A stretch of 56,699 nt of DNA from Scyliorhinus canicula (lineage: Eukaryota), in the NCBI RefSeq assembly GCF_902713615.1, contig NW_024056007.1, positions 62,001-118,699 on the forward strand. The letters run 5' to 3'. Below, in pieces: positions 1 to 56,699 of this stretch (positions are counted from its first letter, which is position 1; each line of letters starts with the position of its first letter). The notes below the pieces were generated by a model. The model was not told the origin of the DNA. It saw only the letters and a program-made list of their open reading frames with translations, and made no database searches. The position numbers and the translations under genes were made by a program.

Positions 1-969
1 AAACCCTCCCCAACAGCTCTAGAAAACACCCCCCCTAGGACATCGGTTCCAGTCCTGCCCAGGTGCAGACCGTCCGGTTTGTACTGGTCCCACCTCCCCC
101 AGAACCGGTCCAAATGCCCCAGGAATTTGAATCCCTCCCTCTTGCACCATCTCTCGAGCCACGCATTCATCCTATCTATCCTGACATTCCTACTCTGACT
201 AGCTCGTGGCACTGGTAGCAATCCTGAGATTACTACCTTTGAGGTCCTACTTTTTAGTTTAACTCCTAACTCCCTGAATTCCGCTTGTTGGACCTCATCC
301 CGTTTTTTACCTATATCGTTGGTGCCTATGTGCACCACGACAGCTGGCTGTTCACCCTCCCCCCCCCCCCCCCCCCCCCCCCAGAATGTCCTGCAGCCGC
401 TCCGAGACATTCTTGACCCTTGCACCAGGGAGGCAACATACCATCCTGGAGACTCGATTGCGTCCACAGAACCGCCTGTCTATTCCCCTTACGATCGAGT
501 CCCCTATCACTATAGCCCTGCCATTTTTCTTCCTGCCCTGCTGTGCAGCAGAGCCAGCCACGGTGCCATGAACCTGGCTGCTGCTGCCTTCCCCTGGTGA
601 GCCATCTCCCTCAACAGTATCCAAAGCGGTATATCTGTTTTGCAGGGAGATGACCGCAGGGGACACCTGCACTGCCTTCCTACTCGTGCTCTTTCTTTTG
701 GTCACCCATTTTCTATCTCCCTCAGTAACCTTCACCTGCGGTGTGACCAACTCACTAAATGTGCTATCCACGACCTCCTCAGCATCGCGGATGCTCCAAA
801 GTGAGTCCATCCGCAGCTCCAGAGCCGTCAAGCGGTCTAACAAGAGCTGCAACTGAACACACTTCTTGCACGTGAAGGAACCAGGGACAGTGGACGTGTC
901 TTTTAGTCTCCCGTGCCTTGTTAACGTTGTGTGTCTCAGCACAGCACAATACTCTGCGTTGTCAGACAA
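1..969 (-). mobile_element. CR1-type LINE 5' portion (ORF1 with esterase/SGNH-like domain)
   Basis: ORF 352-969 contains AIVIGDSIVRGIDRRFCG...CCLPGARV, typical of CR1 ORF1 esterase; frame breaks at a long C/G homopolymer (359-381). Confidence 0.8.
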
Positions 970-999
970 TTATGCTTCGTGAACACTTGAAGTTAGCCA

Positions 1000-1195
1000 T
1001 GAGGTGGAGATGCCAGCGTTGGATTGGGGTGGGCACAATAAGATGTCTTATAACACCAGGTTAAAGTCTAACAGATTTGTTACGAATCACTAGCTTTAGG
1101 AGAACAGCTCCTTCTGATCAAGGAGCTGCAATCCTAAAGCTCTTAATTCGAAACAAACCTGTTGGACTTTAACTTCGTGTTGTAAGTCTTCTCAC
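1000..1195. mobile_element. Penelope-like inverted-repeat (hairpin) element fragment
   Basis: acaccaggttaaagtc-aaca...tttg arm followed by its reverse complement; same family at about 32.15, 35.6, 36.35 and 42.6 kb. Confidence 0.6.
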
Positions 1196-2261
1196 AACAC
1201 TTAAAGGGTCAATTCTTGTGACTTTATCCAATGTAGCATATAACCTCCACTTCCCAGAGGCAGTTGTATTTTTTTCAGAACGTTTTTATTTTCAGTAGAT
1301 TTTGAGGTCTTCTGTCTGGGTGCTGAATTTACTAAGAAAAATAGAGGTTGGTTAAGGATGTGATGTCGAATAATTGCAGTTTTATGTCACACTATCTCCG
1401 GAACTCAATTTGATCCTCGGTGGATCTTGAAACACTGACTCCATTGCCTCAGTGGCCTGAATAAGGATAAATATAAATGTCAAACAGATGAAAGACAGCG
1501 TAAAATCAGAAGAAGGAAAACACCTACAACATAAGCGCAGGCGCTTCGTACTGGTTCATAGATTCTGCATCAAATTGAATTGGGCCCAACCCACCTTCAT
1601 GTCAACAGTGGAGTTAAATGAAGCGACCTCCTGAAATGTGAACTTGAATTTATTTCTCTCTGACTGATGAGGGGAAATGTCAACTTCGATAACAGATGTA
1701 CAGGTTTTCTGAAATATATAATTTTCCATTGGCGCCCTCTCCCCCCCCCCTCCCCCCGTCCCCCAGTCCCCCAACTTATATCAGTGAAACAGCTAACCTG
1801 ACTATTACCACCTTGTTATTTGTGGGAGCTTGACATGTACAAGTTGGCTGTCACGTTTCTTAGATTAAGGAAGTTTCTCTAGGCTTTTTGAAGTCCTGAT
1901 GTCATGCATACTGCTGTATCAATGGAAATGTATATTTATTTATTCCGTGATCCACTGATTAAGTTCAGCACCTTTCCTGGAAAATGTCAGTTCCCGACAA
2001 ATAAATACATCGCTTTTAAATAAAAAATATCTTGTTTCTCGTTTTCTCAATCTCATCAAGATTTTATACAATTTTAAGTTGCAACGTCGCGCACCGAGAA
2101 CTGAAGTGAGCGCGACATAGCAATAGGAACTGGGCCTATCATCCTCCACAGCAAATATGAGGAAGAACAGGTTTAACCTATTCTACATGAACCTCACAAG
2201 CAGATGGAGTTAAAATGAGATTTGTGAACACGGAGTGGTCCCAGGCCCACACTCTCCCACC

Positions 2262-2397
2262 AGAGAGGGATAGGAAAATGACAATTGCTAAGCCGTTGCA
2301 CCAATCCTGCCGCCAGAGAATGGAGAAATAAAATTGTTTAGTCCATTGTACTCATTCTTCCGCCAGAGAGAGGGAAAAGAGCAATTGATTACCCATT
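2262..2397. repeat. Diverged units of the 50-bp minisatellite
   Basis: ccattgtactcattcttccgccagagagagggaaaagagcaattgatt matches the 5.3-6.9 kb unit. Confidence 0.65.
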
Positions 2398-5265
2398 ATC
2401 TCTGTGGGTCGAGTTGAGGAATCGCAAAGGTAAAAAGGGAGTTATGTACAGGCCCCCGAGCAGTAGCCATTATGTAGGGCAGAAAATAAATCAGGAGATA
2501 GAAAAGGCATGTAAGAAAGGCAATATTACAATAATCATGGGCGACGTCAATATGCAGGTGGACTGGGAAAATCGGGTTGATAGTGTATCCCAAGAAAAGG
2601 AATTTGTGGATTGTCTAAGAGATGTTTTTTTTGGAGCAGCTTGTGACAGAGCTGACTAGGGAACAGGCAATTCTGGGTTTGGTGGTGTGTAATAAGGTGG
2701 GCGTAATTAGGGAACGAAAGGTTAAGGAGCACTTAGGGAGCAGTGAGCACAATATAATGAAATTTACCCTGCAGTTTGAGAGGGAGAAGCTTGAATCAGG
2801 TGTAACTCTATTTAATTAAATAACGGTAACTGCAAAGACATGAGGGATGAGCTGGCGAGAGTTTATTGGAAAAGGAGCCTCACAGCAAAGACATTAGAAC
2901 AGCAATGGTAGGGTTTGTGGGGGGTTATTCGGGAGGCACAACAGAAATTCATTCAACTGAGGAGGAAACATGCTAAGGGGAGGACAAGGTATCCATGGGT
3001 TTTTTTTTTAAATTTAGATTACCCAATTATTTTTTCCAATTAAGGGGCAATTTAGCGTGGCCAATCCACCTACTCTGCACATTTTTTTGGATTGTGGGGC
3101 GAAACCCACGCAGACACGGGGAGAATGTGCAAACTCCACATGGACAGTGACCCAGAGCCGGGATCGAACCTGGGACCTCAACGCCGTGAGGCGGTTGTGC
3201 TAACCACTAGGCCACCGTGCTGCCCTAAGGTATCCATGGTTGACGAGGGAAGTCAAGGACAGCATAAAAGAAAACAGAAATAGCGTACAAAGTGGCGTGG
3301 ATTAGTGGGAAGCTGAGGATTGGGAAGCCTTTAAAGTGAGCAGAAGACAACTACAAAAGCAATAAGGGGAGAGAAGATGAAATAGGAGTTCAAGCTCGCT
3401 AGTAATATAAAAAATAATAGGAAGAGTTGTTTCAATATACGAAACGTAAGAGAGAGGCAAAAATAAACATTACACGACTGGAAAATGTGGCTGCAGAAGT
3501 ATTAATAGCAAACAAAGAAATGGCAGAAGAATTGAATAGTTACTTTGCATCAGTCTTCACGGTGGAAGACAACAGTGGGATGCCAGAGCTCCAAGAGAAT
3601 CAGGGGCAGATGTGAGTGCATGGCCTTCACTAAGGAGAAGGTTCTGGGGGCACGGAAAGGTATGAACGTGGACAAATCACCTGGACCGGATGGACTACAT
3701 CCCGGCTTCTAAAAAAGATAGCTGAGGAGATTGTGGAGGCATTGGTGGTGATCTTTCAGGAATCGGTCGAGACAGGAAGGGTCGTAGAGGACTGGAAGTG
3801 GCTAAAGTAACGCTGCTGTTGAAAAAGGGAGGGAAGGAGAAGACAGACTATCATAGGCTGGTTAGCCTGACTGCGGTCATTGGTAAGATTTTAGTGTCCA
3901 TTATTAAAGATGAGATCTCTGAGTACTTGAAAGTGCATGATAAAATAGGACTGTGTCAACACGGCTTTGTCAAAGGGAGGTCATGTCTGACAAATCTGTT
4001 AGAGTTCTTTGAGGAGGTAACAAGGAAGTTAGACAACGGAGAACCAAAGGACGTGGCTTATTTAGATTTTCAGAAGGCCTTTGGCAAGATGTCGCATCGG
4101 AGACTGTTAAATAAGTTAAGAGCTTATGGTGTTAAGGGTAAGATCCTGGCATGGATAGAGGATTGACTGACTGGCAGAAGGCAGAGAGCGGGAATAAAGG
4201 AGTCTTTTTTAGGATGACTGTCGGTGACTACTGGTGTGCCTCAGGTTTCGTTGCTGCGATCCCAACATTTCTCAACATACATTAATGATCTGCAAGAAGG
4301 AAGTAAAGGCACTACTGCGAAGTTTTCAGATGCTACAATGATCTGTGGGGGGACAGGTAGTATTGAGGAAGCGGGGAGGGGTTGGCTGCAGAAATACTTT
4401 GACAGGTTGGAGAGTGGGCAATGCAGTGGCAGATGGAATACAATGTGGAAAAGTGTGAGGTTATGCACTTTGGAAGGAGGAATGGAGGTATAAACCACAT
4501 TCTAAATGGGCAAATGCCAGGAAATCAGATGTACAAAGGGATTTGGGAGTTCTTGTTCACGATTCCTAAGGTTCACATGCAGGTTCAGTCGGAAGTTGAG
4601 AAGGAAAATGCAATGTTGGCATTCATGTCGAGAGGCGAGAATACAAGGGCAGGGATGTACTGTTGAGGCTGTATAAGGCTCTGGTCAGACCCAATTTGGA
4701 GTATTGTGAAATGTTTTGTGGCTCGTATCTAAGCAACAATGTGCTGGCCTTGGAAAGGGTCCAGATGAGGTTCACAAGAATGTTCCCTAGAATGAACGGC
4801 TTGTCGTATGAAGAACGGTAACGGTTGGGGAATCTGGGACTGGACTCGTTGGAGTTTAGAAGGATGAGATGAGTGGTGGGGGCGGGGTTGAACTTACAGG
4901 ATACTGCGAGGCCTGGATAGTGTGGACGTGGAGAGGGTATTTCCACTTTAGGAAAAACTAGCACCAGACACAGTCTCAGACTGAAAGGACCATCCTTTAA
5001 AACAGAGATGAGGAGGAATTTCTTCAGCCAGAGGGTAGTGAATTTGTAGAACTCATTGCCGCAGAAGGCTGTGGAGGCCAAATCATGGAGTGTCTTTAAT
5101 ACAGAGATAGATGGGTTCTTAAGGGGAGATTAATAAGGGGATCATGGGTTATGGAGAGAAGGCAGGGGAATGGGGACGAGAATAATATCGGACATTATTG
5201 AACAGGGGAGCAGACTCAGGGGGGCGAGTGACGTAATTCTGCTCCTGTGTCTTATGGTCTGATGG
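2398..5265 (+). mobile_element. Decayed CR1 LINE (endonuclease and RT fragments, 3' end)
   Basis: Broken ORFs with YRPPSS, IIMGDVN, KGRSCLTNLLEFFE, YLDFQKAF and GVPQ motifs; CR1-type 3' UTR. Confidence 0.85.
2999..3226 (-). mobile_element. tRNA-derived V-SINE/HE1-like SINE nested in CR1, 13-bp TSD
   Basis: Head gggcagcacggtggcctagtggttagcac (minus), A-rich tail; aaggtatccatgg at 2986-2998 and 3227-3239. Confidence 0.85.
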
Positions 5266-5269
5266 CCTT

Positions 5270-6865
5270 CAATTCATTCTTCCGCCAGAGAGAAGATAAA
5301 GACTAATTTTTAGTCCATTGTACTCATTGTTTCATTAAAGGGAGGAGAAAGATTTATTGCTAACCCATTATGTTAATTCCTCCGCCAGAGGGAGGAGAAT
5401 AGGTACTTGATAACCCATTATACTCATTCTTGCATCAGAGAAAGGAGAAGGGTAATTGATAATCAATTATACACATTCTTGCATCAGAGAGACGAGAAGG
5501 GTAATTGATATCCCATTACACTCATTCTTCCATCAGAGAGAGGAGAAGGGTAATTGATAATCTGGTTATACTCATTCTCCCACCAGTGGGAGGAGAAAGG
5601 GTAATTGATATCCCGTTATCCTCATCCTTCCATCAGAGAGAGGAGAAGGGGTAATTGATTGTCCATTATACTCATCCTTCCATCAGAGAGAGGAGAAGGG
5701 GTAATAGATAACCCATTATACTCCTTCTTACATCAGAGAGAGGAGAACCCGTAATTGATAAGCCATTGTACTCATCCTTCCATCAGAGAGAGGAGAAGGG
5801 GTAATTGATTGTCCATTATACTCATTCTTCCATTGGACAGAAGAAAAACGGTAATTGATAACCCATGATGCTATTTCTTCCATCATAGAGAGGAGAAGGG
5901 GTAATTGATTATCCGTTATACTCATCCTTCCATCAGAGAGAGGAGAAGGGGTAATTGATTATCCGTTATACTCATGCTTGCATCAGAGAGAGGAGAAGGG
6001 GTAATTGATTATCCGTTATACTCATCCTTCCATCAGAGAGAGGAGAAGGGGTAATTGATTATCCGTTATACTCATCCTTCCATCAGAGAGAGGAGAAGGG
6101 GTAATTGATTATCCGTTCTACTCATCCTTCCATCAGAGAGAGGAGAAGGGGTAATTGATTATCCGTTATACTCATCCTTCCATCAGAGAGAGGAGAAGGG
6201 GTAATTGATAACCCATTATACTCATTCTTCCATCAAAGAGACGAGAAGGGGTAATTGATTATCCGTTATACTCATCCTTCCATCAGAGAGAGGAGAAGGG
6301 TAATTGATAACCCATAATTGTCATTCTTCCATCAGAAAGGAGAAGAATAATTGATAACCCTTAAACTAATTCTTCCATCAGAGAGAGGACATAGACATAG
6401 ACATAGAATTTACAGTGCAGAAGGAGGCCATTCGGCCCATCGAGTCTGCACTGGCTCTTGGAAAGAGCACCCTACCCAAGGTCAACATCTCCACCCTATC
6501 CTTATAACTCAGTAACCCCACCCAACACAAAGGGCAATTTTGGACACTAAGGGCAATTTATCATGGCCAATCCACCTAACCCGCACATCTTTGGACTGTG
6601 GGAGGAAACCGGAGCACCCGGAGGAAACCCACGCATACACGGGGAGGATGTGCAGACTCCGCACAGACAGTGACCCAAGCTGGAATCGAACCTGGGACGC
6701 TGGAGCTGTGAAGCGATTGTGCTATCCACAATGCTACCGTGCTGCCTTAGAAGGATAATTGATAATCAATTATACTCATTCTTCCATCAGAGAGAGGAGA
6801 AGGGGTAATTGATAACACATTATACTCATTCTTCCACCAGAGGGAGGAGAAAGGTAATTCCATTT
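5270..6865. repeat. 50-bp minisatellite (more than 20 units), interrupted by a SINE
   Basis: Unit atccgttatactcatccttccatcagagagaggagaaggggtaattgatt, near-perfect at 5900-6300, resumes after 6750. Confidence 0.95.
6389..6746 (-). mobile_element. HE1/V-SINE-like SINE
   Basis: Full head-core-tail with (catag a/c)n tail. Confidence 0.85.
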
Positions 6866-7171
6866 ACATTTGATATTCTTAATACTGTTGTGTGACCACA
6901 ATATTAAAAGATTAAATCTGTATATTTATCGTGTATTTATATATACACTCTGGAACGTAACACATTCTCACTCATGGACACACAAAAGACGAGTAAATCA
7001 GAGCAAGATGTACTCATGCACACATGTGCAAACACTGAAGACCAAACAAAGCCGCCAGGCTACAGGAGAAATTTAAATTAAGATGCATTTTTAACGCACA
7101 TGTAAAATCTGACACTAATAGTTATTGCTCTTTCAAAGACTGGAACCATGTTCTCCTTTAGAAACCGATAA

Positions 7172-7480
7172 ATGAACGACTTGCCTGACACAAATATATA
7201 TTTTTTTAATTCGTCCGATGTATTACCAGTCATCATGGACAATAACTCTGTTAGTAGCAGTCTGAACTATCTCCAAAATCACAATTGTAGATCAAAAGAG
7301 CATAACAAATACTATCAGAACCAGTCTATGGGCCTGACACTGCTTCCATATCTGATGGGATCATGTCTGGCATTGGGTCTTCCCCCAATGTCCGACCCAC
7401 TCCTCATGTCCTTTGATCCTCTGAGAACCAACAATATACCTACCCCAGCCTTCAATATATTCACCGTTGGGCCAATCACG
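7172..7480 (+). pseudogene. Possible 5' remnant of a P2Y-like GPCR
   Basis: MDNNSVSS... N-terminus then LTLLPYLMGSCLALGLP(P/N), resembling TM1; truncated by SINE. Confidence 0.3.
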
Positions 7481-7481
7481 T

Positions 7482-7815
7482 TGGCACGGTGATTAGCAAT
7501 GCTGCCTTGCAGCGCCAAGGATCGTGTTCAATTCCAACCTCGGGTGACCATCTGTTTGGAGTTGGCACTTTCTCCCTGAATCTGTGTGGGTTTCCTCCCC
7601 GTGCTCAAATTTGTTCCCGCAGTCCAAAGATGTGCAAGTTAGGTGGATTGGCCATGATAAATTGCATCTTCGTGTCAAAATATCTGCAGGTTGCGTGGGG
7701 TTCAGCGGTTATGTGGATAGGGTAGGGTCGGTTGCTCTTTCAGAGGCTCAGTGGAAATTCGATGGGCCGATTAGCTTTCTTCTGAACAGTAGGAATTGTA
7801 TTCTATGGGACATAG
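7482..7815 (+). mobile_element. HE1/V-SINE-like SINE
   Basis: ggcacggtgattagca head, gttaggtggattggccatg core. Confidence 0.8.
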
Positions 7816-7829
7816 AAAAACTTCTGAGG

Positions 7830-8070
7830 CAGAGCATTCCAAAGTTTCATAACTCTAAGTGAAGAATTTTCCACTCATCTGAGTGCTAAACAATCGACTC
7901 CTTATCCAAAGACTGTGCCCCCATTGCTGTGCATTCTCCGACCAGTGTAAACATATAACTTGCACATTCTTGATGCATCTCCTTTATCAATCAGAGTGTC
8001 TGCCTTGTCAAACATATTCGGATTATTTTGTGTTTCAATTAGATCTCCAATCATTATTTAAAATTCCACG
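7830..8070 (-). mobile_element. CR1 3' fragment, decayed
   Basis: Similar to the reverse complement of the CR1 ORF2 C-terminus at 12.5-12.8 kb. Confidence 0.55.
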
Positions 8071-8408
8071 CCTAATGTAGTTATCTCAGATCAGATAACT
8101 TCATTCGTTTTGTACTCATAATATTACTTACTGACAATTGGTGCAAAATGAAACCAGACAAAATGAGCATCTGACACTGAAGAAAAACAAATATTTTCGA
8201 ACACAGAACACACAAGCAATACGGATGAACAATTAGTCAGAGATATATTTCTAAGAGTGATCAACTTAACAATGATACATATTGAAAATTGCATTAAATG
8301 AGCAAGTTAATAACACATTTTGAAAAATTACACTATTGAACAAAATATCGTGAGTCCGAAAATAAAACAGAATAAACAATATAATATCCAGCAGTGAGAA
8401 ATGAGCTA

Positions 8409-8790
8409 ATGGTATCTCCCGCTAATCTCACAGATTCCACTGGACACAACTGGATTGAAAGCAATGACGATGATCACAGCAACATCCAGACAACTGTATA
8501 GACATTCAACTTCCTGTTCATCTTCAACATGTTTTACAACGCTGCCGTCACTCTGGTGAATGTTAGAAGATTCAATCCATCCACATTATAAACAGCTTGG
8601 ATCGGTTTGAAAAATATCCAAAAGTCCTAACTGACAAAATCCTTTAGACAAAAGCCTCACCCCTGGGAAATGTTTACTTCAATGTTTTATTCCTCATTTG
8701 TAGGTCGAGTGATGCATTGAATTTGAGACAACGTGTGGATTTTCTCCCACTGTGTACCTATGTATTCTGCCATGAAAAATAATATGCATT
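8409..8790 (+). pseudogene. Decayed P2Y-like class A GPCR remnant
   Basis: MVSPANLT...TTV*TFNFLFIFNMFYNAAVTLVNVRR (TM1-like) and, after a frameshift, GNVYFNVLFLICRSSD, which aligns to TM3 N-x-Y-xxx-LF-xx-C-xxx-D. Confidence 0.45.
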
Positions 8791-9682
8791 ACCATATTGA
8801 TGCTCAAAATTAAATTCGTTTCAATGAAAGGATCAGAATCTGAAACTGTGATAGCAATATAAACTGGATTTCCGTTTTGTTCTGTTGAAATTGAATGAGA
8901 TTATCGTAGCGATAATGTAATTGTAACTTGGATTACACCGTTGTTTGAATTTTCTATTTAAGTTAGAAGTGATTTCTTATTGATAAATGTTCATTGCCTT
9001 TTAAATCGAAGTCCCGTTTTCTCTCTTTGATTTGTTACAGTTTTAGTCAGTTGTCAGTTTCGACCGTTTGTGTTCTGTTCTCAATGTGACGCTTAGTTGG
9101 TTTATTCACTGGGTGTCAACTTTAAATGAAATAATTATGTTAAATTGTCTCTGTAATTGAGAATAAATATTGAATTACAAACTGAGAAACGTTCTAGCTT
9201 CCATGTCGCACCATAGGTTCCCTCCGCTTCCTCCCTTCAACTGACAACAATGTTTCACCTGACCTCTTTGGTTTCAATCGAAAGCAAGACCTTTCAGTGA
9301 GTGAGTCTTTGCGCCATCCAGGATCTTATCAGTAGCAACTGCTTTTTATACAGGTCGCCGAAGCACAATGACTGCACAGCGAAATGGAACTTTTCTCAGT
9401 TAACGGTCTGTCAAAGTCACGTATAAGCGCCATTGGAGCGTAGGGTTGGCCTGCATCTCTGCCTGATACATGCAATATATTGGAGGATAAAGCTGAATCG
9501 ACTCTGTCCCATCAAATATTCCCAAGGTAGGCACGCCATAGGAATTAAGTCGAACGTTCACATGTCAGGTATCACAAATTCTGCGAGCGATTCCCAGAGC
9601 ATGGATCCGGGATCATAGAAATTACCGCATTCAATTTCAGTTAAGCACACAAATTGACGTTCCACACTATCATGTTGAGCAC

Positions 9683-9895
9683 ACGCCCATCCGCATGCGC
9701 ACGCACACAGGTGCGTGCGCACGGACACTTGCGCACACGCGCACACACGCACACGGCCGCACGCGCACAGATAAACACACACACACACACACCCACAGGC
9801 GCATAGACAAACGCGCGCGGGCACATACGACCGCATGCATACGCATGTACACACACGCACACATACTCACACCTACACCCACATGCATACATATG
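9683..9895. repeat. (CA)/(CG) alternating purine-pyrimidine microsatellite
   Basis: Direct reading of the sequence. Confidence 0.9.
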
Positions 9896-9964
9896 TCCGC
9901 ACAGCTACAATCTTTCATCTACGATGTCCCATCAAATATTCCCAAAGTAACAGAGGAATCAGGT

Positions 9965-10292
9965 CGGCACGGTGGCACAGTGGTTAGCACTGCAGTCTCA
10001 CAGTGCCTGGGACCCGGGTTTAATGCCAGCCTCGGGTGACTGCGTGGAGTTTGCACTTTCTGCGTGAGTTTCTTCCTGGTCCTCCGATTTCCCACCACAG
10101 TGCAAAGATGTGCAAGTTAGTTGGATAGGCCAGGCCAAATTGTCCCTTAGTGTCAAAAAGGTGAGGTGGAGTTACTGAGTTGGGAGGATAGGGTGGAGGC
10201 ATGGGCTTAAGTGGGGTGTATTTTCTGAGGGCCAGTCGAAACTCGCTGGACCGAATGGTGTCCTTCTGCGCTGCACATTCTATGATTCTACA
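9965..10292 (+). mobile_element. HE1/V-SINE-like SINE
   Basis: ggcacggtggcacagtggttagcac head; ttctatgattcta tail. Confidence 0.85.
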
Positions 10293-10399
10293 AAAACGCT
10301 TTCCAGTCATGCACGCCCCAACTGACAACCTCCAAATTTTCTGTTACGTGCATTAGTCCCAGCTCTCTTGCTTCCCATTGAATAATTACACTTCTGCCT

Positions 10400-10760
10400 C
10401 ACCTGACGAAATCCCTCAGAATTCATTGGGCACTATCAAGCCATCTCCCCAAATGTGCCCTTCACACTTATCATCTGCCCAAATTCACTAGGGAATCCTT
10501 TCTCCCTACTCCATTCCCTCTGATACCATCACCCTGAACTCACTGACCATCACCCCAGGGATCCTCTTTCCCTGCTCCATTCCCTCTGATACCATCTCCT
10601 GAACTCCCTGAGCATCACTCCAGGGATCCTCTCTCCCTGCTCCAGTCCCTCTGATACCATCTCCCTGAACTGGAAGAACATCGCTTGGGGGATCCTGTGG
10701 CCCTGCTCCCTCCCGTCTGACTCCATCCCCCTGCTCATTCCAGGGAATCTATCTTGCTGC
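10400..10760. repeat. Degenerate tandem repeat (about 60-bp, ccctctgataccatc motif)
   Basis: Motif recurs several times here and again at about 10985-11075. Confidence 0.6.
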
Positions 10761-10769
10761 CCTACTTCC

Positions 10770-10982
10770 TCAGATCAAAAGAGATGAAAGTCTCAGAGGA
10801 CTATAGGCTGCTTTGCCCTTTTGTGAGATAGGTGACTTGTGGTGATTCTACCTTTGAGTCACAGCACCTCATGCGAGGGGCAAGGCTGAGAAGGCGTTGA
10901 TTTCATAGATCACATCAGCCGGTGCAGGAATTGAACTCACGCTATCTGCTTCACAACTAGCCAGCTATCCAACTGAACTATA
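10770..10982 (-). mobile_element. tRNA-derived SINE (second family)
   Basis: Minus strand begins tagttcagttggatagctgg (tRNA-like head); shares caggcgaggggcaaggttg core with 26300-26480. Confidence 0.6.
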
Positions 10983-11084
10983 GATTCCCTCACTCTGATA
11001 CTATCTCTGTGAACTTACTCGGCATCATTCCAGGGATGCTCTCTGCCTGCTCAATTCCCTCTGATACCATCCATGTGATCTGTC

Positions 11085-11960
11085 CTGTCTACATTTGCTC
11101 ACTGGCTGTTCGGGACTTCTACTCAGAGGACAGGCGAGCGACCTCAGAGGAACAGAATCAGAGACTGCAGCTGCCCAGCGGGGACGAACTTTGTCACCTA
11201 CATGTTAAGAACCTTCTCTGCAAGTAGGCTACAGCATACCCACGGACCGCGAGATGCACAATGTTAGAGGAAATACTGTACGCGTGTAACCTGAGAGGAG
11301 GAGCTCCAGGGACCTGTATCAACAACTATCCACTGGATGAAACACGGGAAAAATGTGACAAAGAGCTGTGGATGAAAATAGGGTGGGGACTCTGGAGCGA
11401 AGCCCTGAATAGGGCCAACTCTACCCCCGCTTACGCAAGGCTAAGACTCATGCAAATGAACGTGGCGCACAGGGCGCACCTGACAAGCACCCGAAAGAAC
11501 AGTTTCTTCCTGGAGGTGTAGGACAAATATGAACGGTGCCAGGGAGGCCCGATGAACCACACCCACATGTTCTGTGCCTGCCCCAGACTTGACGGGTTTT
11601 GGTCAGCCTTAATCGATGCAAATTCCAACGTTATGGGGGTGAGGGCGGATTGGTGCCTGGGGAATTGAAATCTTCGGGCTTCCGGACCAGCCAGAACTAT
11701 TTCAGTACCTTTACGAAGTCAACAGCCAAAAGAGCGAGGAGAAGTGTGGGGGAGCAAATGAGACAACAGGGAACAGATTGGGAGGAGAGTTGGGGGAGGC
11801 CGGGTCGAGAGGCTGGGGCATGGATAATAGGGGGCCTAGAGTAGGAACACAAAGAACAGAACCCCCAAAGAAACACCGAAAACCATCGGGCGAGGGGGAG
11901 TGGGGCCAATTGACAAAGTGAGGGAGGGGAAGGCGAAGGGGAAAGAGCTGCATATATTTA
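11085..11960 (+). mobile_element. L1 3' fragment (ORF2 C-terminal Cys-rich region)
   Basis: WSEALNRANS...RLRLMQMNVAHRAHLT and CxRC...HMFCACP, homologous to 22.9-23.2 kb. Confidence 0.75.
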
Positions 11961-12330
11961 AATAGATGACATTCACCTACCTGTAAGATGTACGATCGAA
12001 TAAATTATTTTAAGACAACAAAAACGTGGGGGTGGTCAAGGAGTGGGCGGGTGAGGGTGGAATGTTCTTGCATATTGTACCCCATCCACAGATCCTTATC
12101 TATTGTATAGTGTGTGAAATCAAAAGCAACAACTGCAATAACACTATTTTTTAACAATCGTTTACATCTGCCATTGAACGTGCAATGTGGTTTGTTCGAC
12201 CACTCTTTCCCTGCTATTTCATGTTAATTCTGAATGCTGGAATACAAGATTTGTGTTGCAAATAGTTTAATGTTTCTGTATCTATTGTAAAGTTTATTTT
12301 GTTCAGGACCGTGAATTATTGTGGCTTTGT

Positions 12331-14490
12331 CATAAGAACATAAGAACATAAAAACTAGGAGCAGGAGTAGGCCATCTGGCCCCTCGAGCCTGCTCCGCCA
12401 TTCAATTAGATCATGGCTGATCTTTGTGGACTCAGCTCCACTTTCCGGCCCGAACACCATAACCCTTAATCCCTTTATTCTTCAAAAAACTATCTATCTT
12501 TACCTTAAAAACATGTAATGAAGGAGCCTCAACTGCTTCACTGGGCAAGGAATTCCATAGATTCACAACCCTTTGGGTGAAGAAGTTCCTCCTAAACTCA
12601 GTCCTAAATCTACTTCCCCTTATTTTGAGGCTATGTCCCCTAGTTCTGCTGTCACCCGCCAGTGGAAACAACCTGCCCGCATCTATCCTATCTATTTCCT
12701 TCATAATTTTAAATGTTTCTATAAGATCCCCCCTCATCCTTCTATATTCCAACGAGTACAGTCCCAGTCTACTCAACCTCTCCTCATAATCCAACCCCTT
12801 CAGCTCTGGGATTAACCTAGTGAATCTCCTCTGCACACCCTCCAGCGCCAGTACGTCCTTTCTCAAGTAAGGAGACCAAAACTGAACACAATACTCCAGG
12901 TGTGGCCGCACCAACACCTTATACAATTGCAACATTACCTCCCTAGTCTTAAACTCCATCCCTCTAGCAATGAAGGACAAAATTCCATTTGCCTTCTTAA
13001 TCACCTGTTGCACTTGTAAACCAACCTTCTGTGACTCATGCACTAGCACACCCAAGTCTCTCTGAACAGCGGCATGCTTTAATATTTTATCGTTTAAATA
13101 ATAATCCCGTTTGCTGTTATTCCTACCAAAATGGATAACCTCACATTTGTCAACATTGTATTCCATCTGCCAGACCCGAGCCCATTCACTTAACCTATCC
13201 AAATCCCTCTGCAGACTTCCAGTATCCTCTGCACTTTTCGCTTTACCACTCATCTTAGTGTCATCTGCAAACTTGGACACATTGCCCTTGGTCCCCAACT
13301 CCAAATCATCAATGTAAATTGTGAACAATTGTGGGCCCAACACGGATCCCTGAGGGACACCACTAGCTACTGATTGCCAACCAGAGAAACACCCATTTAT
13401 CCCAACTCTTTGCTTTCTATTAATTAACCAATCCTCTATCCATGCTACTACTTTACCCTTAATGCCATGCATCTTTATCTTATGCAGCAACCTTTTGTGT
13501 GGCACCTTGTCAAAGGCTTTCTGGAAATCCAGATATACCACATCCATCGGCTCCCCGTTATCTATTGCACTGGTAATGTCCTCAAAAAATTCCACTAAAT
13601 TAGTTAGGCATGACCTGCCTTTTACGAACCCATGCTGCGTCTGCCCAATGGGACAATTTCTATCCAGATGCCTCGCAATTTCTTCCTTGATGATCGATTC
13701 CAGCATCTTCCCTATTACCGAAGTTAAACTCACTGGCCTATAATTTCCTGCTTTCTGTCTACCTCCTTTTTTAAACAGTGGCGTCACGTTTGCTCATTTC
13801 CAATCCACCGGGACCACCCCAGAGTCTAGTGAATTTCGGTAAATTATCAATAGTGCATCTGCAATTTTCCTAGCCATCTCTTTTAGCATTCTGGGATGCA
13901 TTCCATCAGGGCCAGGAGACTTGTCTACCTTTAGCCCCATTAACTTGCCCATCACTCCCTCCTTAGTGATAACAATCCTCTCAACGTTCTCACCTGTCAT
14001 AGCCTCATTTCTATCAGTCGCTGGCATGTTATTTGTGTCTTCCACTGTGAAAACCGACCCAAAAAACCTGTTCAGTTCCTCAGCCATTTCTTCATTTCCC
14101 ATTATTAAAACTCCCTTCTCATCCTCTAAAGGACCAATATTTACCTTAGCCACTCTTTTTTGTCTTATATATTTGTAAAAACTTTTACTGTCTGTTTTTA
14201 TATTCTGAGCAAGTTTACTCTCATACTCTATCTTACTCTTCTTTATAGCTTTTTTAGTAGCTTTCTGTTGCCCCCTAAAGATTTCCCAGTCCTCTAATCT
14301 CCCAGCAATCTTTGCCACTTTATATGCTTTTTCCTTCAATTTGATACTCTCCCTTATTTCCTTAGATATCCACGGTCTATTTTCCCTCTTTCTTCCGTCC
14401 TTCCTTTTGTTGGTATAAACCTTTGCTGAGCACTGTGAAAAATCGCTTGGAAGGTTCTCCACTGTTCCTCAACTGCTCCACCATAAAGTC
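12331..14490 (-). mobile_element. Young 5'-truncated CR1 LINE, RT nearly intact
   Basis: ORF 12432-13787 ([25 protein letters not shown]) continues in frame with ORF 13794-14462 across one TGA; (cataagaa)n 3' tail. Confidence 0.95.
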
Positions 14491-14571
14491 CTCTTAGTAA
14501 GCAAGTGTGATTTCATACTTTATCTACTTTACACCATATTAATAGTCCTTAACTTGATCATGAAGCACCGT

Positions 14572-15470
14572 TTAACTAAAGCAACTGGTGAAAATGGCGA
14601 AGGGAAAAGTGAGCAACTTCTTCAGCTCATTTCAGAACTTGGTCTGCGCTACTGCATAGATGAAGGTGTTTTTGCAGGAACTGAGTAACTGAAGCATGTT
14701 GGTCGTTTCTTGAAAGATGAAGTGTGGGTCATTGAAATCCAGACCCGTGAAGTAGGCATCACCTGTAACCCGAAGGTATAGGAAATGTCCAACATATGTG
14801 ACCCACAGGAGGAGGAAGTTGAGCGAGATGGCGAAGAGCAGGACAATCGACTTCTTCCGGTTGGCTTTCTCTGCATCTTCATCTCTCGGAGCCCTTCAGC
14901 CTCCTGCGGGCACTGCTGGCCTCTACAATGTGCCTTACAGTCAGGTCGTTGAGCATCAGAACGGAGAAGAACGGAAGAAAGGGGGTTAATATGTGGTCGA
15001 GCCAGTCATAAGCTTGTCACGATGAGATAGCGTAATAGCTGGAATTAATATCACAGAACCAGGGAATATCGTCCAATATGTACAAGGGCTGGTAGCGGAA
15101 GTAATAAGGGATGTTCTTGACGTAGCTCAAGGTAATGACCATTCCTATGACCAGCAGTGCAGTTTTCTCGGTGCAGTATCGGGTCTTCAGTCTCTGACAG
15201 CAGATGGATACAAAACGGTCGAATGTGAAGGCCACGGTCAGCCATACTGAACCAGCACGGGTCGCATACACGAGCACGGTGCTGACAGCGCATCCGGGGG
15301 TGGTCGATAGGACTCTGTATATAAAGTAAATGCCACCAATCCGGTTGAGGATAACAGCGGTGACCATGCCAAGGAAATCAGTCACTGCTATCGCTACCAG
15401 GTAGTACGTGATACACCGAGAGAGTCCGCACCGTCCTCGGGATAGGATGATGATCGCCATCAAGTTGGCT
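14572..15470 (-). pseudogene. GPR139/GPR142-like class A GPCR, main exon, disrupted
   Basis: ttacag acceptor then ANLMAIIILSRGRCGLSRCITYYLVAIAVTD...VAFTFDRFVSICC; frameshift near 15020, further frameshift/stop, TM7 NTFIYAVAQTKF*; first exon not found. Confidence 0.8.
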
Positions 15471-15980
15471 GTAATAGAGAAAAGAGAGAGGCGTCACTGA
15501 GCAGACTCCAAAAACCAGCGACTCCCTGATCCATTCAGCTACTGAAACCCTCCTGACCTGTCCATTTCGCACCTCCAGATTTCAATTATTCCAAAACCAT
15601 TACTACTTGATGCAAATCCAACGCTGGATTAAACGTTTGTCAATTCATAAAATATCACAATCAGTCCCTGCAACAAACTCCGCTCTCTGGTCACTGGGTC
15701 CATTCCCGTGGCTGGCCATCCTCTAAAGTTAGAGACCATTTACAATATTCAAGTCTTGTTTGACGGTGGGCTGAACTTCCAAACGCCCACATTCCCAAAC
15801 CGACCATAAGCACCGACACTGCAAACTTCGACATTTCTCCACAGCCCATTGTATCGCCGGTCTGAAAGTCTGCCTTATTTACCACTTTCATATGTCTACA
15901 TTCACGAAGATTGTAATAGTTTTTGGGTGGTCCCTCCCAATTTGCATCACCAGTGAACTCAACTGAAAGGGACGGCACGG

Positions 15981-16305
15981 TAGCATAGTGGTTAGTATAG
16001 TTGCTTCACAGATCCAGGGTCTCAGGTTCCATTCGCGGCTTGGGTCACTGTCTGTGCAGTTTTCACACTCTTCTCGTGTCTGCGTGGGTCTCCTCCGGGT
16101 GCTCCGGGTTCCTCCTACAAAGATGTGCAGGTTAGGTGGGTTGGCCATGCTAAATTGCCCTTTCGTGTCCAGGAAGGTTGGGTGCGGTTACTGGGTTACG
16201 GAGATACGGTGGACGTGTGGGCTTGGGTGGGGTGCTCTTTCCAAGGGCCGGTGCAGACTCGATGAGCCGAATGGCCTCCTTCCGCACTGTAAATGCTATG
16301 ATTCA
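15981..16305 (+). mobile_element. HE1/V-SINE-like SINE
   Basis: Full head-core-tail. Confidence 0.85.
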
Positions 16306-16344
16306 ATGATCCAAAACTGTTGTTCCCAATGATTAAATCATAAC

Positions 16345-16670
16345 ACATCCCGTTGAACCATTACAAATGTGCTGCCTTCGATCACAGCGCCAGGGCCCCG
16401 GGTTCAATTCTGACCTTGGGTTACTGTCTGTGGACTTTTTACTTTCTCCCTGTGTCTGTGTGGTTTCCTTTGGTGCCTCCCACAGCCCAACGATGTGCAG
16501 GTTAGGTGGATTGGCTATTCTAAATTGCCCCATAGTGTCTAAAACAGATGTGTATGTTAGGTGAGGCTAGGGAGTTATTGGGGAAGCGCAGGGGACTGAG
16601 CCTGGGCACAGTACTCTTTTCAGAGCTTGGTGCAGGTTCGAATAGCCTCCATTTTGCACTGATTCTATGA
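16345..16670 (+). mobile_element. HE1/V-SINE-like SINE, 5' truncated
   Basis: Core and tail match the adjacent copy. Confidence 0.75.
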
Positions 16671-16749
16671 TTGCCTAACAAAGCCTCTATTTCAGCATTC
16701 TCTCGATTGTTTCAATTGCCTCGTTAGCCTTATTAGATTAGTCCCTCCC

Positions 16750-17420
16750 CATTCCTGTTCCATCCTGCAGCCCAATAACGATATGTAGCAAATGTGTTGC
16801 ACTGTTTAACAATATAACGTCCGTACAATGCTAAATATTATAACTCATATTTCTGCAGTCTAATAAACAATTGTTCTATTATTGTGATGGGTAATTTATT
16901 GATAATTTATTGTCCTGCTCTGTAATACAAAATTAGGTGATGCACTCTAATATATCGTAATGCAATAAACCTTTCAGTATCTGACATATTGTGCTTTTAG
17001 TTGACGGATACGTTGACGTGGTTTGCGAATTTCTAAGTGTTCTGGTGTTTAGTGCTGCATTGATACACAAATATTGAAATATATTTGCGACGAAAGAACT
17101 TGAAATAACTAATCGCAAACATAGGAGGGCGTATGAGGTCGTGCCGATCGCAGGCAAATGCTGCACCGTGTGCACATTGCAGACCCATTTGTTTATCCTC
17201 GGAACCATACATACTGAAAGTTCCTTCAGATTTTCCAGTATGAATTTAAAGTTTCTAGTGAAGAAACAATTGATACCTGGCTGGTAGAATAGCAATTCCC
17301 ATAACATTGGGGCAAGTAATTACCAAGACATGACTCATAAGCAATAGCAACAAGTGCAGTAAAAATGGAGGTACGATCCATAAAATCTAGAAATGAACAT
17401 TTTTCGGACAATGGGCTGTG
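16750..17420 (-). pseudogene. Possible heavily decayed class A GPCR
   Basis: SIFTALVAIAYE resembles the TM3 end; hydrophobic TM5/TM6-like stretches; QHICY lies where NPxxY would be expected. Confidence 0.25.
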
Positions 17421-17852
17421 CAGGCAAAATTACTGAATATATTTAAGAAGGAAATAGAACACTAAATGTGTCAAAATCTGTGGAAAATGTGCTGGGGTAT
17501 AGTTTGATAGAGAACCCATTGTGATCACGTTGGATGGAGGAACCGGCTCGAAGGGCCGAATGGCCGAATGGCCTTCTCCTACTACTATCTAAAATGTTTT
17601 TATATTTCGATGATGCACGATTCTGTGTGGTAATACCTGAGATTGCACCTCGTAAAATACAGAGGCACTGTCAAGCTTAGTCTATCATTTCGTTGTAGTA
17701 GGTGCATTCTCATTTACTGCTGCAACACACCATGTCACCATTCATACAGCACTTGATTTGGCCACTGTTTATACTACACTGTGTTATGTTGTTGTTAATA
17801 CTCCACGAGGGAGGGACTTCCGGTTGCGGCTATGACTAGCTAAGTCGCACGT

Positions 17853-18809
17853 TTGGCGGCTCCTGCTACAAAGGTGTTTTCGGGCCGACTGGAGGGCCCC
17901 AACGGCGCTGGAAGGACAAATCCCGGTGGGGGAAGGCTCCCTGAGGAGAACCAGTCCAACTTTATGGTCGGTACCCGGAGTGGGGTGGCAAAGAAAGCAA
18001 CAGCAGCTCCCCAAAAAAAGCGGGGGAAGAAGACCAAAATGGCGGCCGGTGGCGCACCCGAGGAATGGAGGAAATGGGCGGAGGAGCAGCAGGCCACTCT
18101 CCTGCGCTTCTTTACGGAGCTGAAAGTGGAGCTCCTGGAGTCAATGAATGCGACGACCACCAGGCTGATGGGAGCCCAGGCGACCCAAGAGGCGTCGATT
18201 CGGGAGCTGCAGCAGGAAATGACTGCGAGGGAGGAGGAGGCCACGGTCCTCGTGGGAAAGGTAGAGGTGCACGAGGCACTCCACCTGAAATGGCAGAGCC
18301 GTTTTGAGGAGCTGGATACCCGAATGAGGCGGAAGAACCTGAGGATCTTGGGCCTGGCAGAAGGCCTGGAGGGGTCAGACCTCCCGGGATACGTAGCAGA
18401 AATGCTGAGCTCCCTGATGGGGGCAGGGGCCGTCCCTTCGCCCCTGGAGCTGGAAGAGGCCTACAGGGTCATGGCTAGGAAGCCAAGAGCAAATGAGCCC
18501 CCGAGGGCGGTGCTGGTGCGGTTCCAGCGACTCAGCGATCGTGAGAGAGTGCTGGAGTGGGCCAAGAGGGAAAGGAGCAGCAAGTGGGAGAACTCGACGG
18601 TGAGGGTGTACCAGGACTGGAGTGCGGAGGTGGCAAAGCGGCGGGCCCGGTACAACCGGACGAAGGCGGTGCTGCATACAAAACGGATCAGGTTCGGAAT
18701 GCTGCAGCCAGCGCGCTTGTGGGTCACCTACAAGAACCAACACCACTATTTTGAGTCCCCAGAGGAGGCGTGGGCCTTTGTTCAGGAAGAGAAACTGGAC
18801 TCGAATTAG
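17853..18809 (+). CDS. L1 ORF1p (coiled coil, RRM and CTD; first ATGs at 17964 and 18039)
   Basis: RRKNLRILGLAEG, PRAVLVRF, VRVYQDWSAEVAKRR, FGMLQPARLWVT motifs; frame open. Confidence 0.9.
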   Translation: MAAPATKVFSGRLEGPNGAGRTNPGGGRLPEENQSNFMVGTRSGVAKKATAAPQKKRGKKTKMAAGGAPEEWRKWAEEQQATLLRFFTELKVELLESMNATTTRLMGAQATQEASIRELQQEMTAREEEATVLVGKVEVHEALHLKWQSRFEELDTRMRRKNLRILGLAEGLEGSDLPGYVAEMLSSLMGAGAVPSPLELEEAYRVMARKPRANEPPRAVLVRFQRLSDRERVLEWAKRERSSKWENSTVRVYQDWSAEVAKRRARYNRTKAVLHTKRIRFGMLQPARLWVTYKNQHHYFESPEEAWAFVQEEKLDSN

Positions 18810-19652
18810 ACCCAGGGGATACTTGGCGGCCGTAGCCGCTTGGGTACTTTCAGCTGAACAAGCGGTTCTTTTTCGGCTGGGTCGGAACTGGGCAACCCTT
18901 ATTGGAACGGTTTCCCTTTTTTTTTTCTCTTTCTTTGTTTGGATCTTGAACTCTTGCTTTGGTTTTTCGTCTGATGTTTTTCCCCCCCTTTGCCAACTTC
19001 CCTTAGTTATTGTTATTGTGGTTATTCATGGTTATTTATGGTTATTTATAGTGTTTGGTAGAGGGCGACTGTTGAGTACATTGTTATTTGTTATCTATCT
19101 GTTATTTATAATGTTAAGTTGGGGAGGCGGGACGGGGGGGGAGAGCAGATCGGGGATATGGGCTCCTAGGGGGGGTTCTTTACAGGCATGGATGGGGATG
19201 GGGGTGGAACTGAAGATGGCGGGGTGGGGTGTGGCAGGGCGAAAGCGCGGGCTTTCCTCTGTTTTCCCGCGCGTGGGGCAGAGGAGGGGGGAGGGGAGGA
19301 GCACGGGGCGTGGCTAGCAATGGCGACCTTTCCCGCGTTGGAGCGGGGTCAGGGAGGAGTGGCAAGCGGGGGGAGGCCCCCCCCCCCCCGAGCCGGGAGG
19401 AGTCGGAGTGTGGCAGGAGCAGCCGGGTCAGCGTAAACTAGCTGACTTATGGGAGTACGATGGAGGGTACATCGCTGGCTAGGAGGGGTCCTAGCCTGGG
19501 GGGGGGGGAGGGGGCTAGGGGGGACACCGGGTTGCTGCTGGAAAGACCAGGAACGGGAAGTGGAGGACTGGAGGGGTGGGGGGAGGGGGCCATCGCCGTG
19601 GGGGGGCGGGTCAGAGGGGGAGGGTCGACCCGGGGCGAGCAGGGAACAGGAC

Positions 19653-22600
19653 ATGGCTAATCGGCAGGGGAAGGGGGCGGGTCGTCCCGTGACCCGGCTG
19701 ATCACTTGGAACGTGAGGGGCTGAATGGGCCGGTCAAGAGATCAAGGGTATTCTCACACCTGAAGGGACTGAAGGCTGATGTAGCAATGTTACAGGAGAC
19801 CCATTTGAAGGTAGTGGACCAGGTTCGCCTGAGAAGGGGGTGGGTGGGACAGGTGTTCCACTCTGGATTGGACGCAAAGAACCGGGGGGGTGGCGATTCT
19901 GGTGGGAAAGAGGGTGTCGTTCGTGGCGGAGGAGGTGGTGGCGGATAAGGAGGGTAGGTATGTGATGGTGAAGGGTAAGCTGCAGGGGGAGAAAGTGGTG
20001 ATGGTCAACGTATATGCCCCGAACTGGGATGACGCGGGTTTTATGAGGCGCCTATTGGGCCTCATTCCGGGACTGGAGGCAGGGGGCTTGATCATGGGGG
20101 GGGGACTTTAACACAGTGCTGGACCCCGGGCTAGACAGATCGAGCTCAAGGACCAATAGGAGGCCGGCAGCGGCAGAAGTGCTGAGGGGGTACATGGAGG
20201 CAGATGGGAGGAGTAGACCCATGGAGGTTTGGTAGGCCGAGGGCGAGGGAGTATTCCTTTTTCTCCCACGTCCATAGAGTGTACTCCAGAATCGATTTCT
20301 TCGTGTTGAGCAGGGGACTGATCCCGAGGGTACGGGAAGCTGAGTACTCGGCCATTGCGATCTCTGATCATGCACCACATTGGGTGGATGTGGAAATGGG
20401 GGAGGCGCGGGACCAGCGCCCGCTGTGGCGGCTGGATGTGGGGCTGTTAGCGGACGACGAGGTGTGTAAAAGGGTCCGGAAGAGCATTGAGAGCTATCTG
20501 GACTTGAATGACACGGGTGAGGTGCAGGTGGGGATGGTCTGGGAGGCCCTGAAGGCAGTGATCAGGGGAGAGCTGATCTCCATAAGGGCACACAGAGAAA
20601 GAAAGGAGAGGCAGGAGAGGGAGAGGCTGGTGGGGGAGCTATTGGAAGTGGATAGGAGATATGCGGAGGCACCAGAGGAGGGGCTGCTGGGAGAACGGCG
20701 CAGCCTGCAGGCCAAGTTCGACCTGCTGACCACCAGGAAGGCAGAGACGCAGTGGAGAAGGGCGCAGGGCGCGGTCTATGAGTATGGGGAAAAGGCGAGC
20801 AGGATGCTGGCACACCAGCTTCGCAAACGAGATGCGGCTAGGGAGATTGGGGGAGTGAAGGAGAGGGGCGGGAAGGTAGTGCAGAAGGGGCAAGAAGTGA
20901 ACGGGGTCTTCAGAGATTTTTACAAGGAGTTGTATCGGTCTGAGCCGCCGACGAGGAGAGGGGGAATGGAGGACTTCCTAAACAAATTGAGGTTCCCAAG
21001 GGTCCAGGAGGGGCTGGTAGAAGGGCTGGGGGCGCCAATAGGGCTAGAGGAGCTAGTCAAGGGAATAGGTCAGATGCAGGCGGGGAAGGCGCCGGGGCCA
21101 GATGGGTTCCCGGTGGAATTCTATAAGAAAAATGTGGACTTGGTGGGACCGGTACTGGTACGAGCCTTTAATGAGGCGCGAGAGGGGGGGGGTTCTGCCC
21201 CCGACAATGTCGCAGGCTCTGATCTCCCTGATATTGAAGCGGGATAAAGACCCCATGCAGTGCGGGTCCTACAGGCCTATCTCGCTTCTGAACGTGGATG
21301 CCAAGTTGCTGGCAAAGATCCTGGCAGCTAGAATAGAGGATTGTGTGCCAGGGGTAATCCATGAGGACCAGACGGGGTTCGTGAAGGGGCGGCAGCTCAA
21401 CACGAACGTGCGGAGATTGCTGAATGTAATTATGATGCCGGCAGTGGAGGGGGAGGCTGAGATAGTGGTAGCGCTGGACGCGGAGAAGGCATTCGATAGG
21501 GTGGAGTGGGGGTACCTGTGGGAGACGTTGGAATGGTTTGGGTTTGGGGAAGGGTTTATTAAGTGGGTGAAGTTGCTCTACTCGGCCCCGACGGCGAGTG
21601 TAGTGACAAACGGGAGGAGGTCGGAGTATTTCGGGCTCCACCGAGGGACCAGGCAGGGATGTCCCCTATGCCCCTTACTTTTCGCACTGGCGATTGAACC
21701 GTTGGCGATGGCACTGAGGGGTTCAGGGGGGTGGAGAGGACTGACTAGGGGAGGGGAGGAACATCGGGTATCGCTGTATGCGGATGATCTACTGCTGTAC
21801 GTGGCAGACCCAGAAGGGGGAATGCCGGAGATAATGGAACTATTAGCAGAGTTTGGGGACTTTTCGGGGTACAAACTAAATTTGGGCAAAAAGCGAGGTT
21901 TTGTGATACACCCGGGGGACCAGGGAGAGGGTATTGGGAGACTCCCCTTCAAGCGAGCAGGAAAGAGCTTTAGGTACTTAGGGGTGCAGGTGGCAAGGAA
22001 CTGGGGGACCCTCCACAAGTTGAACTTTTCCAGGCTGGTGGAACAGATGGAGGAGGAATTTAAGAGGTGGGACATGGTACCGCTGTCGCTGGCGGGGAGG
22101 GTGCAGTCAATCAAAATGACGGTCCTCCCAAGGTTCTTGTTTCTATTTCAGTGCTTGCCCATCTTCCTCCCTAGGGCCTTCTTCAAAAAGGTGAAGAGTA
22201 GCATCATGAGCTACGTGTGGGCGCACGGCACCCCAAGGGTGAGGAGGGTCTTTTTGGAGTGGAGTAGGGACAGTGGAGGGCTGGCACTACCCAATCTCTC
22301 GGGGTATTACTGGGCGGCAAATGTGTCAATGGTGCGCAAGTGGATGATGGAAGGGGAGGGGGGCAGCTTGGAAACGAATGGAGAGGGCGTCCTGTGGCAA
22401 CACAAGCCTGGGGGCCCTAGTAACGGCACCATGGCCGCTCCCCCCCACGAGGTACACCACGAGCCCGGTGGTGGCGGCCACCCTCAAGATATGGGGGCAG
22501 TGGAGGCGACACAGGGGGGAAATGGGAGGTCTGTTGGCGGCGCCAATAAGAGGGAACCATAGATTCATCCCGGGGAACATCGACGGGGGATTTCAGAGCT

Positions 22601-23455
22601 GGTACAGGGTGGGCATACGGCAGCTGAAGGACCTGTTTATAGAGGGGAGGTTTGCGAGCCTGGGAGGGCTGGAGGAGAAGTTTGAGCTCCCCCCGGGAAA
22701 CATGTTCAGATATTTACAAGTGAAGGCATTTGCTAGGCGGCAGGTGGGGGGGGGGGGGGGTTCCCCCTGCTCCCCAGTAAGGGGGCGAGTGATAGGGTGC
22801 TCTCGGGGGTCTGGGTCGGAGGGGGGAAGATATCAGACATCTACAAGATAATGCAGGAGGCGGAAGAAGCATCAGGGAGAGGAGCTGATAGCCAAGTGGG
22901 AAGGGGAGCTGGGAGAGCAGATAGAAGACGGGACGTGGGCGGATGCACTGGAGAGGTCAATTCTTCCTCCTCGTGTGCGAGGCTGAGCCTCATTCAATTT
23001 AAGGTGCGCATAGAGCTCACATGACGGGGACAAGGATGAGCCGGTTCTTTGGGGGTGAGGACAGGTGTTTCAGATGTCTGGGAAGCCCAGCGAACCATGT
23101 GCATATGTTCTGGGCATGTCCGGTGCTGGAAGGGTTCTGGAAGGGGGTGGCAAGGACGGTGTCGAAGGTGGTGGGGTCCAGGGTCAAACCAGGATGGGGG
23201 CTTGCGATCTTTGGGGTCGGGGGTAGAACCGGGGGTACAGGAGGCTAGGGAGGCCGGAATACTGGCCTTTGCGTCCCTAGTGGCTCGACGAAGGATACTA
23301 ATTCAATGGAAGGACGCAAGGCCTCCAAGCGTTTGAAAACTTGGATTAACGATATGGCTAGCTATATTCGGCTAGAAAGGATCAAATTGGCCCTGAGAGG
23401 GTCGGTACAGGGATTTTCCAGGCGGTGCAACCTTTCCTTGACTTTTTAGATCAGA
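19653..23455 (+). pseudogene. L1 ORF2p (APE endonuclease, RT, Cys-rich), frameshifted as assembled
   Basis: LITWNVRG, LQETH, SRIDFF, SDHAP, LDAEKAFDRV, GTRQGCP, LYADD, CFRC..HMFWACP across several frames. Confidence 0.9.
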
Positions 23456-23869
23456 GATAGGCGTTCGGGGTCGTGGCAGCAGCAACCCGGGGGGGGGGAG
23501 GGGAGGGGAGGGGGGGGGGGGGGGAGGGGAGGCGGAGGGGGGGGGGGCCCAGCAATTGGCCGGGGGGGTGGCCATGCACGACTGTAACGCGGGCAAGTCT
23601 GCTCGTTGCTCATGTCTGAACTGTAGGCTGCCTTTTTTGTTTAAGTTGTTGCTTGGGGGGGGGGGGGGGGGGTGGGGGGGAGGAATGGTGCGCGCGAGAG
23701 GGCGGGCGAGGGAGGGATATTTGCCTAGAGGGACTGTGTTGTAACTAATCTAAAAAATTAGTAGGGGTAAATGTCTGTAGGAAAAACATCTTTCAATAAT
23801 AAAATTATTTAAAAAAAAAAAAAAATACTCCACGAGGGAGGCATGGTGGTGACAAGATTTAATGCAATA

Positions 23870-24070
23870 TAAAAATGCATATGGTCTCGTGGACATTTTT
23901 ATTAATTTTTCCAATTAAATGGTAATTTAGCGTGGCCAATTCACCTATCCTGCACATCTTTGAGTGGTGGGGATACACCCACGCAGACACGGGAAGTGAC
24001 CCCGGCGGTTCGAACCCAGGTCCTCGGCGCCGTGAAGTAGCAGTGCTAACCACTGCGCCAGCGTGCCACC
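23870..24070 (-). mobile_element. V-SINE-like SINE
   Basis: Same family as 2999-3226. Confidence 0.75.
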
Positions 24071-24129
24071 CTCGTGGAGTATCAATAACAATTGTCCACC
24101 ACGACACCCAGGTCTCGTTGCACTTCCTG

Positions 24130-24960
24130 TTGTCCTAAACTGCCACCATTCTGAGAATAATCTGCCTTCCTGTTTTTTGCCACCAAGGAGGGTAATCTCA
24201 CATGCACAGTCGTTGAAGGTTGGCATGCAGGTGCAGTAGGCGATGCTATGCTGGCCCTCAGATAGGGAGGGTTGAGCATTGGAGATGGGATGGGCTTTCT
24301 ACCGTTATAAGGAGCCTTGGTGAGGCCACACCTTGAGTATTGTGTGTAGTTTTAGTCTCCTAGTTTGAGGAAGGACATTCTTGCTTTTGAGCGTGTCCAG
24401 CGAAGGTTCACCAGAATAATTTCCGGGATGGCAGGCTGATATATGAAGAAAGACTGGATCGGCTGTGCTTGTACCCACTGGAGTTCAGAAACGATGAGAG
24501 GGATCGCATAGAAACATATAAAATCCTGATAGGACTGCACGGGCTAGATGCAGGAAGAATGTTCCCGATGTTGTGGACGTCCAGAACTAGGAGTCACAGC
24601 CTAAGAATAAGGAGGTTAGCCATTCAGGACTGAAGATGAGGAAGAACTTCTTCTCTCAGAGAGTTGTGAACTTGTGGAATTATCTACCACAGAATGCCGT
24701 TGGGGCCAATTCGTTGGATATATTCAAGAGGGAGCTGGACGTGGCCCTTGCGGCTAAAGGGGCTGGTTTAGCACAGCTGGCTTGTAATGCAGAATAATTC
24801 AGCAGCGGCGGGTCCAATTCCCGTACCAGCCTCCCAGAACACGCGCCGGAACGTGGCGATGAGGGGCTTTTAACAGTAACTTCATTGAAGCCTACTTGTG
24901 TCAATAAGCCATTATTATTATTATTAAAGGGATCAAGGGGTATGGACAGAAAGTGGGAGT
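24130..24960 (+). mobile_element. CR1 3' fragment with nested SINE (about 24760-24928, taaaggg TSD)
   Basis: RPHLEYC-type motifs; insert gggctggtttagcacag...(tta)n flanked by taaaggg. Confidence 0.75.
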
Positions 24961-25392
24961 GTGAGACTGCATTTGCATTTATCAGCCATAAACATTTGAA
25001 AGTGGGTGCAGGGCGCGAACAACCGAATGGCCGACTCCTGCACCTGTTACTATGTTTCTATGTGATATATATTAGTAAGCGAACAAATGCAGATATGAAG
25101 TAGAAGAAATTTAAACACAGGTTTGTGAGAACATGGAACCTGTTGCCACATGGAGCTTGGAACAGAGAGCATTGAGACATTTATGGAAAGACTTGGAAAT
25201 ACTGGAAAGAGAACAGAATTGATCGACACAGGGAGCTGGATGGGAAATGGTCAGTTAGATATCAGGCGGGAGGGGACAGTCTGGTCTGGAGTAGACGCGC
25301 AGATACAATTTAGTTGGGCCGAATGGTCCATTTCCTCTTCCGCAATTTCTATACTATGTAACCGCAGAGAATACTGCACACAGAGATCCATG

Positions 25393-25712
25393 GAGAGAAT
25401 CAGTCGTGGGCGGAAATAATTGTAATTGTCAGAGAGCCGTAAGAGGCAGTTTCCCAGTAAGTAACAGTAAAACCCACTGCGGAAACTGAGCAGACTGAAC
25501 CCAACCGACAACTGTGAGATTTTGGACAAGTCCCACGCTGTAGAGAAACACAACAGCACAAAATAAATTTAGAAAAAAATCGAACCTAACAGTAAATACA
25601 TAAATTTAAAGAGAAACGGAGAAAAAAATTTTATTCATTGAAGAAAGTAGACACATGGATGAAAAGATAATCAGAAACCGGGAAATGTTAAACAGTGATT
25701 GACCTCTGACCA
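25393..25712 (+). repeat. About 320-bp element, inverted copy at 28507-28835
   Basis: Shared blocks ctgcggaaactga.ca.actgaacccaaccgacaa and gatgaaaaga.aatcagaaa-ccgggaaatgttaaac, ending in tgacctctgacca. Confidence 0.8.
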
Positions 25713-26299
25713 CCCATGTTCAACATCAGTTTGGCCCTATTGTTGCTGATAAATCGCAGTCAAATTCTGTTGGATATTTCTGGACGAAGTGATAAAATCC
25801 AGTTGGGTTTCTCTTGGCCAATTATTTTTGGAACAGCTTGACTCGTGGATGAAAAAATGTTCCATCGGTTTTGTTTCTCAACACCGAAAGTAGGAACTAA
25901 AAGGGACATCCATGGTAGAATCAAACAGAAATAAGGATGGCATTCGGTCCCTAGCGTAAATACCGTGCTTTAATATATGAACTACTATTCCACCATGTTT
26001 TTCCCATAGCCCTGTTATTATCCTTTTGACCTTTAACCGTTTGTAAACCACTGTTGAATCAGCTCTCTCCCCCCATTCTGACAGTGCATTCCAGATCGTT
26101 AGAGCTTACTGGGTGGAATAAAATATCACCTCAGTCCCCAGTGGTTTGCATTGTAAGAATGTTATTGTGACAGTGAATACAATTCAAATGCAATTAACGG
26201 AATAACATTGCCACTGAAACTGAGAAATTCACGCGATTGGCAAATACCCCAGGTTATTCAGTGGTTAAACCATTTCTCTTGTGCCTCCAGATTGAACAT

Positions 26300-26480
26300 G
26301 GTGTGGATTACAGACGCAGTGACCTGCCTGGCGGTGATTTAACCTGAGGATCACCACACCTCAGGCGTGGGGCAAGGTTGCGAAGGTGAGACCTTCACAA
26401 ATTACCTCAGCCAATATGGAAATTGACCACGCGATGTTGGCCATCACCACCCACCTTGCCAGCCAACTAAGTTAAACGGG
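26300..26480 (-). mobile_element. tRNA-derived SINE (second family)
   Basis: Matches 10770-10982. Confidence 0.6.
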
Positions 26481-26529
26481 CCCCAATAGCGAAGATTACA
26501 GACACACTGATTACCGAGAGAGTGATAGG

Positions 26530-26900
26530 GAGGCCGTGGCCTAATGGTATTCTCGCTGGGCGAGTAATTTCTTGGCCTAGAGTCATTTGCTGGCAGCTGG
26601 GTTTCGAATTCCACAATAGCAGATGGCGAAATTCGAATTCAGTGAAAGAAATCTAGAATCAAAAGTCTCAAGGTGACCATGAAACCGTTGTGGATTATTG
26701 GAAAACCTCATCTGGTTCACGAATGTCCTTTCAGGAAGGAAATATGTCTTCCTACCTGGACTGGTCCACATATGACGCCAGATCCACGGTGCTTGACTCC
26801 TTTTTTCCAGGAGTCTTTCTCCTCTTAAATGCTGTTATTATCCTTGATTCTGATTCAGGATGGACAATAAATGCTGGCCCACCCACGAGGTCCACATGCG
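26530..26900 (+). mobile_element. Deu-domain SINE (SacSINE1/AmnSINE-like)
   Basis: catctggttcac.aatgtccttt.aggaaggaaat...cct.acctgg.ctgg.c.aca.atgac.ccaga, recognised Deu core. Confidence 0.7.
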
Positions 26901-27059
26901 ATGGGCGGTATAAAAAATATGCAGAGCTGCAAAAAATCTGAAAATGGCAAGGATTAAAGACAGACAGAGATGTATCACAGAGAGAGCTGTGTGAGAAATT
27001 GTGTGTCTGTCTTACTCACCAATATTAGATGTTTCTAAAGCTTTCTCCCTGCTCTGTAT

Positions 27060-27617
27060 AACTGTGTGTGTGTGTAATCCTGACCACGTTCAGGTTTCTG
27101 TACAGCTCTCTCCGTGCTCTGTCTCACTGTGTGTGTAATCCTCACCATGTTCAGGTTTCTGTACAGCTCTCTCCGTGCTCTGTATCACAGTGTGTGTAAT
27201 CCTCACCATGTTCAGGTTTCTGTACAGCTCTCTCCGTGCTCTGTATCACTGTGTGTGTGATCCTCACCATGTTCAGGTTTCTGTACAGCTCTCTCCGTGC
27301 TCTGTATCACTGTGTGTGTGATCTTCACCATGTTCAGGTTTCTGTACAGCTGTCTCCGTGCTCTGTATCAGTGTGTCTGTAATCCTCACCATGTTCAGGT
27401 TTCTGTACAGCTCTCTCCGTGCTCTGTATCACTGTGTGTGTAATCCTCACCATGTTCAGGTTTCTGTACAGCTCTCTCCGTGCTCTGTATCACTGTGTCT
27501 GCAATCCTCACCATGTTCAGGTTTTTGTACAGCTCTCCGTGCTCTGTATCACTGTGTCTGCAATCCTCGCCATGTTCAGGTTTTTGTACAGCTCTCCCCG
27601 TGCAATGTGTCACTGTG
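27060..27617 (-). repeat. 61-bp minisatellite, each unit a 23-RSS
   Basis: Minus unit CACAGTG-atacagagcacggagagagctgt(23)-ACAGAAACC-22 nt linker; nine heptamer+nonamer copies plus a degenerate tenth. Confidence 0.95.
27579..27617 (-). other. 23-RSS of the supporting Vdelta
   Basis: CACAGTG (27611-27617), 23 nt, ACAAAAACC (27579-27587): perfect consensus. Confidence 0.97.
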
Positions 27618-27922
27618 CTCTGCTCCGACTCAGTGCACAATAATACACAGCAGAGTCGCTCAGTTGTGCTTTGAATATCTTTAACTGGCTGATTTTCCCG
27701 GTTGTATCGATAGAAGCAGAAATTCTCCCTCCAGCAACTGTTTCTTTATTCTCCTCTCCTGAAGTGTGGCTCCGAAGCAGGCATTCCGGAGCCTGTCCTG
27801 GGAACTGACGGTACCAGTGTACTGTGTACTGGCAGAACCCTGAATATCGCAGCTTAAAGTAACCGTGTCACCGGCAGCAGGGTTTTGGAGAGGCAGACAC
27901 TTGGAAACCAATGAACTTAAAT
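27618..27922 (-). pseudogene. TCR Vdelta segment, putative NAR-TCR supporting V; frameshift in CDR1
   Basis: ttccag acceptor, phase 1; DLSSLVSKCLPLQNPAAGDTVTLSC...[shift]HWYRQFPGQAPECLLR...QLSDSAVYYCALSRSR; no leader seen between it and the joined NAR exon. Confidence 0.88.
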
Positions 27923-28506
27923 CTGGAAGTTGAAAATATAATTGTTTATTTTGTTTTCACCACTGTTTATCCAGGGGAATTTGGCAATCGGGCGAATAGC
28001 TCTGATCTTTTGCCCTATTGTTATCATGTTCATGATGTACTCCATGCTACTCAAATATGACCCAGTGGGGAATGAGAGGATTTTATTTATTTTACACACC
28101 AAGTTCGAACAATCTGGAATGTATTGTCAGAATGGCTGGTGGAAGCTGAAGCAATAGTGACTTACAAATGGGTGATGGTCAAGTACCGGGGCAGGAAGCA
28201 AAGCCGGTTTCTGGGGAAAGTTCATGGGCCGTGGGAAGAATAGGACTGTATGTGCATAGAGGCAGGATAGGACAAATGCCATCCTTGCGCTTTGTGTGAT
28301 GATTCTATGATGTATGTTACATTTCAGAATCTGCTTAACATGGTGAGCGGCAAACCCAGGGTACGTTGTAAAAGCAGAGGCAATCAGCTCCCAGAAATGA
28401 TTATCCCAGAGCAATTCAGCTGTATTCTATTACTGCACACAACAAGATCAAACAAAACAAATAATTGCGTTTCCTCAACAAGACTGGCACAGCCGACGTT
28501 GTACAC

Positions 28507-28835
28507 CACTGGTCAGAGGTCAATCACTGACTGCAGTTTAACATTTCCCGGATTTCTGATTGTCTTTTCATCTGTTTATCTATTTTCCTCTATCAGGAAA
28601 ATATTTTCTCTGTTTTTCTGTTTAATTTGGAATATTTTGTGAGTTTAATATTATTTCTGCATTTAATTGGCTGCTTTCGCTTCTCACAATCGTGAGAACT
28701 GCTGAAAGTCTCTGAATTGTCGGTTGGGTTCAGTGTGTTCAGTTTCCGCAGGTGGTATTACTGTTACTCACTGAGAACCGCCTTTTCCGGCGCTCTGACA
28801 ATTACAATTCTTTCTGTTTATTAACTGATTCTCTC
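28507..28835 (-). repeat. Inverted copy of the 25393-25712 element
   Basis: See partner feature. Confidence 0.8.
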
Positions 28836-29369
28836 CCCCGTTCAATGTGAGGAGTTCTCGAAGCATTACATTGTAGACAATCTGCCTAAATGGAATAGAC
28901 CATTCGGCCCAACGGATTTATGTTGCACCAATATCCAGACCTACCTCCCCATCCTGAAATCTAACAGCTTATTTGCATTCATGTCCCTGTGTCGGTGTAC
29001 TCCGTTATCCCTCCAGTCTTTTTCATATGTCCCAATATACTACTGCTCAAATTATTCCAGGTGGCAGTAAGGCCATTCTGACAGTCTTGTGTGAAGTTAT
29101 TAGCCTTATGTTTTTATTGTTTGATTGATGATTATCACATATCAATGTTTCATTGCACTTAACTCCGCCACAAATAACGATTGTTCCCCATCCACCCTTC
29201 GAACCACCAGAATTTGAAATACTTCTATGAACACTCTTGGTGTCTCTCGGTCTTCCAGGGAAAAGGTGGCCCGCTATGTTCAACATTTCCAGAGATATGT
29301 GGGTTGTTGTTGACATCTTTTGTCAGAAAGAGGAAGGTAGTGCCGCAGCGACATTGTTAAAGGACTAAT

Positions 29370-29470
29370 AATCCAAAGATCCAGGGCAGATGGTAAAAGC
29401 CCATTTGGTTCATTAATGTCCTTTAGAATAATCTGTCACCTCTGGCCTACATGGACATCTTATGCCCTCA
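29370..29470 (+). mobile_element. Deu-SINE core fragment
   Basis: cccatttggttcattaatgtcctttag...ctggcctacatg. Confidence 0.55.
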
Positions 29471-29710
29471 GGGATGTGCAATAATAGTTTATATACATGC
29501 AACCACTGAATAACCACTGTTCTTTGATATATAGAATCCGCACATGGACAATAATAGATTGACTGATGAAATGTCTCCTCTTCTTCGTTCTATTGGATGA
29601 CACATGTTCCGAAGTTGTGACTCAGAATTATAGACATTGCTGACTGGGCAAACACCACAAATCTGCTCTGTCAAGTCTCTTGCGAATATTACGTGTTCTA
29701 ATGAGATATA

Positions 29711-29872
29711 GGATTCTCCAGTTTTCCTGTGTGGCGCACCCTCGCCAGCACCGAGATGTTTTATTCCGGCATCTGGCCAATGCTTCCCATTGTCGTCATG
29801 CCACGCCGTCGGGAAACCCGTGGGCGTGGGTGCACTGCCGGCGGACCAGAGCATCCCGCCAATGGAGAATTT
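29711..29872. mobile_element. MITE-like GC-rich element
   Basis: Terminal inverted ggattctcc / ggagaat; internal ccacgccgtcgggaaaccc. Confidence 0.45.
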
Positions 29873-30612
29873 TGTTGGTCTTTGGCTTCTAAATTTTAAG
29901 GAAGATAGACTTTACATACATATCTCTTCTGATGCCTTTATATTTGGAATCAGTATAATGAACCTTTGTTTAATTCCTTAAAATAATGAAAATCCTTTCT
30001 AAAGTTTGTGTCCAAATCTTTTCACAGCATTCCAGACTGGAGTCTATCGCAATTCCTGCTAAAATCAAAACTTATTCCAGTTGACGTTCTGTACCGAGGG
30101 ACCCTGGTTCTTCATCTGAGGTAGTGGGTAGTAACCAGCAAGAGGTTTCCATGCCTATTTTTTGGTCTGATGCCACGTGACGTCATGGAAACGGGAGTCA
30201 ATGTTGATGACTCCAAGGGAGCTCCATCCTGACGTATGTTACCGTGCCGCCACCTGTGGTTCAGTCCTTCCGATGGGATAGAACATACAAAGGGAAAATA
30301 ATGATGATGTCTGGCACATGGTCTTGGAGGTATGATTTGACGAGTATGTATTGGTAAGTCTGTTGCTTGAAAAGTCGGTGGAATATCTTTCCCAATTTGG
30401 CATAAGCCTCCACAAGTTAGTAAGGACAAAAAAGCAGAGTCGCGGAGGCTGGGCGTCCCATCATCATTTCTGTTCCCTGGTTCGATTCCAGGCGGTTGTC
30501 TGACGGCCTGTGAGATTTTATTCATTTTGCTAGACTTCGTAGCGATTTTGTCCAACTGCCCGGTTTGCTAGGCCATAATTTAAGTTCATAGTTAATTTAA
30601 AAACACACTCCT

Positions 30613-30830
30613 TGTGTCTGGAGTCACGTGTGGTTTGGACCTGGCCCGAATGGCAGATTTCCTCCTCAAAGGACAAGTAGTGAAGCTGAGATCTTGCAAC
30701 AACATTGGTTTCATGATCACCGTACCGCGACTAGCTTTACATTCCAGACGTTTTTATTAGCTGAACTTAAATTTAATTGGTGGAATTTGAAGCTATGTTG
30801 CCAGACCACTACTCTGGGTCACTAGATTAT
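30613..30830 (-). mobile_element. Deu-domain SINE, decayed
   Basis: ctggagtcacgtgtgg...ggcagatttcct...aaaggaca.tagtgaa, reverse of the Deu core. Confidence 0.6.
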
Positions 30831-30921
30831 AAATGAAATAATATTACCGTTAGATTTCCACTTCCCCAAGGTAAACATTAACGTGGACTGTCTATTCACG
30901 TCACAGTTTGGGGACACTCAC

Positions 30922-31269
30922 CGGCTGTGATATTTACGACCGTTCCGGGTCCGTCTGCATCGCCTTCTTTCGAAACGCTATTTCCACATCCATACTTGTA
31001 CTGAGCTTTACAGTAATATGTGGCGGTGTCTTCGATTATCGCATCACGAATTTCCAGCGAAAATATATTTGCTGCTTTATTCACCGACACATTAAACCTT
31101 CCTCCGGCGGAGATCCGCTCCCGTTCTGTACCAGTTTGCTTTTTGCTGAAGAAACTTCCAGCCTCTAAGCTGAAATAATCACCATTGAAACCACAGGTGA
31201 TGGTGACAGACTGACACTCCGTTCTGGTCTCCGCTTCCGGGCTCTGGGTCACTGGCTGACTGAAAGATT
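30922..31269 (-). CDS. NAR-TCR (VNAR-like) V-D-J exon, already joined, open frame
   Basis: ttccag acceptor to G|GTGAGT donor, 348 nt, phase 1-1; VTQSP..VTITC..RISAGGRFNVSVNK..FSLEIRD..EDTATYYCKA-CDR3-DGPGTVVNITA; short VNAR-type FR2/CDR2; no RSS inside. Confidence 0.9.
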
Positions 31270-32143
31270 CTGGAAATTAAATAGAGACAGTTTAATGGGC
31301 CATCAGAGCCGAACCACACAACGGGGCTAAAACCCCAGACAGTGTCTATAAGTGAAATGGACTCGAGAAGATTTATGTTAAATCCACACAATGTGCGTCA
31401 GTTTGATCGGTATTCTCGGGGCAAGCAGACACAAAGAGTGAAAACAAGAAGGATTCCCATCGTTATGTTGCCTGGAACTGATGGTCTATATCACAGAGAG
31501 CTGGGCACTGCAGTACTGTATTGCTCTGGGAGACTGGGCCTCAGTGCGGGACTGAAATATTTCACGGCGTGAGGTTTAATTGCCGAGGGTGATGTGCCAC
31601 AGACCGTGCATGGGACGCACGGTTGCCGTCTTCCTCAGTTTGAATAAGTGACAGGCTTAAGAAGGGACCGGCAGTTTTTTGTTGCGTAATTAGGCCTGTA
31701 AGCCTGATTTGAAGACCCCCCTCTCTCTTTATTTGTCTGATGTAGAGTGGCCGGGGAAGGAAGAGAGATTTTAGAGGAGTTTGTCTCACTCGCCCCATTC
31801 AGCAATGAGCTGAGAGCTCCGCTCATATGTTTTAATAAGTGGTAGTTTGAGAATGTGGGATTTTGGAAAATTCCTTCTGTCCAATATAATTCTAACTGTG
31901 TTTAAAAAAGACCTGAAAATTCTGAAAAACTCAGCAGATCTGGCAGCAACTATGGAGAGTGAGAGTTAAATGATCGAGTCCAAATATGTCTCTGAAGAAA
32001 CGAACTATGATTATTCCTCTTTCCAATCGCACCGCCTGGATGTTTAAAGAGTTAATTACCTGCAAAGAGTCGCATTCAGAGTATCATATTTCATCATTGG
32101 TTTTGTCTATACACGCTGTGTTTGTGTAACTTACCTCTTCACT

Positions 32144-32230
32144 CACCTGATGAAGGACCTACGCTCAGAAAGCTCTTGATTCCAAATACACCTGTTGGAC
32201 TTTAGCCTGGTGTGGTAAGACTTCATACTG
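32144..32230 (+). mobile_element. Penelope-like fragment with minimal hammerhead-like motif
   Basis: cac-CTGATGA-aggacctacgctca-GAA-AGCT-C-ttg. Confidence 0.55.
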
Positions 32231-32739
32231 TGCATTATTCAAGAAGAGGTACATGCTCAACACAAAGAACAAACTCACCATATGTTTTCAAAAAATGCTT
32301 GTTGCACTTTTACTCTGTGTTTATTTGAAATTATGTTTCCAGAAAGTCATTTTTGATTTCCAGATCCAGATCATTCAGTTTTCAGTTGCAATAATAGAAC
32401 AGGAAGACACACTCAGTAGAAAATTGAAAGTGGGTGAGCGTCCATGTTGAGGCCTGCTTTCAAGATCACAGTCGCTACCTTACGAAAACTGTTTACTGGG
32501 TATGAACTGTACCTCATCCAATACAAACTCTGATAAATTAATTTTCTGACTATGCGTCGCACATATATTGTCGGTTGCTCCACTGACGTCAGAATACCTC
32601 TGGATAAGCTGCCTCTAATTCATGATGTCTAATCAAAAACATATTGCTCATCGCCTCACCGGAAAAGAATCTGTTACTAGACTCCTGAATGACTCTCTTA
32701 TAGACTGATCCGATATCTCCACACATCTCTTCTACTGAG

Positions 32740-32910
32740 TAATATTGCACTCCGTGTGCTCACCAGTTCTCTGTGCCTATGTATTTACATTGTGTATTGA
32801 TGTATGTCCTCTGTCTTTCATGTATGGGACTATCTGTCTAGACTGTACGCAGAACAATAGTTTTCACTGTACCTCGGTACAAGTGACAATAAAAAACAAA
32901 TCCAAAAAAG
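32740..32910 (+). mobile_element. Rex1/Babar-like 3' tail fragment
   Basis: tgtctagactgtacgcagaacaa..tttcactgtacctcggtaca.gtgacaataaa, recalled family tail. Confidence 0.45.
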
Positions 32911-33096
32911 AACTCATAAATGTTTTTGTTTCATACACAAGTTTTGCACATTAAATATGTGTGCTGAACCCTTCTTGGACAGAATATTGAAGAACATCTC
33001 GTTCCACACACATGATTTCCTCATGGCTACAACAAGAACAGCTTGTATTTTACAGTACAGATAACATAATATACATCGTAGATCAAAAGTCAACCA

Positions 33097-33727
33097 CGGT
33101 GGCACAGTGTTTATCACTGATACCTGACAGCACCAAGGAAGTGGGTTCGATTCGGTTTTTAGTGACTGTGTGGCGTTTGTACGTTCTCCTGTGTCTGAAT
33201 GGGTTTCCTCTGGGTTCTCGGGTTTCCTCCCACAGTCCAAATACCTGCAGGTTAGGTGCGTTACAGGATTACAGGAAGAGGGCGGGGTGTGGGTCCAGGG
33301 AGGGATATCTTTCGAAGGGTATATATTCTCTAGATAAAGTCTAGATCAACCTGTCCCACTCTAAATGCAATTGCTCATTTCCTTCCAGCTCCTTCTGTCG
33401 ATGTATTCTGTTCTCCTTTATATATTTTCAAGTCTTCCCATTTGTAGAATCACTACAGTGCAGAAGGAGGGCAATCGACTTATCGTGTCTGCACTGACCC
33501 TATCCGCGTAACCGCACCTAACCTTTTTGGACAATAAGGGACAATTTAGAATGGCCAATCTGCCTATGCTGAACGTATTTGGATTTTGGGAGGAAACTAT
33601 AGCACCCAGATGAAACTCAGGCAGACACCGGGGGGAAAGTGCAAACTCCACACAGTCACGCGAGACCAGAATTGGACCCGGGTCCTTGGAGCTGCGAGGC
33701 AGCAGTGCTAACCACTGTGCCGCCATA
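33097..33727. mobile_element. Two V-SINE-like copies in opposite orientations (about 33097-33290 +, 33440-33727 -)
   Basis: Head and core motifs as in other copies. Confidence 0.75.
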
Positions 33728-34189
33728 CCGAACTAAAGGAGAATGACACAACGGACCTCAGGTATAAATATCCAGTTTTATTATTGGGAATTTTATTATT
33801 GTGAAATCAGTGAAATAAATTAGTGGCATTGCAACCGCCATTTGTTCCAGTTGTTACATATAATCAAGCACTTTCCTCCTTTACCCCCATAAGACCGAAT
33901 TGTGAAAGTTTGGAACTGCAGAAACTTCATATATATTCAATGTAGATGTTTGAGAGATGGGATTATAGTAATGTATTCCATCCCTAATTACTGTTACTTG
34001 AAACAGCAGTGAGAAAGTGAGGATTACGTTTTAATCTTACAAAGGGAAGCAGGAACATAGGAGAACACTTTTAAAATGTGGCAGGGTGGATATTCATTTA
34101 CAAACAGCAAGGAGTGATTCATTGAAAAGGAGAGAAGGATGGATGATGTCTGAAGAACCCTCAAGTACAATCATGCACAGGTGAAATGT

Positions 34190-34720
34190 AAGGTTTAATT
34201 GAAGAATGTACTGAAATGCGGTCCGGTCTGGATCCTGTGTAATGTTTGAGCTCCTTAGTTGAGGAAGGTCGACATGGTTTGGAAGGGTTAAATAAATATT
34301 CACCAGGCCGATGTTTGAGATAAAGTGGTTTTACAAATATGTGATTGTGTGGTCTTGGCCTATATTGTCTACAGTTTTGAGTAATTGAGTTCACCTAATT
34401 AGGAAATATAGTATTTTCAAGAGCTTAGTCAGAACAGGTACTGGTAGCTATTTCCAGGTTTGGAAGACTAAACCTGGGGTCACAGGTTCAGAATAAGTGT
34501 TTGAGACATTAGAACTGAGAAGAGGAGAAATGTTCTTCAGTAAACTCATTGTAGTGAACTGTGGCATTCATATCTCAGAAAGATAACTCAGTGATAAGTA
34601 TATTTAGGGTAGTGTTCAATTTTTTGGTGAATGCAAAAAATAATTAAGTGAAATGGGTGAAATTCGAGAAACTGATTTTGAGGTAGGAGGTTAGTCACGA
34701 TATCACTGAATGGCGGAGCA
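34190..34720 (+). mobile_element. Old CR1 3' fragment
   Basis: Degenerate RGHS/RNFFSQRVV-type region. Confidence 0.5.
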
Positions 34721-34934
34721 GCTTTGAAAGTCGCTCCAGACTCTATCCTGTTAGAATGTTTGTTTTGATGACTTTCAGTCTACAAAGAGGAACGAGCAAC
34801 ATTCGAAATTACTCTGGAAAGTTGGAACATGTGGGTCTCATTTCTCGAAGAATAGGGAACCATGAGAAGGGTTCACAGTTCTTTTAAAAAAAAATGATGA
34901 ACAGTATTAATGCAATCATTGTGGAGAATTGTTT

Positions 34935-35226
34935 ATAATAATAGTCTTTATTGTCACAAGTAGGCTTACATTAACACTGCAATAACGTTACTGTGAAAAT
35001 CCCCTAGTCGCCATATTCCGGCGCCTGTTTCGATACACGGAGGGAGAATTCAGAATTTCCAATTCACCTGACAAGCACGTCTTGTGGGAAGAAACCGGAG
35101 CACCCGGAGGAAACACACGCAGACACGGGGAGAACGTGCAGACTCCGCACGACAGTGACCCAAGCCAGGAATTAACCCGGGACCCTGGCGCTGTGAAGCA
35201 ACAGTGCTACCCACTGTGCTACCCTA
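34935..35226 (-). mobile_element. V-SINE with caggcgccggaat...gcctacttgtgacaataaa tail
   Basis: The tail is shared with the 24760 and 50765 SINEs. Confidence 0.75.
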
Positions 35227-35344
35227 TGTGTAGGTGTGCACTAGGCAATGGGTCATCTACACATGATAGTAATTAGCAGAAAAAAATACATTAAGTAGAA
35301 GAAATTTAAACAATGGCATGTGAAAATGTGGACGGGGTTGGTTG

Positions 35345-35605
35345 CCACAGATAATATTGAAACGGCGGCAGTGGAGTTTGCACTTCCTCCCGTGTCTGCG
35401 TGGGTTTGCTCCGGGTTCCCGTTTTCCTCCCATAATCCAAAGATGTGCAGGTTAGGTGGATTGGCCATTCTAAATTGGCCCTTCGTGTCCAAAACGTTAG
35501 GTGGGTTACGGGAGAGAGGGTGGAGGCGTGGGTTTAAGTAGGGTGCTTTTTCCAAGGGCCGGTTCTGATCAATGGCCGAATGACATCCTTCTGCACTGTA
35601 AATTC
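35345..35605 (+). mobile_element. V-SINE-like SINE, 5' truncated
   Basis: Core and tail motifs. Confidence 0.75.
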
Positions 35606-35745
35606 TGTAGTAAGAAGTCTTACAACATCAGGTTAAAGTCCAACAGGTTTATTTCAAACACAGGTTTGTGTTTGTTGGACTTTAACCTGGTGTTGTAAGA
35701 CTTCTTACTGTGTTCACCCCAATACAACGCCGGCATCTTCACATC
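35606..35745. mobile_element. Penelope-like hairpin element
   Basis: agtaagaagtcttacaaca.caggttaaagtccaaca ... tgttggactttaacctggtgttgtaagacttcttact inverted arms. Confidence 0.7.
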
Positions 35746-36399
35746 GTAAATTCTGTGATTCTATGGTTCTACAGTGTCAGGTATTGAAGGAGCCACTGCA
35801 GGTGTTCGAACTGCCGTGGTAATGTTCAGTCTATTTAAGTGGTACCTCATTCACATTGTGCGGCTCATAATGAAATCTGCTGCCCAGCAGAGAGCTCTGA
35901 GATATTGCTTCTGTACTTTAAGTTACAAACAGAGTTCCCGCGGTCAGAGTTAGCGCTGGGATTGAGTCAGGAATATGCACAATCTGGGCTCATTATAAAT
36001 AATGAGGAGTGTGAGAGTCCTCAGTGTGTCAGCTAACTGAATACTGTCCCGGACACTCAACCCGCACACTCCAGCTAACACCACCATCCAACCAGCATGC
36101 TCGACTATCTCTACCGCGTTGACCCCCGACTCCGTCCTGTCTCACGAAATATTTGCCAAGGACAGAAGTATACCCCATTCCCGAAGCAGATCATGTTCCC
36201 AAATCGAAATTTGCAACGGGAGGATTCCACGGGAAACAGATTCACTTTACTTTCGAAGGAATTTAAATGACACTGATCACAATAATAAACTGACAGTGAA
36301 CATTAACTGAAGCAATCTGTAACACGGCGGTGTTGGCTGTCACTTACCAGCTCGTGTTTGACTTTAACCTGGTGTTGTAAGACTTCTTACTATACTTAC

Positions 36400-36453
36400 C
36401 AGCTGTGACAAGTCACCCCCGATCCCGATCCATCCACATATCGATCAGACCAC
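36400..36453 (-). pseudogene. NAR-TCR J segment with +1 nt insertion
   Basis: WSDRYVDGSGSGVT-(t)-VTAG|gtaagt; aligns with DGPGTVVNITA of the joined exon. Confidence 0.85.
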
Positions 36454-36492
36454 CACAGCGACATCACTCTCAGTCTCCTCTGTACAAGAACC
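36454..36492 (+). other. 23-RSS of the NAR-TCR J
   Basis: CACAGCG (36454-36460), 23 nt, ACAAGAACC (36484-36492). Confidence 0.9.
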
Positions 36493-36801
36493 AGCGATAG
36501 CTGGACAAGCTATAAATCACCATCAGTCACATGAAGGTGTCCAACTGTTGAGTGGATTTAAATAAATGGACAAGATCCAATGTTTCAAAGTACCTCTTTA
36601 TTGAAAGCGTTGTTTGTTCGCCCTGACTTGCTACTAAATGGCCGTGGGTAGATAATATTCTCTTCACATAAACCGTGAAAATGTCAAAGGACGATGAGAA
36701 TGCTGGAAATTAAAATAGAATTAAAAGAGATTGCAGTCTCATAACATCTATTCCAGAATTTATTATCGTGGCCTGGAGAATTGTTATTTAGATTGTACAG
36801 A

Positions 36802-36829
36802 GGTATTTGCTCAGGTCTGTCACACTGTG
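36802..36829 (-). other. 12-RSS at the 3' end of the NAR-TCR V
   Basis: CACAGTG, tgacagacctga (12), GCAAATACC (7/9 consensus). Confidence 0.8.
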
Positions 36830-37123
36830 ACACGGCAAAATAGTAAGCAGTACAGTAATAGGACGCAGTGTCTTCAACTATCAGATTCCGAATTACCAGT
36901 GAAAATGTATTTTTTGCTTTATTCACCGACACAACAAATCTCCCTCCGGTCCAAATGCGCTGCCGTTCTATCCCAGTCTGGGATTTTCTAAAGAAATATC
37001 CACCTTGGAATGAATATGCGTTCCAAAAACTACCACCACTGAAAACACAGGTGATGGTGAGAGGCTGACACTCCTTCCTGGTCACCGCTGCCGGGCTCTG
37101 AGTCACTGACTGACTGAAACATC
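36830..37123 (-). CDS. NAR-TCR (VNAR-like) V or joined V-D segment, open frame
   Basis: ttccag acceptor; SVTQSPAAVTRKECQPLTITC...GGRFVVSVNKAKNTFSLVIRNLIVEDTASYYCTAYYFAV; about 400 bp of upstream intron homologous to that of the 31.3 kb exon. Confidence 0.88.
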
Positions 37124-37930
37124 CTGGAAATTAAAGGGACAGTTTAATGGCCCATCAGAGCCTGAACCACACAGCGGGGCTAAAACCCCAGACAGGGTCT
37201 GTAATTGAGATGGACTCGGGCAGCTTTATATTAAATCCACACAATGTGCGATTTGATCGGTACTTCACGGGGTAAACAGACACACAGAGTCAAAGCAAAG
37301 AAGATTCCCATCGTTCTGCTTGCCTGGAGTTGATAGTAAAAGGCCGGGAGCTGGAGACTGCAGACCTGGACTACTCGGGGAGACGGGACCTCAGAGCGGG
37401 ACTCTAATACTTCAGGGGTCGTCGAGTTCATATGCAGAAGACGGTGGTTCCCGCTTCCCGGCCTATAGCTCTGAGTTGTGTGAATAAGGGACCGATTTAA
37501 AAAAAAGGAAAGACCAGTTTTTCTTTCCTCTACTCGGGTTGTGATCGTTGTGTGAAATCCACTCACATTCATCTTCAGAACAGGAGGGCGGAGCTGCGGT
37601 TTCTTCTAATAGTAAAGGGTACGCCTTCCTCGAGGTTAAATTGTGAGGCATTCCAGTGACATTGCCAAAATGTTGGCTGCAATAGACAACATTCAGGTGC
37701 TTCTGATCACTTATTAAAGAACTTTCAACGTGGGCAGCTCAGCCGATTAGAATTCAAAACGCTCCGCCTTTTACTTGCTTTTGTGTTGCCGCACGATTGA
37801 TTTTATATCATTGCCTGGATACGTCAATGCACGTAGTTCGGTACATGTGTCTAATGCGGTTGCCCAGTCCACTGGAGGTCGCTCTCTGATAACCTGCGAA
37901 AGATTGCGATCCCATTCTCCAGAATATTAC

Positions 37931-37982
37931 TGAAGATGCAAAAATCGGTGTGGAGAATGAATCCAAGCCGATCGCACAGCAT
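37931..37982 (-). CDS. Candidate leader exon of the 37.1 kb NAR V
   Basis: MLCDRLGFILHTDFCIF then phase 1 A|gtaata, about 800 bp upstream; only moderately hydrophobic. Confidence 0.35.
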
Positions 37983-38399
37983 CCCATTCGAAATGTCAAT
38001 TTTCCCATTTACAGCTCCAGTAGAGGAATAAACACTCATTATGTTTCTGGAATTCAGACTGGATTGGCTGGGTGGAAGGGGGCGGTACGAGGGGCGTGAA
38101 ATTGGCTGAGTCTAATTATTGACCTCTGATCAGGACAATTTGATTGATCACAAATTCTATGATCTATGATCAATCAAATTGTCCTGATCAGTGGTCGGTC
38201 TCATTGACTCGCCCGACTAAATTACCCCGTCCTCATATTATTTCCCATTTTAATTCACGGGTAATTATTCAATTTCTGGTCTGTTTCGGTTATTTCTACA
38301 AACCCGTTGTGTTCCTATTTTCATTTTCAGAGATGAATAAAGGAGACTCAGGGTCCCAGTCAGGAAAATGAGTCAAGCATAAGAGAATGAAGATACAGC

Positions 38400-39790
38400 A
38401 ATAAGACCATAAGACATAGGAGCAGAATTAGGCCACTCAGCCCATCGAGTCTGGTCCGCCATTCAATCATGGCTGATATTTTTCTCATCCCCATTCCCCT
38501 GCATTCTCCACATAACCCCTGATCCACTTATTAATCAATAACCTATCTATCTCGGTATTAAAGACACTCAGTGATTTGACCTCCACAGTCTTCTGCGGCA
38601 AAGAATTCCACAGATTCACCATCCCCTGGCTGAATAAATTCCTCTTGACCTCTGTTTAAAGAGTCGTTCCTTTAGCCTGAGATGGTGTCCTCTGCTTCTA
38701 GTTTTCCTACAAGTGGAAACATCCGCTCCACGTCCACTCTATCCAGGTCTCACAGTATACTGGAAATTTCAATAAGACCCCCCTCATCCTTTTAAATTCA
38801 AACGAGTACACACCCACAGTCCTCAGCTGTTCCTCATACGACAAGCTTTTCATTCCAGGGATCATTCTTGTGAACCTCCTCTGAACCCTTTCCAAGGCCC
38901 AGCACATCCTTCCTTAGATATGGTGCCCAAAACTGCTCACAATACTCCAAATGGGGGTCTGACCAGAGCCTTATATAGTCTCAGAAGTACATCCCTGTTT
39001 TTATTTCTAGCACTATCGACATGAATGCTAACATTGCATTTGGTTTCCTAACTGCCGGCTGTACCTGCACGTAATCTGAAGAGAATCGTGAACAAGGACT
39101 CCCAAATCCCTTTGTGCTTCTGATTTCCTAATTAGAAAACAGTCTACGCCTCCATTTCACCTTCAAAAGTGCATAACTTCACATTTTTCCACATTGTATT
39201 CTATCTGCTATTTCTTTGCCCATTCTCTTAGCTTGTGCATGTGCTTCTGCAGCCCGCCTGCTTCCTCAATACTACCTGTCATTACATTTTTGTATCATCT
39301 GCAAACTTAGCAGAAGTGCCTTCAGTTCCTTCTTCCAGATCATTAATATGTATTTTGAAAAGTTGTGGCCCCAGCACAGACCCCTGAGGCACACCACTAG
39401 TCACCGGCTGCCATTTGAAAAATACCCCTTTATCCCCACTTCTACCAGCCAGCCAATCCTCTATCCATGCCAGGTTCTTACCCTTAACGCCATGGGCTCT
39501 TAACTTATTTAACAGTCTCCTATGCGGCACTTTTTCAAAAGTTTTCTCAAAATCTAAATAAATCCTGTCCACTGGTTCTCCTTTGGCTAACTTCCTTATT
39601 ACTTCCTCAAAAAACCCTAACAGATTTGTCAGACACGACCAAGCAGTGCTGACTCAGTCCTATTTTACCATGCACATCCAAGGATGCCGCAATTTCTTCT
39701 TTAATAATGGTCTCTAAATTCTTACCAATGACCGAAGTCAGGCTAAGTGGCGTACAATTTCCCGTATTCTGCCTCCCTCCTTTCTTAAGC
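38400..39790 (-). mobile_element. CR1 3' portion with internal deletions
   Basis: [25 protein letters not shown]; (cataaga c)n tail. Confidence 0.85.
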
Positions 39791-39965
39791 ACCCATACTT
39801 CCTCAGGAAACTGAAATTCGGCACGTCCACATTGTCTCTTGCCAATTTTTACAGATGCACCATAGAAAACATTCTATCTGGCTGCATCACAGCTTCGTAT
39901 GGGAACTGCTCGCCCCTAGACCGTAAGAAACAGCAGAGAGTCGTCAACACCGCCAAGTCCATGAT
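39790..39965 (+). mobile_element. Rex1/Babar LINE RT C-terminal fragment
   Basis: LANFYRCTIENILSGCITASYGNCS..DRKKQQRVVNTA. Confidence 0.7.
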
Positions 39966-40413
39966 ACAAATTACGATGGAATATAAGCCCCAGTGCTGTC
40001 GCATCTTGTTAGGAAGTGAGAAAGACAGACAAGGAGAGCCGGATATGGAATGTGCAGGTTAGGTGGATTGGTCATGCAAAAGTGTCCATTATGTCCAAAG
40101 GTTAGTTAGGATTACAGGTATAGGGTGGGGAATGGGCCTGGCAAGGTGCTCTTCGGAGGCTCGCTGCAGATTCGACGTCCTGCGTTGTTAGGATTCTATG
40201 ATTGGTGAGAGCCAGTGTTTTCAACCCGTCACCAACAGTGATTGAACTACAGCTGGAGTTGCCGCAGTAAAACAAGCCAATCAAAGCAGTTAGCAAAGCC
40301 GCTATCTTCTCCAAAATTGAAACTGCCTTTAATCTGAGTTTACTCTTTGATATTAAACTAGCAGCAGCAATATATTTCAAACAGTTTCGCTGTTTACTGT
40401 CCAATCAGGAACA

Positions 40414-40835
40414 ATGTGCTCCCTGTGTATTTTACTAATAATAATTGTCTTGGTTATCGGTGAGTCTGAACTCAAATCTCCAGTCTGTGTTGCATGGGTT
40501 ATGTTTACTCACACATTCCTGACACATTCTACATATTGTTGCAGGAACGAACGGACAATATTTTCATTCCCATGATCCATCTGAATTGACGGTTCAAGAA
40601 GGGCAGACGGCAACATTCAACTGCAGTTACACAAGTACGCTTCTCGAAACTCCCTTCTGGTACAGCCAGTGTACTGGGAAGCTCCGAGATATTTACCCAG
40701 GAAGTACGGCAAGAGAAAGGGGTAAGTCTCTAGATGTGTCTTACCGATTATCTGCTGTTCAAGACAAGACAACATTTCCTTTTAAAGATCGCTGGGGCTC
40801 ATGTTTCTGACTCCGTTGCATATCACTCTGCGCTA
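40414..40835 (+). pseudogene. TCR Valpha/delta pseudogene with leader (40414-40459) and V exon from 40545
   Basis: MCSLCILLIIIVLVIG|gtgagt; LTVQEGQTATFNCSY..PFWYSQ; frameshifts and stop; YYC replaced by YHS; RSS eroded. Confidence 0.85.
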
Positions 40836-41199
40836 AGCACCACGCTTCTTTCACAGCTGTAATCAGTCCGGGTAGGCACGCTGGCCTCATCTCGCTGACT
40901 CGAAATATGACATTGATTGTCAACTGTTAATCCAACCATAATCACAATATACAGACCAACTTTGTGTGATGGGGATGTGTTAAACCGTGGAAAGAAAGGT
41001 GTCTCTCTCTCTCGCGTGAAACTCCAATTGAGTACGTTTAGCCCGAAGATTGGTGGGTCCGCCAACAACCATTCCCCCACTACCCACATATGATGGTTAC
41101 AACATGCCGCACATAGCGACTGCATGAACATCGGAAGTAACAGCAGCCATTTTGAATGGCCCCAAACAAAGTGAAAGCGGCAACATACGGTGAGAATGC

Positions 41200-41640
41200 C
41201 TGACCCAGGGGAAGGGGTGGGAATGGGTGGGGAATGGAAGTTCGCAACACCACCTTTAGAATAATCACCTGGAACGTCAGGAGGCTTAACTGTTCAGTGA
41301 AAAGATCCATAGATTTTCCCATTTGAAAGGCCCGAGAGCCAATCTAGTCCTTCTACAAAGGACACACCTGAGGGAGAAGGACAAACTGAGGATAAGGAAA
41401 GGCAGGGTAGGCAGACAAACCAAGCGTGCTACGGAATAAGGCCTACGGGCGTGGCCATACAATTTAATAAGGGGGACGCCATTCACTGTGGCAAAGGCGG
41501 TGTCAGACTCCCGGGGTGGGGGACAGTATCTTATGGTAATCAGTGTCCTGGTAGGGGCACCAGTGGTACGTGTAAATGTTTATGACTCCAATGGTCCCAG
41601 CAGTTCTCCAATAAGGCTCCCACGTACCTGGTCACCACAT
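41200..41640 (+). mobile_element. L1 ORF2 endonuclease fragment
   Basis: IITWNVRRLN..VKRS...LLQRTHLR. Confidence 0.7.
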
Positions 41641-41649
41641 TCAGAGATG

Positions 41650-41801
41650 AAAGAGATGAGGGACGATTTAAAGTATCTGTGGATAGTGTGAAAGGCTCCA
41701 CTACTCTCAGTGCCAACACGGTTGAGTTGTCAGACGCTGCAGTGTATTGCAGTGCATTGAGGCAGTGTGAAACAAAGAGATGAGGACCCTGTGCAAGAAC
41801 T
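41650..41801 (+). pseudogene. 3' fragment of a TCR V with damaged 23-RSS
   Basis: EGRFKVSVDSVKGSTTLSANTVELSDAAVYCSALR; CAGTGTG-23-GCAAGAACT (41763-41801); 5' half lost next to the L1 fragment. Confidence 0.75.
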
Positions 41802-42424
41802 CAATCGACATGAGGACTGTGAAAACAACCAGCCTTGGCTGTAGAAGTGAGTTTAATCCCAAAAAAATGGATAAATGTTTTTCATTCGAGGAATTTAATG
41901 GCAGTGATAATAAAACCAAAACTCTAAAACTCTAAATAAGCTTCCATAATAATAATCCACCAGTATATTGCAGCAATACTCGGGAAGATATTGACCAGAT
42001 GACGTTCTGAGATCTTATCTTTGGTCAGAATTTGCAGCTGCTAATTCACCGCTGTTACAGATAATTACAGGGATTACAGGAAATACCTGTCCGTCGTGAC
42101 ACTTCACCTCAACCACAGTGTACTTAGGACAAGAGCCTATATCTGATTTAAGGATTGTCAGGCATAGAAGTATGTCTTCTGGGCCAGGATATTTGGCTTT
42201 CAATACCACATTATGACTTTATGGCTACAGAAGTTGTGCTCCTGGTCTGCTAACACAGGTCATTTATCAGCTTTGAAGTTCTTCCAATATGCCTGGTGCC
42301 AGATGTTAAGTGAAGGAGAGTTTCCTGGTCAGCCATGTGCAGGAGGCAATGTAAACCACTCCATGCCACTCCATACTTTGTCAGGAATGAGCATCGGCCA
42401 ATCTAATAGTCCATGATCAATCAG

Positions 42425-42600
42425 CGCCACTGGGTGGTACAGGCGGCGTAGACAGCAAGTCTGGTGAACCTTCATTCCACTCCCTCTGTGACAATAATTT
42501 CTTTCCTAAGGTAAAGGGACCAGAACTCCAGGGACGGTCTAACCAAGCTCCTATACAATTGAAGTAGGGCTTCACAATTCCTGTACTCAAAACCTCTTGT
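42425..42600 (-). mobile_element. CR1 fragment
   Basis: EALLQLYRSLVRP.LEF. Confidence 0.6.
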
Positions 42601-42604
42601 GATA

Positions 42605-42825
42605 ATGATGTGGAGATGCCAGCATTGGACTGTGTGGGAACAATAAGAAGTCACACGACACCAGGTTAAAGTCCAACAGGTTTGTTTGGAATCACTAGCT
42701 TTCGGAGCGTTGTTCCTTCATCGGGTGACCAGCTTTCAGAGTGTAGCTCCTTCATCCACTCGCTCGGAAAGCTAATCATTCGAAACAAACGTGTTAGAAT
42801 TTAACCTGATGTTGTAGGACTTCCG
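42605..42825. mobile_element. Penelope-like hairpin element with tandem hammerhead-like motifs
   Basis: Inverted arms; minus strand cac-CCGATGA-aggaacaacgctcc-GAA-AGCT-A-gtg at 42693-42727. Confidence 0.65.
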
Positions 42826-43128
42826 ACTATCCCTGGAACAGGCAGCTCGTTGAACCTCACTGTTTGAAGCGTGAAATGTATCTGCTGAGTATTCCCAAAT
42901 TCTTTACAACTGATCGTATGAGTTTGACATATCAAGAGGCGCCATATATATTCTCTATATTCATTCCCTAAACTCTCTGCGTTAAGATGATTTGACAGTA
43001 TATTTATTGTGTAAAGTTATTATTTAGAATTATAATATAGACATCACTAAAGTTTAATGAGCCAATTAAGACTTAACCTTAATCGCAATTTTTGCCATTC
43101 GCTCTGTTATGTTGAGTGGCTCTCTGAC

Positions 43129-43472
43129 AGTTTTTGTACAGGTTCAGCTCAGCTCTGTGTCTCTGGGTTTCAGCACGCAGTAATGCACGGCATAGTCTGC
43201 CGGTTCTGTTTCGGCTACTTTCAGCGGGAAGGTGCGCATTGATTCATCGGGATCTGCGGAAACATTGTCCCCTGGAAAGCTCTCTATGTTCCCGGTGAAT
43301 CTGATTCTCTGCAGCAGATACGCAATTGATCCGTCGGGACAGTGAAAATACCAGGATAGACACAGAGCATTGATGCCTGTAGTGGTATAATTACGGAACA
43401 ATTGGACATTCTTCCCTTCAACCACTGGGATTGCAGACAGTGTCTGTGATACAGAAACTCCTCGACAAAGTC
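43129..43472 (-). pseudogene. TCR V pseudogene, inverted relative to neighbours
   Basis: VSVSQT..VEGKNVQLFRNY (first Cys lost), LSWYFH, DYAVHYCVLK; heptamer eroded to CCCAGAG, 23 nt, ACAAAAACT. Confidence 0.8.
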
Positions 43473-43731
43473 CTGTAAGAAGCAAGGGCAATATTCAGTT
43501 AAAAGGCGCCACTTCACTACCTTTATCACCAAATCGGTCCGTCACTCTGGATCTGAGAAATAAATCGGGCAGCTAAATAGAAATACATCTCCCGCAGCTC
43601 AGTGGCTGAAATTGGAAGGTGCTTGGATTTCGCATGTTCTGTCATCCAGGAGGCGACGTTCGTTCTTTTTTATAGGGTGTTCTACAGCTTTCTGACACAC
43701 AAACACTCTCTCGAATTCCGGAGTAGCAGCA

Positions 43732-44755
43732 ATGCGTCTCCCCGTTCTCGCTTTGATCTGGGTAGCATCCATTGCGGGTAAGAAGATTAAAACGTGAAAA
43801 ACAACAGAGTAATTTCGAGAGAAAGACATTTGAAAAGCAAAGAGCTGATTATAGTCATGTGCTTAAATCTGGTTTAACCTCACTACGAATATTCGGAAAA
43901 TATCATAAATGCAAAGGTGAAAATGGAAAATGCAATTTATAAGGATCCTATCAGATTTCGAAAAGTAACTATCGGAAATCCTTGTACATTCCGGGATTCT
44001 TTTCTCGAGCAAAGAATCTCTGGATCAACCTAAAAAAGTATTTTAAATGTTGAAGCTGCTTCAGAGGTTTAAACACGTGAAGGTTTTTTTTTTCCAATCT
44101 GGACGATTTAAAATCGAAGAATATAAAGTTATATAAGTCCAAGAGATATTTCTGGAAAAACTTCTCAACATAGAGAGTGTGGGTATCACTGTCACAGGAG
44201 GGTTGGAGTGAATATTAGAAATACATTTCAGGGGAATCTAAATGAACAGATTATGGAGGAAGGAAACTTTCAGAGGGTGAGAGGAAGAAGGCTGAAGGTG
44301 GCTGACGGGGGTGCAAACCCGACACTGATCAGTTTTGTCTAATGAATTTTTATCCTAAGTTCTAAATTCGATCTAATGTGATAGAAAACTGACCACAATT
44401 TCTCGCCCGTTCTTGCTCGAAGCAATGGAGATTCTGTTACTCAGCGGAAATCCTCACTCACACGGACAGCGGGAGAAAATGTCACTTTAACCTACACCTA
44501 CACCAGGAATTATTTTTACTTGTTCTGGTACCGTCACTCCCCAGATAGACAGCCCGAGTTTGCGCTCCGGAGATACACGGACGGCAGTGACGACTATAAA
44601 GCGGATTTCGCTCAGAGACGGTTTTCTGATACACTGCAACAAGCAGAGAAGTTGTACCGATTGACCATCTCGGATCTGCCGCTGTCTGACACCGCGGTCT
44701 ATTACTGTGCATTACTCACAGTGATAGCAACGAGTGAGAGCATCGTACAAAAACT
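43732..44755 (+). pseudogene. TCR Valpha/delta with leader (43732-43777) and V exon (about 44418-44716); Cys23 to Tyr, acceptor lost
   Basis: MRLPVLALIWVASIAG|gtaaga; GDSVTQ..ENVTLTYTY..LFWYRH..DTAVYYCALL; CACAGTG-23-ACAAAAACT; no phase-compatible AG found. Confidence 0.88.
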
Positions 44756-45361
44756 GCGGCAGGTTTCTGTCTGTTGAGAGTTGCTTTCGTAGCGTCTCAC
44801 ACACTGGCACATGAATACATTTCTGAGGGCGCAAACGCCTCCCACAACCCACATCAACACCATCCATCACTGTTCACACTTAACACTGAATCTCTCTAAT
44901 CATTGCATTCAGTGTGCGAAATCAGGATTCGCTACTCACCAGTCGCACAAACAAAACAAACTCCGGCCGCTTTCCAGGGACTAGGTCTGTCTGTTTACGC
45001 TGCTTCAATGTTGAAAGACGGACACGGGTGGAGAAGATTGTCATGATTTTATGGTGTTGATTAAATAGTCCGTAATGTTGAAAGCACATGGATTCTGAAA
45101 TTATTACCCATCATGTTGATTATGACTTTATTACACTAGACCCTGTCTCACTTATTTCTGCAATAAAGTAATAGGTGCACATAATGCACTCCACAATGCA
45201 CACAACTACATCGCAATATGCTCTCTTTCCCTCTGTTATTACTTATTATAACATGCTTTTCATCACATGCTTATTAGGCAACGCCTGTTCGACCACGTTT
45301 ATGTTCACAATCTGTTCTCCAAATAAAACTGTTTCAGAGCTGCACAGTCAAATAGAGGGGT

Positions 45362-45590
45362 TGAAGGGCAGCACGGTGGCGCAGTGGTTAGCTTTGCTGC
45401 ATCACGGCGCGGAAGGTCCCAGGTTCGATCCCGGCTCAATACCCACTGTCCGTGTGGAGTTTGCGCATTCTCCCCGTGTTTGCGTGGATTTCACCCCCAC
45501 AACCCAAAGATGTGCAGGGTAGATGGATTGGCCACGCTAAATTGCTCCTTAATTGGTAAAAATGAATTGGGTACACTAAATTAAAAAAAC
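45362..45590 (+). mobile_element. V-SINE-like SINE (short, A-tailed)
   Basis: gggcagcacggtggcgcagtggttagc head. Confidence 0.8.
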
Positions 45591-46019
45591 AGAAATAGAG
45601 GGATTAAATATAAAGAGACATTTATCAAATTCACTCCCGTTCTATAATTCCTAATTTCACTGACACAGAACAAGATTGTCACTGCAAGTCCACTCCTCCC
45701 AATCCACAGACCCTGATCCATCAAGTTACAGCCTTTCGCATCTCTGTCTCTGACACGCAGGTGTTGAAGAGGCCAAGTTTTGTTGCCTATCTCTTGACCG
45801 ACTGTGGAAGTGAGGGGTGTGGCATGTGGCATGTGGCAGATTCAGAATGGCTGCTTCCTAGGCTTGCTTGCGGCCTGTGAGGCTGCGATCCCAGCCCATG
45901 GTCTGCTGCCTGTGGATCCCTTGTTATCAGTTGAGTGCAGATAGAGACTTCTCGTGGCTGGGCAGACCATGTTCAAATGTTTAGTCGAATGGCCACCTTT
46001 GGTGCCATAATCGTCTATA

Positions 46020-46190
46020 TTTTGTTATAATCAATTTAGAGTGCCCAATTCATTTTTCCAATTTAGCGTGGCCAATCGATGTGCACATCTTTGGGTTGTG
46101 GGGGCGAAATCCACTCAAACACTGCGAGAATCTGCAAACTCCACACGGACAGTGACCCAGAGCCGGGATCGAAACTAGGACCTTGACGGC
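46020..46190 (-). mobile_element. V-SINE-like SINE, partial
   Basis: Same family as 2999-3226. Confidence 0.7.
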
Positions 46191-46879
46191 AATCATCTAT
46201 ATAATCCATAAATCTGTGTTTATTCCGGGGAGATCCGAAGAAGGGGAGTTGATCTAGTTGAAATACAAAGCGACTTGACAAGAAGTTCCTGAGAGAGGTT
46301 GTTCCCTTTCTGCGGAGGTCGAAACCCGTGTGTACAGTCTCTGCCTATCATGATGGGCTGAAATGAATGGGAAGTTCTTCATTCAAAGAATTGTGAATGA
46401 TGGTAATGCTCTACCCGCGCGAGTTCTTTATACTCGATCGTTGAGCGTATTCAACAAAGAGGTAGATAGATGGTTGGCTGCAAGGGGTTTAATGAGTATG
46501 GGAATTGGGCGAGATGGCAGAGTTCAGGGAGAAAACAGGCATGGGGGAGCCGTCCAGAAGTGAGAATTCCCCAACTCTATTCCCACTGTTTAAATAATGC
46601 ACTGCTTCCAACTGAAAACGTTGTTCAATTGAAGGATACGAAATGTCCACAAAAACAAGAAATTCAACGTGGTCACCTCTTGCCGCATGAGATTTCTCAA
46701 TCGTCATGAAATGAATGGAAGATGTGGCCGACAGAACCATCAGGAGGCACTTTCTTTGCAGTTATCTTCCCACTGCATTTTATTGAGTGTGGCATTAAGA
46801 ATTAAATTTGAAGTGAATGACAATCATGGAGCGGATATTTCACATCATACCCAGCCCTAATGATGATGGAGAGAAATCA

Positions 46880-47945
46880 TTTCTGTCCCGGGATTTTGCT
46901 GTAAGAGTTCCTCAAGGCATCGTCCGTGGCCCAAATATGTTCAACTGCTTAATCAATGATCCTGCACCCCACCCTCCCACCCCGTCACAGAGTTAGACGT
47001 GGGAACCATTGCAGAAGCACAGGGAACGTCTGAGAAACTTAAGCAGTCAATTCCGGCGAGTAGCAATTGCTTTGGCTGATTTGTGGCCAATACCATTCGT
47101 GCCACTAAAGTGTCAGGCTATGATCACTTTCGATAACAATCTTTGACTTTCGATAACATTCAACGGTTCCTGTTCAGCACCCTCCTTGTCGCAGAATACC
47201 ACACCATCCAGACCCTGTCAGTGACCATAGACCAGTAAAGTCACTGCAACTACATTTAAAATACGGTGCCTACAAAAGCGGGTCAGACACTTGGAATTCC
47301 TCTGACTACTCAAAGGCGTTCGGCTAACAGGAAGACACAGTCAGGAGTATGAAGGGAATAGATAGGACAGATGCAGGGAGGTTGTTTCCACTAGCGAGTG
47401 AAAGCACGACGAGGGAGTATAGCCTCAAAATAAGGGGAAGTACATTTAGGACCATGCTTGGAAAGAACTTCTTCACCCAAAGGGTTGTGACTCTATGGAA
47501 TGCCTTGACCAGTGAAGCAGTTGAGACTCCTTTATTGAATATTTTCAAGGTATAGATAGTTTTATGAAGAATAAAGGAATAAAGGGTTATGGTGTTAGGG
47601 TGGGAAAGTGGAGCTATGTCCACAAAAGATCAGCCATGATCTCAATGAATAGCGGAGCAGGCTCAAAGGGCCAGATGGCCGTCTCCTGCTCCTGGTTCTT
47701 ATGTTCTTATGTTATTATGATAACACACTCTCCATTTAGCTGGACGAGGGGACATCCAGCAATGTCTCAACGGCTCGGTATCAGCCACAACTGCTGATTG
47801 GCGCCCCACCCACCACCTTAAACTTTCGCTCCTTCCACTCAGGACGCACAGTGGCAGCAATATGCACCATTCTACACGAGGAACTGCAGCAATTTGTCAA
47901 GTGCACTTCGACAGCGCCTTCGAAACCGCTGATCCCTATTGACTG
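46880..47945 (+). mobile_element. Old CR1/L2-like LINE remnant interrupted by a young CR1 3' fragment (47340-47712)
   Basis: GVPQG.VxGP.MFNCLINDP; insert MKGIDRTDAGRLFP...KNFFTQRVV is close to the 12.4 kb element. Confidence 0.65.
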
Positions 47946-47954
47946 GAAGGAGCA

Positions 47955-48215
47955 GGGCGCAGCACGGTGGCGTAGTGATTAGCACTGCTTCCTCACAGTG
48001 ACAGGCACTGTGTGGAATTTTCACGTTCTCACATTGTCTGCGTGGGTTTCCTCCAAGTGCAGTTTCGCTGGATTGCTCAAGATAAATTGCGTGTTAATGT
48101 CACAAAAATGTGCAGATTACGGATATAGGGCGGGGAATGGGCCTGGGTAAAGTGCTCCTTCGGACTGCCGGTGTAGACTCGATAGACCGAATGGCCTCTT
48201 TCAGCATTGCAATGA
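47955..48215 (+). mobile_element. V-SINE-like SINE with internal deletions
   Basis: Head and tail motifs. Confidence 0.7.
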
Positions 48216-48736
48216 TTTTATAAATTGTATGGAACAGGGATATGGATATCATACCATCTCCACGATTTCCAGCGCACCACCACGCTCCAATACAATTAGG
48301 GTTGTAACATACGCCTGACAACTCAGTCGAATGTCGCCTGCGACACTGAAATTCTTTGAAAGCGTGAACAAAATCCTGAAGCCCGAGGGAGAGTCACCGC
48401 TACTTGCAAGTGAGGCCAAGGAAATAGGAGAGTACAAATTGTCCTCGGAGGAAAATCAAACGGGTGCGTTCCGGGGTCAATCTGACCAGACAATGTTTCA
48501 TGTTCACGCTGCTCGTTAATTCCGTAGCCACAACCTCGGAATGGGCAACGTCTGTAACCCAGCTCCGGTAGTCACAATTACTGACAGCTAGTCCACTATC
48601 CACCTGTCTCACAGAGCCACTGGCGCTGTAGGAAGTGAGGTGACAACATCCTGAGAGATCCCACCAGGTTCCAGAGGGCGGGAATTAGAACAGATTTTGT
48701 CAAATTTCCAACTCGTTTTTCGAGCGGACAAAGACA

Positions 48737-49320
48737 ATGTGGATGTTCAGTCTCTGGGTAGTGTGAGGACCATTGCTGACAGGTAATTGGAGATTAAATA
48801 TAATGAGGGTTAATTATAATTGGGGATTAAATATAACGGGGGAGTAAATGCTTTTTAATTTTCTCTGATTTATCAAGCGTGGCTTATTCTTACACTATCT
48901 GGCCTGATCAGTTCCGATGCGGTTATTTTTTTCAGATTTCAATGATGGAGCTTTTGACTAATGGCGCTTTTTTCAGATTTGACAAATGGAGATTCTGTCA
49001 GTCAGCGGCTCCCCTTAGACAATAAGATAGAAGGAGAAGCGGCGACATTTACCTGTACATATGGTACTACTGGAAATAGATATAGGTTATTTTGGTACCG
49101 ACAGCGCCCAGATACACAGCCTGAATTCATCGTTTGGAAAAGCTCCTGGGGTTGTGAGTATAAAGCAGATTTTGTTACAACCCATTTTTCTGCTCAGCTC
49201 CAGAACGGGAATAAATTCACCAGTTTAACCGTATCCAGTCTGCAGCTGACTGACTGCCGTGTATTATTGCGCCTTCAGCCTCACAGTGATAGAAACCATT
49301 CTCACTGCTGTAGTAAAACT
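48737..49320 (+). pseudogene. TCR Valpha/delta pseudogene with leader (48737-48782, in-frame TGA) and V exon 48977-49281
   Basis: MWMFSLWVV*GPLLTG|gtaatt; GDSVSQ..ATFTCTY..LFWYRQ; 2-nt loss before AVYYCAFS; CACAGTG-23-AGTAAAACT. Confidence 0.88.
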
Positions 49321-50764
49321 CTGGGTAGGAGCTGGTATTTGCGGCGGGCTATTTAGAATCGCGGACAAATTCAGACACACAGAGAAGAGGCGCCATCAGC
49401 CGCTCAGACACACCGGGAGAGAAAACCAAATAAACCTCGGATCAAACTGTCAGTCAACAGTTATTCGAAGCGGCTAAGAATGCAAACTGCACAAGCCAAT
49501 GGTACAGAGGCACAGCATAGAACCATATCTGAAATTTTACATTCTCACGCTCACCCTCAGTAAACCTCCGGCCTGTGAGACCGGTTGGGGGTGGGCTAAA
49601 TGTTAATGAATGGAAATACCTGGGCTGCAGTCAAACTCCGCACAGAGGGAATGGATCTGCGGTTGCAGACTGCAATGGTAATGAAAACCTGGTCTTTTCA
49701 TGAGCGACGGTTCAAGCAATAATATAAATACATAGTCTTTCGATTCAAAGTTATTGTCGCTTACAAAAACATTTTAAACGCAACCGGTGCAGCAATAACT
49801 CGCAAACAATTCCACATTAATTTGAGAATTCAGTGTTTGCAGTGACACTCCTCATGTTGACATGATCACTGCTGCAGATCGATCACGAAGGCACGTGGCA
49901 CTGGAGAATGCTAATCTTAACTCATCAATTCAGAAATACCGAAACGTCTCTATTATTTTCTTCACAGTTAGCCGGCCACTCCATTTTTTGGACCCCGTCA
50001 CTTCAATCAGATTCCATTGCCAGTAATGACCAACAGTTGCGTAAGCAGCTGTCCCCTATCTCAGTTCCAATTTTACATTTTACAGAACTATATCTGTGTA
50101 CAGTTGCCGCACTGCTACTGTTGAATGTAAGGTTGGATTCAGGATTCAGTATCAATTCCGATGGTAATTTGGGCATTTAGTATATAGATTTTATCACTTC
50201 CTGTATCTTCGCCAACGACATGATTCATTGATTTCTCTCTCTGAACCTTAGTTTCTCTCACTTTTCCGTCAGTCACTCTGTGACTCTCCCATCCCTATCT
50301 CTATCGAGGCCTTTCTATCCACCCCGACCGCGGGTCTCTTGTTGGGTTACAGGTATAGGGTGGATACGTGGGTTTGAGTGGGGTGATCATGGCTCGGCAC
50401 AACATTGAGGGCCGAAGGGCCTGTTCTGTGCTGTACTGTTCTATATTTATATAGAGTCATGAACAGTGGTCCCAACATGGATCTATTGGGAACACCACTG
50501 TCGACCATCCTCGAACGATAGACTGGTGGCCATCAAGCCATTTTGTGGGTAGTGTCTCTGAAAATGTGACGAATCTGTCCCACTCTCTGTTCTTTTCCAA
50601 TAGTCATCCAAATCTTTCTTTATTGAGTGAAAGTCAAAATCACTTTGAACTTTGTTATTTTATCAGCTTCCACCAATCGTTCAGACAATGCGTTCCAGAG
50701 CATCTTTGAGTTCAGCATCAGGAGCTTGCGTTTGTTCTCCACGGCTCCACTGATAAAACCAAGG

Positions 50765-50885
50765 AACCCATAAGCGTATTCCCGTACCAGCCTCCCCGGA
50801 CAGGCGCCGGAATGTGGCGACTAGGGGCTTCTCACAGTAACTTCATTGAAGCCTACTCGTGACAATAAGCGATTTTCATTTTTAT
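50765..50885 (+). mobile_element. SINE 3' portion
   Basis: cccgtaccagcctccc.gacaggcgccggaatgtggcgactagggg tail. Confidence 0.7.
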
Positions 50886-51049
50886 TTCAAAAGTAAACAG
50901 TTTGATCAATTTGCCCCGTCACAGTTGACGTTTTGTGTACATCCACTGCCAGGCCATTTTGTTGTTGCACTGTTTAAAATTGTACCATTTATTTTATGTT
51001 ACCTATCCTCATTCCTCTTTGAAAAGTCCATCAGTGCCTCTTCCGAAAG

Positions 51050-51135
51050 TTCTCTCTCTCTCTCTCACGCACGCACACATTCACTCTCTCTCTCTCTCTC
51101 TTTGCCTCTTTCTTTATCTTTTCTTTCTCTCTCAC
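51050..51135. repeat. (TC)n/(CA)n microsatellite
   Basis: Direct reading. Confidence 0.85.
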
Positions 51136-51424
51136 ACACGAGCACAGTCTCACTTTCAGCAATCGTCTTCTGCTGGATGAAAGAAAACGAACCAATCAGT
51201 GAGATCAAGGTGAAAGAAACAGGTAGACAGAGGAAGAGGCAATGACACGGGTGACAGCTGAAATTCAAGGAAGGAATAAGATCAGTAATGTAAAATATGC
51301 AAATGTGCACTGGTTCAGAACAATAAGTTTAAACTTGAGACTCAAAATAGGACAGAACTCATTATTCAGACAATGACCATCAATTACACTGGAAGCTGAC
51401 CAATGTGACAGACTCCAAAATCAA

Positions 51425-51655
51425 TTAGAAGAGAAAATGCTGGAAAATCTCAGCAGGTCGGGCAGCATCTGTAGGGAGAGAAAAGGGCTCACGTTTCGAG
51501 TCCAGATGACTCTGTCTCAGTGCTTTGACAAAGGGTCATCTGGACTCGAAACGTAAGCTCTTTTCTCTCCTTACAGATGCTGCCAGACCTGCTGAGATTT
51601 TCCAATATTCTCTGTTTTGCTTCCAGATTCCAGCATCCGCAGTAATTTGCTTTTC
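51425..51655. mobile_element. Long hairpin element (Penelope-derived/MITE-like)
   Basis: ggaaaatctcagcaggtc.ggcagcatctgta.ggagagaaaag...ctcttttctctcc.tacagatgctgccagacctgctgagattttcc arms. Confidence 0.75.
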
Positions 51656-51879
51656 TCCAAAATTAATTAAGTGGTCTCCTAATAGCTAACGTAAGTATAG
51701 GAACATTTGGGGGTTATTCGAGTGATGAATCAGTATTGGGCAAATAGCCGTTTTCATTTACCATGGCATGTGATTTACTGATTGATTGGCTGCAGTGGTC
51801 ATGTATCCATGTTGAGTGAGAGCCTCTGTTGGCTGTGTGTAGTAAATGGTCTTTTTTCTCCAGATCCACTGAATTCACT

Positions 51880-52215
51880 GATGAACCATAGAATCCCTTC
51901 AGTGCAGGAGAATGCAATTCGGCCCATCGTGTCTGCACCGGTCCTCCGGAAGAGAACCCTTCCTAGGTCCACTCCCCTGCCCATCCCTGTAACCCTACCG
52001 TATCTGCACTTATTTGGCACGAAGGAACACCTTAGCATGACCAATTCACCTAACCTGCACATCTTTGGACTCTGGAAGGAACTGGAGCCCGGAAGAAACC
52101 AACACAGAGACGCGGATAACGTGTAAACTCCATACACCCTGTCACCCTCGGCCTGACTTGCACCCAATTGCATGGTGCTGTGAGGCAGCAATGCTAATGA
52201 CTGTACCACCGGGGT
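51880..52215 (-). mobile_element. HE1/V-SINE-like SINE
   Basis: catagaatccct tail to head. Confidence 0.8.
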
Positions 52216-52349
52216 TGAAGGGAGGGTTGCCATATTTCCTTATGGCACAAAGATAGGTTGGAATGTTAGACGTGTAAAGGACATGAGGAGGCTTCACAAA
52301 GATATACATTCAGTTTAGTGAATGGAAAAAGGTGTGGCAAATGGAGTGT

Positions 52350-52530
52350 AAACATCCGGGTTCTCCGGTTTCCTCCCACAGTCGAAAGCTGTGCAGGTTA
52401 GGTGGATTGGCCATGCTAAAGTCCCCTTAGGGTGGGGGATTGGGTCTGGGTAGAGTGATCTTTCAAAGTGCAGTTAGTGCAGACTCGATGGGCCGAATGG
52501 CCTCTTTCTTCACTGTAGGGATTCTATGCT
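52350..52530 (+). mobile_element. V-SINE 3' half
   Basis: Core and tail. Confidence 0.7.
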
Positions 52531-54064
52531 TCTTCTACGATTCCGGATGCATCCGGAATCGTAAAAACAATAAACAATATGTTTGAATGAATAAATGGCA
52601 TGTTGCCTGCAACAAATAAACAGAGAAAAGACGCAGAAGGACATTGAGTGAGTTTGAATAGAAATATACCTCTATTTGCAATTCGTGTTGAGAACATGGA
52701 AATACCTTCCGGTATGGAAATTCCTGTGTGTATTGAAATTTAATCTACTGCACGTTGAGACTGGAGATTAAGGTTCGGAACAATATAATGGTATAGAGGG
52801 GACATGAGGCAGAAATCTCAGTGTGCACTTGCACCTGATTTATTACAGTGTTTGATTGGGGAGAAAATTCTGTCATAATATGCTGGGGGCTTGATGTGAG
52901 AAGTATGGATGTTTCACTGACAGCGAGCATTATAAACGTTTCGACGTGCTAACCCACCAATTTAATTATTGCAGAAAGGGCATTTCAAAAATTCTGTTCA
53001 GGATTGGTCTAGGGCTCTGGTATAACGTCTACATCTGTCCCTCTGCTATAAATAATCCCCCAGGAGAGAGTGGCGAAGTCTACCCTGACTGAATGATTTT
53101 TTAACCCTGCAATGCCAGTGGTTAATCCAATGTCGAAATATGTCCACTCTGACACAGAACTACACCTTGCCTGGGTTTGAATTTAACGTCGAATGCGAGG
53201 AGTGAGTGGGGATTAAACCACTCCTCTCGTCAAGAATACAGGTAGTCATTAAGACACAAACCATTAAGCAGAGTGGGAGGACCCAGGGTTTACAATAATG
53301 TGGGCGAGCACTGTAATAACACTAAATGCAAATCGGGAACTATAAAAAGCCGCCATACCTCACAGCTGTATGCACTTGTTGGATGCTACATGAAGGGCTG
53401 CCTGAAACTTCTCATTTATCGCTTGTTCTTGTACACAAACAGACTCTCAACAACAACACATTTCTTTCTGAGTCCACACCGATATTCATTGATTCTGGAT
53501 CAGTTTACAGGTAAGAATACCATTATTTTAGTCCAAAACATAAAAGTTGAGAAGGAGTAGAAGGCGAATACTACTTTCAGCAGTTGAATGGGCCAAACTA
53601 GATTAGCTGCAAGGAAATTCAGAATTAACTGATAATGAACGATAATGCGTCAGTAAATATCTGGAACGATGGGATAAAGAACGGGTGTCGGAGCGAATGG
53701 TGCTGTGATCAGTAAATAAGCAGTGGCATTGAGGGACCAGGAGTGAATATAGGAGATTAGAGGGCTAGGATGGGGGATTAAAGAATTGGTTTGCGAGAGC
53801 AATGAAAGAGGAATGTGTTGACTGCGGAATGGAGAGCGAGGGATGCTTGAGTCGAGACCGGGGCTGTGTTAGTAACTTACTAACGGAGGATGACTGAACG
53901 AGGCCAGATGTTATTATATATATCCCACAGCACTGACCTATAAATACGATGGTTCATATATCTTCCTCAGAGAAAAGTCACTGATAGACACCAGACAGAA
54001 CAACAGATCCCAGCCAGAGTACAGACGTGGGTTCGAGGGAGAGTGGTCTCAGCTACACAGGATA

Positions 54065-54345
54065 CAGGACGGCACGGTGGCGATTGGTAGCACTCCTTCT
54101 TCCCAGAGCCAGGGACCCGGGTTCAGTTCTGACCCTGGGTGTCTTTCTGTGCGAAGTTTTCAGTTTTTCCGCGCGGGATTCCTCCGGGCCCTTCAGTTTC
54201 CTCCAACAATCCAAAGTCGTGCTGGTCCGGTGGGGTTATGAGTAAGGCGGGGAGTAGACCTAGGTAGGTTGCTCTTTCAACTGACCGCTGCAGAATCTAT
54301 AGGCTGTATGGCGTCCTTATGCACTGTCGGGATTCTATGATTCTA
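54065..54345 (+). mobile_element. V-SINE-like SINE
   Basis: ggcacggtggcg head, attctatgattcta tail. Confidence 0.75.
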
Positions 54346-54843
54346 TATCACGGTAAAAGAAGGGAGCTGCAATACACTGATGCCTTTATAACACATCTAT
54401 ATACTCTGGAGAGAGTAGGATTGAAAGAACAGTCGCTGTTCATATACCTAGCCTTGTAACCTATTAATATATCATTACTTTCATTCAATTAATACATTTA
54501 ATCATATATTCTTGTTGCAGGATTCAAGCTCCAATTTCATCAATGCATTTCTGAATCCTGAGGCATAGACATCACTCACATTTGTTGATATCCCACCAGT
54601 TTCAAAGAAGAACATCACGCAGTCTAAAGCACTGAGGTATAACTAAGATGTTGAACTGCGTCATTCAACAACAAATACCTTGAAGAGCACGTCCAACTGT
54701 TGTTCGCCAATCCGTCTTCTAATTTTCCCAATTTTTATTTGACAACCTATATTCTCATTTTCCCAACTGATATTCTACAATCTATTTGCTTATTTCCCCG
54801 CGTTACAGATCAGCAGTTAAAAAAAATCTGATCAAAACACCAA

Positions 54844-55809
54844 ATGGCTACATTTGTTACCTGGAATGCAACAGTCAGTCGACACTGGACAGGGGTCAAC
54901 TCATCCAATCATACTGTAAATGCAAGTCTTGGGATCCCCGAAGCAGTAGAAACGTTCGTCCTCCCTTGTCTTCTGAGCTTCACTGTCGTGTTGGGCATTG
55001 TTGGGAACTCTATTTCATTGTGGCACATCACAAGATTAAAGAAAGTTTCATCAGCAACTGATGTTCTCCTGTTTAATTTAACCATCGCCAACGTCTTTGT
55101 TATCCTGGCTTCAATATTTATTCTTATTCACTTGATCCCAGCATGTAAGTTCATGAAGTCGCTTCTTGACGCCCAACTTCTGATCGGTTTAGTCAACCTG
55201 TATGGCAGCCCATTATTCATGTCCTGCATTGCAATTGACCAGTACATCGCGGTTGCCCATCCCATTAGGTCTCATGCTTGGCGAAGACCCCGATACTACG
55301 TCGCCCTGTCCATTGTAGCATGGCTGGCAGTGTTATCCCTGAGTCTGCCGGTCTTTCATTTTGACAGAAACGCTGCAGATGAAAACATCTCCAGCGAGGA
55401 TACGATTATAACGAGGAAATCCTGGCAAATCTTCATGCTATTTTGTGAAGTTATATCATTTGTCATCCCAGTTCTGGTCCTGTTGTTATGCTATGCTCTG
55501 ACAATAAAGAAGCTGATAAAAGTGGGAGCTGGGAAGGAATCCATGGAGCTGATGAAGACGAAAGTGCGAAGGAACATTTTAGGCATTCTGGCTCTCCTGC
55601 TTTTGTGCTTTGCCCCTTTTCACATTGCAGAACTGTATTTTATGAGTGCGGTTCTGATAGATCCACTGAATCGAATGTCCGCTTTTTATCCGTGCCATGT
55701 TAAGATTTACACTTGGGCCCTCACTTCCTTTTCTGCTTTCCTTAGTCCCATGCTGTACGTTTTCAGGTCCCAGAACTTTCAATGGAGAGCACGTTGCTGC
55801 GTCGTGTGA
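54844..55809 (+). CDS. Intronless class A GPCR, P2Y/LPAR-like orphan, 321 aa
   Basis: Seven hydrophobic segments; GIVGNS (TM1), VNLYGSPLFMSCIAIDQY (TM3), CFAPFH (TM6), SPMLY (TM7); N-glycosylation sequons; ttacag acceptor (AG at 54807-54808) just upstream. Confidence 0.9.
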   Translation: MATFVTWNATVSRHWTGVNSSNHTVNASLGIPEAVETFVLPCLLSFTVVLGIVGNSISLWHITRLKKVSSATDVLLFNLTIANVFVILASIFILIHLIPACKFMKSLLDAQLLIGLVNLYGSPLFMSCIAIDQYIAVAHPIRSHAWRRPRYYVALSIVAWLAVLSLSLPVFHFDRNAADENISSEDTIITRKSWQIFMLFCEVISFVIPVLVLLLCYALTIKKLIKVGAGKESMELMKTKVRRNILGILALLLLCFAPFHIAELYFMSAVLIDPLNRMSAFYPCHVKIYTWALTSFSAFLSPMLYVFRSQNFQWRARCCVV

Positions 55810-56699
55810 CACGATGAAGGCTGTGACTATGTCATGATATTGACAGCGTCTGAGTTGCAGATTAATATCACTTTCACCTTATTTACAATACACTCGGAGA
55901 GAATGTAGAGTACAAACGGGACCATCTTGTTTGTCCCAATGAAGGAGACGCTATACCAATGAAAGCCAATCAAACTTTAACGCAATCTCTCCCAATTTAG
56001 CCATGTGTACAACCTGGTATATATTGCATGAATTGTAAATGCTGTTTGTTCATGCACTCGCTATCTTTTAATTCGTTAACTCCTCTGTCTATGTATATAT
56101 TTCTATCTGCGGATCACACTCTATATCTTTCACTGCGTATTCGTCAGACATTTTCCATGTTTCCATCCATCATTAAGTGCCCAATTATCACTGTATCTTA
56201 TCGTCAGTCCATCATTTCTGCGTGTATCAGTTTCTCCAGATACGTACCTAACTTTATATCGATGTTTAGCTGTCTACCCGAATGTCGCTACTGCATCTAT
56301 CAATATCGCTGTCTCGCTTTCGCTCCATGGAAAGAATATACTTGCAGACCCGGTCACCCAGAAACCTCTACAATCGTTCCGGACTGAAAGCAAAAACAAA
56401 AACACATTGTGTTGCGATCCCGAAAACCCTCTACATTGACGACGCCATGTTATTCAGCCACATGGACTGTCTCTCCCATGGCTGTAACTTTGTCACCCTA
56501 AATACAAATGCCACGAAAACTATGGCCATGGGAATAGGTGTCGCATGTCTAAATAAGAGCTCACTTGAACTGATTCTGTAATTCTGCTACCTAGGCTTCA
56601 CGGCTGCAGTCCCTTGATGCACAGCTCGAGGTCAGCATAGGGGAACCCTAGCCACCTTTGGCAGACTTAAGAATGTGCATGCGATAAGACCAAACCGAC

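Follow-up and report, generated by a model that had tools for sequence, protein, structure and literature searches.

The 23-RSS of a supporting V-delta exon in a NAR-TcR cassette of Scyliorhinus canicula is the first of nine tandem recombination signals that lie head to tail behind a single V segment in use. In the stretch of DNA analysed here (the window; 56,699 nt, positions 62,001 to 118,699 of contig NW_024056007.1), these signals form nine tandem 61-bp units, one of them of 59 bp, at 27071-27617 on the minus strand, each laid out as a heptamer of 7 nt, a spacer of 23 nt (21 in unit 2), a nonamer of 9 nt and a flank of 22 nt. The array is probably best understood as a tolerated, long-lived and concertedly evolving minisatellite that competes for RAG and has no selected function.

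Structure of the array

The beginning of the array coincides exactly with the 23-RSS of the leaderless supporting V-delta exon (27922-27618), the heptamer of unit 1 occupying 27617-27611, directly after the V end (...TATTATTGTGCACTGAGTCGGAGCAGAG). Tandem Repeats Finder (TRF) delimits the repeat at 27067-27617, with a period of 61, 9.1 copies, 94% matches and a score of 941. The RSS of unit 1 (27579-27617, minus strand) consists of CACAGTG, a 23-nt spacer and ACAAAAACC, with zero mismatches to the consensus 23-RSS pattern; the flank of unit 1 and units 2-9, which contribute eight more 23-RSS copies, are placed by TRF and unit alignment at 27071-27578 on the same strand. All nine positions at which a sequence-only reading had located heptamers (27611, 27550, 27491, 27430, 27369, 27308, 27247, 27186 and 27125) hold a CAC heptamer, and its description of full RSS units in one orientation was confirmed by script for heptamers, nonamers and spacers alike. 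On the minus strand, the heptamer reads CACAGTG in seven of the nine units, CACACTG in one (27369) and CACTGTG in another (27186), CAC being kept in 9/9. The nonamer is ACAAAAACC in units 1-2 and ACAGAAACC in units 3-9, and the spacer measures 23 nt in 8/9 units, with unit 2, at 21 nt, falling outside 23 +/- 1 nt. A scan of the window for consensus 23-RSSs (<=3 mismatches) returned 14 sites against 0.65 expected, a number reached in 0/100 shuffles, and nine of these 14 sites make up the array.

Beyond unit 9, a decayed tenth unit with the heptamer CACAGTT (27060-27066) and a gapped nonamer region is recognized by local alignment at 27010-27070 on the minus strand. This degenerate copy had been pointed out before at 27060, and its local alignment to the unit consensus bears it out, with a score of 57, compared with at most 24 among 1000 shuffles. 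Only the heptamer of unit 1 abuts a coding segment; in units 2-9, the heptamer adjoins the 22-nt flank of the preceding unit, and the unit flank closes with a CA run adjoining the heptamer that follows.

The repeat shows properties of a minisatellite, with a head-to-tail unit in the 10-100-bp range and, in the pairwise difference matrix, a homogenised core and diverged edge copies. Pairwise differences among units 3-8 amount to 0-5 positions, whereas unit 1 departs from the consensus at 8 positions and unit 2 at 5; these two together constitute a proximal subtype defined by the ACAAAAACC nonamer and a flank ending in GCAGA. Such a pattern, uniform in the middle and divergent towards the edges, is what unequal exchange typically leaves. 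In units 3-9, differences from the consensus are found at 2/49 heptamer, 2/161 spacer, 0/63 nonamer and 6/154 flank positions; with numbers as small as these, the outer heptamers are not visibly better protected than the flank. Derivation of the unit flank from the 3' end of the V was considered and rejected, 912 of 2000 shuffles scoring equally well. Inspection of the unit by eye for a CTCF-like or other factor site revealed none that was convincing, and neither an Rfam search over 24000-32000 nor a tRNA scan over 26200-27000 returned anything.

Expression and joining of the supporting V

The supporting V-delta exon of the NAR-TcR cassette (27618-27922, minus strand) is identified by a Pfam V-set match of 76 residues (27846-27619, E=2.9e-10) and by an RNA contig, and is preceded by an AG splice acceptor at 27924-27923. 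In the window, its frame reads ...YYCALSRSRAQ and then meets a stop inside heptamer 1, in agreement with the earlier proposal that joins at outer copies would be non-productive. In the short interval from the first cysteine to WYRQ, at 27846/27847, the window copy also carries a 1-nt frameshift.

Direct evidence for use of this V comes from a 408-nt RNA contig of another sample and study, the run of which behaves as RNA since introns are uncovered in it. The contig contains 30977-30922, the end of the NAR V-D-J exon, followed by 27922-27622; the splice (30922>27922) skips 2999 nt, has GT..AG borders on the minus strand and keeps the frame (...GPGTVVNITA-D-LSSLVSKC...). Over 27922-27622, the contig shows zero mismatches to the window and one additional base after 27846, with which a single open frame runs from the acceptor to ...YYCALSRSR. 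It departs from the germline after 27622, 4 nt from heptamer 1, and the next 30 letters read in frame as PDILELMFGS, giving the in-frame junction CALSRS-PDILELM-FGS with its J-type FGS motif. The supporting V supplies the second domain of an expressed NAR-TcR chain and has undergone productive joining, with the cut at the first heptamer and 4 nt trimmed. Its assignment to the delta chain is based on the NAR-TcR architecture, since the contig stops before the constant region; a PDB sequence search with the V matched only generic antibody and TCR V domains and does not discriminate delta from other chains, and a search of a large protein collection with the V gave no match. The J of the rearranged transcript is absent from the window. 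In three RNA raw-read runs, no reads were found on the cassette, one run matching only at a repeat (29394-29424).

Since a transcript from another sample carries the extra base and reads through, the frameshift of the window represents an allele or an assembly error, and the candidate reading of a dead V, suggested by the frameshift before WYRQ, is overruled by an exactly matching transcript with the extra base after 27846. On either side of the 27846-27847 indel, at 27831 and 27849, contigs break off in the DNA of the likely source sample. The transcript also bears on several points raised by the sequence-only reading. The identity of the segment as a supporting V is upheld by the joining of the NAR V-D-J donor (30922) to the acceptor (27922). 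Silencing of the V by the array is contradicted by a productive, in-frame transcript that uses this exact V, cut at the first heptamer, and the fallback explanation of neutral slippage after pseudogenisation fits poorly with a V that is in use.

The exon spliced to the supporting V is a germline-joined NAR V-D-J exon (30922-31269, minus strand), with an open frame ending ...YYCKAQYKYGCGNSVSKEGDADGPGTVVNITA, a GT donor and a Pfam V-set match (E=5.7e-6). This exon is itself expressed, being covered by RNA contigs, and has its leader near 31415-31460 on the minus strand; one contig (31308-31480) covers the NAR leader intron as well.

Age and recurrence of the array

An inverted duplication (68-87% identity), its arms delimited by blastn and an inverted-repeat search, is centred on the array's distal end. 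The right, or live, arm (27925-29021, minus strand) comprises the 3' portion of the intron that separates the supporting V from the NAR V-D-J exon, and the left, or dead, arm (25197-26292, plus strand) is a mirror copy of this intron upstream of the supporting V. With blastn, 25197-26144 aligns to 29021-28062 over 986 nt with 67.7% identity (E=4.9e-68), and the inverted-repeat search resolves seven collinear blocks between the arms, 74-87% identical. Homology between the arms, at 76%, reaches the mirror copy of the splice acceptor (...TCCAGATT). The dead arm is devoid of the V exon and of the first RSS, and no V-like sequence was detected in 24000-27005.

The dead arm does, nonetheless, retain decayed remains of the array on the plus strand. 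Directly after the mirror acceptor, at 26293-26322, stands a unit flank followed by the heptamer CGCAGTG, identical to the unit consensus at 27/30 positions, a score reached by 0/500 shuffles. A second flank-to-heptamer junction, with the heptamer CACACTG, is found at 26486-26511 (26 nt, 88% complementary to the live units), and approximately 1.3 units of opposite orientation, flank included, lie at the inner end of the arm (26922-26990), about 75% identical to the unit and aligning to it with a score of 49, where 1000 shuffles gave at most 26. These fragments are separated by unrelated insertions, and their heptamers (CGCAGTG, CACACTG and CAGACAG) keep CAC in 1/3 cases vs 9/9 in the live arm. 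Two segments of the dead arm, 26700-26746 and 26841-26887, show a contig depth of 1300-2270 vs ~5 and correspond to inserted high-copy interspersed repeats.

Altogether, the dead arm holds at least three decayed flank-to-heptamer junctions, and the arms are 24-32% diverged. Since the order of flank and then heptamer occurs only in a tandem arrangement, the array predates the inverted duplication. Judged by this sequence comparison, the array is old, older than a duplication whose arms have diverged by about a quarter to a third; it is also older than a paralogous supporting V, ~92% identical, which a separate contig represents.

Short-read contigs document the array in independent data and extend it beyond this locus. 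A 306-nt contig, recovered in three runs of one sample, matches 27533-27831 with zero differences and contains the V, unit 1 with its flank and, from unit 2, the heptamer and 17 nt of the spacer, while the inner units are matched exactly by contigs of 48-60 nt. Exact unit contigs of 51-52 nt have a depth of 115-129 vs ~5.5 for the single-copy V, a 21-23-fold excess that is to be taken as an order of magnitude, since contig depth is no copy number, and the high-depth stretches in question occur just 1-3 times in the window. Some contigs, moreover, connect units to flanks that are absent from the window. The RSS array recurs elsewhere in the genome, and its initial treatment as a one-off no longer holds in view of the dead mirror copy in the window and of a unit depth ~20-fold over single copy.

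Within the window, the array is confined to the supporting kind of V, and the other V segments have one RSS each: three conventional ones, at 44717 (+), 49282 (+) and 43167 (-), and a NAR V with a 12-RSS at 36829 (-). Among the conventional segments, all of TCR alpha/delta type, the first (44400-44755, plus strand; V-set E=8e-12) is intact and has a good single 23-RSS, the second (49282-49320, plus strand) shows a frame change near its 3' end, and the third (43129-43167, minus strand) has the spoiled heptamer CCCAGAG. The NAR V belongs to a second NAR leader and V exon at 36400-37330 on the minus strand, whose 12-RSS (36802-36829) is oriented towards a J-like segment. The latter carries a GT donor and a 23-RSS (36454-36492), and no supporting V intervenes before the next cassette.

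Proposed competition for RAG and alternative explanations

The competence of the outer units was judged by published assays with mouse or human RAG. In these assays, heptamer position 4 is unconstrained, CACAGTG-AT and CACTGTG-AT both being top-ranked (CACNGTG then AT), and enriched heptamers have a pyrimidine-purine step at positions 6-7 (PMC9723617), a step that CACACTG retains. Coding flanks that are AC or purine-rich are favourable and pyrimidine runs unfavourable (PMC9723617); the outer-unit heptamers are preceded by ...ACACA or ...GCAGA. Functional nonamers have purine-A/T-purine at positions 4-6 in common (PMC12711392), and these positions read G-A-A in ACAGAAACC, which is the natural nonamer of all human V-kappa-II genes (PMC2212273). 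In cis-competition, an A2 segment with ACAGAAACC beat L6 with consensus heptamer and nonamer (14:86), and inner vs outer position had no effect in the substrates (PMC2212273). On this analysis, competence as RSSs is predicted for seven or eight of the outer units, while unit 2, with its 21-nt spacer, is doubtful.

In the explanation regarded here as the probable one, the 23-RSS of a functional NAR-TcR supporting V-delta was amplified in tandem along with the next 22 nt. Unequal exchange or slippage between units would then drive the evolution of the array and, since exchange keeps the inner units near-identical, these would stay complete RSSs as the edge copies decay. In lymphocytes, the V-proximal unit 1 would yield the productive V-(D)-J joints, and the other eight same-orientation signals, predicted to be competent, would compete with it for RAG, as can be inferred from the RAG data of mouse and human. 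Cutting at unit k would produce a coding joint made up of the V and k-1 whole units and, because of the stop in heptamer 1, the joint formed at any outer unit would be non-productive. Such a joint would, on the other hand, keep the V with an intact RSS, making a further attempt possible if a 12-RSS partner remains downstream, and use of unit 1 would let the remaining array depart on the excision product. The net effect of the array is plausibly neutral to a handicap, lowering the productive yield of the V, and no mechanism by which the outer signals might raise productive joining is apparent to us. Since outer joints probably just cut the productive yield of the V, the array is interpreted as a tolerated passenger and not as a device selected for a purpose. 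Some considerations weigh against this interpretation. On the one hand, the persistence of the array and the contrast in CAC retention between the arms (9/9 vs 1/3) could equally reflect selection. On the other hand, equal use of the nine signals would entail a roughly nine-fold cost to the V, which sits uneasily with an expressed gene. The lone transcript is a mature mRNA, and selection and nonsense-mediated decay favour unit-1 joins.

Selection of the array as a cis-regulator of supporting-V rearrangement is possible, though rather unlikely. The array could serve as a RAG sink or tuner, restricting or postponing joining, or as an accessibility platform, in which nine A-rich nonamers at a 61-bp spacing would exclude nucleosomes beside the working RSS. 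A regulatory role accords with an array older than the 24-32% diverged inverted duplication, with its recurrence in the genome at a unit depth of ~20-fold, with the lack of arrays on the conventional V segments of the window, and with heptamers that keep CAC in the live arm and have mostly lost it in the V-less arm, which gained insertions. The platform version would also draw on the reported action of nonamers, in part, by repelling nucleosomes (PMC12711392). The live-array heptamers, however, are no better conserved than the flank, and the near-identity of the units is explained by recent homogenisation. Furthermore, a short, broken array ceases homogenising, so that the decay of the dead arm needs no selection, and a sink brings no obvious benefit. 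The broader proposition, in which tandem RSS arrays belong to the NAR-TcR supporting-V cassette as a conserved, selected component and act as a built-in RAG competitor or accessibility element, is more doubtful still. If it were true, the arrays of the cassettes would set the frequency or timing of the second rearrangement of a doubly assembled receptor, and signal copy number would provide a previously unknown layer of cis-control in V(D)J recombination.

A direct part of RAG in shaping the locus, by which a germline cut at an outer unit would have left a hairpin coding end that was copied into an inverted duplication centred on the array, is improbable. The centre of the duplication does lie at the distal end of the array, beside the heptamer-like CACACAA, and the same cassette contains a germline-joined NAR exon. 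In cartilaginous fish, genes of this kind are ascribed to the action of RAG in the germ line. The present junction is nevertheless asymmetric, a heptamer-like site abutting a nonamer-like site, and the arms are too diverged for the original breakpoint to be read; a fold-back duplication at any break would look alike, and the deletion of the V in the dead arm stops away from any heptamer border.

The least credible alternative is that the array, or its length, results from mis-expansion of the repeat by the assembler: while the copy number of nine and the 21-nt spacer are taken from the assembly, since no contig spans the array, and a 1-nt indel relative to the transcript in the nearby assembly makes local errors possible, an independent short-read contig that crosses unit 1, from the V to the start of unit 2, shows zero differences, exact matches to inner units occur at high depth, contigs linking units to different flanks indicate that several arrays exist, and unit-specific variants (CACACTG, CACTGTG and the 21-nt spacer) argue against a simple computational expansion.

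The array shares features with several known systems. The 23-RSS of canonical TCR alpha/delta V segments likewise consists of CACAGTG, a 23-nt spacer and ACAAAAACC abutting the V coding end, but a canonical V has a single RSS, whereas here the signal and its 22-nt flank are repeated nine to ten times. A canonical single 23-RSS is also given for the NAR-TcR supporting V-delta, which is likewise a leaderless exon spliced to the NAR V domain and joined at the V-proximal heptamer (Criscitiello, Saltis and Flajnik, 2006, cited in PMC12227049). Functional cryptic RSSs occur in mouse gamma-satellite and CA repeats, and RAG-dependent signal ends have been detected at them in cells (Cowell et al., 2003; PMC2193808). 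The likeness of the gamma-satellite to the shark array extends to the head-to-tail arrangement of RSS-like sites, and the shark units also begin with a CA run; yet the mouse sites are chance look-alikes far from antigen-receptor genes, whereas the shark units have a bona fide V RSS origin, consensus-grade parts and the correct orientation beside an expressed V. The closest experimental counterpart is found in the cis-competition plasmids of Nadel et al. (1998; PMC2212273), which likewise set same-orientation RSSs, including ACAGAAACC, against one partner. Those plasmids carry two signals, each with its own coding end, whereas the shark locus presents nine on a chromosome, with a coding segment only at the first. 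The earlier remark that no described RSS minisatellite was known agrees with full-text literature searches, which turned up no genuine RSSs in a natural array behind a V, some key shark work lying outside their scope; an avian Ig preprint mentions minisatellites only as an issue of sequencing depth.

Artificial substrates are normally used to study the choice of RAG among close signals, be it through linear scanning or through collision. With nine near-identical 23-RSSs in the correct orientation, placed 61 bp apart behind a V in use, the catshark locus offers a natural chromosomal substrate for such competition, and thereby a natural test of how RAG chooses among neighbouring signals and of the cost of the wrong neighbour. 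Should copy number correlate with usage of the V, signal dosage would be a new way to shape a repertoire; should it not, the arrays would show that a redundant load of RAG targets is tolerable in the long term without loss of function.

Several further features of the window lie apart from the cassette. An unrelated 50-bp minisatellite of 22.5 copies occupies 5274-6389, with 2.2 more copies 360 bp away (6749-6859), and a tandem repeat of 65-66 bp is present in 2.8-3.7 copies at 10490-10733. Two reverse-transcriptase ORFs (Pfam RVT_1) are found at 12432-13787 on the minus strand (E=6e-34) and at 21102-22562 on the plus strand (E=1.6e-36), the latter within an 18-24 kb block of 56-60% GC and strong positive GC skew that contains long G runs (23489-23547 and 23655-23680). 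At the edge of the receptor locus, an intronless ORF of 321 aa (54844-55809, plus strand) contains a rhodopsin-family 7TM domain (Pfam 7tm_1, E=6.7e-28).
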